Shown here: positions 1-64,000 of the stretch, one piece after another | Numbering within the stretch: the first letter of the stretch is position 1 | How the letters are laid out: each line of letters starts with the position of its first letter | The notes under the pieces: model-generated | Databases searched by the model: none | The model's input: only the letters and a program-made list of their open reading frames with translations | What the model was told of the DNA's origin: nothing | NCBI GenBank assembly: GCA_003514005.1 | Contig: DOSJ01000006.1 | Span: 2,281-66,280, forward strand | Source of the DNA: Candidatus Falkowbacteria bacterium | GTDB taxonomy: Bacteria > Patescibacteriota > Patescibacteriia > Patescibacteriales > UBA12075 | DNA: 64,000 nucleotides | Direction: 5' to 3' | Position numbers and translations under genes: made by a program

Positions 1-2
1 AA

Positions 3-161
3 ATGCCAATCTCAATATCAATACTAATAGTAATTGCAATTGTTTTCATTGGTCTAAAAATAGGACTTTATAAAAAAAAGAATTTTAAAAATTTTCTTTT
101 GTCCGATAAAATGAAAACAAGGATATTAAAGGTAAAAAATTTTGATAATCCGAATGATTAA
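3..161 (+). CDS. Small hydrophobic ORF (52 codons, MPISISILIVIAIVFIGLKIG...) or C-terminal end of a gene that begins before the window
   Basis: Own frame-3 translation; one hydrophobic helix; TAA at 159-161 followed by a hairpin plus T-run terminator; below the ORF-track length cut-off. Confidence 0.3.
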   Translation: MPISISILIVIAIVFIGLKIGLYKKKNFKNFLLSDKMKTRILKVKNFDNPND

Positions 162-168
162 TCCATCT

Positions 169-206
169 AACCCTTGCCAATAATAAAAAGGCAAGGGTTT
201 TTTATT
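169..206 (+). terminator. Rho-independent terminator
   Basis: AACCCTTGCC (169-178) pairs with GGCAAGGGTT (190-199), 11-nt loop, followed by TTTTTATTT. Confidence 0.7.
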
Positions 207-240
207 TGAATTAATACTTATTTTTTGCTAAACTATTGCT

Positions 241-1272
241 ATGGATAATATTTTTAAAAAGAAAAAAAACATTGATTTTCAAAGTGATAGTTATCAAGAA
301 AACGGCGAGCCTAATACTCGGGAAGATGTGAATAAATCAGCAGATTCTGATTTTGCGAATTTCAAAGCCGATATCAAATCATATAATGATCCAGAGGGTT
401 TGACTGTGCGCAAAATGAGCATTGGTCTTTGGCTTGTGGCTAATCGGAAAAATTTTCGGATTATACTGACCGGTTTTTTGCTTTTAATCATTTTTATTAC
501 TTGGGGGAATTTTATTTTTACTTTTGGCCGTCATGTTTTTTTTGGAATCAAGCAAGATCAAAAGCTGTTTTCGGAGATGCTTTTGTATAATCAAGATTTA
601 TTCAATTATTTGCAATCCAAGCCTTTGAAAAATTTAATATTTTCAGATGCCGAATCAATCAAGATTGAAGAAGGCCGTTATGATTTTTATATCAAGATCA
701 GCAATCCAAATGAAAAATACTGGGCGCATTTTGATTATGTTTTTTTGGCCGGCAATACAAAGACCCGGCAGGCCAGCGGTTTTATTTTGCCAAATGAAAC
801 TAAATATATTGTTTTGCTTGGCGCGGATATAGAGAATGCCGGCGGTAATCCGTCATTGAAAATCGAACAAATGAATTGGCAAGAAGTTGATTATCATAAA
901 TTTAAAGACTGGGAAAAATTTGCCGCTTACCACCTAAAAATAAACACGGATAATATCCGCTACACGCCGGCGCAAGCCAGTAATCTTTCGGAAAAGATTA
1001 GCATTAACTCTCTGGATTTTAGCGCGACTAACAACACCGCGTATAATTACTGGGATATCGCTTTTGTGGCTTTGCTTTTTAATGACAACCGGATTATCGG
1101 CGTTAATCGCTATGCCGCGAATCGTTTTCTGTCCGGACAAACGCAAAATATCAGCATAACCTGGCCGGAAAATATCGGGCGCGTTTCCAATACCATGGTT
1201 ATTCCGGAAATAGACATTACTCGCGATGATATCTATATTCAATTTGACGGCGGAACCGGTACATCAAAATAA
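241..1272 (+). CDS. Hypothetical membrane-anchored protein (acidic N-terminus, one TM, large C-terminal domain)
   Basis: 343-aa ORF; hydrophobic stretch IILTGFLLLIIFITWGNFIFTF; no family motif recognised. Confidence 0.6.
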   Translation: MDNIFKKKKNIDFQSDSYQENGEPNTREDVNKSADSDFANFKADIKSYNDPEGLTVRKMSIGLWLVANRKNFRIILTGFLLLIIFITWGNFIFTFGRHVFFGIKQDQKLFSEMLLYNQDLFNYLQSKPLKNLIFSDAESIKIEEGRYDFYIKISNPNEKYWAHFDYVFLAGNTKTRQASGFILPNETKYIVLLGADIENAGGNPSLKIEQMNWQEVDYHKFKDWEKFAAYHLKINTDNIRYTPAQASNLSEKISINSLDFSATNNTAYNYWDIAFVALLFNDNRIIGVNRYAANRFLSGQTQNISITWPENIGRVSNTMVIPEIDITRDDIYIQFDGGTGTSK

Positions 1273-1360
1273 TGATTTTATGTTTTTGCTTCTTTAACTC
1301 ATTTTGTGGGTTTTTCAAATCTTTATCGGCCAAAAATCAATTATTTATTTTCAGTCTAAG

Positions 1361-1540
1361 TTGAGACTTGAGAAAAACCTCTTGTCATTCCCGCGCAGGC
1401 GGGAATCTCGGTTTTAAAAAAAACTGATTTTTGAGTTAAAGATTATTTAGCTAATGTTATCAAAAAATATTAAGTTATTTTTAACCAAGATTCCCGCCTG
1501 CGCGGGAATGACAGAAAAAAGAGTTTTTCTCAAGTCTCAA
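1361..1540. mobile_element. Hairpin-module MITE-like element, copy A (short module ... short module inverted), nested in an extra 18-bp perfect inverted repeat
   Basis: TTGTCATTCCCGCGCAGGCGGGAATC at 1382-1407 and its inverse GATTCCCGCCTGCGCGGGAATGACA at 1489-1513; outer TTGAGACTTGAGAAAAAC (1361-1378) matches the reverse complement at 1523-1540; intergenic. Confidence 0.75.
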
Positions 1541-1564
1541 GCTATAGAATGTTTTTAATAATAT

Positions 1565-2671
1565 ATGTTCTATAAGATATTATTATATTTAAAAAATCTT
1601 GACTGGATTATCTTGGCCAGTATTTTTTTGTTGGTGATTTTCGGTTTGGCGGAAATATATAGCATCGCCCTTAGTAACGATAGCTTAGGCTTTTTAAATT
1701 TCAAGAAACAATTGTTTTTTATCATCGTCGGTTTTTTGTTTTTGTTTATCTTTTCTTTGATTGATTATTATAATTTACGCGGTTTTAGCAATTACTTATA
1801 TATTATTAGCGTTATTCTATTAGCGAGCGTCTTATTTTTTGGCAATACGGTGCGCGGAACAACTGGTTGGTTTGATTTGGGATTTTTTCGTTTACAACCG
1901 GTAGAGTTTGTCAAGGTATTTCTTTTGATTTTTTTGGCAAAGTATTTTTCCAATGCTTCAATAAAACTGAATCCCTTGAAGCATATTTTGATTTCCGGCG
2001 CTTGCACGCTTGTCTTGATAGTTTTGATTTTGATGCAGCCGGATTTTGGTTCAGCTTTTTTATTGTTTATGCTATGGGGGATTATGATTTTTGTTGCCGG
2101 ATTTAATAAAAAATATATTATAATGATTGCGGCAACTTTGCTTATCGTGTTTTTGAGCGGTTGGTTTTTTTTCTTTGAAGATTATCAAAAACAAAGGCTT
2201 ATGACATTTTTTAATCCACAAAGCAATCCCTTGGCCGAGGGGTACAATGTTAATCAAGCGATTATTGCCGTAGGATCCGGCGGTTTGACTGGCAGGGGAA
2301 TCGGTTTTGGTTCCCAATCCCAGCTGAAATTTTTGCCGGAAGCGCAAAATGATTTTATTTTTGCCGTAATTGCGGAAGAATTAGGCTTTTTGGGGGTATC
2401 ATTAATAATTTTTTTCTTTGCGGTTTTTTATTTCCGGCTTTTACGTAATGCCTTTAAAATAGGCGATGATTTCGGCATTTTCTTTATAATTGGCGCCTTG
2501 GGCTTGATTTTTATGGAAATGTTTATTAATATAGGAATGAATATCGGTTTACTGCCGGTAGTCGGTATATCCCTGCCTTTTATCAGTTATGGCGGAAGCG
2601 CTATTATCTCTACTTTAATTATAGTAGGCCTTGCCGAAGGCATTATTGCAAGAGCGAGATTAAAAACTTAG
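1565..2671 (+). CDS. SEDS family peptidoglycan polymerase (FtsW/RodA/SpoVE)
   Basis: 368 aa, polytopic; motifs GSQSQLKFLPEAQNDFIFAVIAEELGFLG and LPFISYGGSAI typical of FtsW/RodA. Confidence 0.9.
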   Translation: MFYKILLYLKNLDWIILASIFLLVIFGLAEIYSIALSNDSLGFLNFKKQLFFIIVGFLFLFIFSLIDYYNLRGFSNYLYIISVILLASVLFFGNTVRGTTGWFDLGFFRLQPVEFVKVFLLIFLAKYFSNASIKLNPLKHILISGACTLVLIVLILMQPDFGSAFLLFMLWGIMIFVAGFNKKYIIMIAATLLIVFLSGWFFFFEDYQKQRLMTFFNPQSNPLAEGYNVNQAIIAVGSGGLTGRGIGFGSQSQLKFLPEAQNDFIFAVIAEELGFLGVSLIIFFFAVFYFRLLRNAFKIGDDFGIFFIIGALGLIFMEMFINIGMNIGLLPVVGISLPFISYGGSAIISTLIIVGLAEGIIARARLKT

Positions 2672-2692
2672 GGTATTTTAAAATTTCAATTT

Positions 2693-2786
2693 TTTCGTTT
2701 CTTTCGTATTATTTCGTTATTTTCGTGTATTTATTAAAAACAAGAGACACGAAAATAACGAAAAGATGCGAAATAAACGAAGTAAT
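2693..2786. repeat. ACGAA-phased long hairpin element, full copy 1
   Basis: T-rich arm TTCGTTATTTTCGTGT (2713-2728) pairs with ACACGAAAATAACGAA (2747-2762); arms extend with TTCGT/ACGAA units every 8-10 nt; begins 22 nt after the SEDS gene stop. Confidence 0.7.
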
Positions 2787-2822
2787 ATGTTTATATAAAT
2801 TAATTAATTTAAAAATAATCAA

Positions 2823-3494
2823 ATGGTAAAAAAGAAAACACTTGAAGTTCAGACAAGAACTGAAAAAAAAGTTAACTATAAGGATTTACGCAAAGAAGGC
2901 AAGGTGCCTGCGGTGGCTTATGGCAAAAAAATCGAAAATACTAATTTAATCGTTTCCGCGCTTGAGTTGGAAAAAGCTTATGCCGAAGTCGGTAGCGCGC
3001 ATTTGATCGATTTAAAGATTGACGGCAAAGATCCGGTAAAAGCGATTATTAAATTCGTGCAAAAAGATCCACTAAGAAACACGATTACACATGCGGATTT
3101 TTACCGTGTAAATATGCAAGAAAAACTCGAGGTAGAAACCCCTTTGCACTTTATCGGCGAACCGCGCGCGGTAAAAGAATTGGGCGGAGTATTGATTAAA
3201 TCCATGGAATCTTTACTGGTACGTTGTTTGCCAAGCGAGCTTTTGGATTTTATCGAAGTTGATTTGTCAGGATTGGATAGCTTTGAAGCAAGCGTCAAAG
3301 TTTCTGATTTAAAAATTCCGGCAAGTTTCGAATTGATTACACAATCAAACGCACTAGTCGCGAGCGTAGTCGAACCAAAGGTAGCGGTTGAAGAACCGGT
3401 AGTGGCAAAGCCTGTAGCAGAGGCAGACCCAAAAGCCACTAAGGGTGCTGATGGCAAGGAAAAAGTAGATCAAAAGAAAGGCGATAAAAAATAG
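2823..3494 (+). CDS. rplY: 50S ribosomal protein L25 / general stress protein Ctc
   Basis: 223 aa; LRKEGKVPAVAYGK, KFVQKDPLRNTITHADFYRV, long-form C-terminal domain with Lys/Ala/Glu tail. Confidence 0.88.
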   Translation: MVKKKTLEVQTRTEKKVNYKDLRKEGKVPAVAYGKKIENTNLIVSALELEKAYAEVGSAHLIDLKIDGKDPVKAIIKFVQKDPLRNTITHADFYRVNMQEKLEVETPLHFIGEPRAVKELGGVLIKSMESLLVRCLPSELLDFIEVDLSGLDSFEASVKVSDLKIPASFELITQSNALVASVVEPKVAVEEPVVAKPVAEADPKATKGADGKEKVDQKKGDKK

Positions 3495-3557
3495 TCTGGG
3501 CTTATAAGTTTTACTGTTTTCAATTATTTATTTTTTTGTTAGTATTGTGTTGACTAT

Positions 3558-3606
3558 AAACGAAGACACGAAAATAACGAAAATATACGAATTTAACGAA
3601 GTAATT
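3558..3606 (+). repeat. ACGAA-phased element, single arm (copy 2)
   Basis: AAACGAAGACACGAAAATAACGAAAATATACGAATTTAACGAAGTAAT; CG dinucleotides at 3561, 3569, 3578, 3588, 3597; near-identical to the right arms at 2747-2786 and 48415-48453. Confidence 0.65.
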
Positions 3607-3626
3607 TTTTTTGAATTTTTATTTTA

Positions 3627-4808
3627 ATGGATACAAAAGACAATAATCAAGATAAAAATCTTTTGATTAAAATCTCGGATAGCGACATAGCAAAAAGCGA
3701 TACGGAAAAAGATATTTTGAAAGACGAGCTTTTAAAGACAAAACAGAAAATGAAATTCTGGGCGATTATCGGCGCAGCACTATTGTTAACCTCAATAGTG
3801 CTTTCTGTTTTTGTGTATTATTTGCTTGCCGTTGATAATAAGTCTGCAAAAGCATCACAAAAACCTTTATCTTCTCTAGTAAATACAGAAGGCGGAGAAC
3901 CGGCGCTTAATACCGAAAATATGGCTAGGCGTTTGCTTGACGGTGTTTATGTAGAAAAAGGCAAAGAGAATATTTTTCCAATCGCGTTTATGATTGATAA
4001 TCATGTTGACGCCCGTCCACAAGCTGGTTTGGAAAAAGCTCAATTGATAATAGAGGCCGAGGCCGAAGGCGGAATTACGCGCTATCTGGCTGTGTTCGCG
4101 TCTGACGAAGACTTGGAAAAGATCGGCCCGATTAGAAGCGCGCGTCCGTATTTTATTGACTGGGCAAAGGAGCTATCCGCTTTGTACGTCCATGTCGGCG
4201 GCTCTCCGGACGCATTGGCAAAGATGATAAAAGAGAATACACTGCATATCAACGAATTTTATAACGGCGAATATTTTTGGCGCGGTACCGATTTTGTGGC
4301 GCCGCACAATGTTTTTACTTCGCGGGAAAAAATGTCTGAATATTTAGCCGGGAAAGAGTTGGAAACGGGTAAATTCTTTGAATGGAAATTTAAAGATGAT
4401 GCCAAAAAAGAGGATGTCGGCACATCAAGCTCTATCAGTATTGATTATGTAATTCCTGATTATGTGGTTCGCTGGCAATATAAAGCAGATACAAACAACT
4501 ATACTCGTTATCTGGGCGGAAAAAAACATCTGACCGTGAACGATACAGAGCTAATCGCAAAAAATGTTATCATTCAATATGTCAAAGGCGAGGTCTTGGA
4601 CGAAGCCAAGCGCCAGAGCTTTGAACATATCGGCACAGGCAAAGCGTTAGTCTGCTTGGATGGTTTTTGTTACAAAGGAACATGGAAGAAAAAAAGCGCG
4701 GAAGCCCGCACTCGTTTTTATACAGAAAATGATGAAGAATTTGAATTTAATGCCGGAAAAATCTGGGTAGAGGTTGTAAAACCGTGGTATACCGTAAAAA
4801 TAGAGTAA
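3627..4808 (+). CDS. DUF3048 domain protein (YerB-like), membrane anchored
   Basis: 393 aa; N-terminal TM; DNHVDARPQAGLEKAQLIIEAEAEGGITRYLAVF matches my memory of the DUF3048 core. Confidence 0.7.
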   Translation: MDTKDNNQDKNLLIKISDSDIAKSDTEKDILKDELLKTKQKMKFWAIIGAALLLTSIVLSVFVYYLLAVDNKSAKASQKPLSSLVNTEGGEPALNTENMARRLLDGVYVEKGKENIFPIAFMIDNHVDARPQAGLEKAQLIIEAEAEGGITRYLAVFASDEDLEKIGPIRSARPYFIDWAKELSALYVHVGGSPDALAKMIKENTLHINEFYNGEYFWRGTDFVAPHNVFTSREKMSEYLAGKELETGKFFEWKFKDDAKKEDVGTSSSISIDYVIPDYVVRWQYKADTNNYTRYLGGKKHLTVNDTELIAKNVIIQYVKGEVLDEAKRQSFEHIGTGKALVCLDGFCYKGTWKKKSAEARTRFYTENDEEFEFNAGKIWVEVVKPWYTVKIE

Positions 4809-5780
4809 TCAATTGATAGAAATTATAACTAGTCGATAATGACCGCCAAGGTCTTTTTTTATTTCAAAATTCGCTTTTGGTAGTTCTTGTTTGATTAATT
4901 TTGTGATGGATGTTTTTTGGGTGTGGTCGATTTCTAGGATTAGCTGTGTAGCTGGTAGCTGGTAGCATTTAGCTTTTAGGTGGTAACGGATGGAGTTTAT
5001 TTGTTTGAATAATATGCGGTAGTATTTTAGGCCGTCGCTGCCGGCAGTTAGAGCAAGGTGCGGTTCTTTTTGGATGCTTGGGGAATTTTTGATTTGCGTT
5101 GGGGTAAGGTAGGGGAGATTGGCGGTGATTATGATTTGCGATTTATGATTTTCGATTTTCGATTTATTTATAATGTTGATGATTGGATGTAGTAGGTTGC
5201 CTTGGTAAAATTTTATAAATCTATTAACTTTATTTAATTTGGCATTTTTTTTTGCGGTGGCAAGCGCTTTGGATGAAATATCTGATGCGATAAAAGTATA
5301 GTTCGAATTTTCCAATCCGCTATCTAAAATATTTTTAACAATAGCCGTAATAATACACCCGGAACCGGTCCCAATATCAATAAATATTGAATGTTGATTA
5401 TTGAATATTGAATATTTTAATGCTTCTTCAACCATCATCTCCGTTTCTGGTCTTGGAACAAGTACATTATTATTAATAAAAAATTTTAAACCATAAAAGT
5501 ATTTATATTCGGATATGTACGCAAACGGAGTATTGTTTACGCGTTGTTTAACTGCTGTTTTAAATTTTTTAAATTGTAATTGCGATATTTTTTTATTTGG
5601 ATAAGTCAATATATGCTCGCGCTCTTTCTTTAAAATATTGGATAATAAAAGCTCCGCCTCAAAAAGCGGATCTAATATCTTGTTTTTGCTTAATTGTTTC
5701 AAGGCAAATTGCAAAGCTTGTCTAATATTTAGAGAGTCGATTTTATTCATTTTGATTTTGCATTTTTTGTATTTCTTCAC
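4809..5780 (-). CDS. prmC: Release-factor glutamine N5-methyltransferase PrmC/HemK (variant NLPY motif)
   Basis: 323 aa; SAM motif [10 protein letters not shown]; catalytic-loop position reads ANLPYL instead of NPPY; directly downstream of and overlapping prfA; real start may be Met11 (5750). Confidence 0.8.
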
Positions 5781-6798
5781 GCACAGATTTTATGATGTCT
5801 TCAATATAACCATCCATGATCACGGCGATATTGCTCCAATTTTGTTTTATCCGGTGATCTGTTATGCGGTCTTGGGGAAAATTGTATGTGCGGATTTTTT
5901 CCGAACGGTCGCCGGATCCGATCTGGGATTTTCTTTTTGAAGCTTCTTCGTTATGTTGATCTTCTTCTATCTTTGCCAAAAGCCTTGAGCCCAAAACCAA
6001 CATCGCTTTTTCTTTGTTTTGATGTTGATCTTTTTGGTCTTGGCATTGTACGACAAGTCCGGTTGGAATATGCGTTATGCGGATAGCGGAGTTTGTGGTA
6101 TTGACTTTTTGTCCGCCCGGTCCGCTGGCGGCATAGGTGTCAATACGTAAATCTTCGGCACGGATTTCTATGTCTTGTTTTTCCGCTTCTGCTAAAACAG
6201 CCACGGTTGCCGCTGAAGTATGCACCCGGCCTTGTTTTTCGGTTTCCGGCACTCTTTGTACGCGATGGATACCGGCTTCGTATTTTAGTGTTCCGTAAAC
6301 GTCTTTGCCTTTTACCTCAAATACGATTTCTTTAAATCCGCCAATACCGATGCGATTCGAATCAAGAATACTGATTTTCCAGCCCTGCTTTTCCGCAAAA
6401 CGGGAATACATGCGAAAAAGCTCTGCGGCAAACAGAGCAGACTCGTCGCCACCAGTTCCGGCGCGAATTTCCATAATAATATTTTTTTTGTCATTCGGAT
6501 CTTTTGGGTTAAGCTCTGTGTTTATTTCTGAAATTAATTTTTGCTCTTTAGCAGTAAGATTCTCAAGATCAGACTTTATCATGCCAATCAGTTCACTGTC
6601 GGTTTCAGTTTTTAATAGCTCGCTATTATCACTAATTTGTTTGCTAATGTTTTCATATTCTAAAATCAACTCAATCACTGGCTTGAGGTCTGAATGCTTG
6701 CGCGATATTTCAGTATAACGGTTTATGTCCTTTGTAACATCCGGCAATGAAAGTTGTGTGCTTAATTCGTTAAATTGTTCTTTTATATTTTCGTACAT
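5743..6798 (-). CDS. prfA: Peptide chain release factor 1
   Basis: 351 aa; [20 protein letters not shown] (GGQ), [22 protein letters not shown] (PxT tripeptide region). Confidence 0.95.
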
Positions 6799-6802
6799 GG
6801 GT

Positions 6803-6843
6803 TAGTGATTAGTTAATTAGGGATTAGGGGGGGGGCGAATAAA
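6803..6843. repeat. G9 homopolymer tract in a conserved context, copy 1
   Basis: TAGTGATTA...TTAGGGGGGGGGCGAATAAA; nine G at 6827-6835; the same flanks recur at 38437-38464; lies 29 nt upstream of the prfA start (as C9 on the coding strand). Confidence 0.6.
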
Positions 6844-6894
6844 ATTTGGTTTTTCCGATATGTGTACAGATTAATAATAAACTCTGTTCTCCTC

Positions 6895-7076
6895 TTGTCA
6901 TTCCCGCGCAGGCGGGAATCCAGGGGGAAAAGATCTGTGCATTATTAAACCTAATGACGTTTAAAAATATTCGAATCTTTTTCTCCTGGATTCCTGATCC
7001 CCGGCCAGCTCCGCTTGCGGGGCGGGCATTTAATATTTATAACCCTAGCGGGAATATTGTATGTCAGAAATGACAA
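6895..7076. mobile_element. Hairpin-module MITE-like element, copy B (short module ... degenerate long module)
   Basis: TTGTCATTCCCGCGCAGGCGGGAATCCAGGGGGAAAAG at the left end, CTGGATTCC...GCGGGAAT...GAAATGACAAAA at the right; architecture parallels copy E; between rpmE and prfA. Confidence 0.7.
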
Positions 7077-7086
7077 AAATGTGGTT

Positions 7087-7160
7087 ATAAAAAAACGGTT
7101 ATTTTTATTATGCTTCTTATGATAATTATATCATAATAAACAAAATAAAAATAACCGTTT
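7087..7160 (-). terminator. Terminator hairpin downstream of rpmE
   Basis: AACGGTTATTTTTATT (7094-7109) pairs with AATAAAAATAACCGTT (7144-7159); on the minus strand the stem is followed by a T-run (complement of AAAAAAA at 7089-7095). Confidence 0.55.
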
Positions 7161-7168
7161 TAATATTG

Positions 7169-7483
7169 CTATTTTTTATCAGCTTTTTTCTTTTTGTCTT
7201 TTGTTTCAATCGCGCTGGATTTTACGGCCGCTTTGGCTGCTCTTTTGGCTGTTTTGCCTTTTTTTGTACCGGAAAGTTTTTCAGTCACGTCTTTTTTTGC
7301 ATTAAACTTTTCAACGCGTCTTGCCGCATCTACTAATTTTTGTTTGCCGGTATAAAAAGGATGGCACTTTGAACAAAGCTCGGTTTTTATTTCCGCCAAG
7401 GTGGAGCCGGTTACAAAACTGTTTCCACATGCGCAACTTACGGTAGCATCCGTAAAATATTTCGGGTGAATATCGTTTTTCAT
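7169..7483 (-). CDS. rpmE: 50S ribosomal protein L31 with Lys-rich C-terminal extension
   Basis: MKNDIHPKY..., CxC...[13 protein letters not shown] zinc-ribbon motif. Confidence 0.92.
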
Positions 7484-7565
7484 AAAATTCGTTTATTTTT
7501 ACTATTAAATTTAATTACTTTATTGATGTTATCATATTTGATTAATTTTTGCAAGAGCATATATT

Positions 7566-7593
7566 TTGTGAAAAATAAAAAATATGTTATAAT
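7566..7593 (+). promoter_or_regulatory. Sigma-70-type promoter candidate
   Basis: TTGTGA (7566-7571), 16-nt spacer, TGTTATAAT extended -10 (TATAAT 7588-7593); 26 nt upstream of the 7620 start. Confidence 0.5.
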
Positions 7594-7619
7594 ATAAAAT
7601 GTAATTAAAACATATCCCC

Positions 7620-8429
7620 ATGGCAAAAAATAATAATAAAATTAGCAAAAATAATAAAGTTATAAACTTTATCCACTTCATGCAGAACGAATTCGGCGTG
7701 GGAAGTTTTAATGCTATTAAAAAAACTGAGCGCAAGATTGTTAAAAAAATCAATCGTGAACATCCTGTTGCCAGTGAGAAATTCCATAAAATTGGAAAAT
7801 TAATTGACGAAGCGTTAAAACATTTGCCTGACGAAGAAATTGTTTTCAAGGATCATGATGATAGACATTCAGACGATTGGAAAAAAACACATTCAGAAAT
7901 AAAAGATAAATTGCATAAAGAAAAAAATAATAACACTAGCGGCAAGATGTTGCTCGTTAGTTCCGAGAGAAAATCCGTCGAGAATATCAGTTTTAATTAT
8001 GATTGGAAAACATTGTCATTGGCGGTTTTTTTGTTTTCCATAATTCTGATGAACTGCTTTTTTTGCTTAAAACCACAAGCAGTCATTACGATATTGGCTT
8101 ACGCGGACAAGTTGGTCGCTTCCGAAAAACAGATTATTGAAAATAAACCAGAAAGCACCCTTCAAGTCGCAAAGTTAAATGAAATCGGAATAGGGGAAGC
8201 GGAAATTGCCGAAGCCAAGGCTCGTTTTATAAAAGAAAATCAAGAAAGCCTACGAAATAAAAAAGCGGTTGGCATTAGCGCCAAAGATTTGTTCGGACAA
8301 TTGGCAGATGCTAGTGTAGATGACGTCGTTAGTCAGTCAGATACAGCTAAATCCGGAAAAATTGATAAAATTGTAGATACAATAAAACTATCCTGGATTA
8401 ATTTTTTTAAAGAATTGAATTTAAAATAG
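7620..8429 (+). CDS. Hypothetical protein with one central TM
   Basis: 269-aa ORF; TM LSLAVFLFSIILMNCFFCL; no recognised motif. Confidence 0.55.
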   Translation: MAKNNNKISKNNKVINFIHFMQNEFGVGSFNAIKKTERKIVKKINREHPVASEKFHKIGKLIDEALKHLPDEEIVFKDHDDRHSDDWKKTHSEIKDKLHKEKNNNTSGKMLLVSSERKSVENISFNYDWKTLSLAVFLFSIILMNCFFCLKPQAVITILAYADKLVASEKQIIENKPESTLQVAKLNEIGIGEAEIAEAKARFIKENQESLRNKKAVGISAKDLFGQLADASVDDVVSQSDTAKSGKIDKIVDTIKLSWINFFKELNLK

Positions 8430-8432
8430 CCT

Positions 8433-8963
8433 ATGTTAACACAAGAGCGGTCATTGGAAAGAGTTGATGTCATGTCAGTCGCAAGATTTTTGGGGATTGC
8501 CACCGCTTCTAGTCTTATCCCGTTTTATATTCATCTGCAATGGCTTACCGGGCCACTGGTAAATGCGCTTTTAATTATAGCGCTTTTTTTAATCGGCATT
8601 CGGAGCGCTATGGTGTTGTGCGTAATACCCAGTCTAATGGCGTTAGCGGGCGGACTTATACCCGCCGTTCTTGCTCCGGTTGTACCGTTTATTATGCTTA
8701 GCAATATGTTGTTTGTGTTATGCATAGATCGTCTTTACTCATTTTTTAAAAATGACAACCAAGGTTATTGGCTGGGCGTCGCAGTCGGTTCGTTTATAAA
8801 ATTTATTTTTTTGTATTTCAGCGTTTCTTTCATGTCAAAATTGCTGATAAAGCAGGAACTGGCGCAGAAAGTCGCTCAGATGATGAGCTGGCCACAGTTG
8901 GCGACAGCTTTAAGCGGCGGATTAATCGCTTGGGCGGTTTTAAAATGGTTAAAAAGAATATGA
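8433..8963 (+). CDS. Polytopic integral membrane protein (about 5 TM), function unknown
   Basis: 176 aa, almost entirely hydrophobic helices; 3-nt gap from the upstream gene; followed by a terminator. Confidence 0.65.
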   Translation: MLTQERSLERVDVMSVARFLGIATASSLIPFYIHLQWLTGPLVNALLIIALFLIGIRSAMVLCVIPSLMALAGGLIPAVLAPVVPFIMLSNMLFVLCIDRLYSFFKNDNQGYWLGVAVGSFIKFIFLYFSVSFMSKLLIKQELAQKVAQMMSWPQLATALSGGLIAWAVLKWLKRI

Positions 8964-9018
8964 CTTATTAATATTAAATTAAATTTTATTTTAATATTTT
9001 TTAGTAAATTACATCTCT

Positions 9019-9046
9019 ACTCTTTGGTAAAAAAAGAGTTTTTTTA
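9019..9046 (+). terminator. Rho-independent terminator
   Basis: ACTCTTT (9019-9025) pairs with AAAGAGT (9033-9039), followed by TTTTTTT. Confidence 0.6.
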
Positions 9047-9123
9047 ATTATTTTTTAAAAAATAAGCTAATATTAAATAGTTTTTAATGATAAATAATTA
9101 TATAATAATTAAGCACAAAAGGC

Positions 9124-9152
9124 TTGACTAATGCAAGAATTTATGCTATATT
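9124..9152 (+). promoter_or_regulatory. Sigma-70-type promoter (extended -10)
   Basis: TTGACT (9124-9129), 17-nt spacer, TGCTATATT (TATATT 9147-9152). Confidence 0.6.
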
Positions 9153-9250
9153 ATGTTTAATTAATTTAACTTAAGAAAATTTGAATTAAAAACTATTTAT
9201 TTTTTATACTGCGAAGCAAGTTGTCCATGCCTTGATACGCTTCAATACAT

Positions 9251-10468
9251 ATGGGAAATGTTTCTATTTTAGATCAAATTATCGATACGCAAAAAGCCGA
9301 GGAGATCGCCCGGTTGGATGCTGTTGAGATAATCGACAATCTTTTTAGCGAGCTGTCAAAGCGCGAGCGCGATGTTATTATCCGGCGCTATGGTTTGCAT
9401 GGCAATGGCAAAGAAACCCTTGAAAGCATCGGTGCCGCGCATGAGCTTACCCGCGAACGCATTCGTCAAATCGAAAGTTCCAGCGTCCGCAAATTACAGC
9501 AACTGAAAAATTTGGATAAATATATCAATAATTTGAAAAAAGTTATTTATCAGCTTTTGGAAGAGCACGGCGGCTTAATGGAAAAAGAATATATGCTGGA
9601 AACTTTGGTTGGTTTTTCTATCAACGGTTTTAAGGTTGAAAGCGAGAACAAAGCAATCCATAAAAATTATTTGAATTTTCTAATCACAAAGCTTTTACAC
9701 AAAGAATTTGAAGAAGGCTCCAGCTCCAAGCATTTTAAAGAATCATACCGCTTGAAATTCAAAGAAATCGATCATCTGCAGGAATTAGCAGAACAGTTGA
9801 TTGAACATATCAAAGAAAGCAAGCGCGTATTCAAAACCGATGAGCTGATCAAAAAAATAATCGAATTCGAAAGCTATATTAAAAATAAAGAAAAATTCTC
9901 TATCCCCGGCAGTATAGATATATCCTGGACCCTGAACCGCGATTTATTTGAAGAAGATGCCGAGTTTATCAACAAGCACAAAATACTGTATTCTATTTTG
10001 CGGGCAGTGAAAAAAATAGAACAGAATAAATTCGGCGATTGGGGGATTCATAATTGGCGAGAAATCAAACCAAAAACCATCAATGACAAAATATATTTAA
10101 TATTCAAATCACATAAAAAGCCGATGCATTTTGTTGAAATCGCCGATCGGATAAACAAAATCGGTTTTGATGCAAAAAAGGCAAATCCCGCTACTGTGCA
10201 TAACGAATTAATCTTGGACGGCAAATACGTCCTGGTGGGCAGGGGATTGTACGGCTTGAAAGAATGGGGATACAAGAACGGGACCGTAGTTAATGTTATT
10301 GAAGAGATTTTTAATGAGAGTGAAAAAGAACTATTAACCCGCGACGAGATTGTTGAAAAAGTTTTGGCAAAAAGAATGGTAAAAAAAGCGACAATAATCC
10401 TGGCGCTTATGAACAAAGACAAATTTGCCAAGGAAGACGGAAAATATCGATTAATAAAAAGTATTTAA
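9251..10468 (+). CDS. Sigma-70 region-4 HTH protein with C-terminal HARE-HTH-like domain (no region 2)
   Basis: 405 aa; N-terminus ERDVIIRRYGLHGNGKETLESIGAAHELTRERIRQIESSSVRKL is a region-4 signature; C-terminus HFVEIADRINKIG...TVHNELILDGKYVLVGRGLYGLKEWGY resembles the HARE-HTH of RNAP delta. Confidence 0.7.
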   Translation: MGNVSILDQIIDTQKAEEIARLDAVEIIDNLFSELSKRERDVIIRRYGLHGNGKETLESIGAAHELTRERIRQIESSSVRKLQQLKNLDKYINNLKKVIYQLLEEHGGLMEKEYMLETLVGFSINGFKVESENKAIHKNYLNFLITKLLHKEFEEGSSSKHFKESYRLKFKEIDHLQELAEQLIEHIKESKRVFKTDELIKKIIEFESYIKNKEKFSIPGSIDISWTLNRDLFEEDAEFINKHKILYSILRAVKKIEQNKFGDWGIHNWREIKPKTINDKIYLIFKSHKKPMHFVEIADRINKIGFDAKKANPATVHNELILDGKYVLVGRGLYGLKEWGYKNGTVVNVIEEIFNESEKELLTRDEIVEKVLAKRMVKKATIILALMNKDKFAKEDGKYRLIKSI

Positions 10469-10477
10469 AATATTTCA

Positions 10478-10517
10478 AAAACAGCCTTATTAAAATAAGG
10501 CTGTTTTTGTTTTTTGT
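10478..10517 (+). terminator. Rho-independent terminator
   Basis: ACAGCCTTA (10481-10489) pairs with TAAGGCTGT (10496-10504), followed by TTTTGTTTTTTG. Confidence 0.75.
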
Positions 10518-10591
10518 AAATTGAAAAATATTAAAGTTTGAACGTGATTAGTGGTGTGAAGTTCAAGTCTGTGCTGTTCGTTGCTTAACCA

Positions 10592-11332
10592 CTAATCGTG
10601 ACCACCGTCTACCACTAAAATACTTCCGGTAATATAGCTCGTATCATCACTGGCAAAAAATAAAATTGCCTTTGCTATTTCTTCTGGTAGCGCAAATCTT
10701 TTTAGATATATCTTCCTTGTTTCATCTTCAACAAATTCTTTGGATAAATCTTTATTCATGTCAGTATCTACCCAACCTGGAGCGATCGCATTAACTTGTA
10801 TCTTCGGAGCAAGCTCTTTTGCAAAATCTTTCGTTAATGTTATTACACCAGCTTTTGAGGCGTCATAATCAATCGCGTCGGGGCTAAAGCTGTTAATCGC
10901 ATTTGTAGAAGATATGTTAATTATTTTTCCGCCAGTTTTTTTCAGCATTTGCTCAGAAACATATTTACTACAAAGAAAATTTCCAAGCAAATTGACATCC
11001 AGAGTCCTTCTCCATTGCTCAACACTTCTTTCAAGAATCGGAACATCATAAACAATTCCTGCATTGTTAACAAGAATGTCAATTCTACCAAAAGTTTTCG
11101 TAGCTTGATTAATCATTTCAATAACTTCATTTTCTTTGGAAATATCACATTTTATCGCAATTGCTTCCGAATCCATTTTTTTAATGTCATCAACAACAGC
11201 AAATGCCTCTTTTTCGGAGGAAAAATAATTAACAATAACTTTTGCGCCCTCTTTTGCAAATAACAATGCGGTGGCTTTTCCAATGCCCCTGCTGGCCCCT
11301 GTTATTAGGGCAATTTTATTTTTTAATCTCAT
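10592..11332 (-). CDS. Short-chain dehydrogenase/reductase (FabG-like)
   Basis: 246 aa; TGASRGIGKA (TGxxxGxG), NNAG, YDASKAG (YxxxK). Confidence 0.85.
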   Translation of the reverse strand: MRLKNKIALITGASRGIGKATALLFAKEGAKVIVNYFSSEKEAFAVVDDIKKMDSEAIAIKCDISKENEVIEMINQATKTFGRIDILVNNAGIVYDVPILERSVEQWRRTLDVNLLGNFLCSKYVSEQMLKKTGGKIINISSTNAINSFSPDAIDYDASKAGVITLTKDFAKELAPKIQVNAIAPGWVDTDMNKDLSKEFVEDETRKIYLKRFALPEEIAKAILFFASDDTSYITGSILVVDGGHD

Positions 11333-11518
11333 ATTATTTTGCTAGTTATTATAATTTTTTTCAATCTACGATCAGACTTGAATTTCGCACAAAATTACAT
11401 TTATTTTTTTCTTTGATTTGCGAATGCAAACCACTTTTAAAAAGAATTAAAAAGTGTTTTTCGTTTTGAGGAATAGGGAAATTAAAGTAGTGAATTTTCT
11501 TTGTGCAAAAACTCCTAT

Positions 11519-12076
11519 TTAGACTTTTGGCAGACAAGATTTTACATTTTTGATTATATGATTATAAACAAATTCAAAATCAACGATTAATTCCGAAATG
11601 TTTGGCTGTATGTCATCTGGCGTTTTTTGACCGTGTGCTAATTCATGTCTGATTCTGTTAATTCTTTCGAGTCTTGCGTTAATGTCTGGTTGAAGAGAAA
11701 TTAGATTTTGTGCAGTATTAAATAAAGTATTGAAATTATTTTTTGCTTTTTCACCGACCACGTTACTAATAAGCCCTCTTATTTGGTCAAGTTTAGTACT
11801 ATGAAAACCCTCAATATTTTTTTCTCGAGCCCCCATTTGTGTTTCTAAAAAATACTGTACATATTTTTTACCTCTGTATGCGGCAGATTTGTGGTGTTTA
11901 ATCGTTTTATCGAGCCAGTTTTGCAATATCGTTTCAATCATATATTCTATAGCACCGCAAACCAGAACATATGCGAAAGACATCATCTCTAATTTATAAA
12001 CACTTGTTGCCGGGTATTTATCTATGTCTTTTAGTGTTCGTATGATATATTTTTTTCTTTCTAAGATATCATTCAT
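11519..12076 (-). CDS. Stand-alone HEPN-like protein (putative RNase effector)
   Basis: 185 aa, helical-looking; C-terminal RINRIRHELAHG contains an Rx4H motif (RHELAH); 5-nt gap from the upstream DUF262 gene. Confidence 0.6.
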   Translation of the reverse strand: MNDILERKKYIIRTLKDIDKYPATSVYKLEMMSFAYVLVCGAIEYMIETILQNWLDKTIKHHKSAAYRGKKYVQYFLETQMGAREKNIEGFHSTKLDQIRGLISNVVGEKAKNNFNTLFNTAQNLISLQPDINARLERINRIRHELAHGQKTPDDIQPNISELIVDFEFVYNHIIKNVKSCLPKV

Positions 12077-12081
12077 ACGAA

Positions 12082-13179
12082 TTATGTTGCAAGAATTTTT
12101 TTAGCTATTTCCATTCTTTGTTTGTAATTTTTTTTATCAGATGTTTGTGCCGTTATAGAATTGATATAGTCTTGATTGTTAATCAATGTAGTATAATTTG
12201 ATTTTAAATTACCCCCCATTAATTTACTACTGCCCTGTAAATGAGCTACTGCACTCATCACAGATTCAAATATTGCGCGGTTAAAGGTTTTAGAATCTTT
12301 GGTTCGTGGAAAAGCTGAGCCGATATTTTTATCAATAACTATAATAGTATCATTGAATAAATTTTTATATTCTATAATTTTTTGTTCATTAATGTTTTGA
12401 TTAGTACTCATGAATTTATTTAAAAACGAAGTTATAGGCTTGTCATAATTGTGTCCTTCAAAAAATGCTGCAAAAAATCTTAAAATTGTTTCAACGTCCT
12501 TCATTCTTTTATCTGATTTTTTTGAAATTATTTTTCTCCAGGTGGTATTTTTTTCGTTTATTTCAAAAAGTAAATCGTTAAAAGTTCCACCGTATATACA
12601 ATTTCTAATTTCTTGTTGATTCAATACTACGCTGCCTGTGTTAATTCTTTGAAAGGCAGCAAATTTTATATTTGGATCTTCTTTTGGGTAAACAAGAATA
12701 ATTGCTTTTAATACAGCATTTTTTATTTTTTTTTGATAAGACTCATCAAGATCGTCGAACGTCTTATTTATAAATCTTTTATCTATTCCTTCATTATCTT
12801 TATCTCCGGTGAGTTTAAATATTCTTTCATCTCTGAACCTGCCTTTAAAAAAATCACAAATTGATAAGAGTCTTTGTTGTCCGTCTATTACTTCCATGGT
12901 TTCAGATTCTGGGTCTCTCCCTAATAAAATATTCGGCACAGGATAACCCAGCAAAAGGGATTCAATAAGTTTGCTTGCTTTTTTAATATCCCAAACAAAT
13001 TTTCTCTGGAAACTTGGCTGGACAATTATCTGTTTTGTTTCATTATATTGTCTAATTGAATCTAGGGTGTAATCAGCGCCATAACTAATAATTGGCCCTT
13101 TTAAGGGTAATGACTCTTCATCAGTATCTTCAATACTGAAAACTGATTCTTTAATTAGGGCTTTTTTTGATTTGGTCAT
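12082..13179 (-). CDS. DUF262 (ParB/Srx-like NTPase, GmrSD N-terminal type) protein lacking a DUF1524 nuclease half
   Basis: 365 aa; PSFQRKFVWD, LLGYPVPNI, VIDGQQRLLSI, FQRINTGSVVLNQQEIRN are textbook DUF262 motifs; no H-N-H or His-Me motif in the C-terminal part. Confidence 0.85.
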   Translation of the reverse strand: MTKSKKALIKESVFSIEDTDEESLPLKGPIISYGADYTLDSIRQYNETKQIIVQPSFQRKFVWDIKKASKLIESLLLGYPVPNILLGRDPESETMEVIDGQQRLLSICDFFKGRFRDERIFKLTGDKDNEGIDKRFINKTFDDLDESYQKKIKNAVLKAIILVYPKEDPNIKFAAFQRINTGSVVLNQQEIRNCIYGGTFNDLLFEINEKNTTWRKIISKKSDKRMKDVETILRFFAAFFEGHNYDKPITSFLNKFMSTNQNINEQKIIEYKNLFNDTIIVIDKNIGSAFPRTKDSKTFNRAIFESVMSAVAHLQGSSKLMGGNLKSNYTTLINNQDYINSITAQTSDKKNYKQRMEIAKKILAT

Positions 13180-13362
13180 ATATTGAATTTATTAATAATT
13201 CGTTTTTGTAGTATTAGCGAAGAAAATATCACATTACCCCTATTTTAATTAATGAAAAAGAAATTTTAAAATTTTTTTTCTGTTTTGGTTTTTAGGTAGA
13301 GGGGTTAGGGGTGAATGTCTAAAATCAAAAACTCCTCATTGGTTTTATTTTAATTGCAAGTA

Positions 13363-14577
13363 TTACTGCATAACTTGACTTGGGTGTAAGGAAAAGTTAA
13401 TTTTTTCTCTCGACTCAAATAATTTCTCCGATTGAATACTTTTTTCTTTTGCTAAATCTTTTTCAACTTGTTCAAGCATTTCGAATTCTACTTTTGAAAA
13501 TAAATTTGCGGGTATGCTATCCAATCTCTTTTTCACAGTTTTAATTGCCTGATCAGATTGATCTATTCCAATCCATTTTCGGTTCAGCTCTTGAGCCGCC
13601 AAAAGTGTTGTTCCTGATCCACAAAAACAATCAAGCACTAAATCGCCCTCATTTGATGAGGCGTTCAAAATAAGTTTTAATAAATCTAAGTTTTTTTCTG
13701 TCGGATAATTTGGATATTGAGGATCTTTAAATTCCCAAATATCTTGCATTTTTTTTCCGTCTTTTTCGTCAAGAAATATTTTTTTTCTTGGCACGCCGTT
13801 TGATGACCACTCAATAAGACCTGTTTTATCCCATTCCTCTAATAACGCGGGTTCACTGCGCCAATGGCGGCCTTTTGGTGGTTTTATTCCCTTCCACTCT
13901 CTTCCTGTATTTCCGTTTGCAGTTTCACCAGGGGCGTGCAAAGGTATCGTCGTGTATGATCGTCCATCTTTGTCAACTTTTTTAAATAATCGCGCCTCAT
14001 CTTCCACCGTATATTGGACACGAGGATTGTTCCAAGTTGGATTTTCAGATTTTGAATAGAAAAGAATTAAATCCTTAACATTTCCGTAGGCCTTGCGATT
14101 AAAGTTTTTTGGATTACATTTAATTCGAGTAATATCATTACGAAAATTTTTGCGACCAAAAACTTCATCCATAATCAATTTAACATAATGACCGACTTTA
14201 TAATCAATGTGAAGATAAATTGATCCATTTTCCGATAGTAATTCTCTTAAAAAAAATAAACGTTCTCGTAAAAATTCTAAAAAGTCAGCCCCTATAAGAG
14301 TGTCACTATAAGCTATGTCATCATCACCGCTACTGCTAATCGTACTAGCCCTATCCTCGCCAATTTTAAAATGCCCGTTTGTTGCAAAGGGCGGATCAAT
14401 GTATATCAAATCTACTTTGCCCGTATATTCGTCAAGCAATGTTTTTAAAATTGGAAGATTGTCGCCTTGAATCAATTTGTTTCCTGTTTTTCCACCGAAA
14501 ACCGTCTTTAATTTAGCATTCACGGTTTGAGCGAGAATATCTTCCTCGGATTTTTTATTTTCGTATGAGATAATCAT
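13363..14577 (-). CDS. Site-specific DNA methyltransferase, beta-class (N6-adenine or N4-cytosine)
   Basis: 404 aa; motif IV DLIYIDPPFATNG lies N-terminal to motif I VLDCFCGSGTTLLAAQ...GIDQ (order IV then I gives beta class). Confidence 0.9.
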   Translation of the reverse strand: MIISYENKKSEEDILAQTVNAKLKTVFGGKTGNKLIQGDNLPILKTLLDEYTGKVDLIYIDPPFATNGHFKIGEDRASTISSSGDDDIAYSDTLIGADFLEFLRERLFFLRELLSENGSIYLHIDYKVGHYVKLIMDEVFGRKNFRNDITRIKCNPKNFNRKAYGNVKDLILFYSKSENPTWNNPRVQYTVEDEARLFKKVDKDGRSYTTIPLHAPGETANGNTGREWKGIKPPKGRHWRSEPALLEEWDKTGLIEWSSNGVPRKKIFLDEKDGKKMQDIWEFKDPQYPNYPTEKNLDLLKLILNASSNEGDLVLDCFCGSGTTLLAAQELNRKWIGIDQSDQAIKTVKKRLDSIPANLFSKVEFEMLEQVEKDLAKEKSIQSEKLFESREKINFSLHPSQVMQ

Positions 14578-14579
14578 AA

Positions 14580-15362
14580 TTAAAGCTGATAAAGAAATTC
14601 GCGTAAAACTAAGGCACTTACTATATTTTCTTTTTTTAATTTTCCTGTTATGTCCTTGTGCATTTTATTTTTGCCTTTGATGTAGAGCACTCCATCTAGA
14701 ATCGCAATTATTGTTGCTTTTACGCCCTTCGCTTTTACCGTTGAAATTGCGTCATTAAACTGCGCGTTCTGGTGTCCGCCAAAATCAGTTAAAAATTTTG
14801 CTTCACCGATGACATATTTTCCATTAAAACGTCCGATAAAATCAAGACCCTTATTATGCTTATAATTCAAATGCTCTCTTGCAAAAGCCATCATTCCAGC
14901 ATCGCCTGCATCCAAAATAGCGTTTCCCTTTGCTTTTAAAAATTTGTCATGCTTCACAGGGGTAATTCCCAAAGATTTAGTATTAACCCAACGCTTAAAA
15001 AGCGGACCGATTTGGCGGTTTGTTTCTTTTGGCTCAGACGATCGAGAAAAAATTTCATCAAGACCCATATCATAAAGTCTACCGCACAAACGATCAACCG
15101 TGGCAGGATTTCGTTTTAATGATGCCTTGTCGCGTTTAAGATATGCCACATACGAATCTTTAATTGGAAATAAATCCATCCTTAAAAGATTTTCAAGTAG
15201 TGTGTCGTTATCTTTCTTTTTAAACGCTTTTTCTACTTTTTTCCATAATTCTCCGTCAAGATCTCTTATACCTTCGGGAATTGTAGGATAAACATGAAAA
15301 AGATCGTCTAGGTAACTCCTTTGATTAGCATATTCTATACTTAGCTGTGTCCAATGATTCAT
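14580..15362 (-). CDS. Restriction endonuclease candidate (PD-(D/E)XK-like)
   Basis: 260 aa; 2-nt gap to the MTase start; GLDFIGRFNGKYVIGEAKF gives D-x12-E-x-K; no other motif recognised. Confidence 0.6.
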   Translation of the reverse strand: MNHWTQLSIEYANQRSYLDDLFHVYPTIPEGIRDLDGELWKKVEKAFKKKDNDTLLENLLRMDLFPIKDSYVAYLKRDKASLKRNPATVDRLCGRLYDMGLDEIFSRSSEPKETNRQIGPLFKRWVNTKSLGITPVKHDKFLKAKGNAILDAGDAGMMAFAREHLNYKHNKGLDFIGRFNGKYVIGEAKFLTDFGGHQNAQFNDAISTVKAKGVKATIIAILDGVLYIKGKNKMHKDITGKLKKENIVSALVLREFLYQL

Positions 15363-15509
15363 ATGTTTATTTTACTATAAAAATGAATAAAATAGAAATC
15401 GTTTTTTACTACCCCTTTGTGAGTAGAAAAAACACCTTATTACTCTATATAAATAAAAAACTATTTTTCATTATTATTAAAAAAGTAAATTTAAAAAAAG
15501 AAAGAATTT

Positions 15510-15530
15510 ATTTCACACAATGTGTGAAAT
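15510..15530. promoter_or_regulatory. Perfect 9-bp-arm palindrome (candidate protein-binding site)
   Basis: ATTTCACAC-AAT-GTGTGAAAT; located in the 456-bp divergent region between the REase gene and the 15819 gene. Confidence 0.35.
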
Positions 15531-15655
15531 ACAAACTTATTGATTTTTTATTAAATATTAGTTTAAGAATTTATTTAAATTTCTAATAAACTTACTCTTT
15601 GAATTAAATATACCAACATACTAACAAAGATTCTATTTTTATTTTAGCACAAGAG

Positions 15656-15675
15656 CTAAGATTGCACAATCTTAG
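15656..15675. promoter_or_regulatory. Perfect 20-bp palindrome (candidate protein-binding site)
   Basis: CTAAGATTGCACAATCTTAG reads identically on both strands; same divergent region. Confidence 0.3.
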
Positions 15676-15818
15676 TAGAGATATCTTCGATATGTAATCG
15701 TGTTTTAAAAAATTACATTGGTAATAGAATGAACGCAATGTAGCATATAAACAAAGTGCTAAAAACTAAAGGCTGTTTTTATTTTTGTTAAAATTATGTT
15801 ATAATAAAAACACGACAT

Positions 15819-18176
15819 ATGTTTTTAGAAACAGAAAAACCAAACTCGTATAAAGATAAGAAGGAGGTATTCGGGCAAGCGCCAGAGACTCAGGATCCGA
15901 ACAGCAATATTTTTGTATTGTTGGGTGTTATTATAATTATTTTTTTAGTTTTTGCTTTGGCGTATATCACCTTATCAGATAAATCAAATAATAAGGCGCA
16001 GGTAGCGCCACAAAAAAATATTGCTACCACAAGCACAGGGAAATTGCCCCCTGATATTAGTGTCAACCAGTCGGATCAGTATGATCTGGGAACTTCGACC
16101 GATGTTTTGATTGCTGAAAATGTCAGTTTTGGATATTTTTATAAAAAACCGGAAAATAATCGCGAAATTACATTACAAAAATATGAGTTGCCTCTAAATA
16201 TCAAGACTGATGTGAAAAATTATTATGACGCAAGTCGTAAAATCAATTTGGATGAATACTTGGATGATTTGAATACTTATGGCTTTACGGTATTGGAAAA
16301 TCAATCCGAAATCACGGACAAAGATTTTTATTCAGCATATCATGATTTAGCAAGCAAAGATTTGCCAATGGTCATTACGGATGATTTTATTTTTTATTAT
16401 TATCAAAATGTTTTTAAAGACGTATATAAAGAAATTGAAAAAAATGTTTTTTATGAACATGTCTGGCGTTTGAATAAAGCGCTTTACGATATCGCTTTGA
16501 CGCGCTACAAGAACAGCGAAGAAATAATGGGCGCAGACAATAACCCGGTTTTGGAAGGACAAAGACAGCAACTGGCTTACTTGGCGATGGCATTAAAATT
16601 ATTAATGCCGACAAAAGAGCAAATATCAGAAGACGTAAATTTTAGCAATTCAAATAAGTTTACTCCTCAAGAAGCGGATAAATATGGCTTCGTAATTCCT
16701 GATTTTTTGCAAGCCGACATTGAAAAGGAATACAAGTTGATTTCTTTCGCCAATAAAATAGAGAAGTCACCGATTATGCTTTACCCGCTTGATTACAAAA
16801 AATTCTCTATTCCAAGCAACTATCTTGCAAACGCAAAACTAAGCAATTTTTATGTTACTTTGACATGGCTAAAAAATGTTTTCCCTCTTTACTACAAAAA
16901 TTCCGATTGCGAGGATTGCCTGTTGGATAAAGATGACTGGGTGATAAATATGTATGCCGGCGCGAGATTAGCCCGTGACTTGAACGATAATCAAGATCTG
17001 AAAAATCAGTGGGCGATAATCTATAAGTTTATTTCTTTTTTTTCCGGCTTGCGGCAAGACATGACGTATCTAAACTACCACGACAATTTGCAAAAGCTGT
17101 TTGGTAAAAATTATAATTTGGAAAAAATATTTTCTTTGGATAACGACGGCCGGGATAATGATTTACAAAAAATCCAAGACAATCTGGCGGAATTGCAATT
17201 CTCTCGGATTGAAGGCGGTATTGATCGCAGTGATATCAAAAATCGGCCTTTTATCGGGATGCGGCTTTTGCAGGAAGACTTTTGGCCGAATGATTATATC
17301 TTTAAGGAGCTAAGCAATGATTCGATTAAGGCAAGCTTTACAAAAATTACTGACAACACGAGAAAAACCGCGTGCAGTGATAAAAAGGGCGGAGTATATC
17401 GTTGCAGTGGATTTGGTTATGATGTATTAGGTCTTGTCAAACCGATTGATATTAATAGTGAGTATTATTATGACAACATTGATTACGCGGGATATACTGA
17501 ACGACTTGCCGGCTTAAGGCATGAGATTGAATATTTTAATCAGAATACTTGGAACAATAATGTCTATTGGCTGACGCTTGATATCTTGAAAAAAATCCTA
17601 AACAACACATCGCAAAATAAAGCAGTTTACGCAGAGAGCAGTAAATGGAATCAGGGAAGAAGCTACCAGACTGCTTTAGGCGCATGGGTCAATTTACATC
17701 TTGACGAAGATACTCTCGTGCCCTACGCGGAACAGGAAACCAATACGCACGGGCTTGGTTTGTATAATCGTTCATGCAATTTGAATAATTATATTGAACT
17801 TGATGTCGAATTTATTGATGAACTTATCGCGCGCAATGTGATAATGATTAAAATGCTTAGCATCTTGAAAGTTGATAAAGATACGAATGCCGCCTCGCTT
17901 AGGCTCAAGGATCTGAATTCGGATCTGCAAAAGCTTTCGGTTATCGCAGAAAAATTAATCAAAAACCAAGCAATAGACGATGATGATTGCCGGATGTTGG
18001 ATGACTTTGCGCGGCGTAATGTCGTTGATAAGCTGGCTTCAAAATCATTCAGCATAAATTCAACGGAAAAAGCCTCGGTGCAAAGCGTGGAAAAGATAAA
18101 AATACTGGCAATGATATATAATCGTGGAAATGAAAAAATATTGGTTTTTGGCCCGATGTTTGCATATAAAGAGTAA
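15819..18176 (+). CDS. Large N-terminally anchored extracytoplasmic protein, function unknown
   Basis: 785-aa ORF; TM IFVLLGVIIIIFLVFALAYITL near the N-terminus; no motif recognised. Confidence 0.7.
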   Translation: MFLETEKPNSYKDKKEVFGQAPETQDPNSNIFVLLGVIIIIFLVFALAYITLSDKSNNKAQVAPQKNIATTSTGKLPPDISVNQSDQYDLGTSTDVLIAENVSFGYFYKKPENNREITLQKYELPLNIKTDVKNYYDASRKINLDEYLDDLNTYGFTVLENQSEITDKDFYSAYHDLASKDLPMVITDDFIFYYYQNVFKDVYKEIEKNVFYEHVWRLNKALYDIALTRYKNSEEIMGADNNPVLEGQRQQLAYLAMALKLLMPTKEQISEDVNFSNSNKFTPQEADKYGFVIPDFLQADIEKEYKLISFANKIEKSPIMLYPLDYKKFSIPSNYLANAKLSNFYVTLTWLKNVFPLYYKNSDCEDCLLDKDDWVINMYAGARLARDLNDNQDLKNQWAIIYKFISFFSGLRQDMTYLNYHDNLQKLFGKNYNLEKIFSLDNDGRDNDLQKIQDNLAELQFSRIEGGIDRSDIKNRPFIGMRLLQEDFWPNDYIFKELSNDSIKASFTKITDNTRKTACSDKKGGVYRCSGFGYDVLGLVKPIDINSEYYYDNIDYAGYTERLAGLRHEIEYFNQNTWNNNVYWLTLDILKKILNNTSQNKAVYAESSKWNQGRSYQTALGAWVNLHLDEDTLVPYAEQETNTHGLGLYNRSCNLNNYIELDVEFIDELIARNVIMIKMLSILKVDKDTNAASLRLKDLNSDLQKLSVIAEKLIKNQAIDDDDCRMLDDFARRNVVDKLASKSFSINSTEKASVQSVEKIKILAMIYNRGNEKILVFGPMFAYKE

Positions 18177-18181
18177 TATTC

Positions 18182-18215
18182 TTGACATTTATTCTGTTTG
18201 TGCTATTATTATAAT
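18182..18215 (+). promoter_or_regulatory. Promoter candidate for rplJ-rplL
   Basis: TTGACA (18182-18187), 16-nt spacer, TATTAT (18204-18209); a TATAAT follows at 18210-18215. Confidence 0.55.
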
Positions 18216-18385
18216 ACAATTTAAAAGACCGCAGAAAGCAGGCATATTTAGTTAAATATTACTAGATTTTAAGACCCGCCTAGGTAAAATTTTTTACAAC
18301 TGTTGGTTTTTTATAACCATTTTTTTATTGCCAAAAACTATAAATATTTAAACGAGGATTAATTATAAATCAAATAATAAACTAT
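18216..18385 (+). promoter_or_regulatory. Possible ribosomal-protein L10 leader (autoregulatory 5' UTR)
   Basis: About 170-nt untranslated leader between the promoter and rplJ, with GC-richer islands (GACCGCAGAAAGCAGGC, GACCCGCCTAGG) in an AT-rich context; position matches known L10 leaders; structure not verified. Confidence 0.3.
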
Positions 18386-18913
18386 ATGCCTAAGACAAAA
18401 TTACAAAAACAGGAGATCCTTAGAACAATTGAGGAAAAAATTAAAAAATCAAAATCAATCGTATTTGCAAAATTTGACGCGCTTGGAGTCAAGGACAATG
18501 AAGCTTTGCGCAGTAACCTAAAAAAATCAGACAGTGAATACTTAGTTGCCAAAAAAACTTTGCTTGATATCGCATTCAAAGACAAGGGGATAGAGAATCT
18601 AGAAATTAAAAATTTTGAAGGAAAGGTAGCCGCGATTTTCGCTTATGGCGATGAGGTTGCCCCGGCAAAAACAGTACATGATTTTAAAAAAGGCAAAGAA
18701 GAAAAAATCGATTTTGTCGGCGGTATCTTGGAAAACAAATTTTTAAGCAAGGAACAAGTAAGTGCCTTGGCATTATTGCCAAGCAAGAATGAGCTTTATG
18801 CCAAAATGGTCGGCTCGCTTAATGCTCCGATTTCCGGCTTCGTCAATGTCTTGGCCGGCAATTTGCGCAAGTTTGTTTATGTTTTAAAAGCAATTGAGGA
18901 GAAAAAGTTTTAA
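18386..18913 (+). CDS. rplJ: 50S ribosomal protein L10
   Basis: 175 aa; N-terminal KQEILRTIEEKIKKSKSIVFAKFDALGVKDNEALRSNLKK pattern; precedes rplL. Confidence 0.92.
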   Translation: MPKTKLQKQEILRTIEEKIKKSKSIVFAKFDALGVKDNEALRSNLKKSDSEYLVAKKTLLDIAFKDKGIENLEIKNFEGKVAAIFAYGDEVAPAKTVHDFKKGKEEKIDFVGGILENKFLSKEQVSALALLPSKNELYAKMVGSLNAPISGFVNVLAGNLRKFVYVLKAIEEKKF

Positions 18914-18951
18914 ATTATTGGTTCCTTTGATAATTTTATGGGTAAAAAATT

Positions 18952-19122
18952 TTGTCATTCCCGACACTCCATAGCCCCGCAGGGAATTGATATTAAATGA
19001 TCGGGAATCTTGGTATAAAAATAATAAAATAAGGATAAGATATAATGGTTTTATAACGAACATACGGTAAAAATATTTTATTATTAATAAACCAAGATTC
19101 CCGCCTTCGCGGGAATGACAAG
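18952..19122. mobile_element. Hairpin-module MITE-like element, copy C (long module 3 ... short module inverted)
   Basis: TTGTCATTCCCGACACTCC...GATCGGGAATC at the left, GATTCCCGCCTTCGCGGGAATGACAA at the right; sits between rplJ and rplL. Confidence 0.75.
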
Positions 19123-19251
19123 TGAGGAAAAAGTGTTTTATAAATAACCCCATAGAATTGCCACGATAACATAATTAATAATTAAATATAAATTAAGCTG
19201 ATTATATGTCGCGTTGTACACGTTCACATAATCCGCAGTAAATAAAAAAAT

Positions 19252-19656
19252 ATGACAGAAGAAAAAACCCCAGTAGAAATTCCGGCAAAATTCAAATCTT
19301 TGGTAGAAGAAATTGAAAAAATGTCCGTTTTGGACTTAGCGGAATTAGTAAAGATCTTAGAAGAAAAATTCGGCGTTTCCGCTGCCGCACCAGCCATGAT
19401 GATGGCAGGAGCACCAGCCGGCGCTGTTGCCGAAGTTGAAGAAAAAGACAGCTTTGATATCGAAATCACCGAAGCAGGAGCTAACAAGATCGCGGTTATT
19501 AAAGCCGTTCGCGTTGTTACTGAAATGGGCTTGAAAGAAGCCAAAGACTTGGTTGATGCCGCTCCAAAATTGGTTAAAGAGGGCGTAAAGAAAGAAGAAG
19601 CGGAAAAGATTAAAAAGCAATTGGAAGAAGCAGGCGCAAAAGTAACTTTAAAATAA
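19252..19656 (+). CDS. rplL: 50S ribosomal protein L7/L12
   Basis: 134 aa; Ala-rich hinge [15 protein letters not shown]; C-terminal [27 protein letters not shown]...[10 protein letters not shown]. Confidence 0.95.
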
Positions 19657-19676
19657 TCACTTTTTCGACTCAAGAA

Positions 19677-19710
19677 AACAGGCAAATATCTAATTTGCCT
19701 GTTTTTTTAT
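19677..19710 (+). terminator. Rho-independent terminator after rplL
   Basis: AACAGGCAAAT (19677-19687) pairs with ATTTGCCTGTT (19693-19703), 5-nt loop, followed by TTTTTAT. Confidence 0.8.
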
Positions 19711-19744
19711 TGTTTTTTTCTGAAAAATTAGTTAAGATTATAGC

Positions 19745-21214
19745 ATGGTAAATATTTATAAAATTCGAATATTCTTGTGGATTATCTTGTTTTGCGTAGT
19801 TGCTTTTTTTTCGTATCAAGCAATAGTTCCCGGAGGGAAGATTACTTATGATTATGATTTTGAAAACGAAAGCTTTTTTATCAGCAAACTAAGCCCGAAT
19901 GAAAGATTGGCATCAATAAACAGTGGTATTAATAATAAAATCGTTGGAAATCCGGTATATTTCAATTTGCGAACGCCGCGTGCTTTTGACCGAGCCGATC
20001 TTTTTGTAAAATATAAAAACCTGGCCAATGCGCCACTAATCGAGGCCGGAGTATTGGCAGATAAAAAGATTTGGCGTTATGATTTAAAGCCCTTGGAAAA
20101 CCGCTTACTTGATCGTTTGTCTTTAGTTTGGGATGTGAAAAAGGATGGTGAGCTGATATTACTAAGCAATCCCGAAACCGCGAATTCGGATACACAATTC
20201 AAAAGCGTTGGCGAGTTTATCGCCTCGAAAGAGCATAAAGGCGGGGTTGCCGAGTATAATTATGAGCTAAAAAATGATTTTATTTTGCCTTACCACCAGC
20301 CTGATGATACTATAAATAAAATCGTTTTTCCGGAAATTTTAGGTTCATACCAATTTTATGTATATTTAAAAAATGAAGATTTGGATTTTAATTTTGACTT
20401 AGTTGACCTAAACCGAAATTCCGATGCGGACGATGTTCAACTTTATCTTTATTATAACAATCAGTTGATTGATTCCCGTCATCTAGATGATGACGGCATT
20501 GCAATTGATAATAAACAAGAAAGCAAAATTCATTCGCTTGAAATTAAGCAAGCGAATCTGCCGGAAGGAGTATATAAAATCGAGCTTAAAGCAAATAACG
20601 ATATTTTGACCAAAAAAATCACAACAAAACAAACTAAAATCGCTTTTATTAATAAATTGGAGTTGTATAAAACTGAGAAAAAAGACCGCGAAATATTTAC
20701 AGACAGCCGCGAAGTTCAATTTACGACTGTAAATCCAGAAAGCTTACAAACTATTTTGATCGGTGATTCCGGGCTTGTGATCAACGAAACTTATCGACAA
20801 TTCAAGCAAGTATCAGTATCCAGCACTACGCCGGCTTTAATAAAAATCGCGAAAGACGGAATAATTGTCAGCGGTGACGGTTTGTTCAGTTTTAGCAAAT
20901 CGGCATTTTTCAATCCCAAAATAAAAAAAGCGGATATGCATTTGGATGTTCAGAAAGAAGGGATAAATTATGTGATCGCAAAATATGATTTCCCGGAAGA
21001 GGTTGGGGAATGGAGCACTCAAACCGTATCCTTTGATATCAGCCGCGCTTATCGTGAGAACGGAAAATATGGTTTCATAATATCCGTTCCTGGTCTTGAC
21101 GATATTTCCAGCGACGGGATTGTTTTGGATGAAATAAAAATCAGCCTAAGCGGAAAAAGTCTTTGGGAAAAGATACGAGAAATAATAAATCAAAAATATG
21201 CTAAAAAAGATTAA
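19745..21214 (+). CDS. N-terminally anchored extracytoplasmic protein, function unknown
   Basis: 489-aa ORF; [24 protein letters not shown]; no motif recognised. Confidence 0.65.
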
Positions 21215-21401
21215 TCTGCAAGCCTTGATAAGAGAACTATTCTATGTGTTTACAGGCGCTTTTTTAATTTTCTTTGCAATGGAACTATTTTTTCCCGGCA
21301 TAATTTTGGCTTATGTTAACCTAAATTTTGTATTGATTTTATGGTTAATGACTGGTATAATATTAGTGTTATCCAAAAAGAATAATGATGTGGCAGATTA
21401 A
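21198..21401 (+). CDS. Small two-TM membrane protein (hypothetical)
   Basis: 67 aa; 17-nt overlap with the upstream gene suggests coupling; two hydrophobic helices. Confidence 0.4.
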
Positions 21402-21472
21402 TATTATTAACATAAATCCAGGGCTTCACGCAACATTTCCTTTGCCGCGCTGTGGCTATGGTATAAAAACCT

Positions 21473-21925
21473 ATGATAAAAGGTGTAATAATTAAAGACA
21501 TAACAACTTATGGAGATGAACGTGGGTGGGTTGCGGAAATATTTCGAAATGACGAAACTGATTTTCAGCCTGTAATGACTTATGTAAGCATGACAAACAA
21601 TAACGTTGTTAGAGGTCCTCATGAACATTTAGATCAAACCGATTATTTTGTTTTTTGCGGTCCAGGAACATTTGAAGTGCATCTTTGGGATCGGCGTGAA
21701 GATTCAGAAACAAAAGGCGAATACGTAAAAATAGTTGCCGGAGAAAATGAACCAAAAACAATCATTGTTCCTAACGGCGTGGTTCATGGTTACAAATGTA
21801 TTTCCGAAACTCCTGGTTTATCTATAAATCTGCCAGACAAACTTTGGAAAGGAAAAAACAAAACCGAAGAAGTTGATGAAATAAGATGGGAAAAAGACAT
21901 AAACTCACCATATAAAATAATATAA
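21473..21925 (+). CDS. RmlC-like cupin (dTDP-4-dehydrorhamnose 3,5-epimerase-related, short form)
   Basis: 150 aa; YGDERGWVAEIFR and VRGPHEH resemble RmlC-family motifs; sits in a locus with rmlD and rmlA. Confidence 0.65.
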   Translation: MIKGVIIKDITTYGDERGWVAEIFRNDETDFQPVMTYVSMTNNNVVRGPHEHLDQTDYFVFCGPGTFEVHLWDRREDSETKGEYVKIVAGENEPKTIIVPNGVVHGYKCISETPGLSINLPDKLWKGKNKTEEVDEIRWEKDINSPYKII

Positions 21926-22010
21926 TAAATTAATCAATAAATTAAAAATTTTAAATTTTAACAATTAAAATTGATTAGAAATTTAAAATTTAAAATTTAA
22001 AATTAAAAAA

Positions 22011-22415
22011 ATGGATTGTATTTTTTGCAAAATCATTGCTAGTGATATTCCTAGCTACAAAGTTTATGAAGATGACATGGTTTACGCATTTTTTGATATT
22101 CTGCCAATCAGCCAAGGACACACAATTATTGTATCAAAAAAACACGTAGCGGACATTGAGGGTTTGTCCGAAGAAGAGCTAAGCGCCATGACAAAAGCAG
22201 TCAAAAAAATCGGTAAGGCAATGATTGAAGGGCTAGGTGTAAAAGGCTATAGCGTATTTTTGGACAACAAAAGCGCCGCAAACCAACATGTTCCGCACGT
22301 CCATTTTCACCTGGTACCACGCGCCGAAGGCGACGGTCTCGAACGCTGGCCGCAATCCGGTTACGGCGAAGGCGAGGCTGAGTTCTGCTTGAAAAAAGTT
22401 CAATCAAAATTATAG
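22011..22415 (+). CDS. HIT (histidine triad) family protein, paralog 1
   Basis: 134 aa; MDCIFCKII...; HVPHVHFHLVPR is the HxHxHxx triad. Confidence 0.9.
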   Translation: MDCIFCKIIASDIPSYKVYEDDMVYAFFDILPISQGHTIIVSKKHVADIEGLSEEELSAMTKAVKKIGKAMIEGLGVKGYSVFLDNKSAANQHVPHVHFHLVPRAEGDGLERWPQSGYGEGEAEFCLKKVQSKL

Positions 22416-22418
22416 TAT

Positions 22419-22457
22419 TCCGCGGATTTACGCGAATTAGAACGCGGATAGACGCGG
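22419..22457 (+). repeat. CGCGGA-unit phased repeat, copy 1
   Basis: CCGCGGATTTACGCGAATTAGAACGCGGATAGACGCGGA; CGCG cores spaced 10-12 nt; the 15-mer CGCGGATAGACGCGG recurs inverted at 35819-35833. Confidence 0.55.
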
Positions 22458-22466
22458 AAAAAAAAT

Positions 22467-22874
22467 ATGGATTGTTTATTTTGTAAAATTGTAAACAAAG
22501 AAATTCCTTGTCATAAAGTTTTTGAAGATGATAAGGTTTTGGCTTTTTTGGATATTGCGCCGGTTAATCCGGGGCATGTGCTGGTTATTCCAAAAAATCA
22601 TTACCAAAATCTGGAAGAAATTCCGGAACAAGAGCTATGTTCTTTGATTATTATTGTGAAAAAAATCGGAAAACTAATAAAAGAAAATCTTGGTTATGAG
22701 GGTTATAATGTATCGGAAAATAATGATCCTGTTGCAGGGCAAGTGATACCGCATATCCATTTTCATATAATTCCACGCAAGAACGGAGACGGTTTTGAAC
22801 TATGGAAGCAGGGGAAATACCTGCCAGGCGAGGCGGAGGAGGTTTTAAAAAAAATAAATAATATGGTTCTTTAA
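22467..22874 (+). CDS. HIT (histidine triad) family protein, paralog 2
   Basis: 135 aa; MDCLFCKIV...; VIPHIHFHIIPR triad. Confidence 0.9.
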   Translation: MDCLFCKIVNKEIPCHKVFEDDKVLAFLDIAPVNPGHVLVIPKNHYQNLEEIPEQELCSLIIIVKKIGKLIKENLGYEGYNVSENNDPVAGQVIPHIHFHIIPRKNGDGFELWKQGKYLPGEAEEVLKKINNMVL

Positions 22875-23136
22875 CTTATTTTGTAGATACACCACATCCG
22901 TATCGGACTAAACTAAAAGTTAATTTGAAATTTGAAATTTTTAATTTTTAATAAATTTTAAAATATTAATTTTTATTTACTTTTAAGTAACATCTATTTC
23001 TTGAAGTTGCATATTTGAAAATTTCAAATTAAAAATTCAATAAAAATTATAAATTATAAATTTAAAATTAGATTAGCGCAACAATAAAATACTATCTTAA
23101 TCAATAATTATTTCAAAAGAATCTAAATATAATATA

Positions 23137-24021
23137 ATGAAAATCTTAATTATCGGCGCCAAGGGAAATCTTGGCGGACAATTGCAAATAGTTTTTCAAG
23201 ACCAAGAAGTTTTTGCTTGGGATAGGGATGATATCGATATTACCGACAAAGAACAAATTGATATTAAAATAGACAAGTTGAAGCCCGATATCATAATCAA
23301 TGCCGCGGCGTATAATGCGGTTGACAAATGCGAGATTGATAATGCGGAATTCAAATTGGCGAAAATGTTGAATGGTACAGCGGTTGGCTATCTGGCTGAT
23401 GCGGCTATTCGAAATAAATCTTTGTTTATACATTTTTCAACTGACCACGTTTTTAGCGGGCATAACCCAGCCAGACAATTGGAAGCAAAGCTTAATGGCG
23501 GTTTTGCGGAAGATGACGAAACCGCCACACTCAATCGTTATTCCGAGAGTAAGCTCTTGGGTGAAAAAGAAATTTTAAAAAGAGAAACCAAAGGTTTAGA
23601 GTATTATATTGTCCGCTTGTCTCTACTTTTTGGGCCAAAAGGTGAAAGCCCTGAATCAAAGCCAAGTTTTTTTGATTTGATGCTTGCGTTAAGCAACAAA
23701 CAAGAAGAGCTAACAGTGGTTTATGATGAAGTTAGTTGTTTTACCTATTCGCCGGATTTGGCGCAAACAGTAAAAAAAATAGTATTTGACAAAATGCCTT
23801 TTGGAATTTACCATATAACAAATTCCGGACAAGCTAGCTGGTATGACGGCGCTCGCGAATACTTTAATCTGCTGAATTCAGATGTCCGCATCAAGCCCGT
23901 AAGCGGCGCTATTTTCCATCGTCCGGCAAAACGTCCGTCTTTCAGCGCACTGAAAAATACCAAGCTGGAGCCTTTGCGAGATTACAAAGATGCATTAAAG
24001 GATTATTTAAAATTAAAATAA
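23137..24021 (+). CDS. rfbD: dTDP-4-dehydrorhamnose reductase
   Basis: 294 aa; MKILIIGAKGNLGG Rossmann motif, STDHVFSG, YSESKLLGE (YxxxK). Confidence 0.85.
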   Translation: MKILIIGAKGNLGGQLQIVFQDQEVFAWDRDDIDITDKEQIDIKIDKLKPDIIINAAAYNAVDKCEIDNAEFKLAKMLNGTAVGYLADAAIRNKSLFIHFSTDHVFSGHNPARQLEAKLNGGFAEDDETATLNRYSESKLLGEKEILKRETKGLEYYIVRLSLLFGPKGESPESKPSFFDLMLALSNKQEELTVVYDEVSCFTYSPDLAQTVKKIVFDKMPFGIYHITNSGQASWYDGAREYFNLLNSDVRIKPVSGAIFHRPAKRPSFSALKNTKLEPLRDYKDALKDYLKLK

Positions 24022-24044
24022 ATTTAACAAATAATTTTTGATTT

Positions 24045-24842
24045 ATGAAAGGAATTATATTAGCTGGGGGGACCGCAACGCGGCTTTTTCCCTTGACAAC
24101 GACAACGAGCAAGCAATTATTACCGATTTATGATCGGCAGATGATTTTTTATCCTTTGAATGTTTTAATCAAAGCCGGAATAAAAGAAATCTTGATAATA
24201 GTTTCGCCGGAACATTCCGGACAATTTTTAAATCTGCTTGGATCTTTGTTTGAAAAGTATGGAATAAATATTGAATTTAAAGTTCAGCCGATACCGCGCG
24301 GGCTTGCGGATGCCTTTATAGTTGGAGAAAAATTTATTGGTATGGATAATGTGACTATGATTTTGGGTGACAATATCTTTGAGGATGATTTTTCAGATGA
24401 TATAAGCGGATTTAAGTCAGGAGCAAAAGTATTTGCCGTAAAAGTACCTGACCCTGAAAGATCTGGTGTTATTGTTTTTGATAATAATATGCGCGCAATT
24501 AAAATCGTTGAAAAACCCAAAGATTGGATATCTGATTATATTATCCCCGGCTTATACATTTATGACAATCGTGTATGTAATATTGCTAAAACCGTCAAAC
24601 CAAGCGATAGGTCTGAATTAGAAATCGTCGATCTGCATAATTGGTATCTAAAAAGGGGTGAGCTGGAAGTCGGCATGGTAAAAGGTGCTTGGTTAGATGC
24701 AGGAACTTTTGATTCTTTACTCGAAGCAAATATCATCGTAAAAGAAAAAAATATTTATAAACATTTTGATCCGTTGGTTGATGAAGCAATCAAGGAATTT
24801 AATATCCAATTAAAAGAATTAGCAAAAAAAAGATTATCATAG
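24045..24842 (+). CDS. rfbA: Glucose-1-phosphate thymidylyltransferase-like nucleotidyltransferase (short form)
   Basis: 265 aa; MKGIILAGGTATRLFPLTTTTSKQLLPIYDRQMIFYPL, RGLADAF, LGDNIF. Confidence 0.85.
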   Translation: MKGIILAGGTATRLFPLTTTTSKQLLPIYDRQMIFYPLNVLIKAGIKEILIIVSPEHSGQFLNLLGSLFEKYGINIEFKVQPIPRGLADAFIVGEKFIGMDNVTMILGDNIFEDDFSDDISGFKSGAKVFAVKVPDPERSGVIVFDNNMRAIKIVEKPKDWISDYIIPGLYIYDNRVCNIAKTVKPSDRSELEIVDLHNWYLKRGELEVGMVKGAWLDAGTFDSLLEANIIVKEKNIYKHFDPLVDEAIKEFNIQLKELAKKRLS

Positions 24843-24851
24843 GTATTTACT

Positions 24852-25805
24852 ATGGAAAAAAAGAAACTTTACATTGGATTTATTACTTATAGCAAAGAGG
24901 CAATGGCATATTTGCCGTATTTTTTAGATTCATTATTCAATCAGAATATAACAAATTTTGAGACATTGGCAGTTGATGGCAATGAAGATGGAACAGATAG
25001 AAATATCAAATTATTAAATAAATATCCGCAAATAAAAATTATTAGTAAAGGAAAAAATCTCGGTTTTGGAAAAAGCTTCAATCTAATGATTAATGACGCG
25101 CAAAAAAATGGAGCGGAATATTTTATGGTTTTAAATCCTGACACAATACTTGAATCTGATTGTGTTAATAATTTACTAACTGCTATCAAAAATGACAATA
25201 ATTTAGCATCAGTCAGCCCAAAGATTTATAAATGGAATTTTGTACCGGATAAATCAAATGAAAAAACAAATATTATCGATTCATTCGGCATAGTTTTAAA
25301 AACCGGTTTAAGATTTTTTGACTTAGGACAAGGGCAGATTGACCATGGACAATACGAAAATGCAAAAATTTTTGGACCGAGCGGAGCGGCGGCCATGTAC
25401 CGGATGAGCGCATTGGAAAAAGTTAAGTTTAACAATCAGTACTTTGATGAACTGATGTTTATGTACAAAGAGGACTGTGACTTGGCTTATCGCTTATTTT
25501 TGGCAGGTTACTCATCCGCCTTAGTTACAACTGCAAAAATGTATCATGACAGGACTGTGAGCGGAAAAGGTGATGGTAATATTTTAATTGCATTGAACAG
25601 AAGAAATAAAAGCAGAAAAGCCAAAAAATGGTCATTGTTTCATCAGCTGATTATTATAAAAAAATATTGGAGATTGCAAAATACAATAAACAAAATTTCT
25701 ATTTTGAAACATGTATTTTTAATGTTTATTTTTTCCTTAATATTCGAGCAATATCTTTTGATTTATTTTTTTAAAATTTTTAGGACAAAAGTAAATAAGT
25801 ATTAA
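24852..25805 (+). CDS. Glycosyltransferase family 2
   Basis: 317 aa; GT-A pattern (VDGNEDGT, GFGKSFN, LNPDT, MYKEDCDL); C-terminal TM. Confidence 0.8.
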   Translation: MEKKKLYIGFITYSKEAMAYLPYFLDSLFNQNITNFETLAVDGNEDGTDRNIKLLNKYPQIKIISKGKNLGFGKSFNLMINDAQKNGAEYFMVLNPDTILESDCVNNLLTAIKNDNNLASVSPKIYKWNFVPDKSNEKTNIIDSFGIVLKTGLRFFDLGQGQIDHGQYENAKIFGPSGAAAMYRMSALEKVKFNNQYFDELMFMYKEDCDLAYRLFLAGYSSALVTTAKMYHDRTVSGKGDGNILIALNRRNKSRKAKKWSLFHQLIIIKKYWRLQNTINKISILKHVFLMFIFSLIFEQYLLIYFFKIFRTKVNKY

Positions 25806-25807
25806 AT

Positions 25808-26671
25808 ATGCGACTATCAATCATAACCGTATCTTGGAACGTAGAAAAAAAGCTTGAAGAAAGCTTAAGAGCTATTTTTTCTTCAACAGGACTTACTCCT
25901 GACGAATTTGAAGTGATTGTTATAGACAATCACTCAAAAGATAAAACCGTAGAAATGATTAAGCGAAAATTTTTGCGTGTAAACTTGATTGCAAATAAAA
26001 AAAATCTCGGCTTTGCCAAGGCCAATAACCAGGGAATCGGACAAGCGCATGGCCAATATATCCTTTTATTAAACCCTGACATGCTTGTGCGTTCGGATAC
26101 TTTGAGGAAAATGATTGATTGGATGGAAAAAAATCCGCAGGCCAGCGTCGCGGGATGCCATTTGCAAAATGAAAAAGGGGAAACAATCAAGCATGTGCGC
26201 AATTTTCCGACATTATGGGATCAAGCGGCAATCATATTAAAGCTTCCTCATATCTTTCCAAATATTTTGAAAAAATATATTCCCGAAGATTTTGATTATA
26301 ATAAGGCGGCAAAAGTTGACTCGATTCGTGGCGGATTTTTCATGGTACGGGCAAAACGCCATATCCCTTTTTGGCTGGATGAACGCTATTTTATTTGGTT
26401 TGAAGAAGTCGACTTTTGTTTGCAGATAAAAAATATCGGTGAAGAAGTTTGGTATACGCCGGTTGCGGAGTGCACAGACTATGTCGGTCAAAGTTTTAAT
26501 CAAGTAAATAGTCTAAAAAAACAAAAATATTTTCGTGATTCCATGCTAAAATATTTTAAAAAATGGCATCCATCTTGGCAATATTGGCTACTGAGATTTT
26601 TATGGCCAATTGGCTTTTTATTAACTTGTATTGCTGAAAATCTTAGATTCAAAAGCAGAGGCAAAACCTAA
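25808..26671 (+). CDS. Glycosyltransferase family 2
   Basis: 287 aa; LSIITVSWN, VIDNHSKDKT, LGFAKANNQG, LLNPDM, EEVDFC. Confidence 0.85.
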   Translation: MRLSIITVSWNVEKKLEESLRAIFSSTGLTPDEFEVIVIDNHSKDKTVEMIKRKFLRVNLIANKKNLGFAKANNQGIGQAHGQYILLLNPDMLVRSDTLRKMIDWMEKNPQASVAGCHLQNEKGETIKHVRNFPTLWDQAAIILKLPHIFPNILKKYIPEDFDYNKAAKVDSIRGGFFMVRAKRHIPFWLDERYFIWFEEVDFCLQIKNIGEEVWYTPVAECTDYVGQSFNQVNSLKKQKYFRDSMLKYFKKWHPSWQYWLLRFLWPIGFLLTCIAENLRFKSRGKT

Positions 26672-26677
26672 AATACT

Positions 26678-27733
26678 ATGTTTAAAAAAGTTGCAATAAT
26701 TATTTCACCAAACTACAAGGACTATGCGGAAAAATTTTTGCCAGACTGCATCAAGAGCATTCGTGAACAGGATTATTCGGGAGATATAAAAATATTTATT
26801 ACCGATAATGAAACGTCGCCAACCAGCGTTTTGTTGCTAAAAAAATTAGCGCCGGATGCCGAGCTTGTTCTAAATATTCATAACGATGGTTTTGCAAAAG
26901 GTTGTAACGACAGCATGCGCTTGGCGCTTAGTCAGGGGTTTGATTATATTTTTTTAGTAAGCATCCATTCAATTTTGGAAAAAAACTGTGTAAGCGAATT
27001 GGTAAAATTACTGGAAAGTGATAAAAAGATTGGTGTTGCGCAAGCGCGCATGATGTTGTATGGTGATACAGATATAGTAGCGAGCCTGGGAAACGAAACG
27101 CATTTTTTAGGTTTTGGATTTTCGAGCGGTTATAAAAAAAGATGGGAAAATCAAAATATTATTTCAAAAGATGTTTTTTATACCTCAGGGGCTTCCATGA
27201 TGTTTCCGCGAGAAGCATTAATAAAAGTCGGATTATTTGATGAAGAATATTGGATGTATAATGAAGACCAAGAACTGCCATGGCGTCTGTGCCTAAACGG
27301 CTGGCGAGCCGTTGTCGCGCTTAATGCGGTTGCCGTAACCAAATACAACTTTAAGAGATCAATCAAACAAACTTATTGGATGGATCGCAATCGAATAATT
27401 TCAATTATAATTTGTTATAAAATAAAAACACTAATCTTGATTCTTCCCGCGTTTATAATCATGGAAATCGGTCAACTTTTTTTTGCTTGGAAAAATAAAT
27501 GGTTAAAAGACAAGTTGAGGGTTTATTTATATTTTCTAAATCCAAAAACCTGGGCTTATTTAATTTCAGCTAGGCATCGAAATCAAAGCTTGCGAATAAT
27601 AAAAGATAAAGAAATCTGCAAAATGATTACCGGAGTAATCGATCACCAAGAATTTAATGATTGGAAATTACGATTAATTAATCCGTTTTTTAATTTTTAC
27701 TGGAAGACGATAAAATTTATTATGTTTTGGTAA
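26678..27733 (+). CDS. Glycosyltransferase family 2 with C-terminal membrane segment
   Basis: 351 aa; ITDNETS, GFAKGCN, YNEDQEL; TM near residue 250. Confidence 0.8.
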   Translation: MFKKVAIIISPNYKDYAEKFLPDCIKSIREQDYSGDIKIFITDNETSPTSVLLLKKLAPDAELVLNIHNDGFAKGCNDSMRLALSQGFDYIFLVSIHSILEKNCVSELVKLLESDKKIGVAQARMMLYGDTDIVASLGNETHFLGFGFSSGYKKRWENQNIISKDVFYTSGASMMFPREALIKVGLFDEEYWMYNEDQELPWRLCLNGWRAVVALNAVAVTKYNFKRSIKQTYWMDRNRIISIIICYKIKTLILILPAFIIMEIGQLFFAWKNKWLKDKLRVYLYFLNPKTWAYLISARHRNQSLRIIKDKEICKMITGVIDHQEFNDWKLRLINPFFNFYWKTIKFIMFW

Positions 27734-27762
27734 TCAATGTATTGGGATATATAAAAACTTTT

Positions 27763-27854
27763 TTGTCATTCCCGCGAAGGCGGGAATCCAGGGTTTATTG
27801 CTCGAAACTGGATTCCCGCCGGAGTTTATGCCCGGAGGGGTACGGGAATGACAA
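27763..27854. mobile_element. Hairpin-module MITE-like element, copy D (short module abutting inverted module 2, no core)
   Basis: TTGTCATTCCCGCGAAGGCGGGAATCCAGGG followed by CTGGATTCCCGCCGGAGTTTATGCCCGGAGGGGTACGGGAATGACAA; the second half is the exact reverse complement of the left module of copy E. Confidence 0.8.
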
Positions 27855-27920
27855 GCGAAGAAATTAAGTCTAAAATAATTTTTTTTAAATCCAAATCTTG
27901 AAATTAGAAATTTTATATTT

Positions 27921-28724
27921 ATGGACATCAGTATCGTAATCGTAAATTACAAAAGCAAAGGCGACACTTTGAATTGCATAAAATCAATCAAAGAGGCTTG
28001 TTTTGATATTGCGGATAAAAAGTTAAAACATGAAATCATTGTCGTTGATAATAATTCCGGCGATGCGATTGGTGAAATCCTTAATTGGCAATATCCGGAA
28101 ATCGTATTTATTCAAAATAAAAAAAATACCGGAATGGGCGCGGGCAACAATGTCGGCCTAAAAAAAGCGCAGGGGAAGTACTCGGTAGTTATGAACCCGG
28201 ATATTATCGTATTCAAAGACGTGTTTACAAAGCTGTACGGCTACATGGAAACAAACGAAAATATCGGAATAATCGCGCCTCAGCAATTGTCGCCGGACCG
28301 CAGTATCCAAGATTCTTGCTATCGCTGGCATGGCCTACTAACGCCGATTTATCGCCGTACTCCTTTGGGCAAAACCGGCTTTGCCAAAAAAGATATTGAT
28401 CATTTTTTGATGAAAGATTTTGACCACAAAACCATCAGAAATGTCGATTGGCTTTTAGGGTCATTTCTGTTTTGTCGCAGTGAAGCATTAAAACAAGTCG
28501 GCTATTTTGACGAGAGATATTTTATGTATTTTGAAGATACGGATTTATGCCGCAGATTTTGGAATAAAAATTGGAAAATAGTCTATTATCCGTTAGTCAA
28601 AGTTATCCATAATCATGCGCGTGAAAGCGCCCAGGTAGCGTGGTACAAGTTTTTTACCAGCACGACCACAAAACATCATATTCGGTCTTGGGTGAAGTAT
28701 TTGTTAAAATGGGAGATTAAATAA
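27921..28724 (+). CDS. Glycosyltransferase family 2
   Basis: 267 aa; ISIVIVNYKS, VVDNNSGD, GMGAGNNVG, MNPDI, FEDTDLC. Confidence 0.85.
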   Translation: MDISIVIVNYKSKGDTLNCIKSIKEACFDIADKKLKHEIIVVDNNSGDAIGEILNWQYPEIVFIQNKKNTGMGAGNNVGLKKAQGKYSVVMNPDIIVFKDVFTKLYGYMETNENIGIIAPQQLSPDRSIQDSCYRWHGLLTPIYRRTPLGKTGFAKKDIDHFLMKDFDHKTIRNVDWLLGSFLFCRSEALKQVGYFDERYFMYFEDTDLCRRFWNKNWKIVYYPLVKVIHNHARESAQVAWYKFFTSTTTKHHIRSWVKYLLKWEIK

Positions 28725-28729
28725 TTTAG

Positions 28730-28790
28730 GATATAAGATTTTAGATATATGATTTAATTTATTATTAAAATATATCTAAAATCATATATC
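28730..28790. repeat. 21-bp-arm AT-rich inverted repeat (hairpin) between the last GT2 gene and galU
   Basis: GATATAAGATTTTAGATATAT (28730-28750) versus ATATATCTAAAATCATATATC (28770-28790), one mismatch, 19-nt loop; no T-run follows. Confidence 0.45.
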
Positions 28791-28810
28791 ATAAATCATA
28801 AATTACTACC

Positions 28811-29671
28811 ATGCAAAAAATAAAAAAAGCCATTGTCGCAGTCGCCGGTTCGGGTACGCGCCTGTTGCCTGTAACCAAGGCCATGCCAAAAGAGATGTTA
28901 CCGATAGTCGACAAGCCGATTATCCAGCTTGTTGTTGAGGAATTGGTTGCGGCCGGAATCGAGGATATCATTCTCGTAACCAAGTGGGACAAGAAGCCGC
29001 TTGAAGACCATTTTGACCACAGTATTGCCCTGGAAATCGATCTTGAAAAAGCCGGTAAGCTGAAAATTTTGGAAGAAATAAAAAAAATCGCCGGTTTGGC
29101 AAATTTTATTTATGTGCGCCAAGCGCCGCAATACGGCAACGGTGTACCGATTTTATCTGCGTCCACTTTAGTTAAAGACGAGTTTTTTGTTTTTTGCTTT
29201 GGCGATGATTTGGTAAAATCAAAGGTATCGTTTACAAAACAAATGGTCGATGAATATGAAAAAGTCGGTAAGCCCATGATCGGCGTACAGGAAATGCCAA
29301 AGGATGTTTTGGATCGTTATGGCATAGTCGATCTTTTCCCAAATTCAATGCGTCTCAAGGGTATTGTTGAAAAGCCTGAATACGGAACCGCGCCCTCAAA
29401 TCTTGCCTCGTTTGGTAGAATGATTTTGAATCAGGAAATCGTTGATGAATTAAAAAACACCCCCCTGGGAAAGGGAGGTGAATTGTGGATTGTGGATGCT
29501 ATTGAAAAATATATTAAAAAGGGTGGTGATTTTTATGCCAAGAAAGTCGAAGATGGGGAATGGCTGACTACCGGAGACCCTTTGAATTATCTACGCGCGA
29601 CTTTGAAATACGCTTTTGATCGCCCGGAGCTTAGGGATGAGATAGCGGATTTTTACAAGAATAATTATTAA
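28811..29671 (+). CDS. galU: UTP--glucose-1-phosphate uridylyltransferase
   Basis: 286 aa; KAIVAVAGSGTRLLPVTKAMPKEMLPIVDKPIIQLVVEE, typical GalU N-terminus. Confidence 0.9.
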   Translation: MQKIKKAIVAVAGSGTRLLPVTKAMPKEMLPIVDKPIIQLVVEELVAAGIEDIILVTKWDKKPLEDHFDHSIALEIDLEKAGKLKILEEIKKIAGLANFIYVRQAPQYGNGVPILSASTLVKDEFFVFCFGDDLVKSKVSFTKQMVDEYEKVGKPMIGVQEMPKDVLDRYGIVDLFPNSMRLKGIVEKPEYGTAPSNLASFGRMILNQEIVDELKNTPLGKGGELWIVDAIEKYIKKGGDFYAKKVEDGEWLTTGDPLNYLRATLKYAFDRPELRDEIADFYKNNY

Positions 29672-31461
29672 ATCTTTGCCCTTCCGGCTCGCACTCTCTC
29701 GTTTTCAGTCAAATATTGTTTTCTTAAACGGACGCTTTTTGGTGTAATCTCAAGATATTCATCGTCTTTCATAATACTCATGCCTCTTTCCAGTGTCAAC
29801 TCAACCGGAGGAGTCAAGCGTATCGCTTCATCCGCGCCGGAAGCGCGCATATTTGTCAGATGCTTGCCCTTGGTCGGATTAACCGCAAGGTCATTGCCCT
29901 TGGCAACATTGCCGACAACCATACCTTCGTAAATATCAACGTTTGCTCCAATATAAAGATCGCCGCGATCCTGAAGATTGTACAAAGAGAATCCCAAGGC
30001 CTTGCCGGATGCCATTGATATCATGGAACCGACAGTATGTTTTTCAATTTCGCCAACATAGGGTTTAAAACCGATAACACGAGAATATAGAATGCCTTCA
30101 CCTTTTGTGTCTACCACAAAATCATTGCGATAACCAAGTAAACCGCGGGTCGGAATTTCAAAAATAATTCTAGTATGTCCATGTTCCGGTTTCATTTCAA
30201 GCATTGCTCCGCGTCGTTTGGATAATTTTTCGATAACGGTTCCGGTCATATTTTCCGGAACATTGATTGTAAGCTCTTCAAACGGTTCTAGTTTTTCACC
30301 GTTTTCTTCCTTGATAATAACATGTGGCTGAGATATTTGAATCTCGTAGCCTTCACGCCGCATATTTTCCAAAAGAATAGCGATATGCATTTCGCCACGA
30401 CCGCTTACCTTGTAGTGGTCAATCGCAGAAAAATCAATCTTTAGACCAACGTTTATTTCAAGCTCTTTTAATAATCTTTCTTTGATTTTGCTATTGGTAA
30501 CCAGTTTGCCTTCGCGTCCGGCAAATGGAGAAGTGTTGACCAAAAAATTCAATGTAATGGTTGGCTCATCAATCTCGATTGCCGGCAAAGCGGGTTGATT
30601 TTCGTTGTCACAGATAGTTTCGCCAATAAAAATATTCGGCAAACCGGATGTCATTATAATATCGCCGGCATAGGCTTCGCTTACTTCTTTTCGGGTCAAG
30701 CCTTCAAAAGTAAAAAGCTTTGATATTTTTCCTTCACGCGTATTGTTTTTGATATCTTTGATAAGTACTCTGCTTCCCGATTTTATCGTACCTTCGTATA
30801 TTCTGGAAATAGCCAAGCGTCCCAGAAAATTATCATAACCAAGATTAAAAGGCTGTGCACTCAAAGGACGTGTGTTACTATCCGCGCTTGATGCTATTGG
30901 CGTTTGTTTTAAAATAACATCCAAAAGGGGACTAAGACTGTCGGAATTATCGTCCATATTTAATTTGGCAATTCCTTGTTTAGCGATTGCGTAGATGGTT
31001 GTAAAATCGAGCTGTTCATCGTTGGCACCCAAATCCAAAAAAAGTTCATATACCATTTCTTTTACTTCTTCTGCTCTTGCCGCCGGTTTGTCGATTTTAT
31101 TAATAACCACAATCGGTTTCAAGCCAAGCTCAAGTGATTTTTTCAAAACAAACTTTGTCTGCGGCATCGGACCTTCTTGCGCGTCAACAACCAAAAGAAC
31201 CGAATCAATTGAACGGAGAACGCGCTCTACTTCGGAGCCGAAATCCGCATGACCGGGAGTATCAACGATATTGATCTTTGTATCTTTATAGTAAACCGAT
31301 GTATTTTTTGAATAAATCGTAATGCCACGCTCAAGCTCGAGCGCGTTTGAATCCATGCTAACGCCTTCTTCAGACATCCCGGTCTGGCGCATCAAAGCAT
31401 CGGTAAGAGTTGTCTTGCCGTGGTCAACGTGTGCGATAATTGCTATATTTCGAATATCCAT
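29668..31461 (-). CDS. typA: Translational GTPase TypA/BipA
   Basis: 597 aa; IRNIAIIAHVDHGKTTL, DTPGHADF, NKID; domain order matches BipA. Confidence 0.95.
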   Translation of the reverse strand: MDIRNIAIIAHVDHGKTTLTDALMRQTGMSEEGVSMDSNALELERGITIYSKNTSVYYKDTKINIVDTPGHADFGSEVERVLRSIDSVLLVVDAQEGPMPQTKFVLKKSLELGLKPIVVINKIDKPAARAEEVKEMVYELFLDLGANDEQLDFTTIYAIAKQGIAKLNMDDNSDSLSPLLDVILKQTPIASSADSNTRPLSAQPFNLGYDNFLGRLAISRIYEGTIKSGSRVLIKDIKNNTREGKISKLFTFEGLTRKEVSEAYAGDIIMTSGLPNIFIGETICDNENQPALPAIEIDEPTITLNFLVNTSPFAGREGKLVTNSKIKERLLKELEINVGLKIDFSAIDHYKVSGRGEMHIAILLENMRREGYEIQISQPHVIIKEENGEKLEPFEELTINVPENMTGTVIEKLSKRRGAMLEMKPEHGHTRIIFEIPTRGLLGYRNDFVVDTKGEGILYSRVIGFKPYVGEIEKHTVGSMISMASGKALGFSLYNLQDRGDLYIGANVDIYEGMVVGNVAKGNDLAVNPTKGKHLTNMRASGADEAIRLTPPVELTLERGMSIMKDDEYLEITPKSVRLRKQYLTENERVRAGRAKI

Positions 31462-31612
31462 GCAAATAAAAGTCGCCTTAACTAGAGGGCGACATGATTA
31501 GATTATTTATATATTAAAATATCATAATACATTTTTATATAAAAGTCAATACTTATTAATTTTTTAAAAATTAGCTAAAATAAGCTATTATTTTAATAAT
31601 AGCAAATTGGTA

Positions 31613-31641
31613 TTGACTTTTGTTAATAGATATGATAAAAA
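31613..31641 (+). promoter_or_regulatory. Weak promoter candidate for the PEP-CTERM gene
   Basis: TTGACT (31613-31618), 17-nt spacer, TGATAAAAA; strong SD AAGGAG 8 nt before the ATG at 31701. Confidence 0.35.
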
Positions 31642-31700
31642 GAGTTAGGTTTGACCTATGGTGGGTCATTTTTTTGTACATTTAAAAAGGAGTTTAAGAA

Positions 31701-32393
31701 ATGAATAAGATTTTTGCAAGTATTTTTCTGTTTTTAACATTGGTCATTTCGCCAGCATTCGCAGAAACAATCACTATTAACGATGCTGTCGGCGATGCTA
31801 TCGGTATTCAATTTGAAACCTATAAAATAGATATCAAAAATTTTACTCCGGGCATTAATTCCGGGGCTATCGCATTCGACATATACACCGATTATCCTCA
31901 AAACGGCATTACTGTTGGTACCTGGGCAACTAAACCTGCTGACTTGTTTATTACTGAAACATACCATGGCGTGGACTATGAGTGGGCGATACCGCTTGTA
32001 AACCGCACTGGCTTTACTGCCGGAACAATGTATGCTGTAGGTAGCTATTTTAATTCCGATCATTTCAGTCCCGGCCCTGGTTACATCTACAATCCCGGTG
32101 AAAAAGTTCAAATTGCCACAATCAGCAGTAATTATGGAATTCCATCACTTGGTGGCGGCTCTGTTACATGGGAATCAATACCCCAGGGCATATCTGATTA
32201 CATTATCCATATTACAACAGGTATCTGGCAAGATGACCCATATGGCGTCTTTGATGTTAAATGGGTAACTGCTTACTGTGCCAATGACATTATTTCCGGA
32301 AGTACATCTCCTGTTCCTGAACCAGCAACCATGATGCTGTTCGGTCTTGGACTTCTTGGAGCCGCCAGAATCAGTCGGAAAAAAACTGCCTGA
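31701..32393 (+). CDS. Secreted PEP-CTERM sorting-domain protein
   Basis: 230 aa; signal peptide MNKIFASIFLFLTLVISPAFA; C-terminus VPEPATMMLFGLGLLGAARISRKK gives PEP motif, TM and basic tail. Confidence 0.85.
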   Translation: MNKIFASIFLFLTLVISPAFAETITINDAVGDAIGIQFETYKIDIKNFTPGINSGAIAFDIYTDYPQNGITVGTWATKPADLFITETYHGVDYEWAIPLVNRTGFTAGTMYAVGSYFNSDHFSPGPGYIYNPGEKVQIATISSNYGIPSLGGGSVTWESIPQGISDYIIHITTGIWQDDPYGVFDVKWVTAYCANDIISGSTSPVPEPATMMLFGLGLLGAARISRKKTA

Positions 32394-32417
32394 TTTTTAT
32401 TGAAAAATCTTTAACCC

Positions 32418-32456
32418 CCCTCATCACTAATCAACCGGTTGATGAGGGTTTTTTTA
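32418..32456 (+). terminator. Rho-independent terminator
   Basis: CCCTCATC (32418-32425) pairs with GATGAGGG (32441-32448), followed by TTTTTTTATTT. Confidence 0.75.
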
Positions 32457-32554
32457 TTTGCAAGAAAAGTGATATAATTAGCGTATATAAAATATAAGAG
32501 CTTAAAAAAAATTTAATATATTTTTAATTTTAATTATTTATTTCTAACAATAGT

Positions 32555-33139
32555 ATGAAAAAGTTTATTTTATTATCAATTTTTTTAATCAGCACAATAA
32601 TTTTAGGCGGATGTTCGCAAAAAACTACCGAAAATAACAAGGATTTGCCAAATGAACAGGGATTTAGACGACCGGATTTTGGCCAACCGGAACGTAATGC
32701 GGATATTACCGGAATAGTAAAATCGATTAGTGGTAATGAAGTTACAATAATTAAAATTGAAAGACAGGAAAGACCGGAAAATACAGAAAAAACAAAAGAT
32801 ACAGAAACCGATACAACAAAAACCGCTCCGGTTCTTGGAACTGGTACGAATGGCGGAAGATTTCCCGGAGCTGGTGGCGGTATGGGTAGAGGAATGAATA
32901 TGGACACAGATCAGCAGGCGGCAATGCTCGAAAGAATAAAAGCGATGAGTACAGGAGATGTAACCGTAACAATACCTGTCGGAATTAAAATGCTTAAACC
33001 TGATACGGAAATTACAGATAAGATGGATATGGTAGAGGCGAATTTAAGTGATATTACCAAAGACAAAATGATAAATGTTTGGCTTGATGAAAGCGAAAGC
33101 GAAAATAAAAACGCGTCTTTTGTTTTGATTACTAAGTAA
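32555..33139 (+). CDS. Lipoprotein, function unknown (first gene of the efflux operon)
   Basis: 194 aa; lipobox ILGGCS; Gly/Met-rich low-complexity centre. Confidence 0.65.
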   Translation: MKKFILLSIFLISTIILGGCSQKTTENNKDLPNEQGFRRPDFGQPERNADITGIVKSISGNEVTIIKIERQERPENTEKTKDTETDTTKTAPVLGTGTNGGRFPGAGGGMGRGMNMDTDQQAAMLERIKAMSTGDVTVTIPVGIKMLKPDTEITDKMDMVEANLSDITKDKMINVWLDESESENKNASFVLITK

Positions 33140-33162
33140 TAAAAAAATAATAAATAAAAAAT

Positions 33163-35040
33163 ATGAGTGAATCAATTATTGAAGCAAGTAGAAAAGCGAG
33201 AAAAAATGGTATATTTGGATTTTTTAAGAGAAAAAGCGTGATTATTCCGCTTATTTTGATTGTTATTGCGCTAGGCGTATGGTTTTTTTATAATAAAAAC
33301 CAAAGTACTAAAGAAACAAAAAGCGTTGTCAAAATAAGCGAGGCTACGGTCAAAAAATCTGATTTGCAAATTGCTATCGAGGCGGATGGCAAAGTCGTTT
33401 CCGAAGATGGTGTAGAATTATCATTTTCCGTAAGCGGTGACACATTGGAGGTCAACCAAGTTTTTGTAAAAGAAGGGGACAAGATTAAGAAAGGCGACAA
33501 AATCGCTTCGGTACGCACAGACGACCTTAATTATGACTTGAACAAAGCATATTCAAATTATCAATCCGTCCTCGCAAGCTACAATGAAAAGGTGGCTGGT
33601 GCGACAGATAAAGAAATCGCTAATGCTAAATCATCAATCGAACAGGCTGAAATATCTTTAAGCCAGGCAAAAATAAGCTTGGAAAAAACAAGAAACAGCG
33701 CTAATGAAAAAATTGAAGACGCGGAAGAAAATGTAAATGATACACGCGAAGATATGGAACTTAATAAAAATGAGGCAACCAGCAAAGATATAAAAAATGC
33801 GTATGCCGATATTTTAGATACAGTTAAGGCTATTAATCTCAGTTTTGAAACAATTTTACTTGCTTCTGACAAAATCATCGGCGTTGACGACACGGATATT
33901 AATGATAGTTTTGAAGTAAATCTTGGTGCAAAAGATAACGCCGCGTATTTGTCTGCAAAAGACACATATCTTCAAGCGAAATATTCCTATGATGAACTTA
34001 ACGATTCTGTCATTGGTCTTTCCAAAACAAGCACTTATAGCGAAATTGATGATGCGGTAAAAAAAGCGGAAAAAGCTCTGACGCAGTTTGAGGCGCATTT
34101 ATATCAGATGCAAAAAATGATCAATGCAACTATTAGTACTGCTTCGCTTAGTCAAACACAGATTGATACTTTTAAATCTACAATTTCTTCAAATCGATCA
34201 ACAATTAACGCGAAAATAACAGCTCTTAATAACAATCTTGATTCACTTGCCGATGCTCGTGAAAATTTAGACGACTATATTACCGCATATAATAATGCAG
34301 TAAAAGATCTTGCGACAGCGAAGGAAGAGGCAAAACAAGATATTGCAAATTCCGAAGCAAGTTTAGCCGCAAAAGAATTGTCATTACAAAATGCTAAAAA
34401 TGACTACACAGAACTGTTAAAACCGCTGAGCGATTCCGAACTGGCTTCTGCACGCTCAAGCCTGACAACCGCTTCCATAAATCTTGACAAAGCTAGAAAC
34501 GACCTTAATAAAGCCGTACTCACATCACCGATAGACGGTGAACTCGCGTTGTTGAATTACAAGGCTGGTGATATTATTCTAAGCAATGAAAGCAAACCCG
34601 TTGCCGTTATAATTAATAATGATACATTATTTGTGGAATTAAATATTGAAGAATCAGATATCAGTAAATTAAGCGTAGGCCAAAAGGCGGTTGCAACCTT
34701 TGACGCCTTGGATGAACAGGAATTTAACGGAGAATTAATATATATTTCGCAAACTGCAGAAACAAGCAATAACGGCATTGTTACATACTTGGTAAAGGCT
34801 GCTTTGAGTGATACCAAAGATTCAAAGATTCGCGAAGGTATGACCGCGAGCGTAAATTTCATAATCGATGGCGTTGCTGATGTTCTGCAAATTCCGGTTT
34901 CAGCCGTAAGAAATGTAAATAGCAAGCCTTCAGTCCAATTAAAATCAAATGAATGGGTAGAGGTAAGTACTGGTTTTACTGATGGTAAAAATGTAGAAAT
35001 AAAAAGCGGTCTAAATGTTGGCGATATTGTTTTGTATTAA
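33163..35040 (+). CDS. HlyD/MacA-type periplasmic adaptor (membrane fusion protein) with very long coiled coil
   Basis: 625 aa; N-terminal TM, biotinyl-lipoyl-like FVKEGDKIKKGDKIA, extended heptad-rich centre, C-terminal beta-barrel pattern (SPIDGEL..., VELNIEESDISKLSVGQKA). Confidence 0.8.
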   Translation: MSESIIEASRKARKNGIFGFFKRKSVIIPLILIVIALGVWFFYNKNQSTKETKSVVKISEATVKKSDLQIAIEADGKVVSEDGVELSFSVSGDTLEVNQVFVKEGDKIKKGDKIASVRTDDLNYDLNKAYSNYQSVLASYNEKVAGATDKEIANAKSSIEQAEISLSQAKISLEKTRNSANEKIEDAEENVNDTREDMELNKNEATSKDIKNAYADILDTVKAINLSFETILLASDKIIGVDDTDINDSFEVNLGAKDNAAYLSAKDTYLQAKYSYDELNDSVIGLSKTSTYSEIDDAVKKAEKALTQFEAHLYQMQKMINATISTASLSQTQIDTFKSTISSNRSTINAKITALNNNLDSLADARENLDDYITAYNNAVKDLATAKEEAKQDIANSEASLAAKELSLQNAKNDYTELLKPLSDSELASARSSLTTASINLDKARNDLNKAVLTSPIDGELALLNYKAGDIILSNESKPVAVIINNDTLFVELNIEESDISKLSVGQKAVATFDALDEQEFNGELIYISQTAETSNNGIVTYLVKAALSDTKDSKIREGMTASVNFIIDGVADVLQIPVSAVRNVNSKPSVQLKSNEWVEVSTGFTDGKNVEIKSGLNVGDIVLY

Positions 35041-35063
35041 TAAGTCGTCTTTATTCTAAATCT

Positions 35064-35771
35064 ATGGAGAGTTTCATGATTCAATTAAAAAATGCTCACA
35101 AATCTTATTTTTTAGCCAATGGCGACGAAATTCCGGTTTTAAACGGTATTGATTTGCGGATAAAAAAAGGCGAATTTGTCGCGTTAATGGGCGAGTCTGG
35201 CTGTGGCAAAACCACTCTTTTGAATATCATCGGCTGTTTGCACTCTTTGAGCGAAGGCGAATATTTTTTGGATAATGAAAATATTGGCAAAGTTCATGAT
35301 GATTTTACCCTAGCATTTATTCGCAACAAAAAGATGGGGTTTATTTTCCAGCAGTTTAATCTTTTCACGCGCTTGAGTGCCCTAAAAAACGTCGCGTTGC
35401 CCGCGCTTTACGCTGGTGTAGAAAAAAAAGCAAGAGAAAATCGAGCATCTGAATTGCTCGCCAGCATCGGACTAGGGGAGAGAGTAGAACATAGGCCAAC
35501 AGAGCTTTCCGGAGGACAACAGCAAAGAGTGGCGATTGCTCGAGCGCTTATGAATGATCCGGAAATAATTTTAGCCGATGAACCAACCGGAGCACTTGAT
35601 TCCAAATCAGGACAAGAAGTTATGGAAATATTTATGGGATTTAAAAATAGGGGAAAAACAGTTGTCATGGTAACCCACACCACGGAAGTTGCGAAATTTG
35701 CCGACAGAATAATTTATTTGCGTGACGGAAAAGTCGTTGACAATGACTACAAGTTGAAAAATAATTATTAA
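35064..35771 (+). CDS. ABC transporter ATP-binding protein (MacB/LolD type)
   Basis: Walker A GESGCGKTT, signature LSGGQQQRVAIARAL, Walker B ILADEPTGALD; start may be Met5 (35076). Confidence 0.93.
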   Translation: MESFMIQLKNAHKSYFLANGDEIPVLNGIDLRIKKGEFVALMGESGCGKTTLLNIIGCLHSLSEGEYFLDNENIGKVHDDFTLAFIRNKKMGFIFQQFNLFTRLSALKNVALPALYAGVEKKARENRASELLASIGLGERVEHRPTELSGGQQQRVAIARALMNDPEIILADEPTGALDSKSGQEVMEIFMGFKNRGKTVVMVTHTTEVAKFADRIIYLRDGKVVDNDYKLKNNY

Positions 35772-35798
35772 TTTAAGCATAATGACACATTTTATCTC

Positions 35799-35838
35799 AG
35801 CGTAAATCCGCGTTTATATCCGCGTCTATCCGCGCTTA
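35799..35838 (-). repeat. CGCGGA-unit phased repeat, copy 2 (inverted orientation)
   Basis: AGCGTAAATCCGCGTTTATATCCGCGTCTATCCGCGCTTA; contains the reverse complement of CGCGGATAGACGCGG and of CGCGGATTTACGC from copy 1. Confidence 0.55.
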
Positions 35839-35909
35839 GCTACCAATATAACAAAATATCAAAAAACGAAGAACGTTAACAACGAAAATTAACTCGTTAA
35901 TTAAACAAT

Positions 35910-37115
35910 ATGATATTCGAAATTTTTAAAATGGCATTTGAATCGCTTTTGGCTAAAAAAACCAGAAGTTTTTTGTCGATGTTGGGAATTATAATCGGAG
36001 TGTCTACTGTCATTGCCGTATTTGCAATCGGACAAGGAGCAAGAAATGCGGTTGATGAACAATTTGCCGGATTGAGCGCGAAATCAATTATGATAATGGG
36101 TAACATGGGACGTCCGGGTTCAACAGCTAGCTCAAAATTAAGCATCGACGATGTCAAAGTAATTCGGGATAATGCAGAACACATTGCGTTGGCCACTGGT
36201 ATCATCCAGGGCAATGCAACTGTAAGCTATGAATCCAGTGAAGCATCATATTCGGTTGTTGGAACTGATCTTGATTTTTTTCAAATTGCTAACCAAAAGA
36301 TTGTACAAGGACGAATGTTCAGTGAAGAAGAGATCAACTCAAAAGACCGCTTAGTAATTTTGGGTAGTGATGTAGTAGAAAATCTCTATACAGATAAAAA
36401 TCAAGTTATCGGCAGTACAATTACAGTTGGTGGGAAAAAACTTGAAGTGATTGGCTATTTTGAAGAAACCGGTGGCACACTGGGGCGTACCAGCAAAGAC
36501 GAAGCGGTATACGTTCCATACCAAACTGCCCAATCCAGTATTCTTGGTTCCCAAGGTGGAAATTTAATGGTTACTATGGAAGCAGATGATGTGAATAACA
36601 TCAGTATTGCCACGGAAGAAGTAACAAAAATTTTGCGCACCGAACATAAATTAAAAGACGGACAAGAGGATGATTTTCGTGTTATGGATGCTGGATCAAT
36701 GGTTGGCGCCGCTCAAGATTCCGCCTCACTTATGAGCACAGTTTTAACATTAGTTGCTGCCATTACACTTTTGGTTTCTGGGATTGGTATTATGAATGTT
36801 ATGTTTGTTACGGTCGCGGAACGAACCAAAGAAATAGGCATAGCCAAAGCTATTGGTGGTAAACAGGGCAATATCTTGACTCAATTTTTACTGGAATCAG
36901 TAATTTTGTCTACAGTTGGGGGACTTATCGGAGTTATTATCGGCCAATCAGCCATCCCAATTATTTCATATTTTAATTTAATGACCATGTCTTCATCACT
37001 TTCTGGCCCGCTTTTAGGTTTTACTTTTTCTGCAATTGTTGGCGTATTTTTTGGCTTTTACCCTGCGCTAAAAGCCAGTAAGCTTGATCCGGTCGATGCT
37101 TTGCGAAGTGAGTAG
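35910..37115 (+). CDS. ABC transporter permease (MacB/FtsX family)
   Basis: 401 aa; N-terminal TM, large periplasmic domain, then C-terminal FtsX-type 3-TM bundle (ERTKEIGIAKAIGG..., PALKASKLDPVDALR). Confidence 0.9.
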   Translation: MIFEIFKMAFESLLAKKTRSFLSMLGIIIGVSTVIAVFAIGQGARNAVDEQFAGLSAKSIMIMGNMGRPGSTASSKLSIDDVKVIRDNAEHIALATGIIQGNATVSYESSEASYSVVGTDLDFFQIANQKIVQGRMFSEEEINSKDRLVILGSDVVENLYTDKNQVIGSTITVGGKKLEVIGYFEETGGTLGRTSKDEAVYVPYQTAQSSILGSQGGNLMVTMEADDVNNISIATEEVTKILRTEHKLKDGQEDDFRVMDAGSMVGAAQDSASLMSTVLTLVAAITLLVSGIGIMNVMFVTVAERTKEIGIAKAIGGKQGNILTQFLLESVILSTVGGLIGVIIGQSAIPIISYFNLMTMSSSLSGPLLGFTFSAIVGVFFGFYPALKASKLDPVDALRSE

Positions 37116-37146
37116 TTATGGTTAGCGGGGAGGTGGGGAGTCAAAC

Positions 37147-37175
37147 TTGCTTTTTTGTAAATGTTGTGCTAATAT
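37147..37175 (+). promoter_or_regulatory. Sigma-70-type promoter (extended -10) for the orphan 325-aa gene
   Basis: TTGCTT (37147-37152), 17-nt spacer, TGCTAATAT (TAATAT 37170-37175); about 85-nt GC-richer leader ending in SD GAGGAGG. Confidence 0.55.
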
Positions 37176-37265
37176 AAAAAATTCTTTCCAATTCTGGAAA
37201 GGTCCCAAACCTCGGGTAGGGGGTGCACATTAAAAAGCGGGCTTTTAGCCTGCGAGGAGGAAGTA

Positions 37266-38243
37266 ATGAATCATCATAAAGTAAGTATTGAGAGTGTCGC
37301 AAGAGTAGTGATGGCATTGGGGTTAGACGGTTTTAAAAAACTTAGCAGTCATATGCCGGCATGCAGTGTGAAATATGCCGGATTCACCATAGGTGAAGTT
37401 GAAGCAATTCTCAATATCCTAGGTGAAGCAAATATAAAAAGAATGTTGGCGGGCGACGTTACTATTGAAATTAAGGAACTTATCCAAAAAATGGTGGATA
37501 AAAACGGACGTTTTATTCCACTGGTTGGCTCAAAAAATTACGATTGTAATCCGAAACCGGACTACAAACTTATTCAGCCGGATATTAACTATGCGGAACG
37601 GTTTAATAAAGCTGCTAAGTTTTTACACAACGCAATATTTGTATCGGCAGAGGAATACCAGAAGAGGAGCGAAAAACTTATTGAACAATTGCAAAATGAC
37701 CCTATGTTTTCAAATTTATTAAACGGCGTTTGGCTACCCGTCTGTTATCCTGAGTTTCGAGTTTCTGATTACAAAAAAGATCTGTTTGGATATTTCTTAA
37801 ATGCTGTTACTGCTTCATATGCACTTCAGATTCCAGGAAGGTATTTTAATAATTACATAAAAGTTGTGTTTCCAGGAAAAATTAAAATTGTTGATGAGAG
37901 TCATGAACGTTTTATTGCTAAGATGGCCAAAGGTCCGCTTGTGGGACTCCAGTTTTTCCCTTTTCAAGGATTTTCCATCAACGCAGTAAGGGAATTAATG
38001 TCGATACTTCCGAAGTCAATGTATCTTTCAGGTCCGATTGATTTTGCAGTTGCGATGACTATCCATCCTGATATCTTGGCACGTGATTATTTTACACCAT
38101 GTTACGATTGTTCTGCGGTATCTTGGGATTCCAGCTACTCGACATATTTTGTTGCCACCCAAGAAAGTTTAAGGTTTGATTGTGCCTTAGGTTTCGGCAA
38201 TGCGCATAGCCACTCTACCAGTAGCTTGATTTACCTCGGATAA
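37266..38243 (+). CDS. Orphan hypothetical protein (325 aa)
   Basis: Long ORF with a strong SD, its own promoter and its own terminator; no motif I can assign. Confidence 0.7.
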   Translation: MNHHKVSIESVARVVMALGLDGFKKLSSHMPACSVKYAGFTIGEVEAILNILGEANIKRMLAGDVTIEIKELIQKMVDKNGRFIPLVGSKNYDCNPKPDYKLIQPDINYAERFNKAAKFLHNAIFVSAEEYQKRSEKLIEQLQNDPMFSNLLNGVWLPVCYPEFRVSDYKKDLFGYFLNAVTASYALQIPGRYFNNYIKVVFPGKIKIVDESHERFIAKMAKGPLVGLQFFPFQGFSINAVRELMSILPKSMYLSGPIDFAVAMTIHPDILARDYFTPCYDCSAVSWDSSYSTYFVATQESLRFDCALGFGNAHSHSTSSLIYLG

Positions 38244-38303
38244 TAGTTTAGGCTACTTACCTTTTTTCATTAACTGCATTTTTTGTTCTTTAAGAAGTAT
38301 ACT

Positions 38304-38336
38304 GGAGGCGTGAGTAACCCGCCTCCTTTTATTTTT
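38304..38336 (+). terminator. Rho-independent terminator
   Basis: GGAGGCG (38304-38310) pairs with CGCCTCC (38320-38326), followed by TTTTATTTTT. Confidence 0.8.
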
Positions 38337-38436
38337 GAGAAATTTTAGTTAAATTGATTCAAACTATTTTTTTTCCTTGAGAATTATTTGAGTACAGATT
38401 GTCTAATATGCGTTTAAAAATAAGGGAAGAATTATG

Positions 38437-38464
38437 TAGTGATTATTAGGGGGGGGGTAATAAA
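38437..38464. repeat. G9 homopolymer tract in a conserved context, copy 2
   Basis: TAGTGATTATTAGGGGGGGGGTAATAAA; nine G at 38449-38457; ends 11 nt upstream of the -35 of the XRE promoter. Confidence 0.6.
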
Positions 38465-38468
38465 TAAT

Positions 38469-38505
38469 TTGACAAATTTATTTGGTGTGGTAAAATATTA
38501 CCACA
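38469..38505 (+). promoter_or_regulatory. Promoter with overlapping operator-like palindrome (XRE-ImmA module)
   Basis: TTGACA (38469-38474), 16-nt spacer, TAAAAT (38491-38496); palindrome TGTGGTAA-AATA-TTACCACA at 38486-38505 covers the -10. Confidence 0.6.
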
Positions 38506-38580
38506 GTTAATAAATCTTTTCCCCATACCTAAAAAGCTCGTGAATTTTATCATGCTTTTTAATTCGTGGGTCATAAACAT

Positions 38581-38958
38581 ATGGAGAAAAAAACAAACAA
38601 TTTCGGGGCAATACTCAAAGAATTTCGTTTTAAAAAAAACCTAAGTTTAAGAGAGGTATGTAAAGAGATTGGCTATGATCCAAGCAATTGGAGCAAGATT
38701 GAGCGGGGAGTATTGGCTCCACCGACCGACTTAAATACTTTGCATAAATGGGCGCTTACTTTGGGTCTAAAAAAGGGCGATAGCGCGTATCAAGATTTTA
38801 TCGACCAAGCCAATATATCACAGGGTATAATCCCAGAGGACATTCTGGCTCAAAAAAATCTGGTCAAAAGCCTACCGGCCTTTTTCCGCACTATTCGCAA
38901 CGACAAGCCATCCAAGGAGGAGATTGATACGTTGATTAAATTAATTAGGAATTCTTAA
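38581..38958 (+). CDS. XRE-family helix-turn-helix transcriptional regulator
   Basis: FGAILKEFRFKKNLSLREVCKEIGYDPSNWSKIERG is an HTH_3 pattern; the track ORF starts at a GTG (38566), and I prefer the ATG at 38581. Confidence 0.85.
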   Translation: MEKKTNNFGAILKEFRFKKNLSLREVCKEIGYDPSNWSKIERGVLAPPTDLNTLHKWALTLGLKKGDSAYQDFIDQANISQGIIPEDILAQKNLVKSLPAFFRTIRNDKPSKEEIDTLIKLIRNS

Positions 38959-38963
38959 AGCAA

Positions 38964-39578
38964 ATGGATTTTAGCAAATTCAGAACACCTTACATTAAAA
39001 AAGACGTTATTAAAATCAAGGCTGATACTTTTCGGAAAATGTACTGGAATGATTCTATTCCCGTAGATATCGAAAAGATTATAGATGTCAAATTGGGTAT
39101 TGACATTATTCCGACTCCGGACATGATGAAGCTTTGCAATACCGATGCCTTAATCTCATCTGATTTTACTTCAATTAACGTTGATAACGATTGGTACAAT
39201 GACGAGCGAAATATGAACCGTCTCCGTTTTTCTTTGGCACACGAAATGGGTCATTTTGTTTTGCATAAGGATATTTATGGAAGTTTTAAGATTGAAAGTC
39301 TTGATGATTTTTATAATTTTATAGAAAACATCTCTCAACAAACCTACCGGAGCATGGAATGGCAAGCGCAAACCTTTGCCAGTTATTTGCTGGTCCCGCG
39401 AGACATGGTGAGGTCTGTTTACAAAAAAATTTATGATGAAGTGCGACAAAGCGCTTCTATGGATTTTTCAAATATTGAGGAAGAATTTTTAAATGATCTT
39501 ATGTCTGTGCCAATGAGTAAAGAATTCGGAATTTCAGCGGAGGCGATGTTTTATGTGTTGAGTGAGTATAAAAATTGA
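38964..39578 (+). CDS. ImmA/IrrE-family (M78, COG2856-type) zinc metallopeptidase
   Basis: 204 aa; FSLAHEMGHFVLH (HExxH) followed by EWQAQTFASYLLVP; 5-nt gap from the XRE gene. Confidence 0.85.
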   Translation: MDFSKFRTPYIKKDVIKIKADTFRKMYWNDSIPVDIEKIIDVKLGIDIIPTPDMMKLCNTDALISSDFTSINVDNDWYNDERNMNRLRFSLAHEMGHFVLHKDIYGSFKIESLDDFYNFIENISQQTYRSMEWQAQTFASYLLVPRDMVRSVYKKIYDEVRQSASMDFSNIEEEFLNDLMSVPMSKEFGISAEAMFYVLSEYKN

Positions 39579-39645
39579 TTTTATGGATTTTAAATAATAA
39601 TATTTTAAAAATAATTTTCGTTTGCATGCTTGGCGATGAATAATT

Positions 39646-40044
39646 ATGGAAAAGCGATTTATCGTCCTCATGCTTTTGTTATTTTCACTTTCTGCCTGCA
39701 CCGCGTACGATATCCCTCAAACTTATGTAGAGCCGGTCGAGAAATCGGTTATTGAGAGACCGATTGATACAAGCAGTTTGACTGTTCCGGAAAAAAGCTC
39801 TGTTAGTGAACGGACTGAAACAGATGCGAAAACAAAAACAGTTACCGAAAAACCAAGCATTGATGTTCCGCTTTCCAATGACAATCACTACACCAATGTC
39901 GATGGCAACGAAGTTCATTCTCCGGCTTTCGCCCCATCCCGCCCATCCGGCGCTTCGGCCATGTGTAGAGACGGGAGTTATTCATTCTCACAGAATCGAC
40001 GGGGGACTTGCTCGCGGCATGGTGGGGTTGAGGAGTGGTATTAG
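39646..40044 (+). CDS. Lipoprotein with C-terminal DUF3761-like domain
   Basis: 132 aa; lipobox LSAC; C-terminus GASAMCRDGSYSFSQNRRGTCSRHGGVEEWY matches the DUF3761 signature as I recall it. Confidence 0.7.
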   Translation: MEKRFIVLMLLLFSLSACTAYDIPQTYVEPVEKSVIERPIDTSSLTVPEKSSVSERTETDAKTKTVTEKPSIDVPLSNDNHYTNVDGNEVHSPAFAPSRPSGASAMCRDGSYSFSQNRRGTCSRHGGVEEWY

Positions 40045-40113
40045 GACAATATTACCATATTCATTATTGCCGTAACTTCAGTATAGAGGGAATATTATTA
40101 AATAAAAAAAATT

Positions 40114-41253
40114 ATGAACGAATTTGATGTTGTAAATTTAAACAAACAGATGTTCCAGCTTACTATTCAGCTGCTCAAGTCTACTTGGCCATTAATTTTG
40201 TTTGCTATTGTTGCGTCAGTAACGATTCGATGGACTGAAAAGAATATTCAGGAAAAATCAATTAAATTTTTTGTAAGAAAACATAAAATAGAAATTTATA
40301 CAGGTATTTTTGGTATTGTAGGTTATGTAATAAGCTACTTATTTATTGAACAGCCAAATATTACATTATTAATGAATGTGGTAATTACTATAACGGTAAT
40401 TTCATTAGTTATATATTCAAAAACTAAAGACAGAGATTTTTATTTTATCTCACTGTTAAATGATCTTGAAAGATATGAATGGATAGGTCAAGGTACTTTT
40501 CAATTTAATAGAAATGAAAAATCGTTTGAAATTACAAATTCTCATTCTGGTTATATTTATCCCAGATGTCTAAATTGGAGTGATTATTACACTAATTTTG
40601 AATTTAAAATTATAAACAAAAGCTTAGGTGTTATTTTGCGCGCAACAAATTTATCAAATTTAGTTATGCTTCAAATATTTGATGAAGGAATAAAAGCACA
40701 CATAAGAGTAAATGGATTTTGGCAGTCTTGGGATATGCATAGCACTCATTTAAAATTTAGTCATAGGTTAAATTTGGATCAATGGTATGAGTTTAGCGCA
40801 TATTGTGATAAAAACTCTATCAAGGTTGTGATATCAGAAAATGATTTAGAAAATAAAACCGTTTTCGATAGAAGCTGGAGTATTCCAACTGGTAGTATAA
40901 ACTTTGAAATTAAAAATGGCGATGAAATTAGTGGTACAATGCCTTTTTCAATAAATTTGGAATTCGGAACATTGGGTTTTAGAAACCATGGGGACGAAAG
41001 GGCGTTAGTTAAAAATTTATTTAATGAATTACCCCGGGGCAGAGCCCCGAGGTATCTCGCTGTTAGCAAGATGTTGTGTTTTAAAAAAACTTTAGTTGTC
41101 CTTCATGGATCCGTACGTAGTTGCTACTCTGCTTTTCGATGTAACTTCTTATCATTGCTTCATTTCCGTATTGCCCCACAGTATTGGCATAGTAGCCCGA
41201 TGTCCATAGACTCCCTCCCCAAAGTATCTTCTTTATTTCAGGATGTTTTTTGA
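40114..41253 (+). CDS. 3-TM membrane protein with DUF1080/LamG-like jelly-roll domain; native 3' end displaced by the IS200/IS605 insertion
   Basis: The native-looking sequence ends ...GTLGFRNHGDERALVKNLFNEL at about 41031 (a DUF1080-like C-terminal motif); codons from 41032 onward translate the IS hairpin and the antisense of tnpA. Confidence 0.6.
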   Translation: MNEFDVVNLNKQMFQLTIQLLKSTWPLILFAIVASVTIRWTEKNIQEKSIKFFVRKHKIEIYTGIFGIVGYVISYLFIEQPNITLLMNVVITITVISLVIYSKTKDRDFYFISLLNDLERYEWIGQGTFQFNRNEKSFEITNSHSGYIYPRCLNWSDYYTNFEFKIINKSLGVILRATNLSNLVMLQIFDEGIKAHIRVNGFWQSWDMHSTHLKFSHRLNLDQWYEFSAYCDKNSIKVVISENDLENKTVFDRSWSIPTGSINFEIKNGDEISGTMPFSINLEFGTLGFRNHGDERALVKNLFNELPRGRAPRYLAVSKMLCFKKTLVVLHGSVRSCYSAFRCNFLSLLHFRIAPQYWHSSPMSIDSLPKVSSLFQDVF

Positions 41254-41617
41254 ATATCCCCTTGGCAGTGATACTCTTTATCTTCATAACCATTTCAGAA
41301 ACAGACATATTGGGAATTCCCTGCACCAAGAAATGTACATGATTTTCATCCGCCCCAATCTCAACAAAATTCATTTCATAGCATATGCCAATTTCAGAAC
41401 AAATGTCACGCAAAGTAATCTCAACTTCTTTTGTCAAAACAAAACGCCGATATTTCACCGGAAATACTATATGATACAATAACAATGTTTTATTATGTCT
41501 TTTGAATACATGTTTATCATCTGTCATGAATACATTATATATGTAATCCACGGTCTTGAAAACCTACGGTTTTCAAACTTTCCCTCCTTATGGTAACCCC
41601 GGGGCAGAGCCCCGAGG
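41031..41617 (-). mobile_element. IS200/IS605-family insertion sequence (about 587 bp)
   Basis: Y1 transposase gene bracketed by identical 22-nt direct copies ACCCCGGGGCAGAGCCCCGAGG (41031-41052 and 41596-41617), each containing the hairpin CGGGGC-AGA-GCCCCG. Confidence 0.8.
41081..41551 (-). CDS. tnpA: IS200/IS605 family Y1 (HUH) transposase TnpA
   Basis: LLLYHIVFPVKYRR, HUH motif ENHVHFLVQ, catalytic Tyr region WTSGYYANTVG; start may be Met9 (41527). Confidence 0.9.
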   Translation of the reverse strand: MDYIYNVFMTDDKHVFKRHNKTLLLYHIVFPVKYRRFVLTKEVEITLRDICSEIGICYEMNFVEIGADENHVHFLVQGIPNMSVSEMVMKIKSITAKGIFKKHPEIKKILWGGSLWTSGYYANTVGQYGNEAMIRSYIEKQSSNYVRIHEGQLKFF

Positions 41618-41799
41618 AATTCTTTCGATTAAAAAAATACAATATTAAAAATTACAAAAAATTAATAAAAAAAGAATTTAGACAACCCCTAGAAATATTA
41701 AAAAATGCTATTGTTTACGTTTTCTTAATAGTGTAGCATGGGTGTAATATGTGTGTAATTACACTCGTATTACTTTTTATATCATTTAATTCGATACCC

Positions 41800-41828
41800 T
41801 TGACCGATTTAATTATTTTAGATAGAAT
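41800..41828 (+). promoter_or_regulatory. Sigma-70-type promoter for tRNA-Thr
   Basis: TTGACC (41800-41805), 17-nt spacer, TAGAAT (41823-41828); tRNA begins 29 nt downstream. Confidence 0.6.
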
Positions 41829-41856
41829 AATTAAAGTGATATTAAAAAAAACAATT

Positions 41857-41929
41857 GCCGGTGTAACTCAGTTGGTAGAGTAGTGGTTTTGTAAACCATT
41901 TGTCGGGGGTTCGAGTCCTCTCGCCGGCT
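41857..41929 (+). tRNA. tRNA-Thr (anticodon UGU)
   Basis: Hand-folded cloverleaf: acceptor GCCGGTG/CGCCGGC, D-arm ACTC-AGTTGGTA-GAGT, anticodon stem GTGGT/ACCAT with loop TTTGTAA (TGT), T-arm GGGGG-TTCGAGT-CCTCT; no encoded CCA. Confidence 0.9.
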
Positions 41930-41937
41930 CATATTTT

Positions 41938-41970
41938 AAAAAGACTGCCTTTTAGCAGTCTTTTTAATTT
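41938..41970 (+). terminator. Rho-independent terminator after the tRNA
   Basis: GACTGC (41943-41948) pairs with GCAGTC (41955-41960), flanked by an A-run and followed by TTTTTAATTTT. Confidence 0.7.
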
Positions 41971-42009
41971 TGATTTATTAGATAATTCTGCAGATAAATA
42001 GTAAACATT

Positions 42010-42190
42010 GTTTTTCTCTTGTCATTCCCGTACCCCTCCGGGCATAAACTCCGGCGGGAATCCAGGGGGAAAAGCGCTTAATGTTCTAAACTAGTATAAT
42101 TGATTATGATATTCGAATTATTTACCCCTGGATTCCCGATCATTTAATATCTATTCTCTGCCGAGGGCAAGGAGTGTCGGGAATGACAAA
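42010..42190. mobile_element. Hairpin-module MITE-like element, copy E (module 2 ... module 3 inverted)
   Basis: TTGTCATTCCCGTACCCCTCCGGGCATAAACTCCGGCGGGAATCCAGGGGGAAAAG at the left, CTGGATTCCCGATCATTTAATAT...GTGTCGGGAATGACAAA at the right. Confidence 0.8.
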
Positions 42191-42292
42191 ATATTTTACA
42201 CATAAAATTGTCAAAAAAATTATATTTTGAATTATTATTAAAATAATGATATAATAATATCAGATAATTGATGATAATAATAGGAAAAAATA

Positions 42293-43336
42293 ATGGAAAT
42301 AGAACCATATTTCAAGTCAGCTATTGAAAATAATGCCTCTGATTTGCATTTGGTAGAGGGGAGTATTCCGGCGCTAAGAGTTTCTGGAGAATTGATAAAA
42401 TTTAATGAAAATCCCATACCTTTTGGCGAATTAAGGCATGCTATAAATTTGAAAATAGATAAAAACACCAGAGAACGATTTGAAAGAAAACGTGATTTGG
42501 ATTTATCCATGGTTTTTTTTAAAAACCGTTTTCGCGTAAACCTGCATTTTCAAGATGGCAAAATCGGCTTGACAGCCAGACTTGTACCGATTCAAATCCC
42601 GACACCAAAAGATATCAGACTAACGGAGACAATCTATGCCTTGACGCATCTGAAAGACGGGTTAATCCTTGTAACCGGTGCTTCCGGAACCGGAAAATCA
42701 ACAACACTGGCCGTAATGCTGGATATTATCAATACGGAACGGCGTTCGCACATTATCACTATTGAGGATCCGATTGAATATGATTTTCAAGACAAACAAA
42801 GTATAGTCGAGCAAAGACAGCTTGGCAGAGATACCTCTAGCTTTGCTGACGCGTTAAAATACGCTCTTCGCCAAGACCCGAACGTGATCATGGTTGGCGA
42901 GATGCGCGACCTTGATACTATATCCGCGGCTTTGACTGCGGCTAAAACCGGTCATTTGGTTTTATCAACACTGCACACCGCGACTGCCGCTGAAACTGTT
43001 GAACGCATTGTCGATTTTTTTCCTTCACAGAACCAGGGCTTGATAACTGGACAGCTTTCAACCGTACTTAGGGCGGTGATTTCCCAACAGCTGTTGCCGA
43101 AAAAAGACGGCGGATTAATCGCCGCCCGTGAAATATTAATCAATAATCGAGCTATTGCAAACCTGATCCGCAATAATCAAGTATCGCAAATCGGCAATGC
43201 TATCCAGACCGGGGGACAAGAAGGCATGATTACCATGAACAAGGCGATTGATAATTTGTTTCAAGAAGGACTTATCACGGAACAAGTAGCGCGAAATCGT
43301 AAGCGCGACCTAGAAACACAAGCTGCTTATTATTAA
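42293..43336 (+). CDS. pilT: Type IV pilus retraction ATPase PilT
   Basis: 347 aa; ASDLHL, Walker A GASGTGKSTTLA, IITIEDPIEY, Walker B IMVGEMRD, LVLSTLHT. Confidence 0.92.
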   Translation: MEIEPYFKSAIENNASDLHLVEGSIPALRVSGELIKFNENPIPFGELRHAINLKIDKNTRERFERKRDLDLSMVFFKNRFRVNLHFQDGKIGLTARLVPIQIPTPKDIRLTETIYALTHLKDGLILVTGASGTGKSTTLAVMLDIINTERRSHIITIEDPIEYDFQDKQSIVEQRQLGRDTSSFADALKYALRQDPNVIMVGEMRDLDTISAALTAAKTGHLVLSTLHTATAAETVERIVDFFPSQNQGLITGQLSTVLRAVISQQLLPKKDGGLIAAREILINNRAIANLIRNNQVSQIGNAIQTGGQEGMITMNKAIDNLFQEGLITEQVARNRKRDLETQAAYY

Positions 43337-43346
43337 TAATAAAAAT

Positions 43347-43676
43347 ATGATGCCAGAAAAATGGGTAAGCGTAATCGGAAACATCAAAGACAATTTCAAG
43401 GTCAAAGATGAAGGAAAGTTTCATAGCGACGAAGAAGGGGGAACAGATATTGAATTTATCGAATTTGACGGACCGCTTGGCCTAATGCGTTTGGAGTTTA
43501 TCAGCCGCCCGGTAATCTTGGACAAAAAAACCATATACTCAAATCGTATCGGCTCTGAGACAAAGATTGATTATGTTTATAGCCCTGACGAGAAAAGCCA
43601 TATCCTGGTCGTTTATAAATGGGACGAATCACAAAATGATTGGTTGGAAATGGATGATAACAATTTGTTTAATTAA
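43347..43676 (+). CDS. Hypothetical cytoplasmic protein
   Basis: 109-aa ORF, 10-nt gap after pilT; no motif recognised. Confidence 0.5.
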   Translation: MMPEKWVSVIGNIKDNFKVKDEGKFHSDEEGGTDIEFIEFDGPLGLMRLEFISRPVILDKKTIYSNRIGSETKIDYVYSPDEKSHILVVYKWDESQNDWLEMDDNNLFN

Positions 43677-43705
43677 TTTTAACTTTGATTTAATTAAATA
43701 ATAAT

Positions 43706-44164
43706 ATGTTAAAAAATTCAAAATTATTAATTATTTTAACGTCTTCAATGTCACTTGTGTTGATTGCGCTTTTGGTAAACACAAAAATAATTCGTGTAAG
43801 AGAAGGTGCAAATGAACAAATAGTAATTGAAACAAAACCGGTGATTGAGAAAAAAGTGTTAAGCCCGGAAGATATCAAAAATTTAAAATTAAAGTATGAT
43901 CAAGAATTGCTCGCAGTAACGAACGAATATGATAGGATTATTAATCTTGAGCCCGAATCCGGAAAAAAAGAAGAGTTGGAAAAATTGCGAGAAAGGATGC
44001 TTGATCTGGTTATTCCGGAAGAATATAAAAAGACCCACCTTGAGCTAGTTTTGATTTTTACCAAAATCAACGATATTTTAAATGAAGAAAAAAAAGACAT
44101 TGATGAAGCAGAGATACTTTTAGCCAGAGTCAAAGAAAAATACAAAACACTTGAAAAAACATAG
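43706..44164 (+). CDS. Hypothetical N-terminally anchored coiled-coil protein
   Basis: 152 aa; TM LLIILTSSMSLVLIALLV; charged helical remainder. Confidence 0.5.
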   Translation: MLKNSKLLIILTSSMSLVLIALLVNTKIIRVREGANEQIVIETKPVIEKKVLSPEDIKNLKLKYDQELLAVTNEYDRIINLEPESGKKEELEKLRERMLDLVIPEEYKKTHLELVLIFTKINDILNEEKKDIDEAEILLARVKEKYKTLEKT

Positions 44165-44176
44165 CCGAAAAAAGAT

Positions 44177-44938
44177 ATGCGCTATAATAAATTTTTACCG
44201 TTATTTATTCCCTTGCTCACGTTCATTCTGCTTGAGTTTTTTTATTTTAGGCCCAGAATGATTTACGTCGTACTTGTAATTTTGATTTTATTATATTTTT
44301 TTACTTTCCGGCAGTTTATCAAAGCCAGCAAAAAAAAAGAAAATATTTGGAATTACTTGATATTGCCCGCGCTATTTTTAATTAGCTCAAGCGGATTTTC
44401 CGTTTTGATGCCAAGCAAATTTTTAGTACAGTCCTTATTTATTGTAGTTTTTCTTTTTTTAAATATTTATTTTCGCACAACATATTATTATTTTTTGAAA
44501 CCGGAAAAATACCAAAAAAATTCATTAGAAAATTTATCATCATATGGAAGCTTTCTTTCTGTCTATTTTGCTGCATCCGGCATTTATGGGCTCCAGTCTT
44601 TTTTGGGAATGAATACGTGTCTATTGATGCTGATTTTGCTGTTTTTTATAAGCGCGATTGTTTATCAGGTTTTCTTGACAAATAGCATTTTGACAAAATC
44701 CGGCATTTTGTTTATTATAATCCTACCGTTAACATATCTGGAAATTGCCTGGTCAATATCATTTTTATCGCTTAGCTATTATATTCTAGGCTTAATAATG
44801 GCCGTATGCTATTATATTGCTATCGGCTTGGTCAGATTTTATCTGATCGGTAAACTGGATGCGCAAATAATCAAACTTTATTTAATTTTTGGATTTTTAA
44901 GCATATTTTCCGTGTTGTTTACATCGCGGTGGGTATAA
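44177..44938 (+). CDS. Polytopic membrane protein (about 7 TM), function unknown
   Basis: 253 aa, highly hydrophobic throughout. Confidence 0.6.
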   Translation: MRYNKFLPLFIPLLTFILLEFFYFRPRMIYVVLVILILLYFFTFRQFIKASKKKENIWNYLILPALFLISSSGFSVLMPSKFLVQSLFIVVFLFLNIYFRTTYYYFLKPEKYQKNSLENLSSYGSFLSVYFAASGIYGLQSFLGMNTCLLMLILLFFISAIVYQVFLTNSILTKSGILFIIILPLTYLEIAWSISFLSLSYYILGLIMAVCYYIAIGLVRFYLIGKLDAQIIKLYLIFGFLSIFSVLFTSRWV

Positions 44939-44943
44939 ATATT

Positions 44944-46122
44944 ATGAAAAATTTTAATAATCGGATAATTGTAATAGCTATTTTGGCAACTGTTTTTGGA
45001 ACCTTGAGTGGGGTTGTCGGCACTATCATCACACGCGTTTATCTTTTGGAGGACATTTTTAATCTGCCACTACTTGGCGATATAAATCTGAGCGGGGGTA
45101 TTGATAATAATTCCGGCTTGATCATACGAAATGCCAAAAAAATCGTGATTGAACAAAACGACAAGGTTGACGAAACTGTCAATAATGTTAAAAGCGGGAT
45201 TATCGGTATCTATGAAAAAATCGATAAAATTAATGTTGACTCAAAAAAAACACCAGCCGCTTTTATTCCCAGCGATTACTACGATTCAAAAGGTGAAAAA
45301 GGACAAGGATTCATTGTTACAAGTGATGGCTGGGTCGTGTCAAATTTTATTCCCGATTCTTACAAAAACGAATCAGCCACCGGTACCAAGGAGGCGATAT
45401 TTAAAAAATATGTTGTCGTGTCCAGCGATAAAAAAATTCACCAAGTAAAAAATATTATCATTGACCCATTGGGTAAATACGCATTTTGGCAAATAGTCGC
45501 AAGCGATTTGCCGGTAAAAAGATTTGTGAATCAGGAAGACCTAAAAAACGGACAATTGATTGTCGCCACGAACTGGGACGGCGAGGTTTTGCTTTCCTCA
45601 ATTATTTCCAAGACTGAAAACGACAACGAGTTAATACGGTCAAGCGATAATTTTTTTGCCGTTATCGAGATTGCTGAAAAAAGTGGCAGTGATTTTTTGG
45701 AAGGATTTATTTTTAACTTAAATAGTGAAATTATCGGTGTAATTAATAGCGACGGTCAGGCGGAACTTGTATCCAATCTTATTCCCTGCATGAGCTGTAT
45801 TTTCAAAACCGGAAAAATTGCTTATCCAAAATTCGGTGCTAATTACATTGATTTATCAAGAATGTTTGATTCCGAAAAAAATAACATTGGAAAAGGTGCA
45901 TTGATTTTTCCCAACAAAAGCGGAATAGCGGTTGTTAAGGGCGGATCTGCGGGCATAGCTGGACTTAAAGAAGGAGATATTATTCTCAAAATTAATAATA
46001 CTGAACTAAATTCAGATACCAGCTTGTCATCACAAATAAACAAATATCTTCCCGGCGACGAATTGACTGTTGAATATATTCGCGATAATAAAACCGCAAC
46101 TGTGAATGTAGTTTTAAAATAA
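44944..46122 (+). CDS. HtrA/DegP-like trypsin-fold + PDZ protein apparently lacking the catalytic triad
   Basis: N-terminal TM; GQGFIVTSDGWVVSNFIP where HtrA has GSGFI..G.I.TNxHV; SDFLEGFIFNLNSEIIGVIN where HtrA has GNSGGPL.N..GEVIGIN; C-terminal PDZ-like AGLKEGDIILKINNTEL...GDELTVEYIRDNK; the track start is a GTG at 44929, and I prefer the ATG at 44944. Confidence 0.6.
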   Translation: MKNFNNRIIVIAILATVFGTLSGVVGTIITRVYLLEDIFNLPLLGDINLSGGIDNNSGLIIRNAKKIVIEQNDKVDETVNNVKSGIIGIYEKIDKINVDSKKTPAAFIPSDYYDSKGEKGQGFIVTSDGWVVSNFIPDSYKNESATGTKEAIFKKYVVVSSDKKIHQVKNIIIDPLGKYAFWQIVASDLPVKRFVNQEDLKNGQLIVATNWDGEVLLSSIISKTENDNELIRSSDNFFAVIEIAEKSGSDFLEGFIFNLNSEIIGVINSDGQAELVSNLIPCMSCIFKTGKIAYPKFGANYIDLSRMFDSEKNNIGKGALIFPNKSGIAVVKGGSAGIAGLKEGDIILKINNTELNSDTSLSSQINKYLPGDELTVEYIRDNKTATVNVVLK

Positions 46123-46151
46123 GGTTCTACGATATTAAGTGTGATATTTTT

Positions 46152-46273
46152 TTGTCATTTCGTAGCGGAGCGGAGAAATCCCTTAAAGATGGAAATTTCG
46201 CTAACCATATTTATTCTAAATACAACGTATAAGGGATTCCTTCAGTCGCTATCGCTCCTTGCGGAATGACAAA
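46152..46273. mobile_element. Hairpin-module MITE-like element, copy F (divergent module type 4)
   Basis: TTGTCATTTCGTAGCGGAGCGGAGAAATCCC at the left, GGGATTCCTTCAGTCGCTATCGCTCCTTGCGGAATGACAAA at the right; same TGTCATT...AATGACA termini. Confidence 0.65.
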
Positions 46274-46361
46274 AGACAATCAATTGATTATCGCAATTAT
46301 TATACTAAACTAACAATTGACTTTAGGTTTTGCAATACTCTTATTATAGAGCCTAAAATAA

Positions 46362-46390
46362 TTGACCGAAATCAAGATTAAAGGTAAAAT
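46362..46390 (+). promoter_or_regulatory. Sigma-70-type promoter for lepA
   Basis: TTGACC (46362-46367), 17-nt spacer, TAAAAT (46385-46390). Confidence 0.55.
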
Positions 46391-46415
46391 AATATATATA
46401 AATTTAGATAAACTC

Positions 46416-46448
46416 GAAGCTTAGCTAGCTTATTGATAGCTAAGCTTC
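46416..46448 (+). promoter_or_regulatory. Perfect 12-bp-stem hairpin in the lepA 5' leader
   Basis: GAAGCTTAGCTA (46416-46427) pairs with TAGCTAAGCTTC (46437-46448), 9-nt loop; ends 9 nt before the lepA ATG. Confidence 0.5.
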
Positions 46449-46457
46449 TTTAAAAGA

Positions 46458-48242
46458 ATGGCTAATATTAGAAATTTCTGCATAATTGCACATATTGATC
46501 ACGGAAAATCAACTTTGGCTGACCGCATGCTGGAATTAACCGGTACTATTGATAAGCGAAAAATGAAAAATCAAATATTGGATCAGATGGATATCGAACG
46601 AGAACGGGGGATAACCATCAAACTCCAGCCGGTTACAATGGATTTTAAAGGCTACACCTTGAATCTAATAGATACACCCGGCCATGTTGATTTTAATTAT
46701 GAGGTCTCGCGAAGCCTGGCCGCGGTTGAGGGTGCAGTGCTATTAGTTGACGCCACACAGGGAATACAGGCACAAACTTTGGCAAATCTTTATTTGGCAA
46801 TTGAACAAAATCTAACCATTATTCCAGTGGCAAACAAAGTTGATTTGCCTGCCGCAGACAAGGAAAAAACCAAACGGGAAATAATAGAACTTTTGGGTTG
46901 CAAAGAAGATGAGATAATCTTTGCTTCCGGAAAAACCGGGGAAGGAGTCGAAAACATTTTGCAAGCCGTAATTGAAAAAGTTCCAGCGCCTTTAATTGCC
47001 GAAAAAGATGAAAAAGCCAGAGCATTGATATTTGATTCCAACTATGATGAATACAAGGGCGTGGTCGCCTATATCCGCGTTATGGAAGGCGCGATAAAAA
47101 AAGGCGACAGAATAAAATTACTTGCTACAGGCGCGACCAGCGAGGCATTGGATGTTGGAATATTCAAGCCAGCCTATCTTTCCACCAATGAGCTTGAAAA
47201 AGGCAAGATCGGCTATATCATAACCGGATTCAAGGACGTAAGTGAATGCCGTGTTGGCGATACAGTTGTTTTGGAAAAGAATTCTGATCAATTAAAGCCA
47301 CTCAAGGGCTATACCGAAGTAAAGCCTATGGTTTTTGCCGGCGTATTTCCCAAAGAAGGTAATGAATACCAAGAACTGCGCGAAGCCATCAACCGCCTCA
47401 AGCTTAACGATGCCGCCTTGATATACGAGCCGGAGCATTCACATGCCCTTGGCTTTGGTTTTCGTTGTGGTTTCCTTGGGATATTGCATTTAGAGATTTT
47501 TCAAGAAAGGCTAAGGCGTGAATTCAATATCGAATTAATCGTTACATTACCGAGCGTAGCTTATCAAGTTTATCTCAAGAACGGCGAAAGCTTTATCATG
47601 CGCACGCCCCAGCAATTTCCGGAAAGAGAAAAGATCGAAATGATCGAAGAGCCTTGGGTGATACTGGATATTATTACTCCAAAAGAATTTGTTGGAAATA
47701 TTATGAATCTTGCCCAAGAAAAAAGAGGGATTTATAAAAACACGGAATACATAGACGAATCGCGCGCGATTTTGCATTATGAAATACCGATGAGCACAAT
47801 TCTAACCGATTTTTATGACAAGATAAAAAGCGTCAGCTCCGGCTATGCTTCTATCAACTATGAATTCTCCGGCTACAAAGAGGCACAGGTGATAAAAATG
47901 GATATTCTGGTTGCTGAAGAAATAGTAGAGGCATTATCCACAATCGTATACGAAGACGATGCTCATCGCCGCGGAAAAGAAATCGTAACAATCCTAAAAG
48001 ACAGCATGCCAAAACAAATGTTTGTGCTCAAGCTTCAAGCAACCATCGGCGGCAAAATCATTGCGAGCGAAAAAGTTTCCGCGATGCGCAAGGACGTAAC
48101 CGCCAAGCTCTACGGCGGAGATGTTACGCGCAAACGAAAATTATTAGAAAAACAAAAAAAGGGAAAAAAGAAAATGATGGCGGCCGGCAAAGGCAGTGTT
48201 GATATCCCCAGTGATACTTTTGTTAAATTATTAAAAAAATAA
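46458..48242 (+). CDS. lepA: Translation elongation factor 4 (LepA)
   Basis: 594 aa; IRNFCIIAHIDHGKSTLADR, DTPGHVDF, NKVD; LepA-specific C-terminal domain with a basic tail. Confidence 0.96.
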   Translation: MANIRNFCIIAHIDHGKSTLADRMLELTGTIDKRKMKNQILDQMDIERERGITIKLQPVTMDFKGYTLNLIDTPGHVDFNYEVSRSLAAVEGAVLLVDATQGIQAQTLANLYLAIEQNLTIIPVANKVDLPAADKEKTKREIIELLGCKEDEIIFASGKTGEGVENILQAVIEKVPAPLIAEKDEKARALIFDSNYDEYKGVVAYIRVMEGAIKKGDRIKLLATGATSEALDVGIFKPAYLSTNELEKGKIGYIITGFKDVSECRVGDTVVLEKNSDQLKPLKGYTEVKPMVFAGVFPKEGNEYQELREAINRLKLNDAALIYEPEHSHALGFGFRCGFLGILHLEIFQERLRREFNIELIVTLPSVAYQVYLKNGESFIMRTPQQFPEREKIEMIEEPWVILDIITPKEFVGNIMNLAQEKRGIYKNTEYIDESRAILHYEIPMSTILTDFYDKIKSVSSGYASINYEFSGYKEAQVIKMDILVAEEIVEALSTIVYEDDAHRRGKEIVTILKDSMPKQMFVLKLQATIGGKIIASEKVSAMRKDVTAKLYGGDVTRKRKLLEKQKKGKKKMMAAGKGSVDIPSDTFVKLLKK

Positions 48243-48244
48243 GT

Positions 48245-48343
48245 ATGAAAAAAAAATTAGTAATCAAAATCGTCTGGACAGCTCTTAGCGTCATGATCAT
48301 CTTTACTATGGTTCTATGGATGATTGGAGCGGCATTCATGTAA
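48245..48343 (+). CDS. Micro-ORF encoding a 32-aa single-TM peptide (MKKKLVIKIVWTALSVMIIFTMVLWMIGAAFM)
   Basis: Own translation; the ATG starts 2 nt after the lepA stop; Lys-rich N-terminus plus one hydrophobic helix; not in the ORF track (too short). Confidence 0.35.
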   Translation: MKKKLVIKIVWTALSVMIIFTMVLWMIGAAFM

Positions 48344-48354
48344 AACAAGATAAA

Positions 48355-48453
48355 TCGTATTTCTTCGTTAATTTCGTATTTTTTCGTTTTTTTCGTGTCT
48401 TTGTTAAAAACAGAGACACTAAAAAAACGAAAATATACGAATAAAACGAAAAT
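48355..48453. repeat. ACGAA-phased long hairpin element, full copy 3
   Basis: Left arm CGTATTTCTTCGTTAATTTCGTATTTTTTCGTTTTTTTCGTGTCT, right arm AGACACTAAAAAAACGAAAATATACGAATAAAACGAAAAT; begins 12 nt after the micro-ORF stop. Confidence 0.7.
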
Positions 48454-48478
48454 AGCTAACTCTCATAAAATTCAAATA

Positions 48479-50242
48479 ATGCATAGAGATGAAAAAAAAT
48501 GGCAAATATTGCCTGAAATAACACCTGAATTGATATTGGGGTATCCGGAATATTCAAAATTGGTTTTACAACTTTTGTTTAATCGCAACATCCTGGATAA
48601 AGACAAGATAAAAGAATTTTTGGAAGGAAGCTTTGAAAAAGGCTTGCATGATCCTTTTTTATTTTCTTCCATGGATGATGCCGTAAGCTTGATCATCAAA
48701 CATATCAAAAATGGCAACAAGATTACGATTTACGGCGATTACGATGCTGACGGCGTAACTTCATCCGCTATTTTGGTCGAGCTTTTGCGGATATTCAAGG
48801 CCGATGTCGGCGTATATATTCCTCACCGCATTAACGAGGGTTACGGCGTTAATAAAAGCGCGATTGATTTTATTATTGAAAATGGCACAAAACTTATCAT
48901 CACTGTTGATAACGGCATAAGGAGCAAAGCGGAAGTCGAATACGCGAAAGAAAAAGGCATGGATGTAATCGTTACCGATCACCATGTTCCGCCAAATGAG
49001 CTTAGCGATTACCCGGATTGTCTCATCATAAACCCGAGCATGCCTGCGGAAAAATATCCTGACAAAAACTTATCTGGCGCCGGAGTTGCTTTTAAATTGG
49101 CGAGTGCTTTGGTAGTTCGTTCGACTTTGGACGAAAAACAAAAACAAGCGCTAATTCGGCAAATGCTGGATATTGCCGCGATTGGCACAGTTGCCGACTG
49201 CGTGAGCCTAGTCGGTGAAAATCGCATAATCGTTAAAGAGGGCTTGTCTGCATTGGACAAGACTAAGCGTCTGGGGCTTTTGGAGCTTTTTAAAGTCGCG
49301 AAAATCAATCTGGAAAAAAACATGGATTCTTGGAATATCGGGTTTCAGATTGCGCCACGTTTAAACGCCGCGGGAAGAATGGACCATGCCAATACCTCGT
49401 ACCAGCTTTTGGTAACCAAAAACGAAATTGAAGCCAAGTGGCTGGCCGAAGAACTGAATGGCAGTAATCAGCGCCGACAAGCGAATACCGAAGAAATTTT
49501 CGAAGAGGTTTTACTTCAAGTTGATCCGGAAAAAGACGTGATGCTGGTCGGTATTTACAATTTTAAAAATAATAAAGCCAAAGAAGAAGCGGTTTGGAAC
49601 GAAGGCGTAATCGGGCTTGTTGCCGGAAGAATTTCCAATAAACATTACCGTCCCTGCCTTGTAATAACCGAAACCGATGAAGGCTACAAAGGTTCAGGAC
49701 GGAGCATTCCCGGCTTCAATCTTATCAAAGCGATTGAAAAATGTTCGAATCTGTTGGAAAAATACGGTGGCCATCCGGCAGCTTGCGGATTCAGTTTGAA
49801 AAATAAAAATATCGGCAAATTTATCGAGAGAATTAAATCAATTACCAAGACCGAATTGGCGTCGGAAAATTTACAACCTTTGATTCGAATCGAGTCTGTT
49901 CTGCGCTTAAAAGAAGCGGATTCTGATTTACTTGCGGAAGTAAAAAGGTTTGAGCCGTTCGGCCAAGCAAATGATAAGCCGATATTCGCGAGCTATAAAG
50001 TTCAGATTATCGATATTATGCCAATGGGTTTTGACGGCCAGCATGTCAAACTAAAATTAAAACAGGATGACTCCGGATTAATCAATGCCCTTGGTTTTGG
50101 GCAAGCGGACAGGTGGAAAGATTTGCGGATCCATCATAACATAGATATTGCCTACCACCTTGAATTGAATACATTCAATGGCCGAACGGAAACACAGTTA
50201 AAAATAATCGATATAAAAATTAATGATGTTAGAAAAAGTTAA
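48479..50242 (+). CDS. recJ: Single-stranded-DNA-specific exonuclease RecJ
   Basis: DHH motifs IYGDYDADGVTS, TVDNG, VTDHH; DHHA1 GGHPAACG; I prefer the ATG at 48479 because the track start (GTG 48395) translates the repeat element. Confidence 0.92.
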   Translation: MHRDEKKWQILPEITPELILGYPEYSKLVLQLLFNRNILDKDKIKEFLEGSFEKGLHDPFLFSSMDDAVSLIIKHIKNGNKITIYGDYDADGVTSSAILVELLRIFKADVGVYIPHRINEGYGVNKSAIDFIIENGTKLIITVDNGIRSKAEVEYAKEKGMDVIVTDHHVPPNELSDYPDCLIINPSMPAEKYPDKNLSGAGVAFKLASALVVRSTLDEKQKQALIRQMLDIAAIGTVADCVSLVGENRIIVKEGLSALDKTKRLGLLELFKVAKINLEKNMDSWNIGFQIAPRLNAAGRMDHANTSYQLLVTKNEIEAKWLAEELNGSNQRRQANTEEIFEEVLLQVDPEKDVMLVGIYNFKNNKAKEEAVWNEGVIGLVAGRISNKHYRPCLVITETDEGYKGSGRSIPGFNLIKAIEKCSNLLEKYGGHPAACGFSLKNKNIGKFIERIKSITKTELASENLQPLIRIESVLRLKEADSDLLAEVKRFEPFGQANDKPIFASYKVQIIDIMPMGFDGQHVKLKLKQDDSGLINALGFGQADRWKDLRIHHNIDIAYHLELNTFNGRTETQLKIIDIKINDVRKS

Positions 50243-50633
50243 AATTTTTACCGATGGCGGCGCTCGTGGCAATCCCGGTCCATCCGGAATCGGCGTTGTT
50301 GTTTATGATACAAACGATAATATCTTGAAACAAAAATCGGAATTTATCGGCAAAGCAACCAATAACCAGGCGGAGTATCGCGCGGTGATAGCGGCTTTTG
50401 AGTTGCTTGACCCCAAAACAACCAGAGAGATAGATTTTTATCTGGACAGCGAACTAGTGGTTAAGCAATTAAAAGGGGAGTATCGGGTAAAAAATGCCGA
50501 TTTAGCGCCGCTTTTCGTCAAAGTGCATAACCAGATTATACTTTATAAAAAAGTAACATTCAGACATATTCGCCGCGAGATGAATAAGGAAGCGGATCGG
50601 TTGGCAAATATTGCTATGGATGCCGGCAAATAA
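50223..50633 (+). CDS. rnhA: Ribonuclease HI family protein
   Basis: 136 aa; IFTDGGARGNPGPSGIG, NNQAEYRAVIAA, DSELVVKQL, NKEADRLAN (DEDD pattern). Confidence 0.88.
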   Translation: MMLEKVKIFTDGGARGNPGPSGIGVVVYDTNDNILKQKSEFIGKATNNQAEYRAVIAAFELLDPKTTREIDFYLDSELVVKQLKGEYRVKNADLAPLFVKVHNQIILYKKVTFRHIRREMNKEADRLANIAMDAGK

Positions 50634-50665
50634 ATTAGCCGCGTATGTTTTTTTAAAAAAATAAA

Positions 50666-50687
50666 AATTGCTTATCATTAAGCAATT
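50666..50687 (-). terminator. Terminator hairpin downstream of def
   Basis: AATTGCTTA-TCAT-TAAGCAATT; on the minus strand it is followed by TTTTTATTTTTTT. Confidence 0.55.
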
Positions 50688-50706
50688 CTAAAAAATATAA
50701 ATCTAC

Positions 50707-51168
50707 TTATTTTATTTTTTTCGCTTTGTCTATAAACAAGATTCCATCCAGATGGTCAATCTCATGCTGAAAAACGCGCGCCATTAAACCGCTCACTTCA
50801 ATGCTTTGCGGAGCACCTTCTTTGTCTGTATAATTACAAATAATCGTTTTACTTCTTTTTACCTGGCCAAAAACGCCAGGCACGGATAAACAACCTTCTT
50901 CACCCCATTCTTTTGTCCAGGAAAATTTCACAATTTCTGGATTAAAAATATGGAGGGGACCGCTTTTTGTATTAACGACTGCTAGACGGATATTTTTTCC
51001 GATTTGAGGCGCGGCTAAACCAACTCCGTCTTTTTCCAACATAGTCAAAGTCATATCTTCGCAAAGTTTCTTCATTTCCAACTTTAAAATATCCGTTTTT
51101 TTAATAACAACGGATTTTTCACGCAAAATCTCATTCGGATGAGTAATAATATTTAATAATTTCGGCAT
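50707..51168 (-). CDS. def: Peptide deformylase
   Basis: 153 aa; GVGLAAPQIG, EGCLSVPG, HEIDHLDG. Confidence 0.95.
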   Translation of the reverse strand: MPKLLNIITHPNEILREKSVVIKKTDILKLEMKKLCEDMTLTMLEKDGVGLAAPQIGKNIRLAVVNTKSGPLHIFNPEIVKFSWTKEWGEEGCLSVPGVFGQVKRSKTIICNYTDKEGAPQSIEVSGLMARVFQHEIDHLDGILFIDKAKKIK

Positions 51169-51307
51169 ATTCGTCTAATCAATACATTTGTCATATTAAC
51201 GCATATTTACAAAAAAATCAAGAATCGAAATTGTATATTTAAAAATCAATAATAATTTGCTATAATATAAATATCAATAATATAGCGTATAGCCACGCAT
51301 GTAAAAT

Positions 51308-52324
51308 ATGGAAGAAAAAATTCAAATTCTTTGGCAATCTTTAAAAGAAAAAGGCGCAACCAATAGCGAGTTTTGCGAACTTATCAAAAATATTCCAGAA
51401 TTAAGGGAAGAAGCTTGGCAGGAATTGAAAAAGAAAAATCCAAGTAACAATGACTTGCGTTTTCTAATAGAGCATGTGCCATCAATGCTTACCGTATTAT
51501 GGACCGAACTTAAGAAACGCAATATCTCGAATTATGAGCTCAAAAATATTATAGAATATGTTGAACCTCTGCGCAAAGAAGCTTGGAAATTATTACAAAA
51601 ACAAAAGCCAACGAATTTTGAACTTAGGGATATTGCCCGCTATGTTGATGTTTTACGTCATGACGCTTGGAAAATATTGCGCAAAAATAACCCAAGTGAA
51701 AATGATCTGCTATATATCATAAAATTTGTTGAATCCTTGCGCCATGATGCTTGGAAATCTCTTTCAAAAATCAAACCAGACATATCCAGCTTGATTTACA
51801 TCATGAAATACGTTCCGGAATTACGGAAAGATGCTTGGCTTATGGTAATAAAATTAAAAAAATCCAGTGAGGTTGTCGCAAAAGTTATCAAAGAAGTTCC
51901 AGAGCTTCGCGAAGAAGCCTGGAATAGATTAATCAAGCAAGATCCTGATACTGATAATTTATGCATGATCATGAAAAATGTTCCCGAGCTCCGCGAAGAA
52001 GCTTGGAAAAAACTTTGCGACCGAGGGTGCATGAATGTAGATCTGCGATTTATAATCAAAAACATCGAGGAGTTGCGCGATGTTGCCTGGAAAAAATTGC
52101 TTGAGCAAGGCGCAAGCAATGATGATTACTGTTTTATCATCAAAGACGTAAAAGGCTTGCGAGTCCAAGCCTGGGAAAGATTTATAAAAAACAATCCAAC
52201 TAATGAAGAGATTGATTTCATAATAAAATATATACCCACCATGAAAGAATACGCGCAAAAATTCAAAAATGAGGACAAAAATTCAATCTTAAAAGAAATT
52301 ATAAAAAATTATGGACAACAATGA
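51308..52324 (+). CDS. Tandem-repeat protein: ten in-phase 28-residue helical repeats
   Basis: Residues 25-304 (nt 51380-52219) parse into ten exact 28-aa units, consensus xIIKxVPELREEAWKxLxKxNPxxxDLxF, with an invariant Trp in each unit. Confidence 0.75.
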   Translation: MEEKIQILWQSLKEKGATNSEFCELIKNIPELREEAWQELKKKNPSNNDLRFLIEHVPSMLTVLWTELKKRNISNYELKNIIEYVEPLRKEAWKLLQKQKPTNFELRDIARYVDVLRHDAWKILRKNNPSENDLLYIIKFVESLRHDAWKSLSKIKPDISSLIYIMKYVPELRKDAWLMVIKLKKSSEVVAKVIKEVPELREEAWNRLIKQDPDTDNLCMIMKNVPELREEAWKKLCDRGCMNVDLRFIIKNIEELRDVAWKKLLEQGASNDDYCFIIKDVKGLRVQAWERFIKNNPTNEEIDFIIKYIPTMKEYAQKFKNEDKNSILKEIIKNYGQQ

Positions 52325-52580
52325 CAGCTTTAAAAAAATCGGCGATCTGTTCAGCACTAAAATAATAAAAAAAGCTCCTGCCTATCAATGGCAAGAGTTG
52401 GCTTTAAGAATAATTAAAGATTTAAATATACCTGATACTAAAAAAAGTTCAGTATTCAAGGCATGCCGGGAAAATCCGAAAAACTTTGTTGAACAATGCC
52501 TGAACGATACAAAAGAGCTTTGTAAAACCGGAGAAAAATGGAAATATTTTTTTAAGATTATTAATCAGCCTAAAGTATAA
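52311..52580 (+). CDS. Hypothetical small protein, overlap-coupled to the repeat protein
   Basis: 89-aa ORF overlapping the upstream stop by 14 nt. Confidence 0.5.
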   Translation: MDNNDSFKKIGDLFSTKIIKKAPAYQWQELALRIIKDLNIPDTKKSSVFKACRENPKNFVEQCLNDTKELCKTGEKWKYFFKIINQPKV

Positions 52581-52618
52581 ACACAAAAGTAACGAATAAT
52601 TACGAAAATCACGAAAAT
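52581..52618 (+). repeat. ACGAA-phased element, degenerate single arm (copy 4)
   Basis: ACACAAAAGTAACGAATAATTACGAAAATCACGAAAAT begins at the base after the stop codon. Confidence 0.5.
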
Positions 52619-52629
52619 TTTTAATATCT

Positions 52630-53421
52630 TTACATTATATTATAGTCCATTACTAAATAACCCACGCCGAATGGCGCTTCGTAGGACATGAGTTTTGGCT
52701 GGCAGTTAATATCATTAAAAATACCTGCCAAAACCATAAATGAACGCAGGCCGCATTCACCGACTTCGTTTAACAAGTTATTATCAATATTTATAATATC
52801 CTCTATTTTTCGTTCAAGTAGTAAAGTGCTAATTTTTTTATCAAACTTTTTCGCTTTTGGCGAATAACCGGCCGGTGCGTCTTTGCTTAAACGATGTGAC
52901 ATTTCGCCGGAAGCAATAATGGCGATATTTTTTTTGTCATTAATAATTTTCTTTTGCAGTTTTTTACCCAAATCAAAATGTTCTTGCAGGGACAGGGATG
53001 AACTGCTTAGCGGAATTATTTTAAGAATAGCCATCTGTTCGCTGAGCAATGTAAGTGGCACTGAAGTGCCATGATCAAGAAGCTCATTGCTTACAAGCTG
53101 CAATGGTGTATTCGCCTCCAAATCTTCTCTGATTTTATAAGCAAGACCAACATCAACCGGCCAATTTTTTTTTGTAGAAAAATCGCCAAAATCTTTAAAA
53201 TCCGAACTGGTTATCGGATTTAAATTAATAGTAAAAATATCCGGGTTGACCATGCTATGCGGGGAAATTATTAATATTGTATCAACTTTTTTCTCAATCA
53301 ATCGTTCGGTAACTTTTTTGTACGACAAAATAGTTGCCTTAAGCAAGTCTCGATTACTTTTTCCAATACTGGGAATAAGCAAAGGTGAGTGGGGGACAAT
53401 AGCACCAAAAACTAGAGACAT
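52630..53421 (-). CDS. Class III extradiol dioxygenase / Memo-superfamily (LigB-fold) protein
   Basis: 263 aa; N-terminus FGAIVPHSPLLIP, ILIISPHS, IIASGEMSHRL, CGLRSF; typical LigB/Memo-like metal-site pattern. Confidence 0.7.
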   Translation of the reverse strand: MSLVFGAIVPHSPLLIPSIGKSNRDLLKATILSYKKVTERLIEKKVDTILIISPHSMVNPDIFTINLNPITSSDFKDFGDFSTKKNWPVDVGLAYKIREDLEANTPLQLVSNELLDHGTSVPLTLLSEQMAILKIIPLSSSSLSLQEHFDLGKKLQKKIINDKKNIAIIASGEMSHRLSKDAPAGYSPKAKKFDKKISTLLLERKIEDIINIDNNLLNEVGECGLRSFMVLAGIFNDINCQPKLMSYEAPFGVGYLVMDYNIM

Positions 53422-53425
53422 ATTT

Positions 53426-55006
53426 TTATGGATTTAAAACGCTGTTTATTTCATCAGTCAAGACTGCTCCAGGGGTGCTTGTTGGGATAATCGGATCAGT
53501 AGTGCTCGCAATCGTGCTTGGAGTTGAAGATGCTTGTTCCTGCTCGGTGTCAATCTCGCTCTCAATATAAATATCACTTAAAGGCTCTCCGTCGCCGTAA
53601 AGATCAAGAATTTTTGTTGGTACCGTAATTACGTTTTTCCAAGAATAACCCAAATCTTCAAAAATCTTACCAGAAGTAATCGGCCGTTTTTTCTTGTTAT
53701 CAATAACATAAACAGCAGGGGACACGTTTGACTTTAACAATTCACCGTCGTTGAATATGGCTGGCTCTACGGTTTTATAACTTGCCAGTTTTTCCGGAGT
53801 TTCCTTGGTAATCGATTTCCATTTGAATTTTGTACTTAGCAACGACCTATCCCACAAAGGCGCTTTTGTGCCTTCAGTAACATAGTAAACACCTCCGCTA
53901 ACGCTGTCTTGTAATAAGGCGCCGGTAGGAAAGGATGATGTCGCAGTAATTGGCAATCCGTCTGCGTAAGCGTTTATATCTTCCCAACTTGCACTTACGA
54001 CTTCTTCCGGATTAAAACCGATTTTTCGGAATGCTTCGGTGCTGTCTATGCCACGCTTTGTGTCATCAACAAGCAAGTAGACTGTACCGGCCGGGCTTTG
54101 GATTAGTGAATACTGCGCAAACTTTATCGGAGCGCCTTTGGTGTATTTATCAAGCACGCTTTTGCTTACTTGAACTACCTTGTTCAAATCATAGCGACTG
54201 GTCAGGGCACCTTTTGATAAAAACGGACGTTTAACTCCGTTTTGAATAAGCCAAACTCCTGGTTCGCCTTTTACCTGAAGCAAGGTATTGTTTGGATAGC
54301 TAAAAGTGAAATAGCGCATCCAAAGATTATGAAAATTAAAATTCCCATTATAAACATGCGGCGTATAGTTATACAATCCCGCCGTGGCATTATTCGCCGG
54401 GGTTACAACTGAAGCTGGTCTACCGGTATTTGAAATCGTATATGTTTGTCCGGCGCGAAAACCGTAATTATTTGGATTTTTTATATAATCAAAAAATTGC
54501 AAAGACGCTGAATTAACCTGTCTGCCAAATCCGCGCCAGCGGTCATTACAACCGCCACCATCAGGACAGCCGTAACCGGTTGCCCAATCTAATTGGCTTT
54601 GACTTGGCTCTTTGTCTGTAATCAAGCTTTGCTCTTTTTGTAATAATACGATTAAAAATTTGGGGTTAATGCTTACTTTTTGGCACTTTGCTTCTTTGAC
54701 GGAAATAGGCGCCGTTGCCTCAACATCCGTGCCTCCGCAATCGTAATTGTTTGCCGCATCATAAATAATCTGCGCCGCGGTTTTTTGCTGTCCAGCATAG
54801 TTCGGAAAATTGTTTTTGGAAATATAGCCGCCTTGATTGCGTAAAAAAACCTCGATATCAGCCAATGTCATAGAGTTGGAATCAAGCATTTCCTGGTCGC
54901 TGATAATATTATTCGGATCAAAATTTGCAGCAAACACGGTGCTTGTTACTAAAAAACCGGCTAATAATACAATAATACAAAACAACTTTTTAAACATATT
55001 TTTCAT
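53426..55006 (-). CDS. Secreted protein of unknown function with Cys-containing conserved core and Ser/Thr/Pro tail
   Basis: 526 aa; signal peptide/anchor LFCIIVLLAGFLVTSTVFA; LLQKEQSLITD...WATGYGCPDGGGCNDRW block; C-terminus STPSTIASTTDPIIPTSTPG. Confidence 0.7.
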   Translation of the reverse strand: MKNMFKKLFCIIVLLAGFLVTSTVFAANFDPNNIISDQEMLDSNSMTLADIEVFLRNQGGYISKNNFPNYAGQQKTAAQIIYDAANNYDCGGTDVEATAPISVKEAKCQKVSINPKFLIVLLQKEQSLITDKEPSQSQLDWATGYGCPDGGGCNDRWRGFGRQVNSASLQFFDYIKNPNNYGFRAGQTYTISNTGRPASVVTPANNATAGLYNYTPHVYNGNFNFHNLWMRYFTFSYPNNTLLQVKGEPGVWLIQNGVKRPFLSKGALTSRYDLNKVVQVSKSVLDKYTKGAPIKFAQYSLIQSPAGTVYLLVDDTKRGIDSTEAFRKIGFNPEEVVSASWEDINAYADGLPITATSSFPTGALLQDSVSGGVYYVTEGTKAPLWDRSLLSTKFKWKSITKETPEKLASYKTVEPAIFNDGELLKSNVSPAVYVIDNKKKRPITSGKIFEDLGYSWKNVITVPTKILDLYGDGEPLSDIYIESEIDTEQEQASSTPSTIASTTDPIIPTSTPGAVLTDEINSVLNP

Positions 55007-55121
55007 AATTTTTCACCTTGCAGTAATTGCGATTGCGCAACATGAACAAATTTAATTATTTATTTTACCTTTTTATTATATAATATTTTTCAATTTTATG
55101 GAATAGCAAGAGATACCGCGC

Positions 55122-55155
55122 CAAACAAAAAGACCATAGCATCTGCTTATGGTCT
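55122..55155 (-). terminator. Terminator downstream of clpB
   Basis: AGACCATA (55131-55138) pairs with TATGGTCT (55148-55155); A/T runs on both sides, so potentially bidirectional. Confidence 0.7.
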
Positions 55156-55181
55156 TTTTAGATTTTTTTGGAATAATTGTC

Positions 55182-57809
55182 CTATTTTACGGTTACCAAC
55201 AATTGGTCTTTGATCCCTAAATCAATCGTTACTTTATGTCCGTCCTTGATTTTACCTTCGATAATTTCCAGAGCCAATTCATCCAATATCATATTTTGAA
55301 TTATACGTTTTAACGGACGGGCGCCGAATGTCGTATCAAATCCTTTGTCCGCCAGCATCCGTTTGACTTTATTGCCAATATTTAATTTTATGTTCTTATC
55401 CTTGAGGCGTTTTTCCAGTTTGTCTAATTCAAGGTCGATTATTTTAAGCAAAGTCTGCTTATTTAAACTCTTGAAAATGACAATTTCGTCAATGCGATTT
55501 AAAAATTCCAATTTAAAATTTTCTTTCAAGATTTTGTCGATTTTATCTTTCATCTCATCTGTCTGTATTTTTTCAGCATCAACCAGATTACTGCCATCAC
55601 TGAAACCGATCGAGTACTGTTTGATTACTTCGTTACCCAGATTTGATGTCATAATGATTATGGAATTTTTAAAATTTACAACTCGGCCTTTGGAATCTGT
55701 CAAACGTCCATCGTCTAGAATCTGAAGCAAGATATTGAAAACCTCGGGATGTGCCTTTTCGATTTCATCAAAAAGAATTACGCTGTACGGACGACGTCTG
55801 ACTTTTTCCGTTAATTGTCCGCCTTCCTCATGCCCGATGTAGCCGGGAGGGGAGCCGATTATTTTGGCAACGCTATGCTTTTCCATAAATTCGCTCATAT
55901 CCAAACGGACCAGGGAGCTTTCATCATTAAACATGAATTCCGCCAAAGCTTTTGCAAGTTCGGTTTTACCTACGCCTGTCGGACCGACAAAAAGGAATGA
56001 TCCAATCGGCTTATGTTCTTCGGATATGCCGGCACGTGAACGCCTGATCGCGTTGGATACGGACTTAATGGCTCCTTCCTGACCTTTGACGCGCTTATTC
56101 AATTCGATTTCCGCTTTGCCGAGTTTTTTGACTTCCGGTTCAAGCATCTTGGATACGGGAACGCCTGTCCAGCGGGCAACAACCTTTGCAATATCCTCAC
56201 TATCAATTTCTTCTTTCAAAATTCTTTGGCCATTTTTTTGAATATTCAACAGATCTTGCTCATACTTCTTTACTGCTTTTTCAAGCAATGGAATTTTTGA
56301 ATAACGGATTTCAGCAACCTCAGCCAAGTCTTCGCCATGGCGCTCAACGATTTCCGCGCGCGCTTTCAATTCATCGATCTTTTTCTTTTTTGCACTGATA
56401 TTGGATATGATCTCCATTTCGTTTTTCCAGTGCAGTTCCAGTTGATTCGCTTTTTCATTTAATTCTTCAATGTGTTTATTTAGTATTTTTAATTTATGGT
56501 TATTGGTTTTTTCTCGCAATAAACCAGCTTTTTCAATTTTCAAGCGTTGGATCTCGCGTTTCAATTTATCCAAATCCTCGGGCATGGAATCAATCTCCAT
56601 GCGCAAAGCGCTTGTCGCTTCATCGATCAAATCAACCGCTTTGTCAGGCAAAAAACGGTCAGTAATATAGCGGGAAGAAAGCTTCGCGGCCGCAATCAAA
56701 GCATCGTCGGTAATACGCACGCCGTGATGAACTTCATATTTTTCTTTTATACCGCGTAAAATCGTGATTGTATCTTCGATACTCGGTTCGGAAACAAAAA
56801 TCGGCTGAAAACGTCTTTCTAGTGCGGCATCGCGTTCGATATATTTCTGATATTCTTTTACGGTTGTAGCGCCGATTGTCCTTAGCTCTCCACGCGCCAA
56901 TGCCGGTTTCAACATATTCGAGGCATCCATAGCGCCTTCCGAGGCGCCAACACCCACGATAGTATGCAATTCGTCGATAAATAGAATTATTTTTCCAGCT
57001 TGGGATTTTATCTCTTTTAAAAACGCTTTTAGACGATCTTCAAACTCACCGCGAAATTTCGCGCCGGCCACCATCGCCCCCAGATCAAGACTAATCAACT
57101 CTTTATTTTTTAAAGTTTCGGGCACATCACCTTCGACGATTCTTTGTGCCAGCCCTTCAACTATCGCGGTCTTGCCTGTCCCGGCTTCGCCGATTACTAC
57201 CGGATTGTTTTTTGTACGGCGGGAAATAATCTGCATTATACGGCGGATTTCCTCATCGCGACCGATAACCGGATCAAGTTTTTTCTGCCTCGCCAATTCA
57301 GTCAGGTTTATGGAATATTTTTCCAAGACCTTATGTTTCATTTCCGGATCAGGGCTGTCAATTTTTTGCGCGCCACGCAATTCAGCAAGCAGTTTTAAAA
57401 CTATTTCATAGTTGATACCCAAATGCAAAAGTATTTTCTGCGCTTCGGATTTTATGCCGATCAAGGCCAAGAGGATATGCTCGGTAGAGATAAACTCATC
57501 GCCCATCCTGTCGGCTTCTTTTTTGGCTTGTTCCAAAACCATAGCCACTTCGGCCGTACCCTGAACCGCACCCACGGATGCGGATGTTTTTGTTTTTGGC
57601 AGTTTTTCAATCATATCAAAAACCATATTTTCCATCTCTTCGGGCGCAACTTTCAGTTTTTCCAATATCGGCTTAACCAAACCTTCGCTTTGTGTAAGCA
57701 AAGCCGCCAAAACATGCAAACCGTCTATTTGCTGTTGTCCATTGTCTTGTGCGATTATTTGAGCGTTAATTATTGCTTCTTGTGATTTATTTGTAAATTT
57801 ATTAAACAT
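55182..57809 (-). CDS. clpB: ATP-dependent chaperone ClpB
   Basis: 875 aa; Clp-N repeats, two AAA+ modules ([18 protein letters not shown]), long middle coiled coil, sensor GARPLKR. Confidence 0.97.
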
Positions 57810-57849
57810 GATTTAATTGATTAGTAATTATTTATTTTGATAAAAACTG

Positions 57850-57876
57850 TTAGCACTCACTGAATTAGAGTGCTAA
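57850..57876. promoter_or_regulatory. CIRCE operator (HrcA binding site), perfect consensus
   Basis: TTAGCACTC-ACTGAATTA-GAGTGCTAA equals TTAGCACTC-N9-GAGTGCTAA; 41 nt upstream of the clpB start. Confidence 0.9.
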
Positions 57877-57881
57877 TTATT

Positions 57882-57910
57882 ACTATAATAGATAGTGTCA
57901 TTAATGTCAA
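57882..57910 (-). promoter_or_regulatory. Sigma-70-type promoter of clpB
   Basis: Minus strand reads TTGACA (57910-57905), 17-nt spacer, TATAGT (57887-57882), followed 5 nt later by CIRCE. Confidence 0.75.
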
Positions 57911-57921
57911 GATATTGTTTT

Positions 57922-58938
57922 TTATTCAATTATATCAAGACTTCGATCGCAATAAACACAGCGTCCATTATTATCAAATCTTTCAATATTATAACCAAGA
58001 CGCCGAATCGCCAATTCATCGCATTTTGGGCAATAGGTATTTTCTTTTTGGTCTCCCGGAATATTGCCGACATAAACGTATTTAAGACCCGCGTCCTTGC
58101 CGATTTCATAAGCCTGATAAATACTATCTTCACCGGTTATCGGCAGATTTTTTAATTTCCAAGAAAGATCAGGATAAAACTTTGCCAAATGCCAAGGCGT
58201 ATCCGCATCCAATTCAACCGCGATAAATTCCGCTAATTCACAAAGCATATCGCTATCATCCGACAATGTCGGAATAATATGGGTGCTTATTTCCAAGTGT
58301 ACTTGCTCTTGTTTTAAGATTTTCAAATTTTCTAAAACCGGTTTCAATTTGGCAGAACAATTGTGCTGATAAAAATCCGTATCCATTGATTTCAAGTCAA
58401 CATTAACCGCGTCCAAATAGGGGAGAATGGCAGAGAGACAATCTTTACTCATAAATCCGTTTGATACCCAGATATTTTTAAGTCCGTTAGCATGGGCTAA
58501 ACGCATAATGTCCAGAGCGTATTCGCAATTTACGGTCGGTTCAGATTTTAAGTAAGCGACTGATTGGCAATCATTGCCGATTGCTTCTTCGATTATTCTT
58601 TCCGGCATGACAAAATCGGCTTTTTCCACTCTTTCATTAATGTTTTCCATTTGGCTAATGCTATAATTTTGGCAATTATCGCATTTAAAATTGCAACCGA
58701 AATTTCCCAAAGAATAGGTAAGGGATCCAGGCATAAAATGAAACAAGGGTATCTTTTCAACCGGATCAATATTTTGCATGACAGGATAACCGTAATTAAA
58801 AGAATATAGTTTTCCGCCCTTATTAACGCGTACATTGCAAATACCTGGTTGGTTTTCGTTAATTAGACAATTGTGTCCGCAAAGAAAACATTTAACGCTA
58901 TTATTTTTCTCTGCTTTATAAAAACGTGCTTCTTTCAT
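57922..58938 (-). CDS. AmmeMemoRadiSam-system radical SAM enzyme
   Basis: N-terminus EARFYKAE...VKCFLCGHNCLINENQPGICNVR plus radical-SAM cluster CNFKCDNCQN; I prefer Met15 (58938) over the track start at 58980. Confidence 0.85.
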   Translation of the reverse strand: MKEARFYKAEKNNSVKCFLCGHNCLINENQPGICNVRVNKGGKLYSFNYGYPVMQNIDPVEKIPLFHFMPGSLTYSLGNFGCNFKCDNCQNYSISQMENINERVEKADFVMPERIIEEAIGNDCQSVAYLKSEPTVNCEYALDIMRLAHANGLKNIWVSNGFMSKDCLSAILPYLDAVNVDLKSMDTDFYQHNCSAKLKPVLENLKILKQEQVHLEISTHIIPTLSDDSDMLCELAEFIAVELDADTPWHLAKFYPDLSWKLKNLPITGEDSIYQAYEIGKDAGLKYVYVGNIPGDQKENTYCPKCDELAIRRLGYNIERFDNNGRCVYCDRSLDIIE

Positions 58939-59045
58939 ATGAAAATTTTTAGAATCCCTCATTATTACTAAAATTATCATAATTCATTGCAGAGTGCAAG
59001 AAATTCTACTATAATTAAATTAAATTATCAAAATAATACATTAAC

Positions 59046-60257
59046 ATGCAAAATAAAATAAATATTTTAGGCATAAATATTGACAATATAAGTAAAAACG
59101 ATTTAAAAGATAGTATTTCCAGCTTATTAAATAGTTCTTCTTTTCAGTATATTGTTACGCCCAATCCCGAAATTATTTTAAAGGCAATCACTGATGAAGA
59201 ATATTTTTATATTATCAACAATGCAAGTTTAGCACCGGCTGACGGCATTGGTCTAAAATTTGCCGCTTTAGTAACGGGCAATATTATTCCCAGAATCACC
59301 GGTGTTGAGATTACTGACGAATTATTAAACATCTGCAATCATTTGCAAAAAAAGGTATTGATAGTAAACTGGAAAGATGGTTTGTCAAGCGATATCGATA
59401 TACAAACCGCTTTAAATAAAAAATACCAGGATTTAAACTTTTTTGTTCACAGCATGCCCAGGGAAAGGGATAATTGGAAAAGTATTTTGAATCAAACAGA
59501 AATATTAAAATACGAACCCGATGTAGTGTTTTGTTTATTCGGTGCTCCATACCAAGAAAAGTTTATTTATCATATTGCAAAAAAAATTCCAAATGTTAAA
59601 CTAGCGATTGGCGTTGGCGGAGCGTTTGACTTTTTTACAAACAAGATTAAACGCGCGCCTGGTATTTTTCGCATCATTGGTCTGGAATGGTTATGGCGAC
59701 TTATCAAACAACCGAAAAGATGGAAAAGAATTTATAATGCAGTAGTAGTTTTTCCTTTTAAATTTTTACGATGGCAATTTATTCTTCCTTTGTTTTATAG
59801 AAAAAATGTCGCCTGCTTAATTTATAAAAAAGAAAACAACAAAAGATTTGTCTTGCTTGTTGAGAGAGAGGATTGCGAAGACTACTGGCAATTACCGCAA
59901 GGAGGAACAGATGGTGAAAAAATAGAAACAGCAGGACAAAGGGAGCTGTTCGAAGAATTAAACAGTTCCAAATTTAAATTTGTGTGTGCGTATAAAAATC
60001 AATATAAATATAAGTTTGGGCAAAGAAACGAAGATAGTGAATATATTAAAATAGTAAAAAAACATCTTGGCTATAAAGGGCAAAGCCAAAGTCTATACAT
60101 CGCCGAATTCACCGGCAAGGATACAGATATAAGAATAAATTTTTGGGAACACACAAACTGGAAATGGGTTCCGGAAGAAAACGTTTTGAACACAGTTCAT
60201 GATTGTCGAAAAAAAGCTATGAATATATATTTAAATATTTTTTCTAAAATTAAATAA
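59046..60257 (+). CDS. Fusion protein: WecB/TagA/CpsF-family glycosyltransferase + NUDIX hydrolase
   Basis: N-terminal about 250 aa: IVTPNPEII, PADGIGL, GVGGAFDFFTNKIKRAPGIFRIIGLEWLWRLIKQPKRW; C-terminal Nudix box QGGTDGEKIETAGQRELFEELN. Confidence 0.8.
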   Translation: MQNKINILGINIDNISKNDLKDSISSLLNSSSFQYIVTPNPEIILKAITDEEYFYIINNASLAPADGIGLKFAALVTGNIIPRITGVEITDELLNICNHLQKKVLIVNWKDGLSSDIDIQTALNKKYQDLNFFVHSMPRERDNWKSILNQTEILKYEPDVVFCLFGAPYQEKFIYHIAKKIPNVKLAIGVGGAFDFFTNKIKRAPGIFRIIGLEWLWRLIKQPKRWKRIYNAVVVFPFKFLRWQFILPLFYRKNVACLIYKKENNKRFVLLVEREDCEDYWQLPQGGTDGEKIETAGQRELFEELNSSKFKFVCAYKNQYKYKFGQRNEDSEYIKIVKKHLGYKGQSQSLYIAEFTGKDTDIRINFWEHTNWKWVPEENVLNTVHDCRKKAMNIYLNIFSKIK

Positions 60258-60277
60258 TATTTAAAAACGATAACTAT

Positions 60278-61759
60278 ATGACAAAAAAAATAAGAGGTAG
60301 GCTTGCGCCATCGCCAACCGGATTTTTACACATTGGTAATTTAAGAACCGCGCTATTTGGTTACTTGACTATAAAAAGCATGGGTGGTGATTATATTCTA
60401 CGGATCGAAGATACGGATGATAAACGTTTTGTCCCGGGTGCTATCGAAAAATTAGTTGACGTACTGGAGTGGTCGGGAATAAAATTCGACGAATCTCCAC
60501 TTTTGTCCGGACCATACGCGCCATATGTTCAGAGCGAAAGAAAAGAAATCTATAAAAAACATATCGACGAGCTGCTGCAAAAAGACGGTGCGTATCATTG
60601 TTTTTGCTCATCTGAGAGATTGGATAAAATGCGCGAGGAACAACAAGCAAATAAAAAACCGCCACGATACGACAGGCAATGCCGCAATTTAAATCCAGAA
60701 GAAGTATCAAAAAAAATTGCATCAGGCGAGCCGTTTGTAATAAGACAAAAAATGCCCCTAGATGGAGAAGTAAAATGCTTTGATGAATTACGCGGAGAAA
60801 TAACTGTAAACGCCCAAGAGCTTGATGATCATGTACTTATCAAATCCAACGGCATGCCAACCTACCAATTTGCAAATATCGTCGATGACCATTTAATGGA
60901 AATCACGCACGTAACCCGAGGTGAAGAGTGGATTCCGTCTTTTCCGAAAAACGTTTTACTTTATACTGCTTTTGGCTGGGACGTACCAAAGTTTATCCAT
61001 CTGCCGGTTGTTTTAAATAAAGAAGGCGGCGGCAAATTATCCAAGCGCCAAGGCGATGTTTCCGTCGAGGAGTTTCGAGAAAAAGGCTATCTGTCTGATG
61101 CTTTGATAAACTTTATTGTTCTGCTTGGTTGGCACCCAGAAGGAGATGATGAGATTTTGAGTATGGAAGAGCTGATCAAAAAATTTGATCACAAAAAAAT
61201 CAGCTCAAGCCCTGCGGTTTTTGATGTTGAAAAACTGAATTATTTCAACGGTTACTATATTCGTCGTATGGATCTAGATAAATTGACTGAAATGGCAATG
61301 CCTTATCTAAAAGAAAATGTTGACAAAACTTCTGACACAAGAAAAAAATCCCCCGATTTTATTAAACAGGCTGTCAAAATAGAGCAAGAGCGCTTAAAAA
61401 AGCTTTCGGATATAAAAGAATATACAGAGTTTTTATTTTTAGATAAACTGGAATATCCAAAAGAAATGCTTATCTGGAAAAAACAAGAAGCAGGGGATTG
61501 CAAATACAACCTTATAACAATAAGAAATATTTTGGAAAAAATAGCAAGTGAGGAATGGACAAAAGAAAATATTGAAAACAAAATATTGCAATATCTAAAC
61601 GACAATGCCCTGAAAGCCGGTGATTTTCTCTGGCCAACGCGCGTCGCTCTGACCGGCAAACAGCAAAGCCCCGGCCCTTTTGATGTCGCGTTTGTTCTTG
61701 GCAGGGAAGAAAGCTTGGAAAAAATACAAATTGCAATTGATGCGTTAAATGTGCTATAA
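60278..61759 (+). CDS. gltX: Glutamate--tRNA ligase
   Basis: 493 aa; RLAPSPTGFLHIGNLRTA (HIGH), KLSKR (KMSKS), RIEDTD. Confidence 0.95.
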   Translation: MTKKIRGRLAPSPTGFLHIGNLRTALFGYLTIKSMGGDYILRIEDTDDKRFVPGAIEKLVDVLEWSGIKFDESPLLSGPYAPYVQSERKEIYKKHIDELLQKDGAYHCFCSSERLDKMREEQQANKKPPRYDRQCRNLNPEEVSKKIASGEPFVIRQKMPLDGEVKCFDELRGEITVNAQELDDHVLIKSNGMPTYQFANIVDDHLMEITHVTRGEEWIPSFPKNVLLYTAFGWDVPKFIHLPVVLNKEGGGKLSKRQGDVSVEEFREKGYLSDALINFIVLLGWHPEGDDEILSMEELIKKFDHKKISSSPAVFDVEKLNYFNGYYIRRMDLDKLTEMAMPYLKENVDKTSDTRKKSPDFIKQAVKIEQERLKKLSDIKEYTEFLFLDKLEYPKEMLIWKKQEAGDCKYNLITIRNILEKIASEEWTKENIENKILQYLNDNALKAGDFLWPTRVALTGKQQSPGPFDVAFVLGREESLEKIQIAIDALNVL

Positions 61760-61795
61760 TAAAAGAGTCTTTAAATTTCAATCTCTCAAAAAATA

Positions 61796-63043
61796 ATGCC
61801 AGAAAAAAAATATAAAAAAATCACCAAACTGATCTCAGTAACAATGTGTTTATTGTTTTTTTTAAGCTTTTCAGCTTCTGTTTACAGCCAGGATGACGAG
61901 GCGAGTGTCATTAATCGCGAAGTAAAAATGATAAACGAAGATATTTCGGACAAAAAAAACCAAGTAAAAAAAATTCAAGACAAACAGGCGGAATACGAAG
62001 CCCTGATCAAGCAAAAACAGCAAGAAAAATCGAGTCTTAATAATCAATTGTCGCTTTTAGACAACCGCTTAGCAAAATCAGAGCTTGACATTGAGCTGGT
62101 AGAAACCGAAATCGGCCGTATCGAGCTTGAAATCCAAAAAACCAATCTTGAGATCGAAAGTAGAAACAAAGATATTCTAAAAAACAAAGATCAAATCGCG
62201 GATGTGTTGCGCCTAATCCAAAAAAGAGACAATGTGAATACCTTGGAGATAATGCTATTAAACAGTTCCTTGTCAGAATTTTTAACGCAGATAAAGTATC
62301 TTGAGGATATAAACGAAAGCCTGGACGAAAGTCTACAAGACGTAGAAAAATTAAAACGTGATTTGGAAAAGGAACAAAAAACGCTTGCTCGCAAAAACGA
62401 TGAGATGAATAAATTTAAAACCGAATTAAACGAGAAAAAGGCTAAGCTTGCGGCAGAAAAAGACAACAAGATTACGATTCTCGGCCAGGTCGGACAAACG
62501 GAAAAAGAATACCAAAGACTTTTGGCAAAAGCCAAAAAAGAACAGGAAGACGCCGCGGCCGAAATTGCCAGCATGGAAAAATTAGTACGCGCGAAACTGG
62601 CTTCTTTGGACAAAGAAAAAATGGAATTTAACGCCAATGGCATGGTCTGGCCGGTTACCAAAAACGTAATTACCGCCTATTTTCATGATCCTGATTATCC
62701 GTTTCGTAATATTTTCGAGCATCCAGCAGTTGATATCCGCGCAAAGCAGGGGAGTACGCTCAAAGCGGCCGCTTCCGGCTATGTTGCACGCGTAAAATCC
62801 GACGGATCCGCAAATTACGGCTACATCATGCTTATCCACGGTGACGGATTATCAACCGTTTACGGCCACGTTTCAAAATCATACGTAGCCGAAGACGAAT
62901 ATGTTGTCCAAGGACAAGCAATCGGCTTATCCGGAGGATTGCCGGGAACGCCCGGATCCGGTCGTCTTACCACCGGTTCACATCTGCATTTTGAGGTGCG
63001 CCTAAACGGTATTCCAGTAGATCCGCTTAGTTATTTGCCGTAA
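61796..63043 (+). CDS. M23 family metallopeptidase with N-terminal coiled coil (EnvC-like architecture)
   Basis: 415 aa; signal/TM, about 230-aa heptad-rich region, C-terminal HPAVDI...GHVS...GSHLHFEVRLNG. Confidence 0.88.
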   Translation: MPEKKYKKITKLISVTMCLLFFLSFSASVYSQDDEASVINREVKMINEDISDKKNQVKKIQDKQAEYEALIKQKQQEKSSLNNQLSLLDNRLAKSELDIELVETEIGRIELEIQKTNLEIESRNKDILKNKDQIADVLRLIQKRDNVNTLEIMLLNSSLSEFLTQIKYLEDINESLDESLQDVEKLKRDLEKEQKTLARKNDEMNKFKTELNEKKAKLAAEKDNKITILGQVGQTEKEYQRLLAKAKKEQEDAAAEIASMEKLVRAKLASLDKEKMEFNANGMVWPVTKNVITAYFHDPDYPFRNIFEHPAVDIRAKQGSTLKAAASGYVARVKSDGSANYGYIMLIHGDGLSTVYGHVSKSYVAEDEYVVQGQAIGLSGGLPGTPGSGRLTTGSHLHFEVRLNGIPVDPLSYLP

Positions 63044-63054
63044 AATTTGAATAT

Positions 63055-63088
63055 AAAAAACCGTTCCATATATTGAAACGGTTTTTTT
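63055..63088. terminator. Bidirectional terminator between convergent genes
   Basis: AACCGTT (63059-63065) pairs with AACGGTT (63077-63083), with an A-run before and TTTTT after. Confidence 0.6.
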
Positions 63089-63998
63089 AATTTTTAATTC
63101 GACTGCCACTATGAGCTTTTCTATGCACGTCTTTTAATTGTTTATTAGTTACATGCGTATATATCTGCGTAGTTGAAATATTTTTATGTCCCAAAAATTC
63201 TTGAACCAAGCGCAAATCCACTCCCTGACTCAACAAATCAGTCGCGAATGAATGTCTGAGAGTATGAGGAGTGGCTAGAATCGATACTCCACTGATTTTT
63301 ACATATTTTTTTACAATATCTTCAATACTTTTTGTTGTTAGACGTCTTGGCAAGCCGGATTTTTCAATACCTTGTTTATAATTAATAAACAAGGCTACGT
63401 CAATATCGTTTCGTTTGTCGAGATAAAGTTTTAGCCATTTTACAACACGTTCAGAGAAATAAACTGTTCGCACTTTTTCACCTTTGCCGATTATGGAAAT
63501 CTCGAGATCACTTACGCCCGTATTTATTTTTACTTGTTCGCGGTCAAGACTAACAAGCTCCGCGACCCGTAATCCAGTAGAAAACAATGTTTCAAGAATC
63601 ACTCTGTCCCGTAAACCAATTTTTGTTTTTACGTCAGGGGAGAGGAGTAATTTCTCCAATTGGTTAATCTCTAAAAATTTTATTTCTTTATCTGATTTAT
63701 CTTTGGCTAATTTTATTACAGAAGGGGAGAGTGATGCTATTTTTTTCTCCACAAAAAATTCAAGGAGACTGCGCAAAGCAATTAAGTAGTAGTTTTGTGT
63801 AGATTTTTTTAAATTTTTTTTTAAAGTAGGGTCAACATGCCTGGATAAAAATACACGATATTTCCAAATATGATCTTCGTTAAGTTTTTCCGGTTTTAAT
63901 TTATCGAAATTATTGTCCACCAGCCAATTAAAAAATTTATTTAAAAAGCGAGAGTAGTTCTCTTGGGTTTTTGAACTTAATCCCCTTTCTATTTCCAA
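63087..63998 (-). CDS. Tyrosine recombinase (XerC/XerD-type site-specific integrase)
   Basis: 303 aa; LRVAELVSL, HTLRHSFATDLL, LGHKNISTTQIYTHV; the N-terminus may continue past the window end. Confidence 0.9.
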   Translation of the reverse strand: MEIERGLSSKTQENYSRFLNKFFNWLVDNNFDKLKPEKLNEDHIWKYRVFLSRHVDPTLKKNLKKSTQNYYLIALRSLLEFFVEKKIASLSPSVIKLAKDKSDKEIKFLEINQLEKLLLSPDVKTKIGLRDRVILETLFSTGLRVAELVSLDREQVKINTGVSDLEISIIGKGEKVRTVYFSERVVKWLKLYLDKRNDIDVALFINYKQGIEKSGLPRRLTTKSIEDIVKKYVKISGVSILATPHTLRHSFATDLLSQGVDLRLVQEFLGHKNISTTQIYTHVTNKQLKDVHRKAHSGSRIKN

Positions 63999-64000
63999 AA

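Follow-up and report, generated by a model that had tools for sequence, protein, structure and literature searches.

Six hairpin-bounded elements lie between genes of a Patescibacteria contig

The window, as we call the whole 64-kb stretch of DNA analysed here, has a GC content of 36% and carries six small palindromic elements, copies A to F. They are non-autonomous units of 90-250 bp and lie among housekeeping genes as a single dimer per locus, about every 9 kb. A first-pass annotation had described six intergenic copies of 92-182 bp. Direct reading of each interval across the 64-kb window confirmed all six where they had been placed, and the open reading frame (ORF) map and the Pfam assignments of the neighbours agree that every copy lies between ORFs. 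As a correction, copies A, C and E run 20-45 bp past their TGTCATT termini as conserved outer arms. The sole Rfam match in the window at gathering thresholds is the tRNA-Thr that precedes copy E. In the list below, the elements themselves have no assigned strand, and NTS stands for the Neisseria Transformation Sequence.

1361-1540, no strand: copy A, between an unknown 343-aa gene and ftsW; delta-G -63.6, z -17.7
1361-1378 and 1523-1540: 18-bp inverted repeat, outermost part of copy A, with an AT-rich spacer inside the element
1383-1410 (+) and 1486-1513 (-): short-loop NTS-type hairpins of copy A
6896-7074, no strand: copy B, between prfA and rpmE, both on the - strand
6856-6895: upstream leader of copy B, about 40 nt, conserved
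6896-6923: left short-loop hairpin of copy B, one mismatch to the Neisseria NTS
about 6991-7074: right end of copy B, a degenerate long-loop module with terminus TGTCATTTCTG on the - strand
18918-19166, no strand: copy C, composite, within the rplJ-rplL spacer
18918-18952: outer arm of copy C, followed by a long-loop module (18953-19013) and an AT-rich core
19093-19120 (-): short-loop hairpin on the right side of copy C, followed by an outer arm (19121-19166)
27764-27853, no strand: copy D, minimal form lacking outer arms, between two glycosyltransferase genes
27764-27791: short-loop hairpin of copy D, one mismatch to NTS, followed by a 16-nt spacer and a long-loop module (27808-27853, -)
41978-42215, no strand: copy E, composite, immediately following tRNA-Thr (41857-41930) and ahead of a PilT/T2SSE-type ATPase gene
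41978-42019: leader or outer arm of copy E, followed by a long-loop module (42020-42065) and the core
42121-42188 (-): long-loop module on the right side of copy E, followed by an outer arm (42189-42215)
46153-46271, no strand: copy F, divergent subfamily, between a PDZ-domain protein gene and lepA
Termini of copy F: TGTCATT tags and GRAATCCC tails as elsewhere, with 5-bp stems and 13-21 nt loops
Stems of copy F: ATTTC/GAAAT on the left, ATTCC/GGAAT on the right

The sequence TGTCATTCCCG has nine exact matches in the window, compared with 0.55 expected and a maximum of three in 100 dinucleotide shuffles. Allowing one mismatch adds a single match, which falls within coding sequence and is attributed to chance. 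The pattern ATTCCCG-N(2-30)-CGGGAAT matches seven times against an expectation of 0.00. A seventh copy lies 3.5 kb past the edge of the window (L005:15688-15933), and homologues occur in other organisms.

Contigs of 137-166 kb from a number of ENA and JGI metagenomes encode proteins of the window; the contig is present in ERZ27254730 (k141_545486), ERZ27254739 (k141_665709) and ERZ28564140 (scaffold_50) at ENA, and in JGI 3300001242 and 3300025309. Over their overlap with the window, six other assemblies of its contig are 100% identical to it, and no strain variation is visible among them. From the sample names, we take these metagenomes to be Rifle aquifer datasets. Among GTDB species representatives, the closest relatives of the L7/L12 protein are metagenome-assembled genomes (MAGs) of Candidatus Falkowbacteria, Parcubacteria and Patescibacteria, at 66-85% identity. 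We assign the host to the Patescibacteria (Falkowbacteria-like); its genome comes from aquifer metagenomes. A pattern for one long-loop module (module C) had no match among GTDB species representatives, so the host species lies outside that collection, and the same pattern matched only six stretches in JGI metagenomes.

The elements are mosaics of shared hairpin modules

Each interval starts with (T/C)TTGTCATTCC(C)G and finishes with the reverse complement, …CGGGAATGACAA, with an AT-rich interior between them. The terminal hairpin reads TGTCATTCCCGCG(C/A)AGGCGGGAATCCAG. When the termini are aligned on TGTCATT they follow a common plan: a pyrimidine-rich flank, TGTC, ATTCCCG(C), a loop, (G)CGGGAAT and a tail of C(C/T)(A/T)GG. 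In short-loop termini the tag is TGTC, the stem is a perfect 8 bp (ATTCCCGC/GCGGGAAT) and the tail is C(C/T)(A/T)G; the 4-nt loop reads GCAG or GAAG in five termini. Five termini are long-loop variants, with 24-56 nt (24, 41 or 56) inserted between the same stem arms. An ATTCCCG/CGGGAAT hairpin had been assigned to each end of each element. This stem is exact at 7 of the 12 termini, but it is degenerate or variant (ATTTC/GAAAT) at the right end of copy B and at both ends of copy F. Within copy F the two stems differ by covariation, ATTTC/GAAAT on the left against ATTCC/GGAAT on the right.

The two hairpins of a copy are paired with their tags outward in all six window copies and in the L005 copy, across spacers of about 16-110 bp. 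Folded as single strands, the whole elements form one long hairpin each, with delta-G of -24 to -64 kcal/mol and z scores of -5 to -18 against mononucleotide shuffles. The earlier description of ends inverted around AT-rich cores is thus borne out. Long-loop modules recur in either orientation: 27808-27853 and 42020-42065 are 96% identical, and 18953-19013 matches 42121-42188. Outside the hairpins, copies C and E and the L005 copy share the outer arm TGGTTCTTTAGAYAATTYTRTGGGTAAA, which sits 25-45 nt outside each TGTCATT in inverted orientation, while the arm of copy A is TTGAGACTTGAGAAAAAC instead. The perfect 18-bp inverted repeat within which copy A had been thought to be nested is real, but it belongs to the element and is no older hairpin into which copy A was inserted; the homologue in another organism (L210:5504-5679) has it too. 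A reading of the outer arm as a sigma-70 promoter was rejected by eye, since TAGACA-N10-TAAAAT is wrongly spaced.

Within the window, only the hairpin modules proved common to the six copies. The copies are six mosaic subfamilies and not a recent burst from a single master copy, which replaces the earlier view of six copies of one element. As had been noted, there is no target-site duplication (TSD): none of about 14 copies has direct repeats on its two sides, and the 5' flank is merely pyrimidine-rich. The elements do contain the spurious ORF peptides VIPAQAGIQ and IPAFAGMT. For an 89-aa spurious ORF across copy C, no related copies were traced in the protein database.

The terminal hairpin matches a described repeat family

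The exact 20-mer ATTCCCGCGCAGGCGGGAAT from the elements occurs in the published literature. The NTS, CGTCATTCCCGCGMAVGCGGGAATCYRG, contains the classic dRS3 repeat ATTCCC-N8-GGGAAT, and NTS-like Ssn-related motifs (SRMs) flank homologues of SsnA across distant bacteria (Chenal et al., Nat Commun 2025, PMC11893778). SsnA is a 94-aa single-domain GIY-YIG protein (cd10448) that binds the hairpin solely as single-stranded DNA and in one orientation only, cutting a few nucleotides upstream; strand-specific binding and cleavage were demonstrated for the Neisseria and Wolbachia proteins (PMC11893778). The same sequences had been described as CGTC-tagged REPs of family CGTC-1 (Di Nocera et al., BMC Genomics 2013, PMC3733652), a family that corresponds to dRS3 in Neisseria and to RPE-6 in Rickettsia. 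In a CGTC-1 unit the tag is CGTC or TGTC (or CCTC), the stem has 8 bp with A-T pairs in its first two positions, the loop measures 4 nt and the tail has 3 nt, of CCA type. These units mostly form tag-outward HH dimers with 20-100 bp spacers, and occur in five phyla with no associated transposase (PMC3733652).

We compared the window termini with both definitions. Using the NTS threshold of PMC11893778 itself, at most one mismatch to CGTCATTCCCGCGMAVGCGGGAATCYRG, the hairpins at 6896-6923 and 27764-27791 each match with one mismatch. The published SRM pattern (HGTCWY N0-2 YYVSBRH N0-5 WNVSBRG N0-2 RNCYNB; PMC11893778) matches five termini (1383, 1513-, 6896, 19120- and 27764) compared with 0.06 in 100 dinucleotide shuffles, and leaves seven long-loop or variant termini unmatched, those of copy F included. 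Five termini are also complete CGTC-1 units, reading TGTC, ATTCCCGC, GCAG or GAAG, GCGGGAAT and CCA, CTT or CTC. The long-loop termini depart from that unit in loop length only, and the window elements are paired as CGTC-1 HH dimers. Outside the window organism, an exact 24-mer of the hairpin was found in at least 120 viral or proviral contigs of 41-72% GC.

By these sequence matches, the terminal hairpin is the known CGTC-1 REP / dRS3 / NTS / Ssn-related motif, and the repeat family has already been described. The first-pass label of a MITE-like family holds insofar as these are small, non-autonomous palindromic elements with hairpin termini, but they are pairs of known REP/NTS hairpins and not a newly recognised MITE family. 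Our literature search found no report of REP or NTS repeats in Patescibacteria. What is new here is the host phylum, the clean isolated dimers, the long-loop and outer-arm mosaics, and the likeness to gene-less ssn cassettes.

Related elements occur at unrelated sites

If the elements were inherited at fixed positions, relatives should carry them at the same sites. The rplJ-rplL spacer is 338 bp long in the window and 9-206 bp (median about 48) in 79 relatives; most of the 338 bp is copy C with its outer arms, and the element is absent from this spacer in 79 of 79 relatives. The tag-plus-stem motif is likewise almost absent from 1.23 Mb of DNA from 80 Patescibacteria relatives, where the only clean dimer lies at L205:7355-7434.

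A metagenome scan with one long-loop module recovered contigs of other organisms, with GC contents of 40-44%, that carry full-length homologues at 75-96% identity, listed here for five copies:

L210:5504-5679: homologue of copy A, 86% identity, carrying the 18-bp repeat too
L210:3390-3606: homologue of copy B, about 75% identity
L207:2333-2613: homologue of copy C, 84% over 283 nt
L207:2009-2104: homologue of copy D, 96%, with homology ending at the termini
L208:1254-1478: homologue of copy E, 87% over 226 nt

In tblastx comparisons, the genes flanking these homologous copies showed no similarity to the window neighbours. Non-syntenic homologues, together with a rplJ-rplL copy missing from 79 relatives, support the view that the elements are dispersed insertions found in several genomes and not conserved regulatory sites. 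The mobility proposed at first pass is upheld in this respect, and the opposing possibility of conserved orthologous sites is not.

Inverted hairpins bracket Ssn-type nuclease genes in other genomes

No cognate transposase had been seen for these elements, and none lies nearby in the window; the IS3-family transposase pair at L001:6171-7465, some 3 kb upstream, lacks ends resembling TGTCATTCCCG. No Y1-transposase or IS110 gene was found in the window or in the 10 kb to each side of it, nor on the related contigs or at the loci of the relatives. A GIY-YIG gene was not found by Pfam and HMM searches of the window plus 10 kb on either side, a weakly informative result, as the genome may measure 1 Mb and the searches covered about 86 kb. 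The other-organism contigs with related elements and the 1.23 Mb from 80 Patescibacteria relatives also yielded none.

The hairpin's neighbours in other genomes point to a partner. Among the viral and proviral loci with the exact 24-mer, five GIY-YIG ORFs lie directly beside the hairpin. A profile for Ssn-like proteins, built from GIY-YIG proteins adjoining the hairpin in viral contigs, retrieved 11 loci; in every one of the 11, a forward hairpin precedes the start codon by 10-70 nt and an inverted one directly follows the stop. Three AT-rich contigs (L293, L296 and L299) carry ssn-like genes bracketed in the same way, with long-loop variants and tandem cassettes; decayed as well as tandem ssn cassettes occur on L293 and L299. 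Loci recovered with an AT-rich Ssn-like query span 27-45% GC and have related bracketing hairpins, none being demonstrably from Patescibacteria. Across genomes the stems covary: the arms ATTCCCGC, ATCCCCGC, ATGCCCGC, ATTCCCAG, ATTTCCGA and ATACCCGA all pair with an exactly complementary arm. In the window elements, the ends of an ssn cassette enclose an AT-rich spacer of 16-110 bp in place of the gene.

Not every survey of neighbouring genes led to a nuclease. Pfam assigned the 150 ORFs nearest hairpins in viral contigs mostly to phage structural genes, with two GIY-YIG members; Y1_Tnp was not among the families listed, which were 25 of 36. A T-tagged hairpin variant gave 88 stretches in viral contigs, with no nuclease gene in the 63 additional loci. 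A small GIY-YIG subfamily of the type found in the Candidate Phyla Radiation (CPR) was also considered. A consensus query retrieved 7945 of its proteins; their genes are bracketed by CACCCCGTTAGATA and not by NTS, so this subfamily was rejected as the partner.

By analogy with these loci, the best-supported candidate partner of the window elements is a GIY-YIG single-stranded DNA nuclease (Ssn). The first-pass annotation had not considered it and had suggested a RAYT or IS630-like gene in this role; a RAYT was not found, and nothing speaks for an IS630-like gene.

A model for the elements and its alternatives

We consider it likely that the window elements are inverted, tag-outward (HH dimer) pairs of the CGTC-1 REP/dRS3/NTS/SRM hairpin, with a cognate Ssn elsewhere in the genome, and that they are gene-less derivatives of its cassette. 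Going by the published work, the hairpin would be bound by its cognate Ssn when single-stranded, and the same strand would be cut a few nucleotides 5' of the tag. This Ssn would be encoded at another place in the genome of the window organism. Both strands of a dimer carry a forward hairpin, so each of them would be cleavable at the 5' boundary of the element whenever it is single-stranded, for example during DNA uptake, replication or repair. With cuts made only 5' of the forward hairpin, Ssn would nick each strand of a dimer a single time, the two nicks lying at opposite ends, and excision or copying is not explained by that alone. Gene-less dimers would derive from the hairpin-ssn-hairpin cassette. 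The elements are mosaics like Neisseria intergenic mosaic elements (NIMEs) and REPINs, with long-loop variants, AT-rich spacers and, in some copies, extra outer arms. The genes on either side of most copies run in the same direction, so transcription probably passes through the elements and yields long RNA hairpins, which would be a side effect and not their origin.

A bolder extension of this model seems to us rather unlikely. The hairpin-ssn-hairpin cassette may be an undescribed selfish mobile element whose nuclease acts at hairpin-marked ends, with the window dimers as its miniature non-autonomous derivatives; in Patescibacteria, which rely on uptake of foreign DNA, the dimers might also mark DNA, incoming single strands being cut at every element. 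Consistent with this idea, ssn genes were always bracketed by tag-outward hairpins in the loci examined, tandem and decayed ssn cassettes exist, the gene-less window elements have the same ends, and elements occur at new sites and are common to several organisms.

Ssn-linked hairpin pairs are not the only framework available. In a REPIN, the hairpin would be a REP and a single-copy RAYT, an IS200/IS605-like enzyme, would copy dimers through single-stranded hairpin intermediates. By definition, a REPIN has its two inverted REPs under 130 bp apart and folds as one long hairpin; the window elements fit this, and the absent TSD is compatible with a RAYT. Bertels and Rainey (bioRxiv 10.1101/2021.07.10.451892) treat the identical 21-mer ATTCCCGCGCAGGCGGGAATC as the REP of Neisseria, tie it to a Group 2 RAYT and report that REPINs decay where that RAYT is frameshifted. 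Published views differ, however: CGTC-tagged REPs, unlike GTAG REPs, never adjoin RAYT genes (Di Nocera et al., PMC3733652). No RAYT-like ORF was found in the window, its flanks or about 300 loci in a weak phmmer search with an E. coli YafM query. Pfam detected no Y1_Tnp in the scanned window ORFs, nor did the listed families of hairpin-nearest ORFs include it. The GIY-YIG genes, in turn, are hairpin-bracketed in every Ssn-like locus examined. We regard RAYT-driven copying as improbable.

The hairpins could instead be kept as landing pads, that is, as integration targets of IS110-family or Piv-type recombinases and filamentous prophages, as in Neisseria. This would be compatible with the Ssn model. 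dRS3 is a published phage-recombinase target (PMC11893778), and an IS110-family gene (DEDD_Tnp_IS110 and Transposase_20) occurs in 13 hairpin loci of viral contigs, often 230-300 nt from the hairpin. Those 13 loci, however, reduce to a few near-identical groups that are probably Neisseria prophages, and the window and its flanks have neither an IS110 gene nor a prophage. Use as a target would also leave the multiplication of hairpin dimers unexplained, and we think a landing-pad role quite improbable.

Vertical inheritance as cis-regulatory or structural sites (terminators, attenuators or mRNA-stabilising hairpins) at fixed positions would account for the location of all copies in spacers between co-directional genes, one of them within the rplJL operon, and for hairpins that would be very stable as RNA if transcribed. 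It is at odds with the rplJ-rplL copy missing in 79 relatives, with the near absence of the motif from 1.23 Mb of their DNA and with the unrelated genes beside homologous copies. Rfam finds nothing at the elements. No T-run follows the GC-rich stem on either strand, so the hairpins are ruled out as intrinsic terminators. A regulatory origin is largely refuted, and we give it very little weight.

We find it scarcely credible that the elements are classical MITEs, deletion derivatives of a DDE-transposase IS moved in trans via terminal inverted repeats: they do have such repeats, small size, intergenic position and an AT-rich interior, and an IS3-family pair lies about 3 kb upstream, but about 14 copies have no TSD, the termini are themselves hairpins common to several phyla at 36-72% GC, the IS3 region (L001:6171-7465) lacks matching ends, and Pfam finds no other transposase in the window.

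These observations extend to the CPR a repeat family that has lately been connected with a new class of site-specific single-strand DNA nucleases. The genomes of this group are tiny and poor in repeats, and are presumed to depend on DNA uptake. The near-identity of one GC-rich 28-mer in an ultra-small, symbiont-type groundwater bacterium of 36% GC, in Neisseria and in 70% GC Alphaproteobacteria points to strong protein-imposed constraint, horizontal spread, or both. As isolated dimers, the window elements offer a simpler substrate than the Neisseria arrays for studying how hairpin pairs are copied and how Ssn tolerates long loops. They also create spurious ORFs and lengthen spacers in operons such as rplJL, and we advise masking them when CPR MAGs are annotated.

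Comparison with known systems

Like Correia-type MITEs, the window elements are small and intergenic, with an AT-rich interior and terminal inverted repeats, and are likely co-transcribed with their neighbours. In contrast, Correia elements and other MITEs make TSDs and derive from DDE-type IS, whereas the window elements have no TSD and termini that are autonomous hairpins.

NIMEs are repeats about 50-150 bp long, with inverted dRS3-type hairpins at their two sides (PMC11893778 and PMC3733652). The window elements resemble them in that such hairpins bound segments whose modules are shuffled, each locus being a different mosaic. The difference is one of arrangement: NIMEs form long many-unit arrays by particular, often surface-protein, genes, and the window has single scattered dimers.

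With REPINs the elements share an inverted REP pair, folding into one long hairpin, the lack of a TSD and a non-autonomous nature with a presumed single-copy partner gene. Canonical REPINs, however, are GTAG-tagged and their RAYT gene is flanked by REPs, an arrangement not seen for the CGTC class (PMC3733652), and our weak-query search of the window, flanks and about 300 loci found no RAYT for the window elements.

With the CGTC-1 family the agreement is in the unit itself. The window has its TGTC tag variant, an 8-bp stem beginning with AT, a 4-nt loop and CCA, CTT or CTC tails, arranged as intergenic HH dimers with 20-100 bp spacers, complementary ends and no associated transposase. It differs in that short-loop/long-loop heterodimers predominate.

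The last comparison is with NTS and SRM repeats. Patescibacteria are not mentioned in PMC11893778, which covered RefSeq representative genomes, and about 86 kb of the window organism contained no ssn gene. Many window termini have 24-56 nt loops that fall outside the SRM definition, and the window hairpins are found exclusively in spaced inverted pairs, whose spacers and outer arms are conserved, rather than in large clusters around particular genes. Against these differences stands a 28-nt hairpin that is the same except for its first base, T for C in the window. In both systems the GTC tag, together with the C that follows the palindrome, sets the orientation, and the motif is strongly enriched over shuffles and occurs in distant taxa; in other genomes the same inverted hairpins bracket ssn genes.

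Similarity at the 3' end of rplJ

The homology between copy C, the composite hairpin element in the rplJ-rplL spacer, and its counterpart in another organism (L207) also covers about 12 nt at the 3' end of the gene upstream (window 18902-18913; L207:2602-2613). Both upstream proteins share the C-terminus …K(K/N)F-stop. The final codons of rplJ, along with its stop codon, may therefore have come from the outer arm of copy C. Alternatively, the 12-nt match may reflect chance similarity between AT-rich sequences.

A second palindromic family, built of TTTCGT/ACGAAA units (for example, ACACGAAAATAACGAAAA) and unrelated to the NTS-type hairpin elements, is also present in the window. Its copies have arms of 40-50 nt and lie directly 3' of the ends of ftsW, L25 and lepA:

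Window 2688-2792, TTTCGT/ACGAAA palindrome
Window 3518-3606, TTTCGT/ACGAAA palindrome
Window 48353-48450, TTTCGT/ACGAAA palindrome

Analogous low-complexity palindromes occupy the rplJ-rplL spacers of four relatives (L147, L150, L181 and L185). The TTTCGT/ACGAAA palindromes are possibly lineage-specific terminator-like hairpins.

Mobile-element, defence and other genes

An IS3-family insertion sequence (HTH_Tnp_2 and rve integrase ORFs; L001:6171-7465), flanked by pfkB and gyrB, lies upstream of the window, about 3 kb from its start, and is unrelated to the hairpin elements. In viral contigs (L019, L022, L055, L057, L069, L090, L106, L109 and others), near-identical IS110-family genes (DEDD_Tnp_IS110 and Transposase_20) lie 230-300 nt from NTS hairpins. 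This proximity probably reflects a known process, in which Neisseria filamentous prophages integrate beside dRS3. NTS hairpins are also found within gene clusters of Mu-like and lambda-like phages.

Within the window, positions 11519-15362 form a defence-type island:

Window 11519-12076, RiboL-PSP HEPN protein gene
Window 12082-13179, GmrSD-type DUF262 nuclease gene
Window 13363-14577, putative DNA methyltransferase-like gene, identified by eye
Window 14580-15362, Tsp45I-family restriction enzyme gene

Further along (window 38566-40044), an Xre-type HTH gene and an IrrE/M78 peptidase gene, a typical antitoxin/protease-type regulatory pair, are followed by a gene for a DUF3761 protein. A 338-aa ORF (window 51308-52324) consists mostly of 84-nt (28-aa) tandem repeats ending in …EAWK (repeat families D1 and D4) and has no recorded Pfam match.

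Nuclease genes bracketed by repeats

Ssn-type GIY-YIG cassettes also occur in tandem, two or three together, each with its own hairpins (L299:4001-5337 and L298:4001-4814). They are inserted between hsdM and hsdS of a type I restriction-modification locus, on a contig of 27% GC. Elsewhere (L293), an intact ssn copy sits alongside decayed ones.

A distinct GIY-YIG subfamily, the REKYLKTTYGKRYLKNRL type (84-90 aa; 7945 database matches), was found on contigs of other organisms with a GC content of 36%:

L213:1981-2342, REKYLKTTYGKRYLKNRL-type GIY-YIG locus
L216:1357-2267, REKYLKTTYGKRYLKNRL-type GIY-YIG locus

Inverted copies of the repeat CACCCCGTTAGATA bracket these genes, which appear to have half of a host gene on either side (SLFN_AlbA_2 / Fic-like_C; Bro-N / unknown). 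The combination resembles Ssn/SRM and appears to be another pairing of a nuclease with a repeat.

Follow-up and report, generated by a model that had tools for sequence, protein, structure and literature searches.

The interval examined, positions 37116-41856 of a 64-kb window of the Candidatus Falkowbacteria GW2011_GWC2_38_22 genome, carries a gene for a 325-aa protein, an XRE-ImmA gene pair, two genes for envelope proteins, and an insertion sequence. All of the genes listed in a first-pass annotation of this DNA were present, and their non-housekeeping character was supported (Table 1). As in that annotation, no integrase, capsid, or conjugation genes were found in the stretch.

Table 1. Features of the interval and of the adjoining tRNA-Thr gene
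Feature	Positions	Strand	Basis
325-aa gene, annotated at first as an "orphan"	37266-38243	+	ORF; large uncharacterised CPR family by profile search
DGR-variable-region equivalent in the 325-aa gene, residues W287-G325	38124-38240	+	aligns to L003 and L173 VRs
Intrinsic-terminator-like hairpin and T-run after the 325-aa gene	38304-38336	+	folding energy and z
Promoter and overlapping palindromic operator upstream of the XRE gene	38469-38515	+	consensus match, palindrome
XRE-family repressor	38581-38958 (ATG) or 38566-38958 (GTG)	+	Pfam HTH_31
ImmA/IrrE (COG2856, Peptidase_M78) zinc metalloprotease, 204 aa	38964-39578	+	Pfam, HEMGH motif
DUF3761 lipoprotein, 132 aa	39646-40044	+	Pfam DUF3761, sequence
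Membrane protein ORF, 379 aa	40114-41253; native ~40114-41030	+	homolog alignment
IS200-type insertion sequence, minimum extent	41031-41618	-	two identical hairpin copies
IS200/IS605 Y1 (HUH) transposase TnpA	41081-41551	-	Pfam Y1_Tnp, NCBIfam transpos_IS200
tRNA-Thr(UGU)	41857-41930	+	ARAGORN, Rfam
tRNA-Thr promoter-like site	41800-41828	+	10/12 positions match
Terminator-like hairpin after tRNA-Thr	41936-41967	+	hairpin

The XRE-ImmA pair and its operator

The XRE protein, 125 aa from the ATG or 130 aa from the GTG and called as 125 aa in other assemblies, has its HTH at the N-terminus and a domain of about 55 aa at the C-terminus, and matched Pfam HTH_31 with 30.5 bits (cut-off 27). The ImmA protein encoded next matched Peptidase_M78 with 48.3 bits (cut-off 22) and possesses the HEMGH motif; more than 247 full-length homologs were found, in which H93, E94, and H97 were invariant. 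The module proposed in the first-pass annotation is a genuine repressor/protease module. That annotation also had at least two genes of the interval carrying their own promoters, which held for the XRE gene, preceded by the best site of the region (TTGACA-16-TAAAAT with TG at 38469-38496; 11 of 12 consensus positions); no consensus promoter was found for the 325-aa, DUF3761, or membrane protein genes.

A perfect 7+7 palindrome covers the -10 box of the XRE promoter. The operator core, GTGGTAAAATATTACCAC (GTGGTA-N6-TACCAC), lies at 38487-38504, with 18-nt arms at 38476-38493 and 38498-38515, and this site occurred once in the 64-kb window. Of 53 related loci, 32 have GTGGTA-N4-8-TACCAC no more than 200 nt upstream of their XRE gene, against a background of about 3 sites in 276 kb. 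Among 70 loci, about 60 have an XRE homolog (34-65% identity) with the ImmA homolog directly after it. By comparison of these metagenome loci, the pair and its palindrome were shown to be conserved across distant relatives. The surroundings were variable: the 271 neighbouring proteins formed no cluster larger than 4, the downstream genes were non-recurrent and in about half of the cases on the opposite strand, and no relatives of the 325-aa gene, the DUF3761 gene, or the membrane protein gene were found near the approximately 70 loci. XRE and ImmA/COG2856 are an autonomous two-gene switch.

Among studied XRE/COG2856 repressor-antirepressor pairs are ImmR/ImmA of ICEBs1, DdrO/IrrE of Deinococcus, and Rir/Crh of phage TP-J34. 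Like these, the window pair starts with a repressor that joins an XRE HTH to a C-terminal domain over about 125 aa; a COG2856/M78 HEXXH protease is encoded directly after it, and the promoter of the pair bears a palindromic operator, implying autoregulation; sequence similarity to them is limited to the domain cores. The window protease is short and ImmA-like and lacks the GAF-like domain of IrrE. Unlike ImmR/ImmA and Rir/Crh, the window pair lies outside any recognisable mobile element, and unlike DdrO it has no regulon detectable in the 64 kb beyond its own promoter. It also differs from the studied pairs in being part of a subfamily that spans the CPR, whose members share 45-56% identity and have variable neighbours. 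By analogy with ImmR/ImmA and DdrO/IrrE, an XRE dimer would repress its own promoter, and after a stress signal the metalloprotease would cleave or antagonise XRE, so that the operon is derepressed.

Alternatively, XRE-COG2856 could be an addiction module resembling type II toxin-antitoxin systems: the protease would be the toxin and XRE the antitoxin, and selfish persistence would account for the patchy occurrence and changing neighbours of the pair. The strict two-gene layout, autoregulated promoter, changing neighbours, and patchiness fit the mobile two-gene modules that Makarova et al. predicted (PMC2701414), and the nearest NCBIfam model is named 'spr1629 family repressor/antitoxin'. This match, however, reached 35 bits against a cut-off of 335, overexpressed pneumococcal COG2856 proteins were non-toxic (PMC4257102), and the studied pairs are all repressor/anti-repressor switches (PMC6868357), which makes an addiction module unlikely.

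Envelope genes and the IS200-type element

The DUF3761 protein (Pfam, 94.8 bits, 4.5e-27) has a signal peptide with the lipobox LSAC at residues 15-18 and a Cys-rich C-terminal domain. The membrane protein has N-terminal hydrophobic helices and a domain of about 190 aa resembling DUF1080/3-keto-disaccharide hydrolase; its own match to PF06439 is weak (E = 0.015), and the same Pfam match is precomputed in four homologs. In its 379-aa frame, about 305 residues are native and the other 74 come from read-through into the insertion sequence: 43 homologs, about 310 aa long, end in ...EK[IL], exactly at the start of the IS hairpin. Homologs of the membrane protein stand alone in varied contexts, including beside ribosomal and translation genes. 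One of them, L087, has a distantly related XRE+M78 pair 3 kb away, a position that hints at a looser association of the membrane protein with variable or defence-type regions.

The first-pass annotation had the gene set closed by an insertion sequence. The element is indeed IS200-type, but it lies inside the 3' end of the membrane protein ORF. TnpA (156 aa, or 148 aa from the ATG) matched Pfam Y1_Tnp with 121.6 bits (2.6e-35) and NCBIfam transpos_IS200 (2.4e-35), far above the family cut-offs, and its translation shows HVH and YY..Q motifs. A hairpin-forming 21-22-mer, (a)CCCCGGGGCAGAGCCCCGAGG, bounds the element on both sides, its two copies being identical and equally oriented; exact copies of CCCCGGGGCAGAGCCCCGAGG occur at 41032-41052 and 41597-41617 (0 expected by chance), fold as single-stranded DNA with -11.1 and -9.7 kcal/mol, and are flanked by no further mutual similarity. 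As in IS200, of the tnpA-only group of IS200/IS605, the element is about 0.6 kb long, carries tnpA only, without tnpB or terminal inverted repeats, and has hairpin-forming sequences near both ends; in the window element these are identical over 22 nt, and the insertion hit a host gene at its stop codon, creating a fusion ORF. The coordinates given are a minimum extent, a single copy leaving the exact ends and target motif undefined. Its insertion affected the final one or two codons of the membrane protein gene, removed the stop codon and added the 74-residue tail.

The two envelope genes follow XRE-ImmA co-directionally with gaps of 67 and 69 nt, and no consensus promoter- or terminator-like sites were found in 39579-39645 or 40045-40113. 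In the window genome both genes may therefore be read through from the XRE promoter, as the missing consensus signals suggest; such read-through would reflect how the genes happen to be placed in one genome, not a conserved cassette.

A CapH/CapP-type defence or stress cassette, in which XRE-ImmA silences the DUF3761 and membrane/lectin-like effectors until phage attack or damage, would account for the co-directional genes with no such signal between them. The window pair shares with CapH/CapP, which regulate CBASS and other defence operons, the HTH-then-protease order; capP is the best-scoring named protease model for ImmA (PADLOC, 1.8e-18, residues 17-155), the ImmA subfamily profile matched the CapP structure 7T5T (1.7e-8, residues 85-152), XRE weakly matched capH (0.012), and the membrane protein homolog near an XRE+M78 pair lies in a variable region. 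However, the similarity to CapP does not extend beyond the M78 protease core that both have, PADLOC recognised no CBASS or other defence gene beside the window pair, and the envelope proteins have no PADLOC match. Neither envelope gene was present in any of the related XRE-ImmA loci, whose downstream genes vary in identity and strand, relatives of the DUF3761 gene were found near none of the XRE-ImmA or membrane protein homolog loci examined, and the membrane protein homologs occur on their own. We therefore consider a defence cassette improbable.

The 325-aa family and its link to DGRs

The label "orphan" given to the 325-aa gene proved wrong. The protein had no match in the Pfam, NCBIfam, PHROG, or PADLOC HMM libraries, and a word-index search returned 12 homologs; a profile search yielded 591 cluster representatives at E ≤ 1e-3, 356 of them at E ≤ 1e-30, corresponding to at least 591 relatives, clustered at 50%. 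Loci of the relatives lie among housekeeping genes, beside a DGR, or elsewhere, and XRE-ImmA was never seen beside them in the contexts examined. Foldseek searches of PDB and BFVD with the AF2 model (pLDDT 94.7) returned nothing at E ≤ 1e-3; C-type lectin domains were matched only locally and weakly (TM about 0.44-0.52, E > 0.5). Downstream of the gene, a stem GGAGGCG-9 nt-CGCCTCC (7 bp, GC-rich, 38304-38326) is followed by TTTTATTTTT; the hairpin has -7.8 kcal/mol and z = -4.97, which agrees with the terminator claimed earlier for one gene of the interval. It was missed by the scanner because of its 9-nt loop.

In two relatives (L003 and L173), the last approximately 40 codons of the homolog are the variable region (VR) of a diversity-generating retroelement (DGR). 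Template repeat (TR) and VR, 125 nt long in L003 and 124 nt in L173, share 85% and 84% identity, respectively, with 17 of 19 and 15 of 20 mismatches at TR adenines, and bAvd and RVT_1 genes adjoin the homologs. Comparison of P0007 with P0321, from another lineage, gave 263 identical residues and 14 differences, all within the last 37 residues; in the family alignment, conserved scaffold columns alternate over the last 40 residues with columns of more than 3 bits entropy. DGR-adjacent contexts made up 2 of the 7 informative family contexts; therefore, "DGR target" describes part of the 325-aa family, not the whole.

The 325-aa protein bears a general likeness to CPR DGR variable proteins without recognisable domains (Roux et al. 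2021, PMC8144416; 'UVR' classes, Wu et al. 2018, PMC5758913). It is about 300 aa long, without signal peptide, TM segment, or Pfam domain, and has the VR equivalent at the extreme C-terminus, and in relatives Avd, RT, and a TR showing adenine-specific mismatches lie alongside. Over the last approximately 100 residues, a strand precedes two helices and several further strands, a secondary-structure order compatible with a C-type-lectin-like fold. Unlike these proteins, the window copy has no nearby TR, RT, or Avd, none being detected by blastn and tblastn in the 64-kb window (contig of about 167 kb), and it shows no variation. It looks like a frozen, DGR-less member of the family.

The gene could instead be an active remote target, diversified by a DGR encoded elsewhere in the genome: two loci show the family as a DGR target, natural variation is seen in its VR, the DGR search covered 64 kb of the genome, and remote targets are documented (PMC5758913). 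Yet in the same survey CPR DGRs tended toward a single adjacent target, and one invariant protein sequence was present on 20 contigs from several MAGs. GC content is host-like (38% for the gene, 36% for the window), the VR equivalent having 44% against 67% in DGR-linked VRs; DGR-linked family genes have 53-63% GC in loci of 34-47%. Residues S318 and G320, near-invariant in the family at the VR 3' end, are T and S in the window copy, where the target-recognition sequence would lie. Remote diversification is accordingly very unlikely.

Arrangement of the interval

The first-pass annotation had treated the five genes together, as a decayed element or as a cassette with the orphan or membrane proteins as cargo. 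This was not supported, as the components occur separately elsewhere. Probably four independent and mostly ordinary units make up the interval as a mosaic, brought side by side by chance in a single genome lineage; the tRNA-Thr gene is a bystander.

Integrative elements that target tRNA genes generally sit on the tRNA 3' side, and the five genes lie on the 5' side of tRNA-Thr. This placement argues against a single decayed prophage or ICE remnant at tRNA-Thr that lost integrase and structural genes and kept the immunity module, cargo, and IS. No integrase or other gene of such an element was present; the tRNA 3' end and 3' half had no second copy in the 64-kb window, and no att repeat was found; the stretch had no GC anomaly relative to the window; and among 2.9 million viral contigs (IMG/VR) the ImmA subfamily had 4 weak partial matches and the 325-aa family none. 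In the closest genomes available, whose PilT is 81% identical, the whole region upstream of pilT is different, the tRNA included, and the loss of synteny reaches far past the five genes because the ABC transporter is absent as well. Despite the IS-containing block beside a tRNA, this non-syntenic surrounding, and the control of ICEBs1 and phages by XRE-ImmA modules (PMC6868357), a decayed element has very little probability.

Within the mosaic, the 325-aa gene is a stand-alone unit with its own terminator. The C-terminal approximately 40 residues of its family serve as a diversification scaffold, the codons of which are rewritten in some relatives through adenine-specific mutagenesis by the adjacent DGR (TR, Avd, and RT). 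The window protein, in turn, would be a binding protein of fixed specificity, descended from DGR targets or a sister of them.

Gene content and synteny upstream of pilT

The first-pass annotation had described five genes and an insertion sequence at 37116-41856, beside tRNA-Thr(UGU), as an accessory islet or cassette. An exact match of the 325-aa protein assigns the window to contig US83_C0001 of Candidatus Falkowbacteria bacterium GW2011_GWC2_38_22. The gene list of the first-pass annotation was correct, and the features are listed below with the repeats detected elsewhere in the window. The components are all of known kinds, namely an XRE/COG2856 switch, a DUF3761 protein, a DUF1080-like membrane protein, an IS200 element and a homolog of the variable proteins of diversity-generating retroelements (DGRs).

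Features of the interval between the ABC permease gene and pilT, and repeats elsewhere in the window
Feature	Position	Strand	Remarks
MacB-type ABC permease	35910-37115		Left border of interval
325-aa ORF	37266-38243		No match in Pfam, NCBIfam, PHROGs or PADLOC
XRE promoter-like site	38469-38496		TTGACA-16-TAAAAT, TG upstream
Inverted repeat at XRE promoter	38476-38493, 38498-38515		18-nt arms
XRE HTH protein	38566/38581-38958		Pfam HTH_31
ImmA/IrrE M78 protease	38964-39578		HEMGH motif
DUF3761 protein	39646-40044		Lipoprotein signal
379-aa ORF (membrane protein)	40114-41253		Hydrophobic helices at N-terminus
IS200 hairpins	41032, 41597		Direct orientation
IS200 TnpA	41081-41551	minus	Pfam Y1_Tnp, NCBIfam transpos_IS200
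tRNA-Thr(UGU)	41857-41930		ARAGORN, Rfam
pilT	42293-43336		Right border of interval
REP/MITE-like repeats	42011-42215, 1373-1513, 6886-6936, 18926-19122, 27754-27862		Intergenic, palindromic
ACGAAAA/TTTTCGT-rich repeats	2688-2792, 3518-3606, 48353-48450		Three intergenic regions
ORF with 84-nt coding repeat	51308-52324		Repeat copies at 51383-52176

Synteny was compared at 80 loci anchored on pilT. In the nearest species representatives (L005 and L006), whose PilT is 81% identical, the nine genes downstream of pilT were collinear with those of the window, and upstream of pilT no gene, the ABC transporter included, was common to these loci and the window. The tRNA-Thr(UGU) preceding pilT was absent from all 32 related loci, and the left flank of the islet was conserved in no relative among the pilT-anchored loci compared. 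The break in synteny is sharp and lies just upstream of pilT (window 41857-42293 versus loci L005-L040). Variants free of the IS or of the islet were sought by exact look-up of the ImmA protein; all 24 contigs examined had the same arrangement, IS included.

In a Magasanikbacteria contig (L173, 185-5052), a DGR cassette with a target of the 325-aa family precedes, by approximately 3 kb, a pilT homolog 57% identical to that of the window, a distance similar to the approximately 4 kb between the 325-aa gene and pilT in the window. Because no relative of the 325-aa protein occurred among the 80 pilT-anchored loci, this similarity in spacing is probably a coincidence.

The window also contains a REP/MITE-like family of intergenic palindromic repeats with the core TGTCATTCCCGCGCAGGCGGGAATC, present in at least 9 copies or arms. 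Directly 3′ of tRNA-Thr is a composite copy of approximately 200 nt, whose arms show 96% and 85-87% complementarity to remote copies. A RAYT-like relation, in which these repeats would be the hairpins of the IS200 element, was ruled out, the sequences being unrelated. The second family, rich in ACGAAAA/TTTTCGT, forms long imperfect palindromes upstream of the genes at 2823, 3627 and 48395, and could represent shared regulatory sites or another MITE. Furthermore, one ORF contains an array in which an 84-nt (28-aa) coding unit occurs at least 7 times, with 66-84% identity over its 38-nt core; this gene is conserved in L005 and L006 with approximately 62% identity.

The XRE-ImmA pair and the neighboring genes

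The XRE protein matched HTH_31 with 30.5 bits (cut-off 27) and ImmA matched PF06114 (COG2856/Peptidase_M78) with 48.3 bits (cut-off 22), and the two genes are separated by 5 nt. The HEMGH motif of ImmA (residues 93-97) was invariant in 32 homologs. More than 247 full-length ImmA homologs with 45-56% identity were found. Among 80 metagenome loci from the profile search, about 70 were informative, and in about 60 of these an XRE homolog was located directly upstream of the ImmA homolog, the exceptions being chiefly loci on truncated contigs or the most remote matches. No relatives of the 325-aa, DUF3761 or membrane proteins were observed at the 80 loci. The 271 proteins neighboring ImmA homologs formed no cluster larger than 4, and about half of the downstream genes were on the opposite strand.

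Promoters of their own had been claimed for at least two of the genes, and the site upstream of the XRE gene is the best promoter-like site of the region. It is overlapped by an inverted repeat with a perfect core (GTGGTAA-AATA-TTACCAC) centered on the -10 box. TTGACA followed by GTGGTA-N4-8-TACCAC is found again ahead of XRE in relatives with as little as approximately 40% identity; with one mismatch at most, 32 of 53 loci had the palindrome within 200 nt upstream of XRE, compared with a background of about 3 sites in 276 kb. By analogy to the repressor/protease pairs ImmR/ImmA, DdrO/IrrE and Rir/Crh (PMC6868357), the XRE repressor would shut its own promoter and the ImmA protease would relieve this repression after a signal, and the palindrome over the -10 box is the predicted XRE operator. 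The window has exactly one such site, and the idea that the 325-aa, DUF3761 or membrane-protein genes carry an XRE operator was therefore rejected. For this XRE/COG2856 subfamily, which is CPR-wide, the palindrome (GTGGTA-N4-8-TACCAC over the -10 box) provides a concrete operator prediction, with which its regulon can be sought in complete genomes and tested in vitro.

A different function, that of a toxin-antitoxin module, has been proposed for XRE-COG2856 pairs (PMC2701414); the distribution seen here is consistent with it, but it failed experimentally for the pneumococcal pairs (PMC4257102). The closest named models to ImmA were capP of PADLOC (1.8e-18) and PDB 7T5T (1.7e-8). Unlike CapH/CapP systems, the window pair has no attached defence operon: a PADLOC scan of all neighbors gave nothing significant, and neither CBASS nor another known defence operon adjoins the pair.

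The DUF3761 and membrane-protein genes are co-directional with XRE-ImmA, with gaps of 67 and 69 nt. Since no promoter-like or terminator-like sites were found in these gaps, transcription of both genes by read-through from the XRE promoter is plausible, as judged from sequence. The membrane protein has 43 homologs of approximately 310 aa, which stand alone in varied contexts, including positions beside IF3/L35/L20 (L089), near pyrimidine biosynthesis genes (L090), and behind a LexA-like operon adjacent to ribosomal genes (L091). One homolog of this membrane/lectin-like protein lies in a variable, defence-like region (L087, 124-6945) that also contains an N6/N4 methyltransferase, Hypoth_Ymh, DUF4145 and DUF6602 proteins, and a distantly related, divergently transcribed XRE+M78 pair.

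The TnpA of the insertion sequence is a Y1 HUH transposase (PF01797, 121.6 bits; NF033573, 121.5 bits with a cut-off of 55), and tnpB is absent from the element. On either side of tnpA is one copy of (a)CCCCGGGGCAGAGCCCCGAGG; the two copies are identical and directly oriented, where none would be expected by chance, and fold as stable single-stranded DNA hairpins (-11.1 and -9.7 kcal/mol). The flanks beyond the hairpins have nothing else in common and no terminal inverted repeats. Subterminal hairpins on the same strand, with no other similarity between the flanks, are as expected for IS200/IS605 ends. In 172 loci, copies of the hairpin were present only in re-assemblies of this same locus, and the IS is single-copy in the window and in these loci. 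Homologs of the membrane protein end in VKNxLxEK[IL], and homology of the window protein ends with VKNLFNEL immediately before the hairpin, indicating that IS sequence took the place of the stop codon of the membrane-protein gene and of its final one or two residues. The ORF now extends 74 codons through the IS end, antisense to tnpA. It is thus clear here that an IS200 element has given a host membrane protein a fused C-terminal tail.

The interpretation of the five genes and the IS as one islet or cassette is largely without support, as relatives of the 325-aa protein, the membrane protein and ImmA were found in separate contexts; from these contexts, XRE-ImmA is the sole conserved module and consists of two genes only. 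An immunity region of a prophage or ICE is likewise not indicated: HMM scans and a repeat search of the 64 kb revealed no integrase or recombinase, no element genes and no att repeats, the 3′ half of tRNA-Thr having no second copy. The reported lack of integrase, phage and conjugation genes agrees with the Pfam, NCBIfam and PHROG scans. Integrative elements that target tRNA genes generally adjoin the 3′ end of their target; the islet genes are on the 5′ side of tRNA-Thr. The GC content of the islet (0.30-0.39) is unremarkable for the window (range, 0.29-0.44). A search of IMG/VR gave only four weak partial relatives for the ImmA subfamily and none for the 325-aa family. A probably false "island" call is removed by this analysis: in CPR genomes, closeness to a tRNA gene together with an XRE-ImmA pair and an IS does not suffice to identify an element as mobile or defensive.

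The 325-aa protein and its DGR-linked family

A terminator had been claimed for one of the genes, and a terminator-like hairpin with a T-run lies 3′ of the 325-aa gene (-7.8 kcal/mol, z = -4.97). The label "orphan" for this gene does not hold, since it belongs to a large family (a profile search at E ≤ 1e-3 gave 591 cluster representatives at 50% clustering) with members that are DGR targets. Homologs obtained with a word index were in unrelated contexts, none with an XRE-ImmA pair: one is in a housekeeping stretch between a VTT-domain gene and triose-phosphate isomerase (L002), one is near SAM synthetase (L001), and others adjoin metal-transport genes (L174) or an M28 peptidase (L176).

At two loci the homolog is accompanied by genes for the DGR accessory protein (bAvd) and reverse transcriptase (RT; RVT_1). 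In L003, homolog P0010 is followed by both. Its last codons (8781-8905), the variable region (VR), form a 125-nt repeat with an intergenic sequence (9275-9399), the template repeat (TR), at 85% identity; of the 19 mismatches, 17 coincide with TR adenines. In L173, P0005 is found with bAvd, RT and a 124-nt repeat of 84% identity, 15 of its 20 mismatches being at TR adenines. These arrangements are the signature of a DGR. Natural variants give independent support for DGR diversification of the family: P0007 and P0321, which fall in the same 90% cluster, are identical over 263 residues and have 14 differences, each of them within the last 37 residues. In an alignment of 106 sequences, the last 40 columns show conserved scaffold positions (W287, S292, L293, F295, F304, S318 and G320 in the VR stretch) alternating with columns of more than 3 bits of entropy.

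DGR-adjacent contexts made up 2 of the 7 informative contexts of the family. An eighth, that of P0006 (L175, 3914-4846), was left out as uninformative; its contig ends 54 nt past the stop codon, as expected if assembly breaks at a VR/TR repeat, an observation uninformative alone. The DGR-linked targets are much richer in GC than their loci (L003 8001-8903, 52.6% versus 33.9%; L173 185-1120, 63.5% versus 47.0%; VRs, 67%), which suggests recent cassette transfer or a DGR-linked compositional constraint. The RT of L003 (9785-10872) is in two ORFs split at a (GAGA)n tract, with RERERERE encoded in both frames; a frameshift, a slippage site or an error of assembly would each account for this.

Recognisable domains are typically absent from the DGR targets of CPR bacteria (PMC8144416) and many CPR VRs form unnamed classes (PMC5758913), of which the 325-aa family is plausibly part. 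An earlier model from 12 sequences reached a pLDDT of only 70.5 and gave no matches in a fold search. The AlphaFold2 model from the 106-sequence alignment reached a pLDDT of 94.7, and a Foldseek search of PDB and BFVD gave no match for it at E ≤ 1e-3; its closest local similarities, none of them significant, were to C-type lectin domains and to a Bdellovibrio fibre-tip domain (TM 0.44-0.52). In this model, residues 225-323 run in the order strand, helix, helix, strands, compatible with a C-type-lectin-like fold.

The window copy is 38-40% identical to the L003 and L173 targets over approximately 300 aa, with the VR scaffold columns common to all. A remote DGR elsewhere in the genome might act on it. 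We read it instead as a fixed, DGR-less member of the family, because searches with the L003 RT and Avd and with the VR revealed no TR, RT or Avd in the 64-kb window; its GC content is 38% (VR-equivalent stretch, 44%; window, 36%), compared with 53-63% for the DGR-linked genes (VRs, 67%; loci, 34-47%); a single sequence occurs on 20 contigs from several bins; and it carries S318T and G320S at nearly invariant positions at the VR 3′ end.

We put forward only as a doubtful proposal that the family is a widespread cytoplasmic CPR family (at least 591 clusters) whose confidently predicted fold has no Foldseek match, that this family serves as a new kind of DGR diversification scaffold, and that the window gene is a naturally frozen copy. 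If true, DGR-evolved binders become fixed and are retained as ordinary genes, and comparison of frozen with diversifying members could show what unexplained CPR DGR targets bind. The most interesting point, which concerns the family more than the window locus, is that the "orphan" is a member of a large DGR-target family. A CPR family previously free of annotation can now be labelled a DGR variable-protein family, with a high-confidence model and a defined VR scaffold, and its DGR-less members are possible natural controls for what DGR targets bind.
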